A stretch of 63,133 nt of DNA, taken from contig OZ287759.1 in NCBI GenBank assembly GCA_965649765.1, forward strand, positions 15,810,001 through 15,873,133, written 5' to 3'. Below are positions 1-63,133 of the stretch, one piece after another (within the stretch, counting starts at the first letter, position 1; the number at the start of each line of letters is the position of its first letter). Under the pieces are notes generated by a model. That model worked only from the letters and a program-made list of their open reading frames with translations. It had not been told where the DNA came from and ran no database searches. A program made the translations under genes and the position numbers. The DNA comes from Bispira polyomma. Its lineage: Eukaryota.

Positions 1-354
1 AAGACTTCAACTAAAAATATGGACTTTATGGATAAATTACAAGTTTTCCATTAAACTTTTTACAAAATATTGTATTTTCGCCCACACTACACTGAACTTG
101 ATAAACGATTTATACTCCCAGTTAATGGTGTAATACTAGTGTTCTGCCAGTGGAAATCGTAGCATTAAAATTTCCAAAGAGTAATGGCTGAATATATATG
201 TCCAAGGTATAAATATCCTATCAAAATTATCGCCCATCCTCGGCACCATAGTTAAACAAGATTAAAGAGGGGTACCCATATTTCAACTTAAATATCTCAG
301 CCATTTCTCAGCAGAATTTGATGTAACAAAAAGCACAGTAATCAACAAAATATA

Positions 355-545
355 TATTTTTCTACCTACCTATAACTTAAAAAACAATTATCTGTCGACC
401 TGTTTACCAATAACTTACAAAAAAAAAAAATCTATCGATCTGTAAGTTACAAAAAACAAAATATTAAGTAAAATAAACAAATATCTATCTACCTATAAGT
501 TACAAAAATAAAAATTATCTGTCGACCTGTCTAACTATTGCTTAA
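355..545. repeat. Fragment of the internal tandem repeat of the HINE-like element, in the opposite orientation
   Basis: 'tctacctataagttacaaaaa' and 'tatctgtcgacctgtcta' units are the reverse complement of those at 38400-39000. Confidence 0.6.
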
Positions 546-1707
546 AAAAATGCCATTTAAATTTGTTTATCGTATGGTACGATGGTCTTACGTATTATTA
601 TCATATTCATGAATTTGTGGGTTTAAAAATATAAAATTTATGAGATGATCCTGATTTTTCAATATTTGCATCGACTTCACTTCAACCATAAAAATCTTTG
701 TCATTTTTCAAATAAATTTCAATTTAAATTGAAAAGAGTGTTGCCATCTTAGAAATAATATGGAAAGGTATTCGTTGGAAGAAATTAACCTGCCGAAACT
801 GAGGGGTGTCAGATTTATATGATCAGTTATATTCTTATTACTTATATTATATTGTATGTATAAGTATAACCCACCTAACATAACTAATTTTATGTGTGGA
901 ATGTTAGAATAAATGTCCAAACCTATTTCATACATTTTATTACACCAGTTTATTTTCCCTTCCTTATGTCATTGTCCAGTAGCCTAGCTTCACTTCACCT
1001 ATGACCTCCGTAGTCTCCCTGGTTACGACTTCCATCCGCCCACTATTTTTGATTTGCGATTAACGTTTTGGGTTTGTTGCGCCTTAGAATTTGTTGTACA
1101 AAGATTAAGCGCTATAAAAGTACGACTAGATTAGATTAGATCCATTTCACCCAAGGTCAAATTACTCGTACTCAACTGGTGTGCCTGTTAATCGACAACC
1201 TAGAGGATCATTTGAATGGACTAGTTTAGTTTAGAATGGGTTGAAGATCGCATTCAAAATTTTTTTGTGATATTATGACTGGCAGTTAACTGGTGAAGTA
1301 AATCAAATAGGAAGATAGTTGGTTAAGGTGTTCTGCTCTGCCAACCACAGCCTTCAGCAAGTGTACTGCCAACATTCCCTCATAGATGCCAGGACCAAGG
1401 TTCAAAGCCACCACTCCAGTGGTGTGAGGCAAGCGTGTCACCACCACACCACCAAAGCCCCTATTCTGGTTTAAACATATGTATTTTCTTTTGACTGACA
1501 TTTTAATCATAATTTAATAAAAGTTTCAATCGATTTCGAAGAAATATCTTGACCGTAAAAAGCTTTTCGGAGTACAGTATTTCCTTGTCAACCATATCAA
1601 AATATATTTTGACAGAGTTGGCGTTTTTCAACTATTTTTCAAAATGACATTGCAAAATGTTAATTTTTTTTTGTCGCAATGCACAAAGAAACTGATATGC
1701 ATATAAA

Positions 1708-1937
1708 TTTGAATTTGGATATTTAACGTCCACTCTAGTACCTTTTAGTAGGTTATATTGGGACGGGTAGTGGGAAACGCTGGAGGAAACACTGCATACA
1801 GTTGGTCAAGGATCTGCAGAGAAACCAGCGGCCCACAGTAAGGAACTACCACCTTTCCCACATAGGCATCGACGGGATTCGAACTCACGCTGCCCAGAGG
1901 TGAGAGACCAGTGATTGTGAAGCGCAATGCTTGCTAA
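1708..1937 (-). mobile_element. tRNA-derived SINE family A, slightly 5'-truncated
   Basis: Reverse complement of the 51983 copy; B box GAGTTCGAATCCC; TSD ATATGCATATAAA at 1695-1707 and 1942-1954. Confidence 0.92.
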
Positions 1938-2504
1938 TATTATATGCATATAAAACCGATATATAAAATGTGTATCACAATCTTGATTTAAATTTTGTTT
2001 GAGTTTTCAATAACTTTTTTTGTCAACACTTGTAAGGGGGTGTAAAATATGGCAAGGGGGTGTAACATATGGCTGAGGGGTGCATACTATGGAAAGTGAT
2101 TTGCCATATTATACACCCGATGCATTTTATGGCGCTACATCGGGGCATAAAAAACACAAATGCTCAAAATAAATTCAAACATTTCTTTTTATATGGTCTT
2201 GGTAATCCGATACAAATTGGATCGTCTGGCAGATTCCCGATTCCCGGCAGGGGGGAACTTGTTTAGAAAAATTTCCCCCGCATCATTTTTCCTAAATTTT
2301 TTTCCAACCTTTAACATATCTTTTGTTACTTTATTTAGTTTTACTTGTGTTTCTGGGAGAATGCCCGTCAGTAGACAAATACTTGATTTGTCTTTAAGCC
2401 GAGTAGAAGATTGTAGAAAAAACTTAGACATATACCGTGGCTAATAAACACCTTGAATAAATCAATCAAGGTTACAGATTTGTACATAAAGATAAAAATG
2501 TCAG

Positions 2505-2972
2505 AATGTTATAATTATTAGTGTATGATACACATATTTAAACCCTACCATTATTAAAAAAACAATTTGCCTACTCCTGGAATAGAACTGGCATACTTGG
2601 AATTACTGCCTGTAATTGATACAAAATATTTTACAAAAAAACATTTTGCCCTCTCCTGGAATAGAACCGGCAGCCTTTGGATTACTGCATGTAACTGATG
2701 AAAAATATTTTTAAAAAAAGATAAAAAATGTCAGTGTAAATTCCATAATTGTTAGTGTATGATACACATATCTGAACCCTACCGTTATAAAAGAAAACCT
2801 TGCTCACCCCTGGAATAGAACTAGCATACTTAAGATTAGTGCCTATAATTGATAAAAAAAATATTTAAAAAAAAAAAAAATCTTGCCCCCTCTTGGGATA
2901 TAACCGGCAACATTTGGGTTACTGCCTGTAATTGGCGAAAATATTTCAAGTGTGCTGCCAACTAAGCTATAA
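2505..2972 (-). repeat. Tandemly multiplied tRNA-derived 3' halves (4 copies in a ~235-bp dimer repeat) plus one tRNA 5' arm
   Basis: Minus strand reads 'gcagtaatccaaaggctgccggttctattccagg' or variants at ~2570, 2650, 2805 and 2887, and 'tatagcttagttggcagcac' at ~2952-2971. Confidence 0.55.
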
Positions 2973-4714
2973 CTGCTAATGACTTTGGTACTGTCGATAG
3001 TTGTTCATGAAGTACATAAGTGACAAACTACAATGGAATGTTCCAAAGTGGCCAATTTCAGGTTCCTCTTATTTTGTAAAACGACCACTTCAACCACTTT
3101 ATTTAACCTGTTCCTCTACGAACAGCAGCTGATAAGTATTATATATATATTCAATGATGTTTTGGCAGTACTGTGTTAAAATATGACAAAAATACATACA
3201 GTTGTGACTTAATTATGCCATGAAATGTGTCAAAATCATGGAAAAAGTGGCCAATTTCAGGTTTATTACTCTATATTTACTTTGTTTGTAAAACTTGCAG
3301 CTCGAGAAACCTCCGAAACAATGTGACCAAAATATGGTATCACGTGACTATGCACTAGCTAAAACTTTCCAACAAAAAACAATTGCTAATATCTGTGACG
3401 TCCGCCCAATAATATGCAGTAAAATTTGTCAACACATGAACTTAATTGATTATTATTTGGAAAATTTGCAAAATGGCTAACTAGTGGTTCACTAATCTCG
3501 GACCTTTTGCAAGCTATAACAGCTGAAAATATTAAAATTAGAAAATAAGTTGTTTGGTCATTTCGAGAGCTGTACAAAAGTCGTTTTTATCAAGTTTTAA
3601 AGCAAAATTAGTTAGTTCTTGAAATCCATTTCGACTGCTAACTAGTGACTGGTTCACTATTTTTAGACTCGTCAGTAACTGGCTTTGTACTGGTGGCATT
3701 ATCATGATATGGCTGGCAGGCCATTCGCCTCTTGTTTATTAATAACTCAGAAATTACTAAAGGTAAAAATTTCCTAAAAATATGTTGAGAAAGCTTATTT
3801 TATTGCGGTTATTGTGATTTATGTTGCGTCAAAATCTGTTGAGAAATGGTAAAATATTTAAGTTTAAATACAGGTACAGTACCCATTTTACGTGGTTTGT
3901 TTAATCGATTAGGCTGTTTTTGAGAATAAATAAAATATAAAACAAGCTAGGGGTCAAATTAATGACTGACAGTATATTACACAATTACCCACAGCATATA
4001 AAGTATGTAATAAAGACTTCTTAAATACTGTATACGCTATGGGTACTTGTCTAAGATACTGCCAGCCATCAATTAATTATGGTAGACTTTGTTATCCGAA
4101 CATGTTAGGAGAGCAAGATTTTTGTTCATAAAGTAGAAGAGGAATTTAGCACAATACAAAACACGGAAAACATGGAGAGTGAATATTGGTTTATAAAATA
4201 GAATATTTAAATAATAGAAGTTTAGGTAATAGATCTTACTCTAATATATAACCAAACTTACTAAACCAACTGTAATATAAAACCAAACTTACTAAAGCAA
4301 CTGTAATATAATATATAATACTTTCGAAACAGAACCGCTATTTTTTTTACAACACATCCCATCACACTGATACAGAAGAGTTTAACAACAGATACAAGTA
4401 ATTGCAATATGCTACAACAGAATGTGGAAATTTGACTGTCTAAACTCTGGATGTTTATAAAAAATTCTCAGTGATTACACGTCGGGTCCCATATTTCTCT
4501 GAATAGTTTTTTGTATTTTTATTCACAATTTTTAGCTAAGACAATTCTTATTCTAAGAATAAAAAATTCTTAGAATACAAAATTTTCTAAGTATAACAAT
4601 TTTTCTAAGTATAACCTGGTGTATACTTGCAGTTGCTGGGTTTTGAAAAACCATTGCTGATTATTTGAGAAAAAAAAACAACTTAGGAACGACTGCAGAC
4701 AAAAATATTATAAA

Positions 4715-5310
4715 ATATTGTGTGAAAGCTTATGCTATTGCCATTACTGTGCTTTTTGTTGCATCAAAATCCGTTGAGAAACGGCTGAGATATTGAAGTT
4801 TAAAATACAGGTCCCCTGGTTTGTGGACTGTTTGTTTGAGGTAGGCGAAAATAGGGGGTTAATTCTCAAATCCGCTGTTACATAATTTGTCACATAACAA
4901 AATTGGTGATATATAAGAAGAATTGTATGCTTCGTTGCTTAAATTAGTTTTAACACATATATTTCTCCTGTTTGGTTCAGAATTTGTATTTTTTTTTTTT
5001 TTTTTTATCAATTTCTGACTGCAGATTTACGAGAGTTTGTTTTCGCTTACCGATTTGACCTACTTGCTAACTAGGTCGGCTATGACGCGTTACCGGACAC
5101 GAGAATTTAGCTTTTCCTCCAACAGTGAATAATACGTCACAGTGACGTCATAATGATGTCGGGTTTTATAGCTACATCACAGCTTACACACCCGGTAGTA
5201 AAAATGGGTAACCTTACCTAACTATATATAACTCAGCCGTTTCGCAACGAATTTTGATGGGGAAAAAACACAGTAATCACACTAAAATAGGCTTTCTTCT
5301 GCTATTTTTC
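4715..5310. mobile_element. MITE-like element with long imperfect inverted arms (related arms at ~280-355, ~3770-3880, ~55770-55900)
   Basis: 'tactgtgctttttgttgcatcaaaatccgttgagaaacggctgag' (~4746-4789) is inverted relative to 'ctcagccgtttcgcaacggattttgatgg..aaaaaacacagta' (~5232-5276). Confidence 0.55.
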
Positions 5311-7944
5311 AAGTCACCATCTGACGAGTTTTGAGTGTATATCTGATGAAAGGAAGCACAGCATCGGCCGACGTCGGATCGGATCGGACACCTTCAAATC
5401 CGCCGACGTCGGAATGTGCTGAAAGGAAGCGTATGCTAAATTTTTACACAAAATTTTCGTTTCTGACCAAAAACCCATATAGATGGAAAAAATCAGAAAG
5501 TAATATGTGTATTGATTGCACTGTTGAAGGAAGTGAAACACATTTTATTACAATGTAAAAACTCTTTACAATTATGGAATATACTAATTGAAAATAATTA
5601 TATTCCCGTTGCAATCAGAGAAAATCCTGAAAAAAATTTAGCGTTTTAGGTGTCTTTTGATAATAATTTTCCTGTATCCAATTTTTACGTTATAGTCCTT
5701 ATAACTCGTTTTAGAGGCTTGATCTGATGTATCTTAAAACATGTTGTGCAAGTTTAGGTCAACTTCAACTTTTATCTGGAAATTATTTCGGCCCTCAGAT
5801 TAGGGTCACCTTAAATTATGACGTATGTTAACCTTAGTGGCCCTCAGGTTAGGGCAGCCTTAAAGTATTGCTTAAGAATAATCTTAAACTCAGTTTAAGA
5901 TTAACAGTCAAACTTAAACTGATAACGCATTCATGTATAACTTAAGTTAAAACTTAAACTTATTTTGTTCAAAATGACCTTTACTTTTAAAATTTACACA
6001 TTGTATTCATTAATGTATTACGTAACCTATTAAGAAATGTAAATAGTCAGTAGATTAGAAGTGTATTTTATATATTTTATACAATTTATATAATAAATTA
6101 TATACCCTCATTGAGTTTGTTATTGGATTGGGAGTGTTGGGGACTGATTATGTGCAATGTGTTTAATTATAAGGGAGGGTTGTTGACTACTTCAGCATAT
6201 AACAATAGCCTCACATACAATTGTTTGACCAAAGGAGTCTACTAACAATTTCCTATGACGAGGAACTGTATGAAAACAATATAATATTTTCGGGTGTTGA
6301 CTGCTTGCAAATAAACGTAGCTTCTGGGAGTAACAAATACTGTGGATTGCTTTTACAGGTTTTCAGGTTTTTCCTAAAACCAGAAAGTGTTTCTAGTAAT
6401 CTCAGCTCAACAGGGACACTATTCCATAACATAGCTGCATCAATTGAGAAAGCTCTGGATCTAGCCCTATTGGTGGGTTTTACAGAGGAAATAGAAAAAT
6501 CTTTTTTTCCCTTTAAGTAAGTAAAGGAAAGATAAGCAGCAATGTAGGGCGGATGGTTGTTGAGGCATAACAGCTTTGAGAGAGGTTACTTGAATTTTTA
6601 ACAAAATTTAATAGTGCCCCGGCAGTACGTAAATGATACTTTAACTTTTATACAGATTTAGGTATGTTTAGTACACACACAATTGTGATGTTAATTAAAA
6701 TAAAATTCAAAAGAGCCCCCAAAATAACAATAGTGATGATGATAGTAATTTAAGCAACCTATAATAACATATTTATACATACTTCAATAGGCACTATATA
6801 AATTTAGAAGTTGAATTTGTATTTAAATCACACATAGGTTCGGGAGGTCCGAGTATTAACCTTTTTAGTATCTAAAGGACACAATTACAATATGTAATAC
6901 AATGTAATCGAAAAATATTTTTAGTAAACATATTTGTGTGGTACATTTTTCATTCTAATGAAATTTAGTTTTGGCGGAAAACGCATAACACATATTTAAT
7001 GCGTATATGACATGAAGGTTGGGTGTCAAACCAACTATACATCCAAATAATAACTAAAAACGAGAAGAACAAGATCAAAATGGGTTTACAAAGGTTAACA
7101 TTTTAAAATATGGCTTACGATACAAACATAAACAGCTATTAAAAACGTGTTAAATGCGTAAACAAACTTGTACAGAACGTGTACAAAACATGTACAAAAC
7201 GGCCCATACATTGATTTTCCCCAAATTTTTACTTTGTTTATTTCCGTTTTCTTACATTTACGGAATTTAAATTTAACGTGCTTAGTGTGACCACGGCATT
7301 AGTAGTTGAATAAAGGAATTAATACTCTAATAACACTAGAATGAATACGTAAATAATGACGCTGTAAAATAATGTGAAAGATGATGCTTAATTTAATATT
7401 TTTAGTATTGCTCTTGTACACGAATAGGGACTTATAAATTCTAATTACTTCTAACCAAAACCCAGAACTCAAAAATAATGCAGCTAAATCAATTAGATGT
7501 TTGACGTAACACAATGAAACAAAAATATTTAGAGGTTTTGTTATACTGCACATTTCTACAATAGTAACAAATTGAGAAAAATAAATCTCCATTTCAGGAC
7601 TGGCACAGTAGTAGTAAAAGCTATGGTCACAGTGTTAAGGTGTTTATGGCTGATGTTTCTGGTCACAATTCTTGACACTGATGACCTAATACGCTTTGTT
7701 GGATAGATTGAAACAGATGTGTCTCAATGGTAGACAATCATGTTGGTATTCATCATAAACAGGATATTATCAGAATAATCTTTAATTTGATGATATTTCC
7801 ATTTTTTATGTAAAAAGGTAGCAATGAATAAAAGTTATGACAATACAAACAAGGTTTTGGTAATTTAAATACATGTGTTTTTGGCATAAACTTTTCTAGG
7901 GGCCAGCTACAGTGACCTGGTGGTTAAAAGCACTTGCTTTACAA

Positions 7945-8540
7945 TCTTTAGCCTCGACTACTGCAATTCTCTCTTGTACGGAGCAAACAAGTCACACATT
8001 AAAAAGCTCCAGTCCATCCAAAACTACCTATGTAGGGTCATTTTTTGCCTGGGTTGTCGCACAGACGTCACTCCTTACCTCAAAAAATTACACTGGCTGC
8101 CCATTAACTCTGGCATTTTGTTTAAAATTCACGTTACTAATTTTAAGGCTGTAGTCACTCAACAGCCCCCCCCTACCTTGCCTCCCTTCTTTCCTTCAGT
8201 AACTGCAAGAGAGGCAACAGACTCTCCGTCACTTCGGTCAGACCAATCAGAAAGGCGGGATTCAGAGCGTTCTTCACTGCAGCTCCACGGTTATGTAACA
8301 GTATCCCATTCGACCTCAGATCAGTTGACACACTTATCGGTTTTAGGAAAAAGCTTAAAAACTATCTTTTTAATCTTGCCTACCCACCTTGGCTTCCCTC
8401 ATGCACGCTCCCACTTCCTTCCTTACGACTTTGCAATGTCCATGGACTTAATGATTGGACCAATGGTTCTGCTGTTGCTCTTTAGAAGATGCCTAGCATC
8501 AATAAAGCACCTTAAAAATCTGTTATAATAATAATAATAA
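7945..8540 (+). mobile_element. L2-type LINE 3' fragment with (TAA)n tail
   Basis: LDYCNSLLYG...IKKLQSIQN...VTPYLKKLHWLPI...FKI is the L2 ORF2 C-terminus; ends in ataataataataa. Confidence 0.85.
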
Positions 8541-9337
8541 ATACATACTTTTAATTCAAACAATAAGATATCCAATTATCATACAACATGTAAACCCTGT
8601 GGTCTAGTGGTTAGGGTGTTGGTCTGATGATCAGAAGGTTCTATTCCCAGTACTGGCGGCTAGTTTCATCTGGTGGGATAATATCCTTGGGCAAGATGTG
8701 GACACAAGTTTGCCTAGTGGCTTGGATGACCACTTAAAATGGCAATCCCCTGTCACTGAATAATATCTCAAGTGGCAGATTAAAGATCCTTGGAGACGTT
8801 GATAAATGGTCATCCTCAAGAAGCCTCGGCGCCCATATTTGCTGCCCATGAGGAAACGCATTGGAAACAGCCTTGTGTTGTACAAGTGCATATAACAAAT
8901 GTCTTATTTCCTTTTCATTTTGTTTCATAAACTCTGATCTCTTATATAAAATTATTAAAATGTTTTTTGAATGTACTTTCGAGAACACAAAAGTTCAGTG
9001 ATGTACAAATTGCTGTCTTTAATTAAGTTCGACTAAAATATCCACCTATATATTACTGTCTATAAAAAGAACAAAGCATTATTGAATATAAGTTACACTA
9101 CAAAATAATACATCAGATGTGATTCAAGTTATGCTATTACTTATTGTGTAAGAATAGGGCCATTGACGTTTAAATTCAATTTACTTTCAGCAAACAAAAA
9201 CTAAAAATTGCTGCCACTAAATCAATTACATCTATGACGTAAGTTACTGAAATAAAAACCTTTTTGAGGTTTGGTTATGCTGCACATATTTCTTTAAAAA
9301 AACAACTAAATGGTAAATTAAATCTCTATTTAAAACT

Positions 9338-9598
9338 AGGGGCCGCAGTGGCCTAGTGGTAAGCAAGTATTGCGCTTCACAATCATTGGTCTCTCATCTC
9401 TGGGATCGGCTGGCGTGGTTTAGACTCCCATTGATGCCTATGTGGAAAATGTGGTAGTTCCTTACTGTGGGCCGCTGGTTTCAGTGCAGAACCTTGATCA
9501 ACTGTATGCAATGTTTCCTCTAGGGTTTCCAACTACCCGTCCCAATATAACCTAAACAGGTACTAGAGTGGACATTAAATATCCCAATTCAAATTTAA
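9338..9598 (+). mobile_element. tRNA-derived SINE family A, full length
   Basis: A box GTGGCCTAGTGG; ATTCAAA tail; TSD CTCT(A/G)TTTAAAACT at 9324-9337 and 9599-9612; empty site present in other array copies (~11290). Confidence 0.92.
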
Positions 9599-12500
9599 CT
9601 CTGTTTAAAACTGGCGTAATAGTGAAAACTAGTCGCAATGTAAGGACTACTGTTTTTGATCATGTGGAAAGTTTAAGATAAACTTATGATACATATAGTT
9701 TTTTATTTTAGTAAACAATTTTGTCAAGTATTTTACAATTTATAATGATAATCTATACTTTCAATCAATTGTTGAAAAAAAAGCATTGTCTCATGAACCA
9801 TGGTGTCTCAGTTTGTTCTGCATATAGAAATTAGCTCTGATACTATTTTACATTTACATTTATGAAATAAACTTACAATTTTTCATTTTGAAAGATTACT
9901 AGAATAGAAGTTAAGAAACATGTGTCACACAGATGAAATGCCCCTAATTCTAGTAATTTCCTCTTGATTTTGGAACTAATAAACAACCCTGACAAAATCA
10001 GCAGGAGTGTTGCTGGTGGAATTCAAATTTGTTAATAGTTGGTGTAAAGCATGTTTGTGCCTGGCATATGTAATAGGTTCGATTTCTTACCTGTGATAAG
10101 AAATTGCCGAAAATATAATTATGGTCCCTTGTAATAAATGCTAAATGTAAGTTTCTCTCATTAAAATACCAACAATGAAGAGAAAATCCCAGAATATGGA
10201 TTTAGATATACACTGGGTGTAAAGTTACTTCAATCATCTTTTTAAACTCGCCTAACCTTACACCTAATTCCTCCTGTACACCTCCACATTTTTAATTGAT
10301 TCTGTTGTTGTGCTTCATGTCTCTAGAGGAAGTTCATTTAGTTTGGAACACCACTGAAATATTAATACTAAATAGACGTATCATTGTAAATATAATGAAT
10401 CATATGCCATAGGTATTATCAACCGGTGTAACTAGACCATTATAACATGAGTGGATCCTTAGTCTGTTTTCCTTCTATCTCTATCTGTCCAAATGTGACA
10501 TCCAATAAGGATTAAACCTCAGCAAAGATGAGCTTCTGCACAATAAATAACCGCCTTTTCCTGTCATCCCCCACTAGGTCACAGATAATTGATCAGGTAA
10601 AAAGCATTTTTAGAGTTTTTGTGACTGGGGTACAAAAAGTCAAGAAACCTTGTGGCTGTAATCACCAAAATTTTAAGCACGAGCCTAAGGTCAACTGGTC
10701 TCTTGCATGAGAGAACACTTTAAGTTTCAATATCTCTTGTTAGACTGAGGTGAAGTAACATCTGAATACATATTTAAATTCAACGCTCAAAGCTCTATTA
10801 AAAGGGGATGATCACAAGTAGGTTACTTGTTCAATCAGAACTATACATAGCCTTTACTTAGGTCTTAGCAGGAGTTTTCTTGGAGAAACTGTGGACCCTC
10901 ATAGGAATCTATGAATATGACCTGGAACAAAAGATACTTTATATGTATATTTTTAATGTACTGTGGGGAACACACAAGTTTGGTGACAGAAAAATTGTTG
11001 TCTTATCAATTTGCTAAATTAAGTTCCAGTAAAATATACACTTCTATTTTACTCTCTACAAAATAATACATCAGATGTCATGCTGAATTTAAGTTATTGT
11101 ATTACCTTTTGTGTAAGAATAGGGACATTGACATTTAAATTCTGTTGACTTTTTAAAAAGAAGAACCAAATAGGCTTCCACTAAATCAATTACATCTATG
11201 ATGTAAGTTACTGAAATAAAAACCTGTTTGAGGTTTGGTTATGCTGCACATCTTCGCAACAGCAACTAATTGGGAAAATAAATGTCTATTTAAAACTGGC
11301 GTAGTAGTGAAAACTAGTCAAAATCTAAATTATGTATATAAGGACAGATGCTATTGATTATGTAAATAGTTTAAGATAAACTTGTTACATTTATTACTTT
11401 ACTTTAGATTTATAATACGAATCTCTACTTTGACCAAATTTTTGAAAAAAGCTCTGTTGATTATTTTCTTTGTTATAATGAACCATGTTGTCTGAGTGTG
11501 ATTTCTGTTCTACTTATTTAACATAACACCATAGAAATAGCTCTGATACTTTTTTATTATATCAAAATAAACCATGTTGTATATTGAAATTTTACTGGAG
11601 TAGTAGTTAAGAAACAGGAGTTTTTTGCTATTCACAAGTCACACAAAATAAATACAACCCAATTCTGGTAATTTGCTCTTGATTTTGGAACTAATAAAAA
11701 AAAAACTCTCTCTGATAAAATCAGTAGAAAAGGAGTGTTGCAAGTAGTATTGACATTGGTTTATATTAAGTGTAAGGGATGTCCACCCCTGGCATAGGTA
11801 ATAAGTTAGATTTCTTGACTATCATATGAAATTGCCGAAAATTTAATGATGGACCCTTGAAATAAATGCTAAATGTGAGTTGCTCTCATTAAAATACCAA
11901 CAGTGAAGAGAAAATCCCAGATGATGGATTTAGATTTAGACAGTAAAGTTACTTAAACAATGCATTGCAGTAATATAAGCATATAAGCTTTACATAAGAG
12001 TTGTCAGGTATCATCTATGCTATGCTGTGTTTATGAGATTTTGCCACAGTGCTGTATGTCCCTCCTGATGTGGGACTCAATGTTCTATTGCTTTTTTATG
12101 TTATAAAGAATAGTAGTCCTTGAACAAGTGATAGTCGTCAGAAATCAACGTGATACACTGGGATGGTCAGATTAACAGAAACCTTGGTTAAAGAAAATTT
12201 TGATTCTGGGCATCAACACTGAAAAGGATGCACTGGTTCTGAGCTGGGATTCTCAATGTCAACTCAGGCTTAAGCTTATACACATCTCAAATATGGACTA
12301 TGTGTAAATTCTGGTATATGGAAATCACCTGTACTTGTAAACACTTAATAATGGCTTTAGACACTAAATTCAAATATGAACTGAGATTTTAGATATTTTT
12401 AGATCTATATAGGTTTTTTGTTCATGTGGGTATCTCTCCATACATAAAAAAATACTATTCGTCATCAAATTTTGTTTACAATCCATGTCAACAGTCCTGC

Positions 12501-13603
12501 TACTTTGTAGTTCATCTGTCCTTCAGGATCCTTCTACTACCTCTTTGAAACCCACCAGGAGGGCTGGATTTTTAGCTTTCTCAATTGCTGCCCCGATGTT
12601 ATGGAATAGTCTTCTGGTTGAGCTTAGACCACTGGAAACACTTTCTGGATACTATCAATCGCTGTAACTAGACCATAACATGACTAGATCCTTTGTTTGT
12701 GTTCCTCCTTCTCTGTATTTCCACATGTGACATCCATTAAGGGTTAAATCTCTGGAAAGACAAGCCTTTCTGGTAATAATAACAGCCTTTCCCTGTCATC
12801 CCCCACTAGGTCACAGATAATTAAACAGGTAAAAGGAAGTCAGAGTTTGTGACTAGAGTACAAAAAGCCAACAGACCTGTGGTTGTAATGTTCTAAATTT
12901 TAAGCTCAACTTTAAAATCACCGGTCCGTATCTCTTGCATGTGAGAATATGCATGAAATATGATTTGTTGTCCATCAACCCCCACTGTGCCCCCTGTAGT
13001 GGACCAATGTAACAATTTAGTTATTAATTTCTAATTTATTGCAATAGGTTATTCACAGCAGAAGAGGTTGCTTTAGAATCACCAGGGCCAAGTTGACACC
13101 GGAGTAGAGTAAACATCTTTCCATTTTATCAGTAAATTTGACTCTCTTGACTTTCGTGTATTTAGAGATCGTGATTAGAACAAAGATGGAGTTGTAGTCA
13201 CATTAAAAGTTGTTGAGAATACACCTTGTATATAGGGCAATTGCTAAAGTTGCCCCTAAATTTATTCCAAATAGTGTACAACCAGTGCACATTATTGGTT
13301 GCTTTAGATCGTTTTGATCCGCCAGTAGTCGCTAACCAAAGTCGTAAAAGTGGGACAAAGCCTATATTATTAGGAAAATCTACTAGTGCCAGGCACAAAG
13401 ACATTTTGTGATTTTTTGTGACAGGTCACACATTCATGAATCAGACCCACAATATGGATATGCTTGGACTTCCAAGAAGGCCATCACAAGCGAGTTTCGA
13501 AATTTGGAAACCTTTGTGGCAAACAATCACACTGGATTGGCTGTTTATAACATGCAACACTTGTGAGGGTATTCAAGAATATTCTTTGTTATTCCAGCCT
13601 TTC

Positions 13604-13830
13604 CGGGGCTACAGTGGTTAGTGGTTGGTCCTAGTGGTTAAAAGTGCCTGCTTCACAACCACTGGTCTCTCACCAATGTGGGTGTGAATCCTGTTTGTAA
13701 CTTTATGTGGGAAAGTTTGTCTTTCCGTAGGTTGGTGGTTTACAATGCTTCATCACGGGTTTCTTCCACCATTAAACCTGGTCATTGTGGTTATGACCAT
13801 AAGATGCTTAACACGACGTAAAACTGAACT
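13604..13830 (+). mobile_element. Older tRNA-derived SINE amplified as part of the array unit (also ~24920-25108, ~29483-29710, ~39458-39660)
   Basis: GGGGCTACAGTGG..CCTAGTGGTTA head, 'cttcacaaccactggtctctcacc', GGT(G/T)TGAATCC B box and 'gacgtaaaac' end; related to family A but diverged. Confidence 0.75.
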
Positions 13831-14994
13831 AAAGTCTAAATTTGGGCCTTTCCATCGAGAATAGTTGGCATATGTGAGTTTCAGTATACCACTCAATGAT
13901 ATTTGTGAAATATGTTTCACCAACTATGTATCACAATGAGTATTCCTGTTTAGTCTTGGTTATTATAATTATTACTTTAACACAATCCCCCCTTAAAAAT
14001 TGCGTTGTACTGTGTATCAATAAATACTCTGCCTGACCCTAACAATTCATATCTTCACCTCACTACACATTGTAATATCAGTGTATATCAGCGCATTAAC
14101 CACTAAGGCTTCGGGGGTTTCTCCTTTAGCTCAACTGTTAGTGCGCTAGACTATTCATCTCAAGATCCGTAACAACCCAGGATCGAATCCCAGAAGAAGC
14201 AAACCTCTTTATAAATTTACAGCTGAGTTATTTCTGTTGTTTACAACATGGAGTATTGTGATTTTATGATTATTTTGAAAAACCTCAATTTTGAACCCCG
14301 CCCCCTATCATCCTACATAATTTTTCCAGGAATAGCGACAGATTTCAATTTTTCTACATTCTTGGATATTCTTACTCTTGTAGGTGTGACAAGGCATCAA
14401 ATTAAGTAGCACTATTTTTTTGCTAGCCAATATTATTTAAAAAAAACCGAACTAGTATAGTGTCAAAAATGAAGTGACACTGCGACAACTGTACCGAGAT
14501 TTACTCTAACTCATGATTTATTGGCTACACAAAATAGTTATTTAGTGGCAGAAGTAATGAAGTTTGCTGTCACTCTGCAAGAAACATTTAACAGGATGAG
14601 GCATCTCACATCGATACACTGCAGACATGTTTAAGGACCATGCCAAAAATATAGGTTTTACAATATTACTCTTTTCTCTCAAAAACAGCTTTGTAGAGGT
14701 TGTTAATTTCCTAGAGAGTAAAAGTGAACTCCCAATGTAAAGGTTAAAGGTTAATCATAATGCATAGTTTCTTTGGTGACAGTAATAAGAAAATTCAGTA
14801 TCGAGTTGTCATGAAGAGTAGATTACCTTAAACCACTGAAACAGTGAAATACTACTATTACTGAGACTTGCACTACCTCTTGGTTTATCAAACTTTGATT
14901 GTTGTGCTTTTAAATATGCCTAGTATTAACTTTTTTGATACCCTCAAAAATGACACCAAAAACAGAAGGAAGGTTTCTGCAATAGGATACAGAC

Positions 14995-17875
14995 AGAATT
15001 CCAAAGCTTCACTCCAATAGTTGGAAAGGAATGCTCGCTTAATTTTTGATTCTTGACTTGGGGATGGGAAAGTCTCCTATAGACGGTCTAGATTTGATAT
15101 TATGTCTTAGCCTTTGCGCATGACATGGAATTTCGAGGATCCGCGGTGGCAGTATAGCTCTAAGATATGTTGGTGATAAGTCATGAGTAATTTTATACAT
15201 TTTTAAAACATGAATTTCCCTTCTTTCAGAGAGAGGAGACCAACCTGTCTCATTGTAAAGACTAGAGATATTTGACTTGGCAGGAGCACCTGTAACTATT
15301 CTCATAGCCTCAACAGTGAGCTTATCCAACTTTGCAAGCAAATTTTGTGGGGTTTTTTTTGAGCATACCAAGACGGGAGGAACACATCTGTACTATATTG
15401 TATATATGGTTATCCCATTTAAGATTATGTGAGATCCACATTCCAGCATGCTTGTGTGTGGGTACATTTGCAATTGGAGTGTTATAAAACACCAATCTTG
15501 GCAGGTTATTACAAGGTTTTGTTTTTAAAGAATTTAGCATAGATTCTGATTTTACAGGACTAAACTTTATTAGCCACTGATTGGCCCATTGTTCAATATG
15601 AAGGAAATCCTGGTTAATATAATTAGTTGCTTCATCCAGATTATCCACTTTAGTGAAGAGGCAAGTGTCATCTGCGAAGAGCCTTATGTTACAATGTTTA
15701 ACCACTGAAGTCATATCATTAATAAATGCCAAGAAAAGTAGTGGTCCCAATACAGAGCCTTGTGGTACCCCAGCATTAATTTTTACCCAATCAGAGAATT
15801 GTCCATTTATGATCACTTGTTGGAATCGGTTAGAAATGTAGTTCGAGAACCAGCTTAGTAAGTTTCCACTTATGCCAAACTGCCTGAGTTTAGAAATCAA
15901 ACCTTTATGCCATACTCGATCAAATGCTTTAGAAATATCAAGGTACACTACCCGTAAATCTTTACTATCATTCAAGCCACTCGAAAACTGGTCATACATT
16001 CCAACAGTTGGGTGATAGTGGATGAGCCAGATAAAAAGCCAGATTGCCACATACTTATTAACTGATTATCTCGAAAGTGATTGTACACATGTTTAAATAC
16101 TATCCTTTCAAATACTTTACCAAGTATACAAAGAAGGGAAACTGGGCGGTAGTTATCAGCATATTGTTTAGATGACTTTTTGTGTAGGGGTAAAACATTT
16201 GCTTTCTTCCAAGATGAAGGAAAAGTGAAATATTAAACAGCTTTGTTAATGGTTTAACAAGTGACTTTCCTGCCATTTTTATAAATTTTGGTGAGATTCC
16301 ATCAGGCCCATATGATTTGTTACAGTCTAAAACTCTAATCTTGTCATATACTTCACTTTCCTGAACAGTAATATTAAGCAGTGAATTGCCAGTAGATGGC
16401 TGGTATGGAGGAAGAGTGGCTGAGGAATCATCAATATGAGATGATGAAGCAAAAAAGTTGTTAAAATGTGCTGCTTTTGCATGATCACCAACAATAATGT
16501 CCCCATTATCAGTGATAAGGGGTGGAAAAGAGTTGTCATTTGATGCCGAAAGATAAGATTTGGCAAGACTGTAAAATTTCTTAGTTGATATTTTCTCAGT
16601 ATTTATGTTGGTATATTTGGATTGAAGAAATTCTCTTTTTGCCTTTTAAACTTCCGTTATGTATATGTTTCTTTCATGTCTGAATCTAGTCCATGTCTGG
16701 ACTATTAACAGTTTTGGCCCTGTTATGTAACCTATTAAGCTGATACTTAAGCTTTCTAAGGTAACTGTTATAGAAGGATTTATCTTAGGGTCTAATAGTA
16801 ACCATCTTGTTTGGAATAAACTGATTTGCAGCAGATAGAATTATGTTAGTTATGAGGTCGCAGGATTCGTTAACAGATTTGTTGTGAGAAAAACACTCAT
16901 CCCAGTTCATTTTATCTAAGTAAGATTTATAAGAATTGCAGTCAGCTGCATTAAACTGCCATATTTGTCTTTTGAAAGCTTTGGCATGTCTAAATTTGAA
17001 TATTAATTTCAGATGAATTGTACAATGATCATTATTGGCAAGAGGTGGCAAGACACCCACATTGCGTACATACATTGGACAATTTGAGAGGCACTGGTCT
17101 AAAATGGTACTTGATCTATCTGTGATCCTAGTTGGTTGGTTGATATGTATTTTTAAGCTATTACAATTGGCAAAAATATCTAATTTTTTACCTGCATTAG
17201 TATTTGGATCAGAAATATTACTCTGTTGGGCTTTTTCTACAGATATTTGAAATTGTTCATAAAAGTTTATTGAAGTTAGGGGTCGGTAGACTGTGCAAAT
17301 CAAAAGTTTATTATTATTGCATCTTATTTCAAGCCACAGCGCTTCAACATCGTTTACTTCAAGATTTTTTCTACATTTTGCAGCTATGCCATTTCTGACC
17401 CAGCATAAAATGCCCCCTGCATGCCGGGGTCTATTTATAAAACAAATGGAGACTGAAAACCATCAATTAAGTAATCGTTCATATCATATGTATCTGTTAA
17501 CCACGTTTCGCTGACTGTTATAATGTTGAAACTTTTAGAAAGGTCATGTTTAATAAGATCTAGTTTTACGTTGGTACCGTTAAGTTTTGTTTTAATGCTT
17601 CTTATGTTCAAATGACATATTGTTATATCAGACAATTGCATATTTCTATCATCGCATTGTATATTATTTCTATTACCACCTTGTGGACCTGGATTTGTTT
17701 CAATGTCCCATGCAATTAAAAAGTTAGAATCACAAAATGCATAGCGTTTTGAAGCTGCAGGATTTGGAAAAATTCTACAGGTGTTAGAGAAAAGCCATCT
17801 TTTGCCAGATCTGTTGAACCTAAACCTCACAAAATATACTATTGCAGTCCAAAATTGTACTTCATAATCAGCCAT
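14995..17875 (-). pseudogene. LINE ORF2: apurinic-type endonuclease plus reverse transcriptase, with frameshifts and deletions, 3'-truncated
   Basis: APE motifs ICHLNIRSI, IITVSETWL, VYRP, PTRIT...TILD, NDHC. RT motifs YLDISKAFDRVWH, GVPQGSVLGPLLF, LFADD, WANQWLIKF. ORF pieces 17435-17875, 16785-17303, 15322-16050 and 15039-15371. Confidence 0.95.
17684..17707 (-). other. 2A-like ribosomal skipping (StopGo) motif DIETNPGP just upstream of the endonuclease
   Basis: Reads ...NFLIAW-DIETNPG-P, an exact match to D(V/I)ExNPG/P, in frame with the APE domain. Confidence 0.85.
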
Positions 17876-18695
17876 TAGAAAATGTATCGGAGACTGAATC
17901 TAGCAAAACACACACCAGCAAACTAATGATACAAAAATGCAGATGAAAGTGACAGGTATGATTAGACAACACAATTACAGACATTATAAACTAGTTGAAT
18001 ATGATATATAGGTGAAAAATATATAAAGATATATATAATAATAATTACATAAATAAGAAGAAAAGATAATATAAAATAGGAACAAATTAGAGGAAAGGAT
18101 CACAAAATGCTACAGGTATGTACACGTGTTTTACAACAAATATCAGCTGTGCAGAACTAAATCAAATATGGAAATGCATGTAAGTACATATATATATATA
18201 TATATTTTTTTTACTATTTTTTATTTTTTTTTCACACAAGGATGTAGACTTTCTTTTAGAGTTTAGCTCTGAACTCTGGTTGCACAAAACATATTTGATT
18301 GCCTTGTGAATAAATGGAAATTATATTATATATCACATATGTAGCAGTTAATTAACTGGCACCAAAATATATAGCATATGCTACATGGTAAGGCATGCAG
18401 ATGGTTGCATGTAAAGAATTTAAAATCTTTTATGTACTTTACCTGAACAGTAAAGTAAAAGCCACTACTTTATATTATACACAATTAGAAAATGTATATG
18501 AAACATATGTATGTTCTTTTAACAGTAACAGCTTTCTCACATAATATATAAAGAGGATTACATCCTTTACACTCAAGTTAAAGCAGTCTTAATACAGGTT
18601 ATTTGGAGATGAATAGATTGTCCAGGTACGAAAGAAAGGAATGTAAAAAAGAATAAATGGATAATAAATTAGTTGTCACAGATAGTTGTACATGT

Positions 18696-19137
18696 TTACA
18701 AAGTTGAGCGGAGGTCCTCAAGAAGTGACCCTAGTACATTTTTCCCTGTCCAGTTCTTTGAATCCCAAATGGCATCGTCTTCAAGGGAAAGGCCAACACC
18801 CCAGTAATTGTCATGTGGGTTGGCTTCAGCCAGTCTGGTGTCACCAGTTTGTTTTAGAAACTTAGCCAAGTGGTCATTTTGCTGGAATTTAGCTTTTAGT
18901 CCAATTTTCATGTGGTTATCGCTGACTTGCCTCCACAGTGATGAGTCAAAATTTCTTATCCTTTTGCCAATGGATTTGGCAATCTTAGGTTCGGCCGTTT
19001 GCAATATTTTTTGAGCTGAATCACTGTCGTGCAATTGGATTGCCTTTTTGAACATGTAGAAGTGTTCCACAGAGTGAAAGGACTGATTGTCTGCTGTGAA
19101 TTTACAATGGTGGTGATTCTTGAGTGAAAAAAGCTGT
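18696..19137 (-). other. NADAR (YbiA-like / DUF1768) domain at the C-terminus of ORF1
   Basis: Family motifs in the expected order: AFF..ESP(LSN)HH, F..D...F.SVEHFYM.KKA, P..AK.IGK.I.NFD...W, M..GL.AKF.QN..L...L..TG, LAEANPHDNYWGVG, GKNVLG.LL..LR, then stop at 18696. Confidence 0.92.
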
Positions 19138-20005
19138 GATATTGTTTTTGGTGATGGTAGAAACATAATATGGTTGTAACTCTTGTGGCAATTTTGAAAT
19201 ATCATTCACTGTATACAGGTTACTATTAACCACCAGTTTATCTACCGAAAGACGAGCTTTAAACTTTCCACCGGATCTGTATGCAGCTTGCAGAATAGGC
19301 CTGAAAACTCTCCTTCGCTCTAGAACCTCGAGAGGGAAATCCTCGACAACAATGATGCCAATTTGGCGAAACTTATCTTTGGACTTCAGAATGAACAACT
19401 TGTCCTTGAAGTGGTTGAATTTTACAATAATTGGCTGACTGGTCCCTCGCTTAGGTCCGGTTCTATGGGCCCTCACTATAGCTCTACTGTCCAGGACAAT
19501 GTTCACATCCTGACATAAAGCCAGCACAGTTGACTCACAGTTTTTAACTGTGTCAGAATTTTGTAGCTTCACATTTAGGAACTGCAGGTTATCCTTTCTC
19601 ATGCGGGTTTCTAGGTTGACCAAGCGTTCAGTTAATGTGTTGATTTGGGTATCAGTAAATAATTGTTTAGATCTAAGTTATGTATTTTCAGTTTCAAGAG
19701 CTTTAATTTTACCATCAAGTATGTCTGTCTGTGACTGAAGTTAATTGTTGTTTAACACTGTCAACTGATTGGTGCAAGGTTTCAAGTTCTCCATGAAGTT
19801 TTGTATCTAAGGATGTAATTGACTGCCTTAAGTTCCCTAATTCATCATAAATTGGGCTTAATCCTTCCTCAAGAATGGTGCGCACATCAGAGACTGAGAG
19901 TTGAGGTGAGACAGGAGACACAAGGACATGGTTCCTCTTTGGGGTCTTTGCAGTTGGAGCTATAGTGCTCTGTGACTTCCCTCTCTGTATACCTCTAGAT
20001 GTCAT
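18696..20005 (-). pseudogene. LINE ORF1 (basic N-terminus, coiled coil, L1/Tnp22-like RRM+CTD) fused to a C-terminal NADAR domain; about 440 aa when repaired
   Basis: Three consecutive ORF pieces (19715-20005, 19102-19623, 18696-19205) join through two frameshifts and one stop. Bridging frame read by hand: DILDGKIKALETENT*LRSKQLFTDTQINTLTERLVNLETRMRKDNLQF. ORF1 motifs: RKDNLQF, IVRAHRTG, QPIIVKF, VEDFPLEVLERRR, ARLSVDKLVVN. Confidence 0.85.
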
Positions 20006-21478
20006 CTTATATGGGGATAAGTCTTAAACACCTTTGAAATTAATTTAGTACCCTGAACATGTATTGATTGACGATTTATAAGGCTGCACAAGTCATTTAG
20101 GTCACTAAGTATGAAGTCCCAGGCCAAGCTATTCTGTTAATTAATTAACAATTCAAAGAAAGACAGCAAGTACATTCCAATTGTGAAAGTTTGTGCACCA
20201 AGAAATTATTGCACAAACCCTGTTTGAAGAAATTAAACTCTACATTGCTATCAATCAGTTGACACGTGTTAAGCTCCTGTAGCTATTTGTGATCCTATCC
20301 CTGGTAAGTTAAGACATGGTGTAATGATTGTGTTGACCCTCAGTGGTACCTCCTGTTTAAAAAGTCAAGCTGGTGTGACACTTGATTATTTGTGACACAT
20401 GATTAGTCTTTGTTTGAAAAAATTATATTTTCTGTACAAAATATCTTACATAAATATATATCCTTACACAGACTAAATAACTTTGAAAAAACATCTACTT
20501 AATCCTGGTAGTTTATTATCAATAACTTGCTAGTCTTGAGTATAAACTCTATGTATGTCCACATGAAAACTTTAAAAAACACAGGAGCACCAAAAACACA
20601 ACTTCATCACACAAACACTGATGTGCATCCATGTGATGTTAATTAACATAAGATTCCATAGATACTTAAAATAACAATACTGGTGATGGTGGTAATTTAA
20701 GTGACCTATGATAACATTTTAATAAACAGTTTCAATAGGCACTATATAAATTATAATTTGTATTTAAATAACACATAGTTTGAGAGATTCAAGTATAAAC
20801 CTTTTTATTTTTTAAGGGGCGAACACTTTCACAGTCACAATTTGAAATACCATAGAATTGAAATATTACTTTTGTCAACATATTTGTCTGATGCATTTTG
20901 CATTTCTTATTAACTTGAGTCAGGTGTTTTCCATAATTGGCTCTTTTGGTGCATGCTAAATGTAAGTAAAACTCTAATAGCACTAAATTAATACATATGA
21001 TGGTATTATAAAAAAAATGCGAAATATGATGTTAAATTTAATATTTTTTTGGATTGCTCTTGAATACACGAAGGAGGACATTACCCTTCTAAATTCTAAT
21101 TACTTTCAACAACAAAACAAGAACTCAAAAATGCTGCAGTTAAATCAATTATGTGTTTCACGGAACTTACTGTAATGAATATGGAGAGCTTTTGTTATGC
21201 TACACATTTCTACAATAGCAACAAATTGAGAAAACCTAAATCTCTATTTCAGGACTGGCAGAGTAGTAGTAAAAGCTATGGCCACAGTGTAGAGTGTTTA
21301 TGACTGATTTTTCTTGTCACAATTCTTGATACTGATGACCTAATACACTTTGTTAGATAGATTGAAACTGATTCCCATATTTGATTAAAATTGTGGTAAT
21401 GGGTAAAAACAGTTATAACAATACAAGTGAAAGTTCTGTTAACTTAAATACACATGTCCTTGACATATACTGTTTTCT

Positions 21479-21665
21479 AGGGGCCCACTGCACTGGCCTG
21501 GTAGTTAGAAAGCGCTTGCTTCACAAACATTGGCCTCGCACCAATTTGGGTTTTTAATATCCTATTCATTCGATCATGTGGAAAGTTTGTTAGGTACTTG
21601 CTGTAGGTCGTTGGTTTTTAGTGCTTTGAGCATTGGTTTCTTCTGCCATCAAATCTGGTGGTCAT
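21479..21665 (+). mobile_element. Second old SINE in the array unit (also ~34368-34555; head only at ~7898-7945)
   Basis: GGGGCCC...TGGCCTGGT(A/G)GTTAG head and 'gtaggtcgttggttt...ggtttcttctgccatcaaatctgg' body. Confidence 0.65.
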
Positions 21666-24600
21666 AAATACAAGCATTCAAATTTACACTGCAAATATAG
21701 TCAATCTGGAAATTAGAGTCACATGAGTAAATTATTTAACTTTTTTTGTCATTTTAAAAGTAATTTCTGAATAGGAAATGGCCCATATTTTATGCTGGTA
21801 GCTCCACACATGAATTGTAAATACATGATTTTAATTTAAACAGTAAGATATCCAAATATAAACCAACATGTAAACCTCTGACCTCTCGTATATTAAATGA
21901 TGAAAAAGAGTTTTTTAAACTAATATACTGTGGGATACACACAATTTTGGTGACAGAAAACTTGTTGCCTTATCAATTTGCTTAATTAAGTTCTAGTAGA
22001 ATATCCACTTCTATAATACTATAACAAACATAAATGAATATAAAAAACACTACAAAAAATACATCAGATGTCATGCTGAATTTTTACTTTTAACGAACAA
22101 AAACCAAATATGCTTCCACTAAATCAATGACGTAAGTTACTGAAATAAAAACCTGTTTGGAGTTTGGTAATGCTGCACATCTTTCTCTGCAACAGCGACT
22201 AATTGGGAAACTAAATGTCTATTTAAAACTGGCGTAGTTGTGAAAACTAGTCAAAATCTAAATTATGTATATAAGGACTGATGTTATTGATCATGTGGAA
22301 AATGTTAGATAAACTCAAAACACATTTATTACTTTACTTTAGATTTATAATATAAATCTCTACTTTGACCAAATGTTTGAAAAAAGCTCTCTTGATTATT
22401 TTATTTGTTAGAATGAACTGTGTTGTCTAAGTGTGATATTTGTTTTACATATTCAAAATACTTTTTTTCATTTGTAATATCAAATAAACGTATCATGTTG
22501 TATATTGAAATATTACTAGAATTGGGGCTTAGAAACATGTGTTCATTGCTATTCACAAGTCACACAAATTAAATGTCACATAATTCTGGTATTTTCCTCT
22601 TGATTTTGGAACTAATAAAAAACTCTCACTGATAAAATCAGTAGAAAAGGAGTGTTGCAAGTAGTATTGACATTGGTTTATATTAAGTGTAAGGGATGTC
22701 CGTGCCTGGCATAGGTAATAAATTAGATTTCTTGACTATCATATGAAATTGCCGAAAATTTAATGATGGACCCTTGAAATAAATGCTAAATGTGAGTTGC
22801 TCTCATTAAAATTCCAACAATAAAGAGAAAATCCCAGATGATGGATTTAGATTCAGACAGTAAAGTTACTTAAACAATGCATTGCAGTAATATAAGCATA
22901 TAAGCTTTACATAAGAGTTGTCAATTATTATCTATGCTATGCTGTGTTTATGATTCTTTGCCACAGTGCTGTATGTCCCTCCTGATGTGGGACTCAAAAT
23001 TCTATTGCTTATTTCTGTTATAAAGAATAGTAGTCCTTGGACAAGTGACAGTCGTCAGAAATCAACTTGATTCACTGGGATGGTCAGATTAACAGAAACC
23101 TAGGTTAAAGAAAATTTTGATTTTGGGCACCAACACTGAAAACGATGCACTAGTTCTGAGCTGGGATTCTCAATGTCAACTCAGGCTTAAGCTCATATTC
23201 ATCTCAAATATAGACAATGTGTAAATTCTGGTATATAAAAATCACCTGTACTTGTGACCACTTAACTTAATAATGGCTTTAGACACTGAATTCAAATGTG
23301 AAGTGAGATTTTAGATATCTTTACTGTATTCAGAGTTACAGATAATTCAGATCTATATAGGTTTTTTGTTCATGTGGGTATTTCTACTGATATCTCTCCA
23401 TACATAAAAAACCCCTATGCATCATCAATTTTTTTTTATAATCCATGTCACCACTTTCATAGCTGTTGCCTCTCAACAGTCCGGCTACTTTGTAGTTCAT
23501 CTGTCCTTCAGGAACCTTCTACTACCTCTTTAAAACCTACCAGGAGGGCTGGATTTAGAGCTTTCTCAATTGTTTATAATCCATGTCACTTTCATAGCTG
23601 TTGCCACTCAACAGTTCGGCTACTTTGTAGTTCATCTGTCCTTCAGGAACCTTCTACTACATCTTTGAAACCCACCAGAAGAGCTGGATTTAGAGCTTTG
23701 TCCATTGCTGCCCTAATGTTATAGAATAGTTGGGCCTAGATCACTGGAAACACTTTCTGGATATTATCAATCGGTGTAACTAGACCATAACATGACTAGA
23801 TCATTTGTCTGTGTACGTTAAATATTCCAATTAAAATTCAAATCCTTTGTCTGTGTTCCTCCTATCTCTGTCTTTCCACATGTGACATCCATTAAGGATT
23901 AAATCTCTGGAAAGACAAGCCTTTCTGCTAAAAACTAACAGCCTTTCCCTGTCATCTCCTCACTAGGTCACAGATAATTAAAAGGAAGTCAGAGTTTGTG
24001 ACTAGAGTACTAAAAGCCAACAGACCTGTGGCTGTAATGTTCAAAATTTTAAGCTCAACTTTAAAGTCACCGGTCTGTATCTCTTGCATGTGAGAATATG
24101 CATAAAATATGATTGGTTGTCCATCAACCCCCACTGTGCCCCCTGTAGTGGACCAATGCAACAATTTAGTTAAACTCTCCTGACCTTTGTGTATTTAGAG
24201 ATTGTGAATAGAACAAAGACGAAGATGTAGTCGCATAAAAGGTAGTTGGGAATACACCTTGTATATAGGGCAATCCCTAAAGTTGCCCCTAAATTTATTC
24301 CTACTAGTGTACAACCAATGCAAATTATTGGTTGCTTTAGATTGTTTAGATTGGCCGGCAGTCGCTAACCAAGGTTGTAAAAGTGGGACAAAGTATATAT
24401 TATTGGGAAAATCTACTACTTCCAGGCACAAAGACATTTTGTCATTTTTATTAGACTGGCTGTGTTGCTAGCTTTTCCCCACTCCTTGTGAATAGACAAT
24501 TAGTATGTAAGACTACATTTAATGTTGTGTGCCTAGCATTTTAACATAACTAAACACACTTAACATGACAAGAGATTTTACTTTTGTTAAGGAATCCTTC

Positions 24601-27600
24601 CCTTCTATTTTTACTACTTTTTAAGAAATATTTTTTACACATATATAGTTTATGAAAATTGTGTAAGTGAATGCAAATATGAGCTTGAATGTGATGCTAA
24701 CCATGTTGGCTGAAACGTTTTGCATTCTAATGGACAAGTCACACATGCAAGAATCAGACCCACAATATGGATATGCTTGGACTTCCAAGAAGGCCATCAC
24801 AAGCGAGTTTAGAAAAGTCGTAAACATTTGTGGCAATCTTCACACTGGATTGGCTGTTTATAACATGCAACACTTGTGAGGGAATTTAAGGGTATTAAGG
24901 GTTGTTATTCTGGCCTTTCGGGGGGCTACAGTAGTTAGTGGTTGCTCCTAGTGGTTAGAAGTACCTGCTTCCCAACCACTGGTCTCTTACTAATGTGGGT
25001 TTGAATCCTGTTTGTAACTTTGACAATAGTTTACAATGCTTCAGCATGGGTTTGAAACTGGCTATTGTGATTATGACCTAAGATGTTGAAAATGACGTAA
25101 AACCCATATAAAGTCTAAATTCGAGCCTTTCTATCAAGAATAGTTGGCATATGTGAGTTTTAGTATACCAATCGACACTATTGTGAATTTCTTTTCACTA
25201 ACTATGTATCACCCTTAAGTATTCCTGTTTAGTCTTGGTTATTATAATTATTACTTTAACACAATCCCCCCTAAAAAATTGCCTTGTACTGTGTATCAAT
25301 GAACACTCTGCCTGACCCTAACAATTCATATCTCCACCTCACTACACATTGTAATATCAGTGTATATCAGCGCATTAACCACTAAGGCTTCGGGGGGTTT
25401 CTTCTTTAGCTCAACTGTTGCATTGGACTATTCATCTCAAGATCCGTAACAACCCAGGATCGAATCCCCGAAGAAAGCCTCTTTATAAATTTACAGCTGA
25501 GCCAAGTTATTTCTGTTGTTTACAGCATGCAGTATTGTGATTTTATGATTATTTAAAAAAACCTCTCTATTTGGCATCAATTTTGAACCCCGCCCCCACT
25601 CATCCTACATAATTTTTCCAGGAATAGCGACAGATTTCAATTATACTAAATTCTTAAATATTCTTACTCTTGTAGGTGTGACCAGGCCTTAAATTAAGTA
25701 GCACTATTCTTTTGCTAGCCATTATTATTAAAAAAAACAACAAAAAAAACCAAACTAGTATAGTGTCAAAAATGAAGTGACACTACGACAACTCTACCGA
25801 GATTTACTCTAACTCATGATTTATTGGCTGCACAAATTGTCATTTAGTGGCAGAAGTAATGAAGTTTGCTGTCACTCTGAAGAAACATCTAACAGGATGA
25901 GGCATCTCACATCGATACACTGCAGACATGTTTAAGAACCATGCCAAAAAACAGCTTTGTAGAAGTTGTTAGTTTCCTAGACAGTGAAAGTGAACTCCCA
26001 ATGTAAAGGTTAAAGTTTAATCATAATGCATAGCTTCTATGGTGACAGTAATAAGAAAATTCAGTATCGAGTTGTCATGAAGAGTAGAATACCTTAAACC
26101 ACTGAAACAGTGAAATACTACTATTACTGAGACTTGGCTATGTTTTTTGCACTATCTCTTGTTTTATCAATCTTTGATTGTTGTTCTTTTAAATATGCCT
26201 AGTATTAACTTTTTTGATACCCCAAAAACGATACCAAAACAGAAGGAAAGTTTCTGCAATAGGATACAGACAGCTAAAGTCACTAAAACACATCAAATAC
26301 TACTTCTGGCAATCAATAATGGCCTCACATATAATTGGTTGAACAAAGGAGTCTGCTGTACTAGCAATTTCTTACTACATAGAACTGAAGGAAAACAATA
26401 TAATATTTTCGGGGTGTTGGCAACCGACATAGCTTCTGGGAGTAACAAATGCTGTTGGCTACTTTTATTGGTTTTAAGGTTTTTCCTAAAACCACAACGT
26501 GTTTCTAGTGATCTAAGCTCAAGAGGGACACTATTCCATAACATAGCTGCATCAATTGAGACTTCTATATTACTATCTATAACAAACATAAATGAATATA
26601 AAAACACTACAAAAAATACATCAGATGACATGCTGAATTTTTACTTTTAACAAACAAGAACCAAATATGCTTCCACTAAATCAATTACATCTATGACATA
26701 GGTTACTGAAATAAAAACCCGTTTGGAGTTTGGTAATGCTGCACATCTTTCTCTGCAACAGCGACTAAAAGGGAAACTAAATGTCTAATTAAAACTGGCG
26801 TAGTTGTGAAAACTAGTCAAAATCCAAATTATGTATATAAGGACTGATGCTATTGATCATGTGGAAAATGTAAGAAAAACTCAAAACACATGTATCACTT
26901 TACTTTAGATTTATAATATGAATCTCTACTTTGACCAAATGTTTGAAAAAAGCTCAGTTGATTATTTTATTTGTTAGAATGAACTGTGTTGTCTAAGTGT
27001 GATATTTGTTCTACTTATTTAAAATAGCACCATAGAAATAGCTCTGATACTTCTCTTTCATTTGTGATATCAAATAAACTTACTATGTTGTATATTGAAC
27101 TCCATACTAGAATAGGAGCTAAGAAACATGTGTTCATTGCTATTCACAAATCGCACATATTAAATGCCACCTAATTCTGGTAATTTCCTCTTGATTTTTG
27201 AACTAATAAAAAACTCTCACTGATAAAATCAGTAGAAAAGGAGTGTTGCAAGTAGTATTGACATTGGTTTATATTAAGTGTAAGGGATGTCCGTGCCTGG
27301 CATAGGTAATAAATTAGATTTCTTGACTATCATATGAAATTGCCGAAAATTTAATGATAGACCCTTGAAATAAATGCTAAATGTGAGTTACTCTCATTAA
27401 ATACCAACAAATGAAGAGAAAATCCCAGATGATAGATTTAGATTTAAACAGTAAAGTTACTTAAACAATGCATTGCAGTAATATAAGCATATAAGCTTTA
27501 CATAAGAGTTGTCAGGTATCATCTATGCTATGCTGTGTTTATGAGTCTTTGCCACAGTGCTGTACGTCCCTCATGATGTGGGACTCAAACTTCTATTGCT

Positions 27601-29998
27601 TATTTCTGTTATAAAGCATAGTAGTCCTTGGACAAGTGACAGTCGTCAGAAATCAACGTGATACACTGGGATGGTCAGATTAAAAGAAACCTAAGTTACA
27701 GAAAATTCTGATTTTGGGCACAAACACTGAAAAGGATGCACTGGTTCTGAGCTGGGATTCTCAATGTCAACTCAGGCTTAAGCTCATACTCATCTCAAAT
27801 ATAGACTGTGTAAATTTTGGAAAAGGAAATCACCTGTACTTGTAACCACTTAACTTAAAATGGCTTTAGACACTGAATTCAAATATGAAGTGAGATTTTA
27901 GATATCTTTACTGTATTCAGAGTTACAGATAATTCAGATCTATATAGGTTTTTTGTTCATATGGGTATTCCTACTGATGTCTCGCCATACATAAAAAAAA
28001 ATCCTATTCATCATCAAATTTTGTTTATAATCCATGTCACCACTTTCAAAGCTGTTGCCTCTCAACAGTCCGGCCAGTTTGTAGTTCATCTGTCCATTAG
28101 GACCCTTCTGCTACCTCTTTGAAACCCACCAGGAAGGCTGGATTTTTAGCTTTCTCATTCGCTGCCCCAATGTTATGGAATAGTCTTCTAGTTGAGCTTA
28201 GATCACTGGAAACACTTTCTGGATACTATCAATCGGTGTAACTAGACCATAAGATGACTAGATCCTTTGCCTGTGTTCCTTCTATCTCTGTCTTTCCACA
28301 TATGACATCCATTAAGAATTTTATCTCTGGAAGACAAGCCTTTCTGCTGAAAAATAACAGCCTTTCCCTGTCATCCCCCCCACTAGGTCACAGATAATTA
28401 AACGGCTAAAAGAAAGTCGGAGTTTGTGACTAGAGTACAAAAAGTCAACAGACCTGTGGTTGTAATGTTGTAAATTTTAAGCTCAACTTTAAAGTCACTG
28501 GTCTGTATCTCTTACATGAGAGAATATGCATAAAATCTGATTGGCTGTCCATCAACCCCCACTGTGCCCCCTGTAGTGAACCAATGCTACACTTTAGTTA
28601 TAATTTTCTAATTTATCGCAATTGGTTATTCACAGCAGAAGAGGTTGCTTTAGAGTCACCAGGGTCAAGGTGACCACGCATTCGTAAAGACAACACAGGG
28701 GTCCAGTAAACATCTTTCCATTGTATCAGCAAATTAGGCTCTCCTGACCTTCATGTATTTAGAGATCGTGAACAGAACACAGACGGAGTTGTAGTCGCAT
28801 TAAAGGTAGTCGGGAATACACCTTGTATATAGGGCAATCGCTAAAGTTGCCCCTAAATTTATTCCAACCAGTGTACGACCAGTGCAAATTATTGGTTGCT
28901 TTAGATCATTTTGATCCGCCAGCAGTCGCTAACCAAAGTCGTAAAAGTGGGACAAAGCCTATATTAATAGGAAAATCTACAAGTGCCAGACACAAAGACA
29001 TTTTGTGATTTTTATTAGAAAGGCTGTGTTGATAGCTTTTCCCCACTCCTTGTGAATAGACAATTAGTATTTAGGACTACATTTAGTGTTGTGTGCCTAG
29101 CATTTTAACACAACTAAACACACTTAACATGACCAGAGATTTTACTTTTGTTGAGGAATCCTTCCCTTCTATTTTTACTTCTTTTTAAGGAATATTTTTT
29201 TACACATAAATATTTCATTAAAATTGTGAAAGTGAGTGCAAATATGAACTTAAATGTGATACTATCAATGTTGGCTGAAATGTTTTGCTTTTTAATGGAC
29301 AGGTCACACATGCAAGAATCAGACCCACAATATGGATATGCTTGGACTTCCAAGAAGGCCATAACAAGCGAGTTTTGAAATGTCGTAAACCTTTGTGGCA
29401 ATCTTTACACTGGATTGGCTCTTTATAACATGCAACACTTGTGAGGGAATTCAAGGGTATTCTTTGTTATTCCGGTCTTTCCGGGGGCTACAGTGGTTAG
29501 TTGTTGCTCCTAGTGGTTAGACGTACCTGCTTCACAACCACTGGTCTCTCACCAATGTGGGTTTGAATCCTGTTTGTAACTTTATGTGGGAAAGTTTGTC
29601 TTTCCGTAGGTTGGTGGTTTACAGTGCTTCATCATGGGTTTCTTCCACCATTAAACCTGGTCATTGTGGTTATGACCATAAGATGCTTAACACGACGTAA
29701 AACTGAACTAAAGTCTAAATTTGGGCCTTTCCATCGAGAATAGTTGGCATATGTGAGTTTCAGTATACCACTCAATGATATTTGTGAAATATGTTTCACC
29801 AACTATGTATCACAATGAGTATTCCTGTTTAGTCTTGGTTATTATAATTATTACTTTAACACAATCCCCCCTTAAAAATTGCGTTGTACTGTGTATCAAT
29901 AAATACTCTGCCTGACCCTAACAATTCATATCTCCACCTCACTACACATTGTAATATCAGTGTATATCAGCGCATTAACCACTAAGGCTTCAGGGGTT

Positions 29999-30080
29999 TC
30001 TTCTTTAGCTCAACTGTTAGTGCGCTAGACTATTCATCTCAAGATCCGTAACAACCCAGGATCGAATCCCAGAAGAAGCA
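29999..30080 (+). pseudogene. Degenerate stand-alone tRNA-like sequence, one per array unit (also 14120-14201, 25400-25478, 39953-40034)
   Basis: TAGCTCAACTGTTAGTGCG D-arm/A box, GGATCGAATCCC B box and a 6/7 acceptor stem (TCTTCTT/AAGAAGC). Anticodon and T stems are mismatched, so no isotype can be assigned. Confidence 0.55.
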
Positions 30081-31106
30081 AACCTCTTTATAAATTTACA
30101 GCTGAGTTATTTCTGTTGTTTACAACATGCATTATTGTGATTTTATGATTATTTCGAAAAACCTCTATATTTGGCGTCAATTTTGAACCCCACCCCCTAT
30201 CATCCTACATAATTTTTCCAGGAATAGCGACAGATTTCAATTATACTACATTCTTGGATATTCTTACTCTTGTAGGTGTGACAAGACATTAAATTAAGTA
30301 GCACTATTTTTTTGCTAGCCCATATTATTTCAAAAAAACCAAACTAGTATAGTGTCAAAAATGAAGTGACACTGCGACAACTGTACCGAGATTTAGTCTA
30401 ACTCATGATTTATTGGCTGCACAAAATAGTCATTTAGTGGTAGAAGTAAGGAAGTTTGCTGTCACTCTGCAAGAAACATTTAACAGGATGTGGCATCTCA
30501 CATCGATACACTGCAGACATGTTTAAGAACTATGCCAAAAACATAGGTTTAACAATATTCCTATTTCCACTCAAAAACAGCTTTGTAGAAATTGTTAGTT
30601 TCCTAGACAGTGAAAGTGAACTCCCAATGTAAAGGTTAAAGTTTAATCATAATGCATAGCTTCTATGGTGACAGTAATAAGAAAATTCAGTATCGAGTTT
30701 GGTGGGCTGACGCCTCGGCGACAGTCCCCTCAGTTCTGGCACCGGGCTACTGGGGGGCCAATTAGTCCACCTGGGGTCACAAGGACAAGTATATAAGGGT
30801 TTGGCGCCCAACAAGCGCCATCATTAAAACAAATACATTCTCTAAGAAAGAGTGTTTTAACAACTGGGGCTTTACTACCTTATGTTGATTTTAACTTTAG
30901 TTTTAAGCTTATTTTAAATATACCTGAAAATGCCTAAAAAGGAATATCAGTGTAATGGGTGTTTGGGCAAGCATGAAAGGCCTGTTGGAAGACGTTGTCG
31001 GTTTTACTTGGAGGACAGCGTCGCCGAGGAAGTGACCACGGTTGATCCAGCTTCTACCAATGGTTTGTCTGATTCTGTGTCTGTGTTCACCCAGCTCCAA
31101 TAAGGC

Positions 31107-31838
31107 ATGTACAAACCCTTCAGTATTAGTGTTGCAAAAGTATCTGAGCCAGTAATAGAAACCGTGATTCCATCCCTTGAATTTCTGCGTTCAAATGATC
31201 AAATACAGGCCCAGGTAGACCAGCGTTTAGTGCAGTTGCAGCAACTCAATGAATTTACCAGAGGTAAATTAAAGTCACAGCGTGGTGGTGCTGAGGCCCC
31301 TATTAAGAGAAGCGTTGATTGGCCTCAGAATTTTGTACTGTCGGGAGTGAAAAAAACCAGGCCCACGTACGATGATTTAATACTAGTGCAATTTACTTCA
31401 GGATTTGTTCGATGCATACAGGAGCAAAAGACTCTGGAAGTACGGGAAGCAATGCTTGAGTATCTTGCCAATTTGATGGACGACGCCCACGATTTCTCGT
31501 GGGAAGCAGCCAAGGCGTCTCACGCTATTTTGCTTACTAATATGGAACTTGACCGCCTTAAGTGGACGGACATTGACAAAGTAGACCGTGTCCGTAGAGC
31601 TCACGCTCAACGCCATATTCCAAACAGTACAAATAATTCAGGCGCTTCAAAGTCCAATTCCAAGCCAAAAGGTCAAGTTAAATCTCAGGGCGTCGTCTGT
31701 CGTTTTTTCCAGGAAGGAACTTGTAAGTTCAACACTAGCCACCGTACTTCCGGACAGTTGTTTAAACACTGCTGCGAAAACTGTGATGGGTCACATCAGA
31801 CTAAACTGTGTACGAAAAAATCACTAGTAAAAAACTGA
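31107..31838 (+). CDS. DIRS-like Gag (C-terminal portion) with a Cys/His zinc-finger region
   Basis: Open 243-aa frame with LKSQRGG, WPQNFV, YDDL...QF..GF, YL..LM.DA..FSW..AK..HA, CRFFQEGTC....H and HCC..C...H...C. Confidence 0.75.
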   Translation: MYKPFSISVAKVSEPVIETVIPSLEFLRSNDQIQAQVDQRLVQLQQLNEFTRGKLKSQRGGAEAPIKRSVDWPQNFVLSGVKKTRPTYDDLILVQFTSGFVRCIQEQKTLEVREAMLEYLANLMDDAHDFSWEAAKASHAILLTNMELDRLKWTDIDKVDRVRRAHAQRHIPNSTNNSGASKSNSKPKGQVKSQGVVCRFFQEGTCKFNTSHRTSGQLFKHCCENCDGSHQTKLCTKKSLVKN

Positions 31839-32304
31839 GTGGCCACTGCAGTACTGCAGTGGACCCAAAACGTCAAAATGATGTGATATATTCTAGATTG
31901 GTGTACCACTCTAACTTTAAAGATTTTAAATTGTGTGATAAATTGTGTGTTAAATATCTCATGTGTAACAAAAATGTGAAAAGGTCCTATAGGGACGTGG
32001 TAGTGGATGGGAAAAAAAGGTGATTCTCGAGTCCACACTAGCCGACCCATGGTGGGCGACATTGGGAGAAATAGCAGGGGACCAAAACCCTCTGTTAAAT
32101 GTAAACACAAAGCTGCCAACAAGTTGGCTGCGTCGAAAAAGAACAAACCAATGTTACAAAAAGGTGTGAAGTTCACACAACAAGTTTCCAATCAAGCCTA
32201 CCCCAAGGGGGGGGGGGGGGGGGGGCATGTCAATAACCATTCAATTAGCCAAGCTCCCCGTTCTGCTTATGTCACAAAAGGTGTGAACTCGGGAAAGGGG
32301 GACA

Positions 32305-33101
32305 ATGGAATGGGAAGTGGTGTTTATCAGTTGCCCTCTCCTTAATAGGTGTTCTGCGTTAAGCCATTGTGTAGACGACGTGGGGGAAAACTGTATTCAA
32401 AATGTCACTTTGGTAGAGCCTTTGGCCTTTAGTAAGACAATAAACCGTGTTGACAAGGTCAACAAGTGTGAGGGTGATGTTCGTTCAAATAGTACAAAGA
32501 AGTTGACTGATGGTCGCAGAACAAGCAAACTGAACTTGACGGACTGTGTTGACAAGTATTCGGACTGTGTTGACAAGTATTCATTAGACATGCATAAGCG
32601 CCCTGACAAAAGACAACAATTGAACAAAGCTAAGCAACATAGCACCTATAAATTGTGGGATGTGCAGAATGAAGGAAAGTTTGGGTTTATTCCATTGACA
32701 CAGTGGGACTCCCCTATTAATGATAACTCAGCTGACAAATTACCTGAACATACTTTGACTCTACACCAGTGTCTTGTGCTGGATGGTCGCCCTAACTATA
32801 GGGGCCTTCAGTTACCTGTTATTACTCAGCTTAATGCTAATGTGTGGGCTGAATACTTGCAGGGTTACTGGGATTGGGAACTCCCTTTGTTAATCAAGTT
32901 TGGATTCCCCCTTGATTGTGCTGACATACACGAGTTTAAGTCAGAACGTAATAATCACTCCTCAGCTGTACAATACCCAGAACACGGGAGCCACTATTTG
33001 CACGAGGAATGCCAATTGGGTGCGATGTATGGCCCTTTTGCCACACCTCCTGTTAACGAGTTACATACCTCCACATTTATGACCAGGGATAAATCCAGCT
33101 C
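32305..33101 (+). pseudogene. DIRS-like pol N-terminal fragment, cut just inside the RT start
   Basis: PNYRGLQLPV...LN...W..YL..YWD..L...IKFGFPLD, NHSSA, GAMYGPF. The last ~22 codons of the listed ORF are read-through into host array sequence. Confidence 0.75.
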
Positions 33102-36100
33102 GTTGACTGCTTGCCAACAGACATTGCCTCTGGGAGTAACAAATGCTGTCGACTGCTTTTATTGGTTTTAAGGTTTTTCCTTAAACCAGAAAGTGTTTCT
33201 ATTGAGCTAAGCTCAAGAGGGACACTATTTCATAACATAGCTGCATCAATTGTGAAAGCTCTAGATTCAGCCCTTTTAGTGGGTTTTACAGAGAAAATAA
33301 CAAATTTCTTTCACCTTTTTAGGTTACTAAAGGAAAGATAAGCAGCATTGTGGGGGTGGGGGAGGGGGTTTTGAAAGAGGTTACATGGATTTTTACCAAA
33401 ATTCGATAGTGACCAGGCAGTGTGTAAATTATACATGAACTTTTATCATACAGATATAGACATGTTTAGTACACAAAAAAAAATACTAAAAAATAACAAT
33501 ACTGGTGATGGTGGTAATTTAAGTGACCTATGATGACATATTAATAAAAAGTTCAATAAGTGCTATGTAAATTAATAATTTGTATTTAAATAACACATAG
33601 GTTGAGAGATCCAGATATTAAACTTTTTTATTTCTTAAGGTGCGAACACTTTCACAGTCACAGTTAAAATACCATAGAATTGAAATATCACTTTCGTCAA
33701 CATATTTGTCTGATGTATTCTGCATTTCTTATGAACTTGAGTGTTTTTCAGAAGGTAAATTGGCTCTTTTGGTGCATGCTAAATGTAAGTAAAACTCTAA
33801 TAGCACTAAATTAATACATATGATGGTATTATAAAAAAATGCAAAATATGATGTTAAAATTTTATATTTTTTGTATTGCTCTTGAATACACAAAGGAGGA
33901 CATTAACCTTCTAAATTTTAATGACTTTCAACAAAAAAACAAGAACTCAAAAAATGCTGCCGTTAAATCAATTATGTGTTTGACGGAACTCAATGTAAAG
34001 AATATGGAGAGCTTTTGTTATGCTACATATTTCTACAATAGCAACAAATTGAGAAAACTAAATCTCTATTTCAGGACTGGCAGAGTAGTAGTAAAAGCTA
34101 TGGCCACAGTGTAGAGTGTTTATGGCTGATTTTTCTTGTCACAATTCTTGATACTGATGACCTAATACATTTGTTAGATAGATTGATACTGATGTGTCTT
34201 AACAGTGAACAATCATTTGGGTGGTGTTCATAACAGATACATAATAGCATGAGAATAATCTTTAATTTTATGATATTCCCATATTTGATTAGAATAAAAA
34301 GTTATAACAATACAAGTGAAAGTTCTGTTAACTTAAATACACGTGTCCTTGGCATATACTGTTTTCTAGGGGCCCACTGCACTGGCCAGGTGGTTAGAAA
34401 GTGCCTGCTTCACAAACATTGGCTTCGTACCAATTTGGGTTTTTAATATCCTATTTATTCGATCATGTGGGAAATTTTGTCAGGTACTTGCAGTAGTTTG
34501 GTGGCTTTCAGTGCTTCAAGCACTGGTTTATTCTGCCATCAAATCTGGTGGTCATAAATAGATGCATTTAAATTTACACTGCAAATATAGTCAATCTGAA
34601 AATTAGAGTCACAATAGTAAATTGTCTGGTGACAGAAAAATTGTTGTCTTATCAATTTGCTTAATTAAGTTAAAATAAAATATCCACTTCTATTTTACTC
34701 TCTACAAAATAATACATCAGATGTCATGCTGAATTTAAGTTATTGTATTACCTTTTGTGTAAGAATAGGGACATTGACATTTAAATTCTGTTGACTTTTT
34801 AAAAAGAAGAACCAAATAGGCTTCCACTAAATCAATTACATCTATGACGTAAGTTACTGAAATAAAAACCTGTTTGAGGTTTGGTTATGCTGCACATCTC
34901 CACAACAGCAACTAATTGGGAAACTAAATGTCTATTTAAAACTAGCGTAGTAGTGAAAACTAGTCAAAATCTAAATTATGTATATAAGGACAGATGCTAT
35001 TGATTATGTAAATAGTTTAAGATAAACTTGTTACATTTATCACTTTACTTTAGATTTATAATACAAATCTCTACTTTGACCAAATTTTTTAAAAAAACTC
35101 TGTTGATTATTTTCTTTGTTATAATGAACCATGTCTGAGTGTGATTTTTGTTCTACTTATTTAACATAACACCATAGAAATAGCTCTGATACTTTTTTAT
35201 TATACCAAAATAAACCATATTGAAATATTACTGGAGTAGTAGTTGAGAAACATGAGTTTATTGCTATTCACAAGTCACACAAATTAAATGCTATCAAATT
35301 CTGGTAATTTCCTCTTGATTTTGGAACTAATAAAAAAACTCTCGCAGATACAATCAGTAGAAAAGGAGTGTTGCAAGTGGTATTGACATTTGTTTATAGT
35401 AAGTGTAAGGGATGTCCGTGTCTGGCATAAGTAATAGGTTAGATTTCCCGACTATCATATGAAATTGCCGAAAATTTAATGATGGACCCTTGAGATAAAT
35501 GCTAAATGTGAGTTGCTCTCATTAGAATACCAACAGTGAAGAGAAAATCCCAGATGATGGATTTAGATAGTAAAGTTACTTAAACAATGCATTGCAGCAA
35601 TATAAGCATATAAACTTTACATAAGAGTTGTCAGGTATCATCTATGCTATGCTGTGTTTTCGAGTATTTGCCACAGTGCTGTATGTCCATCATGATGTGG
35701 GACTCAAACTTCTATTGCGTATTTCTGTTTAAAGAACCTTGGTTAAAGAAAAATTTTGATTCTGGGCACTAACACTGAAAGGGATGCACTGGTTCTGAAT
35801 TGGGATCTTAATGTCAACTCAGACTTAAGCTCATACACATCTCAAATATAGACTATGTGTAAATTCTGGTATATAAAAATCACCTGTTCTTGTGACCGGT
35901 TAACTTAATAATAGCTTTAGAAACTGAATTTAAATATAAAGTGAGATTTTAGATATCTTTACTGTATTCAGAGTTACAGATAATTCAGATCTAAAAAGGT
36001 TTTTTGTTCATATGGGTATTCCTGATGTCCCGCCATACATTAAAAAAATCCTATTCATCCTCAAATTTTGTTGATAATCTATGTCACTGTCATAGCTGTT

Positions 36101-37184
36101 GCCACTCAACAGTCCGGCTACTTCGTAGTTCATCTGTCCTTCAAGAACCTTCTACTACATCTTTGAAACCTACCAGGAGGGCTGGATTTAGAGCTTTCTC
36201 AATTGTTTAAAATCTATGTCACTTTAATAGCTGTTGCCACTCAACAGTCCGGCTACTTCGTAGTTCATCTGTCCTTCAGGAACCTTCTACTACATCTTTG
36301 AAACCCACCAGAAGAGCTGGATTTAGAGCTTTCTCAATTTCTGCCTCAATGTTATAGAATAGTTGAGCTTAGATCACTGGAAACACTTTCTGGATACTAT
36401 CAATCGGTGTAACTAGACCATAACATGACTAGATCCTTTGTCTGTGTTCCTCCTATCTCTGTCTTTCCACATGTGACATCCATTAAGGATTAAATTTCTG
36501 GAAAGACAAGCCTTTCTGTTAAAAAATAACACCCTTTCCCTGTCATCTCCCCACTAGGTCATAGATAATTAAACAGGTAAAAGAAAGTCAGAGTTTGTGA
36601 CCAGAGTACAAAAAGTCAACAGACCTGTGGCTGTAAAGTTCAAAATTTTAAGCTCAACTTTAAAATCACCGGTCCGTATCTCTTACATGAGAGAATATGC
36701 ATAAAATCTGATTGGCTGTCCATCAACCCCCACTGTACCCCCAATTTGTAGTGAACCAATGCAACAATTTAGTTATAAATTTCTAATTTATGGAAATTGG
36801 TTATTCACAGCAGGAGAGGTTGCTTTAGAATCAACAGGGTCAAGTTGACCACGCATTGCATTCGCAAGAAACACAGGGGTCGAGTAAAAATCTGTCGATT
36901 GTATCAGCAAATTAGACTCTCCTGACCTTCTACTTAGAGAGCGTGAATAGAACAAAGATGGAGTTGTAGTCACATTAAAAGTAGTTGATAATACACCTTG
37001 TATACAGGGCAATCATTAAAGTTTCCCCTAAATTTATTCCAAATAGTGTATGACCAGTGCAAATTATTGGTTGCTTTAGATCGTTTAGATTGGCCGGCAG
37101 TCGCTAACCAAGGTCGTAAAAGTGGGACAAAGCCTATATTATTAGGAAAATCTACTAGTGCCAGGCGCAAAGACATTTTGTGAC

Positions 37185-39036
37185 TTTTTATCTCGGAGGG
37201 CGGAGCCATCCGAGATCATGTATTGAGAAGATGTTTTTGGTCTGTAGGCAGCACTTTCTACCAGTTTCGTCCATTATTTTAAGTCTGTTTTTTGGCAGTT
37301 ATATGTGGTTGGTACTAAGGACGAGTCAGAAGCCTTAATATATCTATTTATTTTTTTATTTTGTTTGTAAAATAAGATTTAACCTTTGACCTCCCAATTA
37401 CCGCATATTTTGTTATGTCCATTTTTCGTGTGGCCAGTCAGATTCGTAGGTTTCAATAGGTATATTTTTATGTGACAAAGACCAGGGTTTGGGATATATA
37501 TACGATATATATACACCCATACTGACGGGAAAATCTTTTTCTTCTCATTTTGATTCTAACTAGCGAAAACGCAGCCTTTTAACTTTGGTTTCGACCGCTA
37601 GATGGCGCCACACTACAGTGTTTTATTTGATACTCGGTACTAGCATATCCTCGCCATTTTTGTGTTGACGTCATCACTTTTCGTATATATATTTTATATA
37701 CATGAGCGGCTTGCAAATGGCCTACGTTCTCATCACTTTTGGGGCATTTCGGTTTGGTACTCGGCTTTCTCTCGCTAGAATATATTTTATTGACACACGA
37801 GTCAAGGCAAAGTCTGCGAACTCCTTTTATTTTCGCCTACATTATCATCATATTTGGAGCGTTTTGTTTGGGTACTCAACTTTTAAAACTTCCTATCTCG
37901 CTAGAATATGTTTTTGTTAACACACGTGGCGAGTCTTCTAAAACGCGACCCGGAAGTGAGCGACATTAAAGGATTTACAGTGAAAATACTGTGTCAATCG
38001 ATACGTATGTACTTGCTTAATTAATCTAAATAATGGCCTCACATTTTGACAGAAGATGCAAAAGTATTTATTCTTTGTAATAATATTTAATTTGTTGCTA
38101 AAGAATGACATTTCCATTGAACTTTTTTAAAATTTCGTATCATAATATATTGCTTTTAGAAACTATATTGGGATATATGAAGAAGTCTAGTATTCCCCCT
38201 CGGGTGTCTTGTTGATTCGATAGCTGTCTTAATTCGGTAATAATAAATATTTTAATATCTTTAGATTAAAATACAGCTCCAGTTTTCGCTAAGAACAGTA
38301 CTTTTTAGGGTAAAATAAGCCAATAAAAAATGATTAAAATTATCGAATTTACGAGACACAAGTAAGTTTTTTCCCCAGGCTGACCAAAAAAAAAAAAAAA
38401 GATTTTTTTTCCTAGGTAGACAGGTTGATAAAAAATATATATATTTTCTTGGTAGAGAGGTCGATAGGTTAACAAAAAAAAAAAATTTTTTAGGTAGACA
38501 GGCCGACTGGTAGAAATTTTATTTTTTTCAGATCGACAGGTAGACTAATTTTTTACTTATTTAAAAAAGATAAGCTGTCAGGTCGAAATTATTTTATGCT
38601 TAAGGGGTTAGGGGATTATATCTAACTTTATGTGTGACAGATATTTAGGCTAAAGAATGATGGCTAACTCCCCTAAACCCTAGCCCTAAACCATAAAAAA
38701 TTACCTTCAATCAAAAAATTAAAAAGAATTTTTTTTTTAACTTGTCATGTTACATGTTGACATGTCGACAGATAGACAGTTAATTAATTTTTTTTTTTAC
38801 TTTTAGGTAGACAGGTTGACAGGTAGACAGATAATATTTTTTAATATTTAAATAGGTTGTCAAATAATTTCCTTTTTTGTAACTTATATATTGACAATTG
38901 GATATTAGGTTATAGGTAGACAGATATTTTTTTTTTTTTTTTTTTGTTGTAACTTATACATTAACAGATAATATTAGTTTACTTTTAGGTTGACAGCTTG
39001 AGAAATAGATACATGTCTCCGCGATTTGTGACCACT
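37185..39036. mobile_element. Non-autonomous Helentron/HINE-like element (~1.85 kb) inserted in array copy 4
   Basis: Absent from the orthologous sites of copies 2 and 3 (~24450, ~29015). It starts in a T-run. Subterminal IR ATCTCGGAG (37190-37198) / CTCCGCGAT (39017-39025). 5' hairpin ATCTCGGA..TCCGAGAT (37190-37216). Internal TAGGTAGACAGGTCGACAG-type repeats and a CCCTAAA-like tract at ~38670. No TSD. Confidence 0.7.
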
Positions 39037-40471
39037 GGCTGTGTTGCTAGCTTTTCCCCACTCCTTGTGAATAGACAATTAGTATGTAAGACTACATTTA
39101 ATGTTGTGTGCCTAGCATGTTAACACAACTAAACACACTTAACATGACAAGAGATTTTACTTTTCTATTTTTACTTCTTTTTAAGGAATATTTTTTCACA
39201 CATAAATATTTTATTAAAATTTTGAAAGTGAATGCAAATATGAATGTGATGCTAACCATGTTGGCTTGAAAGGTTTTGCTTTCTAATGGACAGGTCACAC
39301 ATGCAAGAATCACACCCACAATATCAATATGCTTGGACCATCATAAGTTTTGAAATTTCGTAAACCTTTGTGGCAATCTTCACACTGGATTGGCTGTTGA
39401 TAACATGCACCACTTGTGAGGGCATTTAAGGGTATTCTTTGTTATTCCGGCCTTTCTGGGGGCTACAGTGGTTAGTGGTTGGTCCTAGTGGTTAAAAGTG
39501 CCTGCTTCACAACCACTGGTCTCTTACTAATGTGGGTTTGAATCCTGTTTGTAACTTTGACTGTGGTTTACAATGCTTCAGCATGGGTTTGTTCCACCAT
39601 TAAACATGGTCATTGTGATTATGACCTAAGATGTTGAAAAGGACGTAAAACCCAACCAAAGTCTAAATTCAGACCTTTCCATCGAGAAGAGTTGGCATAT
39701 GTGGGTTTCAGTATACCAATCAACGCTATTTGTGAAATATTTTTCACTAACTATGTATCACCCTTAAGTATTAATGTGTAGTCGTGGTTATTATGATTAT
39801 TACTTTAACACAATCCCTCTAAAAAATTGCCTTGTACTGTGTATCAATCCGTATGAATACCATGCCTGACCTTAACTATTCATATCTCCAATTCACTACA
39901 CATTGTAATATCAGTGTATATCAGCACATTAACCACTAACGCTTCTGGGGTTTCTTCTTTAGCTCAACTGTTAGTGCACTGGACTATTCATCTCAAGATC
40001 CTTGACAACCCTGGATCGAATCCCAGAAGAAGCCAATCTCTTTATAAGTTTACAGCAAAGCAAAGTTATTTCTGCTGTTTACAACATGCAGTATTGTGAT
40101 GTTATGATTAATTCGAAAAACCTCTCTATTTGGGGTCAATTTTGAACCCCGCCCCCTCTCATTTTTCATAATTTTTCCAGGAATACCCGCAGATTCCAAT
40201 TATACTACATTCTTGGATATTCTCACTCCTGTAGGTGTGACCAGGCCTTACATTGGGTAGCACTATTTTTTGCTAGCAATTATTCTTTCTAAAAAAAACC
40301 CAACCTAGTATAGTGTCAAAAATAAAGTAATACTGCGACAACTGTACCGAGATTTACTCTAACTTATGATTTATTGGCTGCCCAAAATAGTTATTTAGTG
40401 GCAAAAGTAATGAAATTTGCTGACACTGAGCAAGAAACATTTAGCAGGATGAGGCATCTCGCATTGATACA

Positions 40472-40736
40472 GCGAGCCAAGGTGGCCTAGTGGTTAACAA
40501 GCATTGCGCTTCACAATCACTGGTCTCTCACCTCTGTGATTGGCTGGCGTGGCTCGACTCCAGTCGATGCCTATGTGGGAAAGGTAGTAGTTTCTTAATG
40601 TGGCTCGCTGGTTTCAGTGAAGAACCTTGATCAACTGCATGCAGTGTTTCCTCCAGCGTTTCCAACACCCATCCTAATATAACCTAAACAGGTACTAGAG
40701 TGGACGTTAAATATGCAAATTCAAATTCAAATTCAA
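40472..40736 (+). mobile_element. tRNA-derived SINE family A, full length
   Basis: (AATTCA)n tail; 14-bp TSD with two mismatches at 40458-40471 and 40737-40750; empty site 'gcatctcacatcgatacactgc' in copies 1-3. Confidence 0.92.
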
Positions 40737-41199
40737 CTCACATCGATACACTGCAGACATGTTTAAGGACCATGCCAAAAAACATAGGTTTTACAATATT
40801 CCTTTTTCCACTCAAAAACAACATGTGTAGAGGTTGTTAGTTTCCTAGACAGAGAGAGTAAACTCTCATGGCAAGTAAAGGTTAATCATTATGCATAGTT
40901 TCTATAGTGACAGAAATAAAAAAACCAGAATCAACTTGTCATAAAGTGTAGAATACATCAAACCACCCACTGCTGATTATCCGAAATACTACTACTATAC
41001 TGCGACTTGGCTATGTTTTTCTGACTATCCTTTGGTTTATCAAATTTGATTGTGATGCTTTAAAATATGGCTGACTTTAACAATTTTAAGACATAACTAT
41101 CACTGGAAACTGAACGAAATGTTTCGGTAATAGGTTACATATAGTTTAAGATAACTGAAGTCACTAAAACACACACCGGATGTGTACTGATGTCTGTCC

Positions 41200-41680
41200 A
41201 TACCTCAAATAACTACATTGGCTTCCCATTGATTATAGTATTTTGTTTAAAATTCATGTAACTATTTTTAAAACTGTTATCTCTCAACAGGCCTCCTACC
41301 TTGCTACTTGTCTTTCCTTCAGTAACCTTAAAAGGGGAAAGATACTTTCTGTTTCCTATGTTAAACCTAAAGATAGGACTGGATCTAGAGCTTTCCCTAT
41401 TGCTGCCCCTATATTTTGCAATAGTCTCCCTGTTGAACATAGATCACTAGAAGTACTTCCTGGTTTTAGAAAAAAAGCTTAAAACCTATCCCTCTAAACT
41501 CACCTACTGCCCACCTTAGTGCCCTTGTTGTACAACCCACATCCTTCCTTATAAACGTGGCTATGTTTTTGGTCTTCTCCATTGGCTGACTGATTCTGTT
41601 GTTATTGTTGTGCTTTAGAAGATGCCTCGCATTCATAAGGTGCACTAAAAATTATAACAGAATACAATACAATGAGGAAA
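41200..41680 (+). mobile_element. L2-type LINE 3' fragment (related pieces at ~6340-6600 -, ~12540-12650, ~26470-26560 -, ~33165-33420 -, ~51480-51730 -, ~60160-60365 +)
   Basis: HW.P..FKIHV...GSRAFPIAAPIFCNSLPVEHRSLE.L.GFRK, and the shared 3' UTR 'ctttagaagatgcctc.ca.tc.ataagg'. Confidence 0.8.
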
Positions 41681-42045
41681 TAGACACCAGACACTCAACG
41701 AGAATGGCAGTGGGGTGGTGATCAGAGGCGTACTTCAGAATTACATATAGATTACGGTCCCCAACATTAGTGTTTTCTCTATGAAATAGAGTAGAAATTA
41801 TGGAGGTATTATGCCAGCAACCAGTCAACAACATTTGTTACTTCCGGAATCTATATCTGTTGGCAAGCAGTTGTACAACCCAAAATATATATTTATTTTC
41901 TTTCAGTTTCTCGCAATAGGAAATTATTGGCACAGCAGCATCCTTTTTTTTAAAAAAATCATAAACAACGAGGTCATTATTAAATGTTGTGGGATGTGTT
42001 TTAGTGAATCCAGCTATCTATATCCTATTACCGAAAAATGTCCTT

Positions 42046-42170
42046 CAGTTTCCGGTGATATTTTTCATTTTGGGGTCGAAAGTTTGTATAAATGCAAGCC
42101 TAAAAGCAGTTTCCGGTGATATTTTTCATTTTGGGGTCGAAAGTTTGTATAAATGCAAGCCTAAAAGCAG
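42046..42170. repeat. Perfect 61-bp tandem duplication
   Basis: cagtttccggtgatatttttcattttggggtcgaaagtttgtataaatgcaagcctaaaag occurs twice, followed by cag. Confidence 0.95.
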
Positions 42171-45100
42171 AGGAGTGTAATTGTAAAATTTAGTAAAACA
42201 TATGTAAAACATCAGATAAATGTCAAATAAACCTCCCTCCGGAAGTGCTCAAATGAGCTATACGAGCATGACTCAATAGTTTATGTAAACGCATCAGCGT
42301 TTAGCTGGAACAGCTGTGGTGGAGAAAGATCTCTATGGAGGTTAAAGAGGTGGATCTTAAGGTTGGCTGGTAAATTATGCCATTGGGTTGTTGCTGCCAC
42401 AAAAAATGCATAGGATCAAATCTGTTTACTGGTTCTGGTCTCGAAGACTGAAATTCTGTTTCTGATGATAAACCTGCTGAAAGACATGCAATGAGGCAAG
42501 ATATGAGATCTGACAAAGGTGTACAACTTTGCATGTAGTAACATAAATCTTGATGATGATATTCACAAACATTCTTATTCCTAATTTTTGTCTCAGCCAA
42601 TTTGATTGGCTGAAAATATTGTTTTAAAATAATGCGATTGGCTGAAGATAATAAAATTCTAAGAATTGTATTCTACAAAATGTATGTGAATGCAATTTTT
42701 AAAACTGTACATCTATTTTGATATCGAGCATAAGCAGGAAGTGTCATTATATATTTACTAACTACATAAATAAACTTAAGTATGTAAATTAAATGGCTAC
42801 CTGCAAATTGACAAAATAAACACTGATCTGTCGAAGTTTGTAAAATAGAGGTCTAGTACCTTGAGATTGTTTTCTTTCTGTTTTTTTTTAATTTTACACT
42901 TTCTTTCCCACTGATTTTTTTCTCCCGCCCGAAATGATGCTAGTTTGCGCATGCATGGATTCCCCAATACTAACTATTGGGGTTGCTTTAATAGACAACA
43001 ATAAAGCATTGGTTGGATATCATGATAACTTTCAATGGTGTATATTTTATACATTTGAGTTTCATGACAAACAGGCGTTACTACTCTTCAATTGGTGTGA
43101 ACTTAATGAATGAAAACTATTTCAATAAAAGACCACAAAGTTTTGGGGGTGACAAATTAAAGACATAATTCCATGACAATATGATCTTAACTTTAAATAT
43201 GTAAAATTACTTAAAACAAAGTAAAATAGGCTACCAAACTTAGGATCCTAAGTTGGGCTATAGTCCATCTTAAAATTGGCCAAATAGAATGTTGGGCTCC
43301 AACAATATAAAATACGTTCAATAGAAATATTGTTTCATGGTTTGGGAATTGTATTTGGCAACGTCTTAATATATGTGCCTTTAAATGGATATATATATAC
43401 TTGACCTAATACGGTGGTAAATAAATGGATTTTGTATGCAGTCACCACTACAGAAATAGTCATTAACTGACTTTATCATTGTGGTTTCACGTGATGGCTT
43501 TGTAATGGAATACTATTAGCAATGTAGGATACTTTAGACAGAAATACATTGATTCATATTGATTTTTGAGATTTAGTTTAAAAGCTTGTGTATATTTATT
43601 CAAGGAGAATTAGAACTACTCTCAGTTATGTTTTGTTGTATGAATTCATAATGATAAAAATTAAGGATTTTGCTTCAAAAAAAAAAATCTTGGTGCATCA
43701 GTATTTACCATGTGAAAGGGGAAAAATTAACCAACTGCACCATGTAACACTATGATACATTATGTTAGGGTATTATTACTGGGATATATTATTCATCTTA
43801 TTACTGGGATATATTATTCATCTTATTAAAAAACTATCGTGTAATTTAGTTATTTAGTCATACACAAGGTATAGTATTACAAAAATACAGAAATACATAA
43901 ATATTTTCATAACTGGAAACAAGGAACAATGTTATTAAACATTATTTACAGTTTGGCAATTACATTAATTTTATACAAATCTTAATGATTAAAATGAGGT
44001 CAGTATAATAAAATTTAATATGATTTCTCTCTTTAATACTAATGAGATCTCTAATTTTACACTTATTTTTTTCATCATCCATGTTATTCTGAGAGTGAAC
44101 ATACTTGTCACTTACAATTTTAAATTCTTGAGGTGCTTTAAGAGAACATTTATAGATACAATTGAGTTCCTTTGAAATTACATTAATATTTTTACCAACA
44201 TTAGAATAACTTGAGATGAAGTGTCTTTTTAAGATATACATCCCAAGCCGTTTAACTTGAAAATGTTACTTATTTTTTTATATGAATTGGGAGTTTAATA
44301 TTAATGTTGATATCAAATGTTACCATGAATAAATATAAATACATTTTCGTGGTGTTGTTTTATGCAAGTAAAATGAAGTTTTAAAATTCAAAAACAAATT
44401 TTTAGGTAACCAGATCGTTGTTGACCTTAATAGACAAAATTGTAAATAATTTATTCAGAATTCAGTATTTGATTTAAAACTATAGATATATGACTTGTAT
44501 ACATGCTTATAGCTTCCAAGAGTCGTATAGAGAATGATGCCTGGATCTTAACGGTAGGATCTATTCCTTCTTATATCCCTCAATTTTCTGACAGGGGATT
44601 ACCAAATGTTCTATTAAGGCTTTCAACGATTGTGTATCTATGCAGACATTTTTAAATGGGTAATATACACATTGACTTTAACTCTTTTAATTAAAGGCTG
44701 CCTTTCATATGGCCACGTATAAGGCAGGCCTATAGGACTTTAAGGTTTCCGTTGTAACTATAACCAAAACAATACAAATTGTACAAAATACTAAAAAAAA
44801 TGTGTTATTAAACTTAAAAATATAATCTAAGGATAGCATTATAAACATATGAGTAAAGAATTAGAAGATACACTGTTTGAGTTTATGTAAAATAAATCAC
44901 TTAAACAAGAACAGATATCAGTGCACACTTAATGGAAAGCGATAGTTTTTTTTTCAGGCGCAGTCTATTGTTGTTTTGCTTTCTGGAAAAGAAGTGCCGC
45001 CATTGAAATTGGCACCACCATCTTATATAAATAATATGTAATAAGACCCCCCCCCCCCCCACCACCGCCACCCACCCCCCCTCACCCCCACCCCCAAAGA

Positions 45101-46730
45101 CCCCTGGACATAACGATTTTGGGCTGCTTATTAATAAGATTGTGTACTAAACAAGTGACCTCATTTGGGTGTGAGTAGAATTTAGAACAATGTAAGAGTG
45201 ATTAGTACAGAGCCTATAGGTAAGTGATTTGGGGCAGTTTGTCTTATTCTCTGTTCTATTTCTTTTTTTCTCACTGAAACAAGCAAAAAATAACCCACAA
45301 CCGCCAAGCATAGTATGTGTGTGTGTAAGTTATATTTACAAAGTTTACAACATATTGGATATCATTTACACTGTGTAATGAACTTTAAAGGGATATATGA
45401 TAAAACTTTAAAGGGATATATGATACTCGTGTATAAAAAATTAAAAGAATGTGGTGACAATGTTAGTGAAAAGGTGATATATATCTAGGTTACACATTCT
45501 TCATAACAAAAATGAAAACACAATGTGAAGATATGTTTGATGAAAAAAGTGTATATATTTTTAAAATAAGTTGTAATTGACAGAAACTGATTAATAATCT
45601 TTATTAGTGACACGAGTAAAGTGCATTTTCTGGAAAATAAGTGCAGACAGACTGATGTTCTGATGATTGAATTGTTTAAAAAGATAATGTGTACTTAACG
45701 TAACCAATGGATCCTTCCTCGCAACTGACTTGGCGAAGAAAAAAACCTTTACTAACACATTTGGCTTAATGGACAATCAAAACCAAAGGATATAAACCAG
45801 TCTTATTTTGTTTTGGAGTTTTACTTAAAATAGGTACATAATGTGTCATTATTAAAATGATTATGTGGTTATTGTAAGCCATCATGTCATTTCTTTATAC
45901 TAGAAAACAATAAGTTATATCAAACCAAGCGGGGCTAGCTAGGACAATATTGCTTTGCTTTAATATTTTGAGTGGGAATTACAATACCAAAAACTATACC
46001 TTATTATATTTACGGAACATTTTGTGATAATAATATTGAAAAATATAAATTCTTTATATCAATAGAAAATTTGTTCTTGAGCCCCAAAGGAACTGTTTTT
46101 ATAATAAAAAAAAAATTTTATCCATAAATATCTGACCAATATCTACCATAGACTGTTATCAGGCCTTTTGTTGACAATAATCATATCTGACTAAAAGGTA
46201 ACTTGATGGGAAGGTAAACTAATTACTGGTGTCATGACAAGTTGTACTGCTGCCCTCGTCTAAAGAATTTACAGTTTGTGAAACAAACCTCAATAGAAAC
46301 GGATTTTACCCCCAGTGCTTACATTCAAGTTACTGGGGAAACTGCGAATAGAATAGGAAGAGGAGGGGGTGAGAGAGAGTTGTGAAGAAAGGGACAAGAC
46401 AACACATCTAGGCTGGGGGCTATTGATATGGGATGGATGTACAATGAGAAAAGTCAACTCTTACTAGAACACACACTATAACTCTGCACACTTCATGTGT
46501 TTGTGTCAGTTCAGTATTTTTTATATCAGCTGTATCTGTGTTAAAAATAAACATACATTTTTAGTAGTAGTGAATGAATGGATCAAAAATATTTTTTAAA
46601 AGAGATAGAAGATCTGTAGCAGTAAAGAAATGGACGTAAAAAAACTATTTACTGCAGCATTTATGGGAGAAAAATACTCTTTAAATATGATATATTTGTG
46701 GTTGTAATCTTTGTTAATAGTTTCTACACT

Positions 46731-46746
46731 ATACATACATTATACA

Positions 46747-46776
<30 letters not shown>
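46731..46776. repeat. (TACA)n microsatellite
   Basis: Direct reading. Confidence 0.9.
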
Positions 46777-46778
<2 letters not shown>

Positions 46779-49700
46779 GATAGGTTAGTGTGTACACCAC
46801 ACTGGTGGGATATCGAAGTTTGGACACATAAAACAAGGAACACATAATAAACCTGTAGTGGTAACTTATTACATAACCATAACTTGTTGTCAGTGTTATT
46901 GACACAATAGCAGCTTAGATTTAACTAATTGTATTGGGCATCAGCAATACAGTCAATCATACAGAGACACACTGGGAGATATTGGTTTAAATGTGTTGGT
47001 TTTTATGGGAGTTTTTTTTGGTGGGTTCATTTGTAATTGTATTGTGTGCTGGATATAAATAGGAAGCTCACACAAACCACCCCTGTGTAGATGATCTTTG
47101 AGATGAAGGTTCTTGTGTCACCAGTATTTAAAGCTCAAAGTGTACCTGATGACATCCAACAGCATTTCTGCAGGATACACAACATCCAATGTTGTATATA
47201 TATGTATATATCTAACTGCAATTAAATAATGAAATAAAAAAAGAACCACATTTACCATAGAGATACAAGTATATACACTGTTATATATCTACTAAAGATA
47301 TAGTTCTGGATATATATATATAATTTTTTACCTTAAATAAATTAAGTGAAAACAAATATTAAGAAGCACAATGGATAGCACATTAAACAATACAGCCATT
47401 TCGACACTTTGGGCAGTGGGTGATAATGCCACAGAATGGAATGTCACAGATTTAGCAGTGGCTTTCCAGGAGCTGATGTGTCACCAAGAATATGTCAACT
47501 TTACAAGAGGTAAGTAAGACTCCTGGACCGGTACTGATAAAGGAAACTTAAGCTCAAACTCACACTCAAATAAAGGCTATGTGGGAAGTCATTGTACATG
47601 GAATAAAACCTATACCATTGTAACCATTCATTTTAGTAGAGCTTTCAGCACTGAATTCAAATATACAGTAAGATAAGACTTAACTTCACTGTAGTCAGAG
47701 ATATGTGAAGACTTCCGATTCAAGCTCGAGTCTGAGTTGAGCTTAAGTTCTTTTGAGAGAGAATACGACTTCTAATATACTTATGTATAAGTGGCAACTT
47801 TTTGCTGGGAAGAAAACTTTTTTTCAGTGACTTTTAATTGTACTTTTAATCATATAGCTTTTTATCAAATAAAGTTTTGAAGTTCCACTGGGGATGGATT
47901 TGTACTTATATAAGCTCATAAGCTAAAACAGTGTTAATCAATTCTAATTCGAAACTGTGAATATGTCTACTTATATACATAAATATTACAAGCGTTGTAT
48001 TGACTCTCTCCCGTCTGTCTTCGTGTTCTGGTTGTGTCTTTCACTGGGTTTGTGTGTGTATATTTTAGCAGCACTTAAGTTCATTCTTAATCTATAATAC
48101 GATTGTCTAGTATTAATTAGATTCTTTTAATAACTTAATAATACAGGACCATAAAGGGTATTCAATTATAAAGCAAATAGATGACGTCACACAGCTTAAG
48201 GTTTAGGAAGGGACATTGTTTTTTGGGTTTTTTAAATGCCATGCATTGTGTAGTATTTAAAAGAGTTTTAACATGTTCCTTATTTTAGCAGTGTACTTTT
48301 TTATTCAAATGTTAATTATATAATTAATTTTTAGACATACAGTTGTCTTGCTCAGTCTAAATAAACACTGTTGATGAGGGTAACCTTTTACATGAAGGAA
48401 TGACCTAGAAATGAAATAGAGATCAAAGTAAAAGTGAAGCCAAAGGTAAACATTTTGGGAGATATTGTTGAATTTGTTCAGATAATAGAATGTTGATAAA
48501 ACAAAAGAGGTAACTTTGTACAAGACAATAGCAATAAAAACATTAATGATTTGGGAGAGTAGAACTAAGTTCATAATATCCAAAGTTCGGATAATAGAGG
48601 TTTTAATGTATACTATACATATACGAGACTGGTGTTTGTTGAAAGGCGTTCTATTGACTCTGTATAATTACGAGGTTGTGCTGTCTTTTTTTTTACCCAG
48701 CCCCCCAGGCCCCCCCCCCCCTCTTATACTAGTTATAAGTGTCCATCCATCGCAGTTGATGTGTGGATTTTAATTATATGACAGTCATGATTGCTGCATT
48801 TTGGCAGCTGTATTTTTTTGTGGGAAGCTTTACCATTTCTTCCCAGGTGTTTTTATATGCACGGTTTAATTAATTGGGACAGGGTTTAAAAAAAAAACAT
48901 TTTGGGGTGCAGTAATTGACACCAAAAAAAAGGGATATATACATGTATACAACTAGGCAGATGTCTATATGTGTCAATATGGGTTGTTTTATGTATATAG
49001 AGAGGGGGAGATACATCACCAGAGAAGTTTATATCGGAAATCACTTTGAAGAAAAACTCTTTGGGGATTTAGAATCAGTGCTCTGAAATATCAAATCATA
49101 TGTCTATGTATATATGATGATTTTATAAACTTGGCCATATGTCACCCTATTTAGGGGGGAGGGGGTTGGTTTTGCCATATTCTTGGGACTTTCACAAAAG
49201 GGACTTTTACAAAATATCAAACATGTTTGATATCCTTCCCGACCTGTACATTCGCCCCGTTTTCGCCCCGAACCTCACTGGACACGCCCCGCACCTTAAA
49301 ATCGGGAAGGTCGGGAACCAAATCGGCATAGTGGAATCACCATTTTAGACTCAGCTTAAACTCAAAATATTTAACTTAAATATGACTCTTTTGTAAGTCT
49401 GGATAAAGTAAACCTATCTAAAATCTTGACTTTCTATTTGAATTTAGTGCTGAATGCTCTATATTAAAATCAATAGAATGGTTACATGTATAGGATATTT
49501 CCGAGTATAATATATTACACAAAGCCTATAATTGAGTATAAATTTAAGCAAAAGTTTATTTTAACAATACCACCCCAGGGGCCCTGTTTCTACAAACAAA
49601 TTCTCCAAAGGCTCAACTCAGACTCAAGGTCAAAATCTCGAGGTCTCCAATAATATCTTCTGGTCACAGTGGAAGTTAAAGAGTTCAAAATCTGATGGCA

Positions 49701-49859
49701 GAGTTAGAGTTAGAGCTGAAAGCTCTATTAATAGAAATGATGACGAGCACAGGTTAATTCCATGTACAAGGACTTTCTACATAGCTTCTGTTTTTGAATT
49801 TAGGCAATTGCGTCTCTTTTGGAGGACACAATTCCGTGGGCACGTATTCTCAAAAGATC

Positions 49860-50300
49860 TAAAGCTCTTAAGTCTGAAGTCTCCCTATATCTATAGCTAG
49901 GGTGCAAATAAGCAACATCTGACTGCATATTTGAAATCAGTGTTGAAAGCTCTATTAAAACAAATGGTGACAAGTAAAGGTTGCTTCCATGTACAAATAC
50001 TCAAACTCATGCTATGAAGTCGCCATATATGTGGCTATGTCGGAGAAAAATAAAATCTGACTGCATTTTTTAATTCAGTGTTGAAAGCTCTGTAAAAATG
50101 AATTATTGACAAGTGCAGGTTGCTTCCATGTGCAGAGACTCAAACTCAAGCTCTGAAGTCCCCATATCTGTGGCCATGCCGGAGAGAAGTAAAATCTGAC
50201 TGCATATCAGAATTCAGTGTTGAAAGCTCTGTGAAAATGAATTAGTGACAAGTATAGATTACTTCCATGTACAAGGACTGTTTCCACACATAGCCTTCCT
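49860..50300. repeat. Three ~140-bp tandem copies of a short dispersed repeat also present at ~10760, ~12350 (and array paralogues), ~47640, ~49430 and ~57040
   Basis: 'atctgactgcat....aattcagtgttgaaagctct' at ~49917, ~50056 and ~50194. Confidence 0.7.
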
Positions 50301-50798
50301 CTGAGTTGATGTCTCCGTTTGAGCATTGAGGAGTTTCTTTGGAGAATACAAGTCCTAATCTATATTTACAAGAGGAGGGGGATTTAGGGTGGGATGAATT
50401 GGGGAGGGGGGGGGGTGTCCCACTCAATCAGATTCTTATTATACATGCATGATAAAAGATCAAGCACAATTACTCTTGCAATGACGAATGGTGCTTTCTT
50501 GCAAATTGGTACCAACTGCCGTCACTTACACAGATGGTGACTTGAACCACTCACACATATATAGGCAGTCCCTCCTCAATCCATGGGGTGATAGGTCCGT
50601 GTGGGGGCTAATGGTATGCATGGAGTCACTGAAAGATGCTTGTGTTTGTGTGTGTGGGGGGGGGGCCTGGTTTGGTTCTGATGTACAGACAGGTGTAATA
50701 ATAATATCTGTGTTAAAGTTATGGTCACCTTAATTATGGTTTTTTTTCCATACAACGGAGAAGAAAACCTGTCATTAATTCACGATCAATTAAAAAAA

Positions 50799-51043
50799 TA
50801 GTGGTTGGCAAGCATTGCGGCTCACAATCACTGGTCCCTCATCTATGGAGATCGGCTGGCGTGAGTTTCACCTCCCGTTGATGCCTATGTGGGAAAGGTG
50901 GTAGTTCCATACTGTGGGCCACTGGTTTTAGTGCAGAACCTTGATCAACTGTATGCAGTGTTTCTTCCAGCATTTCAAACTACCCGTCCCAATATAACCT
51001 AAACAGGTACTAGAGTAGACTTTAAACATCCCAATAAAAAAAA
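50799..51043 (+). mobile_element. tRNA-derived SINE family A, 5'-truncated, A-rich tail
   Basis: Body matches the other copies (gatgcctatgtgggaaaggtggtagttcc...aacctaaacaggtactagag); no clear TSD. Confidence 0.88.
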
Positions 51044-51982
51044 CTGGTATTGGCAATATCACCCAATCTGTTAAAACCGACGTAAAACCAACCTAAAATC
51101 AAATTCACACCATAAAAGGACACAGACACTTTTATTGTGTATTATATATCTTCGTTTTTTGTATTGTTTACATTTATCAGCTAACATGTTTCACATAATT
51201 TTAGCCAGTGGAAAATACTTTTCCCCAATAATTTTGACAATTCACACAAAAGAATTGTGCTCCCTAATTATATATATTTCTTTAATACTGTTTCCATGCA
51301 TCCATATTCATCATGCATACCTGGCACAAATGTGCGATGGGAGCAATCTATGGACGGATACAACAAAACAAACAGAAGTTTAAAGAAACATTTATTTCTG
51401 TTCTATTTCTTTTTTTTTTAATGGAAACAGTTCTTAAATACATAAAAGGCCTTTCTTTATGTCTGTTATAATTCATAGTTTGAATTTTTTTAACGTGCCT
51501 TATTGATGCGAGGTATCTTCTAAAAGATGCAATAACAGAATCAATTAACCAATGGAAAAAAGTCTAAAAGTACCTAGCCAGGTAGTTAGAAGGAAGTGTG
51601 GGTGTACAGGCAGGGAACTATTTTAGGACGGTAAGCAAGTTTGAAGAGGTAGATTTTTACGTACTCTCCCATAACTTCCAGAAAGTGTTTCTAGTGATCT
51701 CAGCTCAAACTGGTAGACTGTTACATAACAACTCGTCTTCTTAGTGGCTCACATGACCATTTCAAATGGTGGTGTTTTCTGTTATTGACAGATTAAAGAT
51801 CCTTGTGGATGTTGATAAATGGTCATCCTCAAGCCTCTCTCTCTTCAGTTAGGAGAAATGATAGTAACTGAGGCAGTTGACTGTTACAGTCAGGCAGGGG
51901 CTAATTAGCACTCTGAATACCAGATTAAGGGAGATATATATGTGGTGTATAGGAGTATAAATATGAACACGAACAAAGTGAC

Positions 51983-52238
51983 GGGGCCGCAGTGGCCTAG
52001 TGGTTAGTAAGCATTGCACTTCACAATCACTGGTCTCTCACCTCTGGGCGGCGTGAGTTCGAATCTCGTCGATGCCTATGTGGGAAAGGTGGTAGTTCCT
52101 TACTGTGGGCCGCTGGTTTCAGTGCAGAACCTTGATCAACTGTATGCAATGTTTCCTCCAGCGTTTCCAACTACCCGTCCCAATATAACCTAAACAGGTA
52201 CAAGAGTGGATGTTAAATATCCCAATTCAAATTCAAAC
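51983..52238 (+). mobile_element. tRNA-derived SINE family A, full length
   Basis: GGGGCCGCAGTGGCCTAGTGG A box; GAGTTCGAATC B box; (ATTCAA)2 tail; TSD AACAAAGTGAC at 51972-51982 and 52240-52250. Confidence 0.95.
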
Positions 52239-54222
52239 AAACAAAGTGACAGTGATTGAGAAACCTTTAGATCCAGCCTTCTTGGACTCCGAGGGACTTT
52301 CTAATGAAAACAAAAACAGCAAGGGAGATGATTTTAGGACTGGGATAGGAACCTGGGATTATTTTGGGGGTGAATCGACTGAAGTCTCTTCTGGGATCAG
52401 ATTAATTGTCCTCGATATAATGATGCATTACTAGTTCAAATATTTGAGATAGGTTTGGATTATTAAATTTGTACAAGAAAAAAAAACAGATACAAAATAT
52501 ATCAATATATTTACCTGTGTTCACTGGTCATTTGTTATCGATACCATTGAGAAAAACAAAACAAATAGATTAGAAAAATTCTTAGATTTAAGACAAAATT
52601 CTTAAAAGTAAGAATATTACTAAATACGGCCCCTGGATAGATATAAACAAATAATGTTATACTTTGGATGTGTGTAACAGTAAATATTTAATATACATGG
52701 TTGAAGGTCATATCTTTAGGTAATTATCGTTAATAACACTTTGCAGATCAATGTGACACACTTAAAGTTGGTGGCATTTGTATATATAATTATGTGTTTG
52801 GTAATGAAACACAACGAAGACACTGCCCCCACTTCCCCCTTAAGTGAGGGGTGTATCCTGCAGACATTATATTGACAATTGCCCCTCCCCCCTATAGTGA
52901 AAAGAGGGGTATGCCCTACAGGCAAGATATCACCTATATTGGTAGTAATCACAACTACCAATCAGTGCTGGCAGTCATCTGGCAAAAAGCTAAGAGAGCT
53001 GTATTGATGGTTATTGATGGCCACTTTAAGTATTATGAAAGTGTTTAAGGAATCATTGAGGCAATTTCTCTTTGTCGGCAATGCCTATAATACTACTTTC
53101 AACCAGTGTACAGTTATTACTGTCATTACAACAATAATATGAAAATACATGGGATTTTAGACACAACTCTATATAAATATTTAACTGTTGAGTAGGTTAT
53201 GATATTTTGGGAAAACCTCGATAACTGTACTCTATATTGCAAAGGGAGACATTTATTCATAACCTACACTTAAATAAGCAGTGACTGTTTTTTTTGTCAG
53301 TGTAGTGTTTAATATAATGTTTTTCTGAAGAATCCCTTGTTTCTTTTGCCATGGAAATATTATCAAAAAGCTGAAATATTTTTAACCTATTGACATACGT
53401 CGGTTAGCTTAGCTTGAGGATTATTATTTTGTGTACAAAAAAAACCCAACATACCTCCGGGTACAGTTCTTGGTAAGACAATAAAGGTACTAAATGGCCT
53501 TTAATTAATGGATTATATAAGTGTGATACAGTAAAATACCTAAAATATTCGCCTCCATAAAAAATGGCCAATTAATCGAAAATGCCATATAATTTGTATG
53601 GATCACTTTTAGGGACCAAAGGTCCTGAAGGTACATCATAAGTTATTTAGTACATCTGTGAAGATATGCATGTACGTATAGCTAAATTGGAACAAGAGTT
53701 GTGTTTTAAAACAATGGACACAGGCGCACAGTGTGAAATACACAAACGTTGATATGACCACTGTATATACTACATGGTGAATCTGACACCCCTCAGTTTG
53801 GGTGGGTTGATTGCAACCCGCCAATCCATGAATGCGTGAATGACTTACATATTATTTCTAAGACGGTGGCGCCATTTTCACTGGTGGCGCCTATTATCAA
53901 AAGGAAAACTTTATCAGGCTGTGCCTGATAAAAAAGTCCAAGCATTTCATTGTGGGTCTAATAATAACAAATGAACCGTCCCATAAAAGAAACAGAAATA
54001 AATGAACATAGGTGTGTGTTTTTTTGTGAAGTTACCGTAATCTTCAAGAAAAATGGGCAATTTGTGTAATACACAGGAAATCATTTCTACTTTTGTTTAA
54101 TGCAAATGATACCGATATCTATCTATCTATTGATTGTGGGTGTGTGTGTGTCTGCTAATCAATCCTAACCCTTTCCACTCCTGGATTGTAAGCTAGCAGT
54201 CAATGTGGAGGATACTAAGTGA

Positions 54223-55592
54223 TTATTTTTCTTGGTATTTAGTAATGATATGACTTCCGTGTTTAAACAGTGTAACATAAGGCTCTTCGCAGATGACACT
54301 TGCCTCTTTACTAAAGTGGATAATCTGGATGAAGCAACTAATTATATCAACCAGGATTTATGTCATATTGAACAATGGGCCAATCAGTGGCTAATAAAGT
54401 TTAGTCCTGTAAAATCAGAATCCATGCTAATTTCTTTAAAAACAAAACCTTGTAATAACCTGCCAAGATTGGTGTTTTATAACCATATATACAATATAAT
54501 ACAGATGTGTTCGTCCCGTCTTGGTATACTCTTTGAATTTTATGCTCAGTAGACCAGTTCTTGAGAAAATCTACCTTTCTTACATAAGGCCTATAATGGG
54601 ATATGGTGACATTGTATGGTCTGGAGCACCACAAAATTTGATTGCAAAGTTGGATAAGCTCACTGTTGAGGCTATGAGAATAGTTACAGGTGCTCCTGCC
54701 AGGTCAAATATCTCTAGTCTTTACAATGAGACAGGCTGGTCTCTGCTCTCTAAAAGAAGGGAAATTTATGTTTTAAAAATGCTGTAAAAAATTACTCATG
54801 ACTTATCACCAACATATCTTAGAGCTGTACTGCCACTGTGGATCTTTGAAATAGCATTTCATGCGCAAAGGTAAAGACATAATATCAAATCTAGACCTTC
54901 TATAGGAGACTTTCCTATCCCTAAGTCGAGAATCAAATTAATCGAGCATTCCTTTCCAACTATTAGAGTGAAGCTTTGGAATTCTCTTCCTCAAACATTA
55001 ACTTGTTTTAATTCTTTTGGTTCCTTTTCAAAAGCACTCCAAAACCTTTATTTTTCTCACAGCTCACGAACAAAAGCTAAAAATCGACTCTACAGCTTTG
55101 GGGTCAGATCCACCAATATCACAAATACCTGTTTAAGATTAGGATGCAGTAAGCTGAACACTCACTTAAAACACAACCTTCATGTAGCAGACGATGAATC
55201 ATGTGCTTGCGGTTACCCTATCGAAGATCCTGAACATTACTTCTTTACTTGTCCATTATATAACAACATTCGACATGAATTTATAAATTCTGTGATGACT
55301 TCAGTCAATACTCAATTATCATCAGATTTATTTTTATCTGGAAGTTGTGACCTAAATTATGAAACAAACATTAAAATATTTGAAGCAGTCCACACTTTTT
55401 TACACAAATCAAAATGCTTTTAAATAAGACTGTTTTTGACCACACACCAGCATTCTATCATTATTCATTCTTGTCAGTGTTTTTCATCCATTGTCTTCAT
55501 TTTGTAAATATCTCATTGGAAGAAGGCTTTGTGTAATTGTATTTTTGCGATTGTTGCCTCATTGTGAATAAAATATGTTTAAACAAAACAAC
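54223..55592 (+). mobile_element. 5'-truncated second copy of the same CR1-group LINE with an intact 3' end
   Basis: RT (LFADDTCLFTKVDNLDEATNYINQD) is nearly identical to 15322-16050. It has the C-terminal Cys/His motif CACG..IEDPEHYFFTC and a 3' terminus AATAAAATATGTTTAAAC-AAAACAAC. 9-bp TSD ACTAAGTGA at 54214-54222 and 55593-55601. Confidence 0.95.
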
Positions 55593-56439
55593 ACTAAGTG
55601 AATGTTTCCATGCAGGCAATTTTCTCAGGTGCTGACCCGATGGCCAACGTCAATTGTATCAGTTTCATTGATTTTCCATGTGAGCAACACAGATTTTTTC
55701 GATCCTGGTAGTGGAAAAAAAATCGCCCAGCATCGCATGTTGCCATGTAAACATTGCTGATTCTTTATTAATGACTCAAAAATTATTGAAAGTAAAAATT
55801 TTTCGTAAATATATGGTGAGAAAGCTTATTTTATTTGGTTTTATAAATGTTGAAAAATGGGTAAAATATTTAAGTTTAAATATAGGTATCCATTTTTAAC
55901 AAAATAATTCTATTGCAACATAAAAATTGCCGATTGCCCGTCGGACATCGGCTGATCACCGTCACCAATTGCCGAGATGGAAACGTGCAACTTTGAACCT
56001 GTCATTGCATTAAAAAATTACCATTAAATCATCAACATGTAAATGAATTATTATACAATTCAAACATTTAAGATATCTAGTTTTGCTAGCTTTCTTAGCC
56101 AAACTTAAGATGGGCGGCCAAACTTAGAACCCTAAGTTGGACTATAGCCCCATCTTAAGATTGGTCAAATCGGAAGTTAGGCTCTAACATATACATATCA
56201 CAGAAATATATATGCTGAGCTAACCAGAACACCAAGCCCAGTGGTAAGACACTGTCTTAAGGTTACATTTTTTGGGACAGTTCGTCCACCTGGGAGCCAA
56301 GTGTTACCACTTAAAATGCAAAGATTGTGTTGACATTAATAAGCAAACAGCAATCAGGAATGACCTTGGCTTTTGTATCAAATACACTTTGGTAGCCAAA
56401 AAACAATCTCTGGGTCTGTATATGAATCCTAATGTCGTG

Positions 56440-56925
56440 GCCTGCGCTACGTTAAAAATTCCTAAAACGTAAGAAAATGAAAATAAATGAGGTGAAAATT
56501 TCGGAGAAAAAAGTATGGGCTGTTTTGTACACATTCTTTACACGATTCAATTATGTTTGTATCGTTAGCCACATTTTAAAATATGCTAGCCATGTTTCTA
56601 AGCCGGTTTTGTTCTCGTTCTCCTCGTTTCTACTTATTATTTGGATGCATAGTTTGTTTTACTCCCGTTCTTTATGTCATCTACACATTGAATATGTGTC
56701 TTACATTCCCACGTATACACCAACCGTTTCAGCAAAACGGATATAAACATAAGAAATTTCGAGCAGCTTGAAAATTTTTACATTTTTAAAAATGGGACAT
56801 TAAGCGACCATCTTCCTTACACATGCTTACACTTACTTAAGTACACTACGTTCATTACGTTTTACTTTACGTTAGCCATTTTTTGTGCGTAATTCAAATG
56901 TAAGCCCAGTGTGACCATGGCATAA
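56440..56925. mobile_element. Dispersed non-autonomous DNA-transposon-like repeat, homologous (largely inverted) to ~6965-7300
   Basis: 'ttattatttggatgcatagttt' is the reverse complement of 'aactatacatccaaataataa'; both loci end in 'agtgtgacca(c/t)ggcat'. Confidence 0.5.
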
Positions 56926-57626
56926 AGAAAGGACACTTTAAGTTCAAACTCAGGGTTAACTCACATAATAACGGCTATGTCAGAATCATTGTATGTTATG
57001 GAAAGTTATAACCCTGTGATTGTGTAACCATTAGTTTTAGAAGAGCTTTCATTGCTGAGATCAAATATACAGTCATAATTGACTTTTATCTTTACTCTAA
57101 CCAGCCAGATATATATATGTAGATTGTGGGATAGTTATGCTTCTTTGAGATTTTCTTTGGAATATATTCACCACCATTACAGTGGCCAGCTATGTAACAG
57201 CTGTTGTTATAATATAAAAGACTCGACCTTCATCCTTCTACTACTCTGCTATAAGGCTCTATAATATACTGTGTGAATACACTGTCTGATGGATAGTAGA
57301 GAGTTAGTAAAAAGGCAAGTAAGTCATATTATTTGTAAGAGTGACAGTAACATAAAAATGCCATTGGACCAGATGCATAGATATGACGTTTTAAAACTGA
57401 GCTATAGAAAGATTTAATCTAATCAAATCAATTCTGTAATGTCGCTTAATCTCTGTAATAGTAAATTCTAAGGCACAACAAATAAAATCATTGTTTAGTA
57501 ATCGGGTTGTGGTGGACAGAAGAAAGGGTCGTTACCAGAGAGGGAGTCGGTGATAGTAAGATCATGTCTAGAAGTGGTATTTGAAACATTGACCGACACA
57601 TTTATATGGTATAAGTAAGAGTTAGA

Positions 57627-57843
57627 TTTTTAATTTGGATATTTAACGTCCACTCTAGTACCTGTTTTAGGTTAAATTGGGACGGGTAGTTGGAAATGCT
57701 GGAGGAAACACTGCATACAGTTGATCAAGGTTCTGCACTGAAACCAGCAGCCCACAGTAAGGAACTACCACCTTTCCCACATAGGCATCGACCAGTGATT
57801 GTGAAGCGCAATGCTTGCTAACCACTAGGCCACCTTGGCCACC
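57627..57843 (-). mobile_element. tRNA-derived SINE family A with an internal deletion of the B-box region
   Basis: TSD AAGTAAGAGTTAGA at 57613-57626 and 57844-57857; 'ggcatcgac|cagtgatt' junction lacks the B-box segment present in the other copies. Confidence 0.92.
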
Positions 57844-57974
57844 AAGTAAGAGTTAGAACCCAAAATATATTTTGGACTGTGACTTATATTAATGCTAGAC
57901 TGTTTTATCCCAAATAGAAGGGAATTTCAGTTGCCAAGGTGGCAACTTACATAGGAATTACACAGGAATTTGGT

Positions 57975-58200
57975 GGTCTCTGCGGCCTAGTGGTTAGAGT
58001 GTCAAACTTTGTATCTGAGTGATCTCAGAGCTCCGGTTCAATCCTAGCTGCTGACCTGGAAATTTTACTCTTCGACAAGGTGCTTTACACAAAAGTTGTC
58101 CCTCTCCACCCAGGTACCTGGCCGCTAATGGGTATTAGCCTTTGTGCGCCGTATGTGGCAGCATGGCTAGTATGAGAGTTGAGACTGAACAATTGGTTGA
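57975..58200 (+). mobile_element. Diverged CORE-like tRNA-derived SINE
   Basis: GCGGCCTAGTGGTTAGAGTG A box, GGTTCAATCC B box and a 'caaggtgctttac...ccctctccacccaggtacctgg' CORE-like body. Confidence 0.6.
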
Positions 58201-59667
58201 CAAATGAAATAACCTAGGCTAGGGTTAGAGTGACCGGTTTCTCACAGCACACCGGCATAGCTTTTGCCGGGGTTATGATAGGAGATTAGGATAGAGGGTT
58301 ATGATAGGAAGTAACAACAGAGGACACACTGATATAAAATCGGAGCGGGTAACTTAAAATAATTTTTATATTGCCCTGCCAACTCACTAGCTTACAATTA
58401 AATGTCTTACATATATTGATATTAACACATACAAATATTTGTTTAAAAACAGGTGGCAAATAAACGCACCACTAAGTTTACACATTTACTTGAATGTATA
58501 TTTAATTCAGTAATATGGAAATTGATGTCGAGTATAAAGCCCTTAAATGAATATTAACTTGCCACCCTAAAGCTTATTGCATAGATATTGTCAACCTCTT
58601 ACAAAAGCAAATTTATAAAGAAAAAAAGTTTTCTTTTTTTGTAGCTGTGAAAGGGGGGTATAAACGTAGAGGGGGCGTGAAAGGGGTTATAAGAGTCACA
58701 AATCACCTCTAAAAACCTGTTAATAATATAAAAACCCATGTGGGGTGAACGTGATTCTTAGACTAAAGCTCCCTTCCCCCTTTGAAGTGGAAGGCAAAGA
58801 AGAAAGCCAAATTTTATCATGCACTCGCGTGATATTTTTTTCATTTCTGAAAAGGGTGTCACCATCTTTGAAAATATGTAAGGCTTTTGTTGGAAGCAAT
58901 CCCCCCGGCCAAACTCAGGGGTGTCAGATGTATTGTTATCAGGTATAGCTTGGGGCCTGAGTATATATAGTGGCAATATCAACGTCAGTGTAATTTATGT
59001 TTTTAAAAGACAACTCTTGTTTGGGTGTTAAGGACATTTTAAAAATAACAACAATCCTTAACATAAACACACACACACCCACACACTGAATCTCTTGATC
59101 TCCCCGACAATCAACTATAGAAAAATAACATTAGACTATCTTGACTGTTAATGTATATCAATCAGTGGGGTTGTGAATAATTCATGAAATCACACTGAAA
59201 AGTTAATTCCATGGGTTTATGCCAGTATTGTGTAAAAACCAGTCTGTTGAATTTAACTCTGTAAATATTACACATCAAACATCTGGATATAAAAGGGTTT
59301 AACCTCCATATAGTGGGTGGCTTGGTTTGGGGTGTATTAATTGGTAGTTAGTGGTATTTGTGATATTTGTACTTAATCCCCCCCCCCCTCAGATGTTCAG
59401 ATGATAAATCATTTACAACCTCATAGTAAGTAAACAACAGAGAATACACTGATATAAAAAGGTTAGTACATGTACCACTTCTTTTAAAGCTTCATTCATT
59501 CAGACTTTTACATCCTTAAGCACACATTGCGGTTGGTTTATGGCTTTTCATCCATGTATAGATCACCCATCGCCCCTCATAATCTATTTTAAGAAATTAC
59601 TTATTCAAACTGACTGGTTCCATTTCAATATACAGTAGAACCTCTATTACCATAACTTCTGTTGTGG

Positions 59668-60045
59668 TTCCCTGTGGTCTAGTGGTTAGGGAGTTGGTCT
59701 GATGTTCAGAAGGTCTTGGGTTCTATAACTGGTACCTGCCGCTAGTTTCATTTGGTGGGATAACATCCTTGGGCAAGACGTGAACATAAGTTTGCCTAGT
59801 GACTCTGATGACCACTTAAGATGGCGGTCTTCTGTCACTAGGGTCCTATCCCAAGTGGCAGGCTAGAGATCATTGGGGACGTTGATAATTGGTCATCTTC
59901 AAGCCTCTCTCTTCAGTCAGTGGAATGGCAGTAACTAAGGCAGTTGACTGTTACAGTCAGGAAAGTATTGACTAGCGCTCTGAATACCAGATGAAGGTAG
60001 ATATATATCCTCTGAGTATAAATATGATTACAGAATACAATTGTG
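59668..60045 (+). mobile_element. tRNA-derived SINE family B (also ~8596-8825 and a 3' part at ~51740-51970)
   Basis: CCCTGTGGTCTAGTGGTTAGG A box, then 'tccttgggcaaga' and 'gaccacttaa..tggc...aagatc.ttgg..acgttgata.atggtcatc' blocks shared by three loci. Confidence 0.75.
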
Positions 60046-60681
60046 TAGTATATAAACCATACTTTATGGGTATGAATGGAAGCATTAAACTGTATATATA
60101 CATCTTATCTGGCAGCTAAAGTGGTGGTACAAACTGCTAACGAACTTAGATCTCTTAAAACACCTTTTGGTGCTAGGAAAACTTTTGAAACCCATCTCTT
60201 TCAACTCGCCTAGCCCCCTTAGTTTTCTCCCTGTGCAACCTCCACATCCTTCCTTACGACCGTGGCTATGTTTTTCAACTTCTCTTTTGGTTTACTGATT
60301 CTGTTGTTGACTTTAGAAGATGCCTCACATCAATAAGGCGCTTTAAAAATCCAAAGTACAATACAGTTAACTGTATTTTTTTTAGCACAATCTAACTTAT
60401 GCAGTGTGGCATGCATTATACAGATGACAACACAATTAAGTAAGGGGAAAACGTGAGTTGGGGTATTAAGTTTTGTGTACTCAGTGACAATACAGATCAA
60501 TACAGCGAACAGGGTCTTTACTAATGTTATTTAAACTACATCCAGGGCAGTAGACACAAAAGGGCTAAACGGCCAAACTTTTTGTGTTAGATCTGTACAC
60601 TTTGGTGCTAGATTTCAGACAATGTCTATATTTAGTCCATTTGTGAATAGAAAATGTCTTAGTCTTAAATTAGTCTTAAGC

Positions 60682-60921
60682 TTAAGACTTTGGTATTTTA
60701 TTTTATAATATTAAGTAAATATTAAGATTTTGGTCTTTTATTTTATAATATAATGTATTTTATTTTATAATATAATGTAAATATTAAGATTTTGGTATTT
60801 TATTATTTTATTTTATAATATAATGTAAATATTAAGACTTTGGTATTTTATTTTATAATATAATGTAAATATTAAGACTTTGGTATTTTATTTTATAATA
60901 TAATGTAAATATTAAGATTTT
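60682..60921. repeat. AT-rich ~39-bp minisatellite
   Basis: Unit taagactttggtattttattttataatataatgtaaatat repeated about 5-6 times with indels. Confidence 0.9.
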
Positions 60922-61138
60922 TAGTGACATTAAGAAAGATATTTGTCTAATGTTTCATTTACTTTTTAATACTAGGAATAACAGTAGGCAATCATAAATA
61001 TTTTACACATAAATTTTAAGCTGACAACTAAATTAAGGCTATTTGTGCAAACCACCCAGATGATTTTCCATTTAAAAAAGTGTCCAATATTATTAAATAG
61101 TGTAAAAAAAATATATATATAACTGTAACTGCCGAGGG

Positions 61139-61409
61139 AGGGGCCGCGGTGGCATAGTGGTTAGCAAGCATTGCGCTTCACAATCACTGGTCTCTCACCT
61201 CTGGGTGGCGTGAGTTCGAATCCCGTCGATGCCTATGTGGGAAAGGTGGTAGTTCCTTACTGTGGGCCGCTGGTTTCAGTGCAGAACCTTGATCAACTGT
61301 ATGCAACTTTATGCACCTCCAGCGTTTCCAATTACCCGTCCCAATATAACCTAAACAGGTACTAGAGTGGACGTTAAAAATCACAATTTAAAAAAAAAAA
61401 AAAAAAAAA
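61139..61409 (+). mobile_element. tRNA-derived SINE family A, full length, poly(A) tail
   Basis: Intact A and B boxes; ~20-nt pure A tail; perfect TSD TAACTGCCGAGGG at 61126-61138 and 61410-61422. Confidence 0.95.
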
Positions 61410-61654
61410 TAACTGCCGAGGGGGTGTGCCAACATTTACTCCATGTTCAAAGAGTGAACACTGACTCTAGCCTATACATATGTAAAAACCGGCAGTAATC
61501 TCTCTGAAATATCAACACAAGGACAAAACCCCACCTCAAAAAGTTAAAGTCAATGTTTACATTTAGCCCAAAAAAATTATATACATAAATTTATAAATAA
61601 AAGTCAGGAAATCACCTTTTCAGGAATGACACCTTAAATCTTTCTTTTGTTGCA

Positions 61655-61950
61655 TTAAGCAAGTCACGGATTAAAAGGCTCCAGTCCATTCAAACTACCT
61701 ATGCAGGGTGATTCTTCGCCTGGGTGGTCGCTCAGACCCCATTCCTTACCTAAAAAAGCTACATTGGTTTCCTATTCCCATTTTGTTCAAAATTCACTCT
61801 ACCACATTTAAGGCTGTAGTCACTCAACAGCCCCCCTTCCTCGATTCACTTCTGTCTTTCAGTAACCTGAAGAGAGGCAATAGACTCTCTGTTTGTTCTG
61901 TTAGACCCATCAGGAAGGCGGGATCCAGAACTTTCACTCAACTCCCGCCT
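61655..61950 (+). mobile_element. L2-type LINE ORF2 C-terminal fragment
   Basis: PIPYLKKLHWFPI..LFKIH...FKAVVTQQPP...RKAGSR, homologous to 7990-8260. Confidence 0.8.
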
Positions 61951-62963
61951 TATCTATGTACTGAAACAAAAGGTGTGGGTGATTGAGGAAATGATGTCTA
62001 GCTCTGTGTATAAAAATTATAAAATGTATCTAATTGACTAATAAATGTTTCCACAAGCACAAAAAGTGTAATAATAAAACTGTTTTGACACCTTATACCC
62101 TATCTATTATTTAGCTAGTCAAGTTACTGATACACTGATATATCCTCGATAAAAACAAGATAAATTAAATCCAAATAATCACTAGATTACAGTTTCAATT
62201 TGCACTAGGAGATAAATTTGATCTATTTCCAACAAATGAGCTTGGGTAGTGAACATTAATTCAAAATTCACATTTAAAGTAGAAACACACTAGGCTGCAT
62301 CGTGGTCCGGATCCGTATAGTTATCCAAAAACAAATATAATCTGTCCTATTTACAATGGACAGAAAGTCGGACCGACGTGTGTGAAATTTTCAGCTACAT
62401 TACAGGTGCTTGGTAGGTATCTGTCAAAAATTAGAAATAAAATCTGTGAATTTTATACGGACCGGATCATCAAACTCGAATAAGTCTTCTGTTTGAATGC
62501 TTGCACAGTTTTATTTGTGTCAAATTTGTACCTATCCACGATACAGATCCTGATCCAGCCTGTGTGAATGGACCTTTACACAGTGTTATATAATAAGGGG
62601 CTGAATCACCCCCCTCAAACAGTAAGGAGATATGGGGGAGGGGGAGTCTCTCAAACAAGGACACCCATTAGAGCAGTTCATTACTGAGTCAAGAGAGTTG
62701 TTGACAAGATCCTATATTACCCACTTATAAAGGTCTCTGGAAATCTTATTGACTCAACAAATCCTGATCTGTAAAGCTAAAAGAGAAAAAGGAATTAGAA
62801 AGAATTGTTTGTCACTGGTTTGAGGTCTCATTTCTATTGTTTATTTTCTGTTAGTTTAAAAGTTAAAAAAAGAAAGTTGTTAATACAAAAAAGAAATATT
62901 CACCTTAGTAAAATGAATGAAATATAACTTAAGCACAAAATGAATTGTTGCCATTCTTGTATT

Positions 62964-63068
62964 AGGCATAAAGGAATAAATATCTGATATCTGTATATCT
63001 GATAAAGGAATAAGGCATAAAGGCATAAAGGAATAAATATCTGATATCTGTATATCTGTATATCTGAT
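62964..63068. repeat. Short compound tandem repeat
   Basis: 'ggcataaaggaataaatatctgatatctgtatatctg' occurs twice with sub-repeats. Confidence 0.8.
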
Positions 63069-63133
63069 TTCCAATTGTGGTTGTGAAACACATGTCATTA
63101 TTATAAAAAAAGAAAGAAAACGAAAATATAGAG

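What the first reader, a model, noticed from the sequence alone, without database searches (positions are those of the whole stretch)
18696..20005. LINE retrotransposon whose ORF1 is fused to a NADAR (ADP-ribose/N-glycosidase) domain: a candidate transposon-borne anti-ADP-ribosylation system
Seen: a NADAR domain with its EANPHD.YWG and GKN.LG motifs lies inside the LINE, between the L1-type RRM/CTD and the inter-ORF spacer, on the same strand. The domain's N-terminal motif (AFFTQESP) is in the ORF1 frame and the rest follows one frameshift away, so the ancestral protein was coiled coil-RRM-CTD-NADAR. Established: NADAR proteins include the YbiA N-glycosidase and the antitoxin of the bacterial DarT1-NADAR system, which removes ADP-ribose from guanine in DNA. 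Guanine-specific DNA ADP-ribosyltransferases occur in animals (pierisins in butterflies, CARP-1 in clams). The usual catalogue of LINE ORF1 accessory modules is RRM, PHD, CCHC and esterase; I do not know NADAR as a characterised member of it, but I cannot search the literature. Inference: the ORF1p RNP could deliver an eraser that protects element RNA or nascent cDNA from host ADP-ribosylation, by analogy with viral macrodomains. This copy is dead, so function would have to be tested on a consensus.
Basis: partly seen in the sequence, partly recalled or inferred. Interest (0 to 1): 0.92.

Follow-up and report, generated by a model that had tools for sequence, protein, structure and literature searches.

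The report
Dead LINE copy, ORF1 fused to NADAR
This is a broken copy of a jumping gene (LINE) whose RNA-binding ORF1 protein ends in a conserved NADAR enzyme domain, of the kind that strips ADP-ribose off nucleic-acid bases. The fusion is real, abundant and under selection, but it has been noted once before in oyster LINEs and its role is untested.

Summary
Window 18696-20005 (minus strand) is the decayed ORF1 of a LINE copy spanning about 14996-20618. A NADAR domain (Pfam E 1.3e-40) directly follows an L1-type coiled coil-RRM-CTD. The "frameshift" is a 14-bp deletion relative to a 97%-identical intact sibling that encodes a 439-aa fusion.

The fusion is not a one-off. The genome, probably an annelid's, has over 1,900 candidate NADAR loci and at least 11 ORF1-NADAR families below 60% identity, many with intact frames. 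The catalytic residues Glu, Lys and Glu (YbiA type) are invariant. Between families synonymous sites are saturated while dN is about 0.3.

New here: the same ORF1-NADAR module sits on two unrelated ORF2 backbones. One is L1/Tx1-like. The other, the window's own, is a non-L1 LINE with a 2A "NPGP" peptide before its endonuclease. So the module was exchanged between LINE lineages.

The anti-ADP-ribosylation role is plausible but untested: I found no host transferase and no RNA data.

A 2025 paper (PMC12477816) already notes NADAR in oyster Tx1 ORF1 proteins. This scan also found the same fusion on other DNA of this genome, and follow-up s1-576401 reached the same verdict. I rate it a new variant of a known kind, of moderate interest.

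The parts
14996..20618 (-). Whole LINE copy, 5'-complete, 3'-truncated and decayed (type A backbone)
   Evidence: blastn against the intact sibling L031:664-6437 gives 96-97% identity. The sibling runs about 600 bp further to AATAAA and a poly(A) tail and has a target-site duplication.
20006..20618 (-). 5' untranslated region
   Evidence: It aligns to L031 upstream of the ORF1 ATG.
18696..20005 (-). ORF1 remnant (the finding): coiled coil-RRM-CTD-NADAR, broken in three places
   Evidence: The intact 439-aa version is in L002/L031.
19715..20005 (-). N-terminal region and start of the coiled coil (96-aa ORF)
   Evidence: The model of the sibling shows one long helix over residues 38-134.
19729..19732 (-). 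4-bp insertion (duplicated ACAG) that shifts the frame within the coiled coil
   Evidence: Alignment A1, columns 574-577.
19678..19680 (-). TAA nonsense codon where the sibling has GAA
   Evidence: Alignment A1.
19147..19599 (-). L1-type RRM and C-terminal domain
   Evidence: Foldseek matches the sibling model to the human LINE-1 ORF1p trimer 2YKP/2YKO at E 6.5e-7. Pfam Transposase_22 does not hit.
18699..19146 (-). NADAR (YbiA-subfamily) domain coding region
   Evidence: PF08719 E 1.3e-40. 8BAU phmmer E 5e-18. Catalytic equivalents of E43, K50, E125, D130 and W133 are present.
19118..19119 (-). Junction of the 14-bp deletion that separates the ORF1 frame from the NADAR frame
   Evidence: Alignment A1, columns 1188-1201.
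17876..18695 (-). Inter-ORF spacer of about 820 bp
   Evidence: The spacer has the same length in the intact sibling, L031 2602-3417.
14996..17875 (-). ORF2 remnant (leader, 2A, APE endonuclease, reverse transcriptase) with several frameshifts and deletions
   Evidence: tblastn pieces fall in three frames. Indels lie at about 17439, 17211, 16695, 16225, 16001, 15351-15359 and 15047. RVT_1 E 4.9e-23.
17684..17707 (-). 2A-like ribosome-skipping motif DIETNPGP just before the endonuclease
   Evidence: The motif D[IV]E[TLV]NPGP is conserved at this place in every type A family, although the leaders around it differ. Such motifs are known in CR1/L2/Rex1/Crack/Ingi LINEs (PMC3708506).
15322..16050 (-). 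Reverse-transcriptase core
   Evidence: PF00078 E 4.9e-23.
54227..55593 (+). Second, 5'-truncated copy of the same LINE family (3' end of ORF2, 3' UTR, A-rich tail)
   Evidence: blastn to L031:5603-7036 gives 93-96% identity.

Best explanation
Shown: the window holds a dead copy of a recently active LINE family whose ORF1 protein is a single polypeptide. It consists of an N-terminal tail, a long coiled coil, an RRM, a CTD (the L1 ORF1p architecture) and a C-terminal YbiA-type NADAR domain with all known catalytic and ADP-ribose-contacting residues. The fusion is shared by many diverged LINE families in this genome and in other public assemblies, is kept by purifying selection, and has been passed as a whole ORF1 module between an L1/Tx1-like backbone and a 2A-bearing non-L1 backbone, the window's. 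Inferred: ORF1p trimers coat the element's own RNA, so the RNP would carry many copies of an active N-glycohydrolase. The most likely job is to remove base-linked ADP-ribose (on guanine or cytosine) from the element's RNA, its nascent cDNA or the target DNA. That would keep templates readable during target-primed reverse transcription, acting as a repair or counter-defence activity like phage NADARs and viral macrodomains. I put about 0.9 on 'functional, selected enzyme domain of ORF1p', about 0.4-0.45 on 'its substrate is ADP-ribosylated nucleic acid', and about 0.2-0.25 on 'it counters a dedicated host transferase'.
For: The domain and fusion are real. The fold matches the ADP-ribose-bound P. 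nicotianae NADAR and L1 ORF1p. Equivalents of E43, K50, E125, D130 and W133 of the solved enzyme are invariant in 22 of 22 intact ORF1s from at least 11 families. NADAR and the CTD are the best-conserved parts, at 49-50% mean identity against 30% for the coiled coil. Between families dN of NADAR is 0.29-0.36 while synonymous sites are saturated. There are over 1,900 candidate loci, and about 40 of the 150 scored have open frames of 400 aa or more. Of the 150 best cluster representatives in 1.84 billion proteins, 72 carry the ORF1 part. The module persists on two unrelated ORF2 backbones. YbiA-type and animal NADARs hydrolyse ADP-ribosyl-guanine and -cytosine on DNA and RNA (PMC11543638, PMC11125620, PMC12945103). 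Phage NADARs act as counter-defence (PMC11825919, abstract as listed).
Against: There is no biochemical or expression evidence, and no RNA runs were on record. No nucleic-acid ADP-ribosyltransferase was found in this genome, although the DarT and Enterotoxin_a searches were blank with silent controls and so are uninformative. E. coli YbiA itself works on riboflavin intermediates, so the fold does not fix the substrate. R79 of the solved enzyme is replaced conservatively by Lys, and D86 and R93 align with Ser.
Confidence: 0.45

Rival explanations
1. The NADAR domain is an active N-glycosidase, but its substrate is a small molecule or an RNA 5' end rather than an ADP-ribosylated base. Examples would be NAD-derived metabolites, NAD caps, or reactive ribosyl intermediates of the kind E. 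coli YbiA hydrolyses.
For: It belongs to the YbiA subfamily, with Glu in the last strand. YbiA's established activity is on riboflavin intermediates (PMC11543638 introduction). The Ectocarpus paper suggests 'RNA processing' for transposon NADARs.
Against: Tethering an enzyme at high copy number to an RNA-coating protein makes little sense for a diffusible metabolite. The residues that hold the ADP-ribose pyrophosphate and distal ribose are conserved.
Confidence: 0.2
2. The domain removes ADP-ribose from proteins, either the element's own ORF1p/ORF2p or host factors modified by PARPs at the nick made during integration.
For: This rests on inference only. LINE integration makes DNA nicks that attract PARPs, and N-linked protein ADP-ribosylation exists.
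Against: The NADAR papers I read report activity on nucleic-acid bases and nucleotides, and I saw no protein substrate described. Macrodomains are the usual protein erasers.
Confidence: 0.1
3. The domain is kept for a non-catalytic role, such as extra nucleic-acid binding, chaperoning or oligomer packing.
For: ORF1p accessory modules are often binding modules such as CCHC and PHD (established knowledge). A lysine near the active site (K75 equivalent) that the NADAR paper links to DNA recognition is conserved in 21 of 22 sequences.
Against: The catalytic Glu, Lys and Glu are invariant across families at 30-60% identity. That is not expected for a purely structural role.
Confidence: 0.07
4. NADAR is a neutral passenger or a one-off capture in this copy.
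For: None beyond the fact that this particular copy is dead.
Against: There are hundreds of copies, at least 11 families, intact frames, saturated dS with low dN, and the module is present in other assemblies.
Confidence: 0.02

Closest known systems
ORF1 proteins of Tx1 LINE families of the Pacific oyster with YbiA-family NADAR domains, noted in passing in PMC12477816 (Genome Biol 2025)
   Same: The architecture is the same idea: a LINE ORF1 protein carrying a YbiA-type NADAR domain in a spiralian animal. Most families in this genome (type B) are also L1/Tx1-like by ORF2.
   Different: The window's family has a non-L1 ORF2: no zf-RVT, only weak partial similarity to human L1 ORF2p, and a 2A peptide. 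The host is probably an annelid. The oyster note gives no analysis of selection, catalytic residues, copy number or module exchange. I could not compare sequences directly because Repbase is not on hand.
Phytophthora nicotianae NADAR (PDB 8BAU) and E. coli YbiA (2B3W), YbiA subfamily of the NADAR superfamily
   Same: The fold matches (TM 0.71-0.73). Equivalents of E43, K50, E125, D130, W89 and W133 are conserved, with Glu rather than Asp or His in the last strand.
   Different: Those are stand-alone proteins, whereas here the domain is the C-terminus of an RNA-coating trimeric protein. D86 and R93 of 8BAU align with Ser and R79 aligns with Lys. Activity is untested.
DarT1-NADAR toxin-antitoxin systems and orphan phage NADARs
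   Same: The enzyme superfamily is the same. The idea of a mobile element carrying an eraser of base ADP-ribosylation matches phage NADARs that neutralise DarT1 (PMC11825919).
   Different: There is no partner toxin. The catalytic position holds Glu of the YbiA type, not Asp of the BC4488 type. The setting is eukaryotic and retrotransposon-borne.
Human LINE-1 ORF1p (type II ORF1p: coiled coil, RRM, CTD)
   Same: The predicted structure matches over about 210 columns, including the end of the coiled coil, the RRM and the CTD.
   Different: Sequence similarity is marginal (phmmer E 0.075, no Transposase_22 hit), and there is an extra 150-aa enzyme domain.
Ectocarpus Gypsy elements with NADAR at the N-terminus of Pol (PMC12477816)
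   Same: Another retrotransposon class acquired a YbiA-type NADAR.
   Different: That case is an LTR element with the domain in a different protein (Pol), and its NADAR is said to be closest to bacterial ones, so it is probably an independent capture.

Membership tests
NADAR superfamily, YbiA subfamily (PF08719) | Profile match above the curated cut-off | tested here: met
   139.7 bits against 35.1 for the window ORF, and 141.8 bits for the intact sibling.
NADAR superfamily, YbiA subfamily (PF08719) | YbiA-like fold | tested here: met
   Foldseek gives 8BAU E 2e-10, TM 0.73, and 2B3W TM 0.71. The model has pLDDT 83.
NADAR superfamily, YbiA subfamily (PF08719) | Conserved Glu and Lys of the active site, and Glu (not Asp or His) in the last strand | tested here: met
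   Equivalents of E43, K50 and E125 are invariant in 22 of 22 intact ORF1s and present in the window copy.
NADAR superfamily, YbiA subfamily (PF08719) | N-glycosidic hydrolase activity (ADP-ribosyl-base or riboflavin intermediates) | not testable with these tools
   This needs an enzyme assay.
L1-type (type II) ORF1p | Coiled coil followed by RRM and CTD | tested here: met
   The model has a helix over 38-134, then RRM and CTD. It matches the human L1 ORF1p trimer at E 6.5e-7, TM 0.61-0.66.
L1-type (type II) ORF1p | Pfam Transposase_22 match | tested here: not met
   No hit at E 0.1. phmmer to 2YKP gives only E 0.075.
L1/Tx1 clade LINE (by ORF2) | ORF2 closely alignable with L1 ORF2p over endonuclease and RT, with a C-terminal zf-RVT | tested here: not met
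   The window's family gives 84 bits over residues 292-740 only and has no zf-RVT. Type B elements of the same genome give 315 bits over residues 5-892 and do have zf-RVT.
2A-bearing APE-type LINEs (Rex1, Crack, L2, L2A, CR1, Ingi; PMC3708506) | D(V/I)ExNPGP motif in the N-terminal region of ORF2p | tested here: met
   DIETNPGP lies at window 17707-17684, and the motif is conserved in all type A families.
2A-bearing APE-type LINEs (Rex1, Crack, L2, L2A, CR1, Ingi; PMC3708506) | RT phylogeny places the element in one of those clades | not tested
   No reference RT set (Repbase) was on hand. The GVPQGSVLGPLLF...FADD motif resembles the CR1/Jockey group only by my recollection.
DarT1-NADAR toxin-antitoxin system | Adjacent DarT1 toxin gene | tested here: not met
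   The neighbours are the LINE ORF2 and spacer. PF14487 has no match in the genome, although the controls were silent too.
DarT1-NADAR toxin-antitoxin system | BC4488-type catalytic Asp | tested here: not met
   The position holds Glu of the YbiA type.

The most novel reading that the evidence does not exclude
Spiralian animals use base ADP-ribosylation of nucleic acids as a restriction pathway against retroelements, and LINEs answer by carrying the eraser on the protein that coats their RNA. The module is useful enough to have been swapped between unrelated LINE lineages. Scan notes that I did not test suggest Polintons of the same genome picked it up as well.
Probability: 0.2. Interest if true: 0.85.

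Novelty: new variant of a known kind. Interest (0 to 1): 0.55.

Why it matters
LINE ORF1 proteins are thought of as RNA chaperones, with esterase as the only known enzymatic add-on. A conserved, catalytically complete NADAR on ORF1p means that many LINE particles in annelids and molluscs carry an enzyme whose known activity is reversal of base ADP-ribosylation on DNA and RNA.

If that is its role, it points to a host-transposon conflict fought through nucleic-acid ADP-ribosylation in animals. It would also give the physiological role of animal NADARs, which the NADAR papers call an open question, a concrete test system.

The exchange of the whole ORF1 module between an L1/Tx1-like and a 2A-bearing non-L1 backbone is also a clean example of modular, reticulate LINE evolution.

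Tried and rejected
- **RNA evidence:** The look-up of sequencing runs returned three runs of one study, their kind unrecorded and none on record as RNA, so I did not use read laying.
- **Host transferases:** PF14487 (DarT) and PF01375 (Enterotoxin_a) gave nothing in the genome, but nothing in the control genomes either, so this is uninformative.
- **Donor of the domain:** the word-based search with the NADAR part alone found only 3 proteins. The exhaustive search found thousands, but they carry no taxonomy. A FastTree of 200 NADAR domains clusters the ORF1-fused ones without clean monophyly, and deep nodes are weak. No donor can be named.
- **Host multi-NADAR gene:** searching the genome with a Haliotis multi-NADAR protein found only single-domain hits of 32-42% identity, many with ORF1-sized open frames, and no closer host orthologue.
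- **Clade name of the window's ORF2:** close homologues carry no source names. No Repbase was on hand.
- **Taxonomy of other ORF1-NADAR proteins:** two cluster look-ups gave no organism names for the fused ones. Only the Atlas says Annelida.
- **ORF1 of more distant type A relatives in this genome:** From other assemblies, one relative (53% RT identity) has NADAR upstream, one (57%) has only a 29-aa trace, and one (37%) has none.
- **Partner domains of other long NADAR proteins:** Pfam finds none.
- **One-off insertion or chance match:** rejected.
- **Consensus or repair:** Natural intact siblings made a read-through of the broken ORF1 unnecessary.

Full report
**What is at the coordinates.** On the minus strand of the window, three short ORFs follow each other: 19715-20005, 19102-19623 and 18696-19205. 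The last one matches Pfam NADAR (PF08719) at E 1.3e-40, covering profile positions 12-162 of 163. Downstream on the same strand lie endonuclease-like ORFs and a reverse-transcriptase ORF (15322-16050, RVT_1 E 4.9e-23).

**The ancestral protein.** A six-frame search of the window's own 1.035-Gb genome with the NADAR ORF found 1,938 first-look candidates. All 150 that were scored had E below 1e-33, at 42-100% identity, and about 40 had open frames of 400-480 aa without stops. The nearest sibling (L002/L031, 97% nucleotide identity) encodes one uninterrupted 439-aa ORF1. It is followed by an 816-bp spacer and an intact 1,056-aa ORF2 (APE + RT), then AATAAA, a poly(A) tail and a target-site duplication.

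Aligned to this sibling, the window copy has three lesions in ORF1:
- a 4-bp insertion in the coiled coil at about 19729-19732;
- a TAA at 19678-19680;
- a 14-bp deletion at 19119/19118, exactly at the CTD/NADAR junction.

ORF2 of the window copy has at least seven frameshifting or large indels, and the last 600 bp or so of the element are missing. A second, 5'-truncated copy of the same family lies at 54227-55593.

**Domain identities.** Pfam sees only NADAR in the intact ORF1 and gives no Transposase_22 hit. An AlphaFold2 model built on 27 homologues (mean pLDDT 83) shows a long helix (residues 38-134), an RRM, a CTD and a helical C-terminal domain. Foldseek against the PDB returns three kinds of match:
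- P. nicotianae NADAR with ADP-ribose (8BAU, E 2e-10, TM 0.73);
- E. coli YbiA (2B3W, TM 0.71);
- the human LINE-1 ORF1p trimer (2YKP and others, E about 1e-6, TM 0.61-0.66 over about 210 columns).

So "L1-type coiled coil-RRM-CTD plus NADAR" holds. The paper on 8BAU names E43, K50 and E125 as mechanistically relevant, and K75, R79, Y84, D86, W89, R93, D130 and W133 as ligand contacts. It states that a Glu at the E125 position defines the YbiA subfamily.

In the phmmer alignment (chain numbering is native + 2), the ORF1 domain keeps E43, K50, K75, G78, W89, E125, D130 and W133. It has Lys for R79, Phe for Y84, and Ser at D86 and R93. In 22 intact ORF1s of this genome, the equivalents of E43, K50, E125, D130 and W133 are invariant.

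**Spread and selection.** My sample of 22 distinct intact ORF1s falls into at least 11 families with under 60% identity between them. Mean pairwise identity between families is 30% for the N-terminus and coiled coil, 40% for the RRM, 50% for the CTD and 49% for NADAR. Between families, synonymous differences are saturated while dN of NADAR is 0.29-0.36. Within young families the counts are small, with omega mostly 0.3-0.8, as expected for a mix of master-lineage and post-insertion changes.

Outside this genome, the word-based search found 32 ORF1-length proteins with NADAR in other assemblies. One of them sits in full elements with an ORF2 of the same type. An exhaustive HMMER search of 1.84 billion cluster representatives with the NADAR part gave 13,317 hits. 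Of the best 150, 72 also carry the ORF1 N-terminal part. The ESM Atlas lists NADAR clusters of 415-489 aa with Annelida as the recorded phylum. Other agents of this scan took this genome for an annelid, which I did not verify further. The one-off and neutral readings are therefore refuted.

**Two backbones and a module exchange (new here).** The ORF2s behind these ORF1s are of two kinds.
- *Type B* covers most families (L037, L042, L045 and others). It has zf-RVT and aligns with human L1 ORF2p at E 9e-93 over residues 5-892, so it is L1/Tx1-like.
- *Type A* is the window's family, two further families here and one in another assembly. It lacks zf-RVT and matches L1 ORF2p only at E 4.6e-23 over part of the RT. 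It has the RT motif GVPQGSVLGPLLF...FADD and carries a conserved 2A-like motif D[IV]E[TLV]NPGP just before the endonuclease, at window 17707-17684. Such 2A motifs are described for the Rex1, Crack, L2, L2A, CR1 and Ingi clades (PMC3708506).

A and B ORF2s share only about 24% identity over part of the RT (0.05-0.07 bits per residue), against 0.38-0.64 among B elements. Their ORF1s, by contrast, are about 40-45% identical over the full length (0.74-0.87 bits per residue), nearly the same as among B elements at 0.84-1.07.

In a maximum-likelihood tree of full-length ORF1s, the A clade (support 99) is sister to the main B clade (95). The two together have support 99, and another B-type lineage (L050) falls outside. 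An AU test rejects keeping the two B groups together without A (p 0.019), with the caveat that the group was named after seeing the tree.

The histories of ORF1 and ORF2 are therefore discordant: the whole ORF1-NADAR module moved between LINE lineages. The direction L1/Tx1-like to type A is the more parsimonious, but it depends on outgroup rooting. A type-A-like element in another assembly has a more distant NADAR upstream, so there may have been more than one exchange.

**Mechanism.** It is shown that the domain has the fold and all catalytic residues of enzymes that hydrolyse ADP-ribose from guanine, and from cytosine, in DNA and RNA. These include YbiA-type and animal NADARs. It is also shown that the domain is fused without a linker to a protein that in L1 trimerises and coats its own RNA.

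It is inferred that the RNP carries many copies of an active glycohydrolase acting in cis on element RNA, cDNA or target DNA, as repair or counter-defence. Nothing here shows the substrate. I found no DarT or enterotoxin-type transferase in the genome, but the control genomes were silent as well, so the search says nothing. No RNA runs were on record. E. coli YbiA's own substrate is a riboflavin intermediate, so a small-molecule or cap-directed role remains a serious rival.

**Comparison with what is known.** The only precedent I found in the searchable literature is one passage in the Ectocarpus transposon paper. [quoted passage not shown] That paper offers a tentative RNA-processing idea (PMC12477816).

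This scan has also met the fusion several times on other DNA of the same genome, and one follow-up (s1-576401) reached the same verdict. Scan notes also mention Polinton polymerases with NADAR-like domains and a LINE ORF1 with an IMPACT domain in this genome. I did not test these.

So the kind is known, barely. What differs here is the host phylum, the non-L1, 2A-bearing backbone of the window's family, the evidence for selection and catalytic integrity, the sheer number of families, and the module exchange.

**Verdict.** I rate it a new variant of a known kind, interest 0.55.

Noticed in passing
window 17684-17707 (minus); also L031 about 3586, L032 about 3515, L056 about 2851, L034 about 9198, L057 about 5292: A canonical 2A ribosome-skipping motif (D[IV]E[TLV]NPGP) sits just upstream of the endonuclease in every type A ORF2, after leaders that differ in sequence. 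These elements keep a separate ORF1, whereas the 2013 survey found most 2A-bearing LINEs to have a single ORF.
   Followed up: partly
window 17876-18695 (minus); L031 2602-3417: The spacer between ORF1 and ORF2 is unusually long, about 820 bp, and is conserved in length within the family. Type B elements also have spacers of 0.7 kb or more. How ORF2 is translated is unexplained.
   Followed up: no
window 54227-55593 (+): A second, 5'-truncated copy of the same LINE family lies in the same window, at 93-96% identity to L031:5603-7036.
   Followed up: yes
P0039 (Haliotis rufescens XP_048255699.1, 4240 aa) and P0040-P0056: These are large proteins with 2 to 7 tandem NADAR domains, at least one from an abalone. 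This genome has no closer counterpart; a search with the abalone protein found only single-domain hits of 32-42% identity, many in ORF1-sized open frames.
   Followed up: partly
window 23435-23707 and 36068-36339: Two related 135-bp tandem duplications of about 2 copies each occur, which looks like a dispersed repeat family. The first overlaps a 116-aa ORF (23374-23724) that I did not scan against Pfam.
   Followed up: no
L059 1-545 and 2466-7373 (another assembly): A type-A-like LINE (53% RT identity) has a NADAR-bearing ORF1 remnant that is closer to type B NADARs than to the window's clade. This hints at more than one ORF1 exchange.
   Followed up: partly
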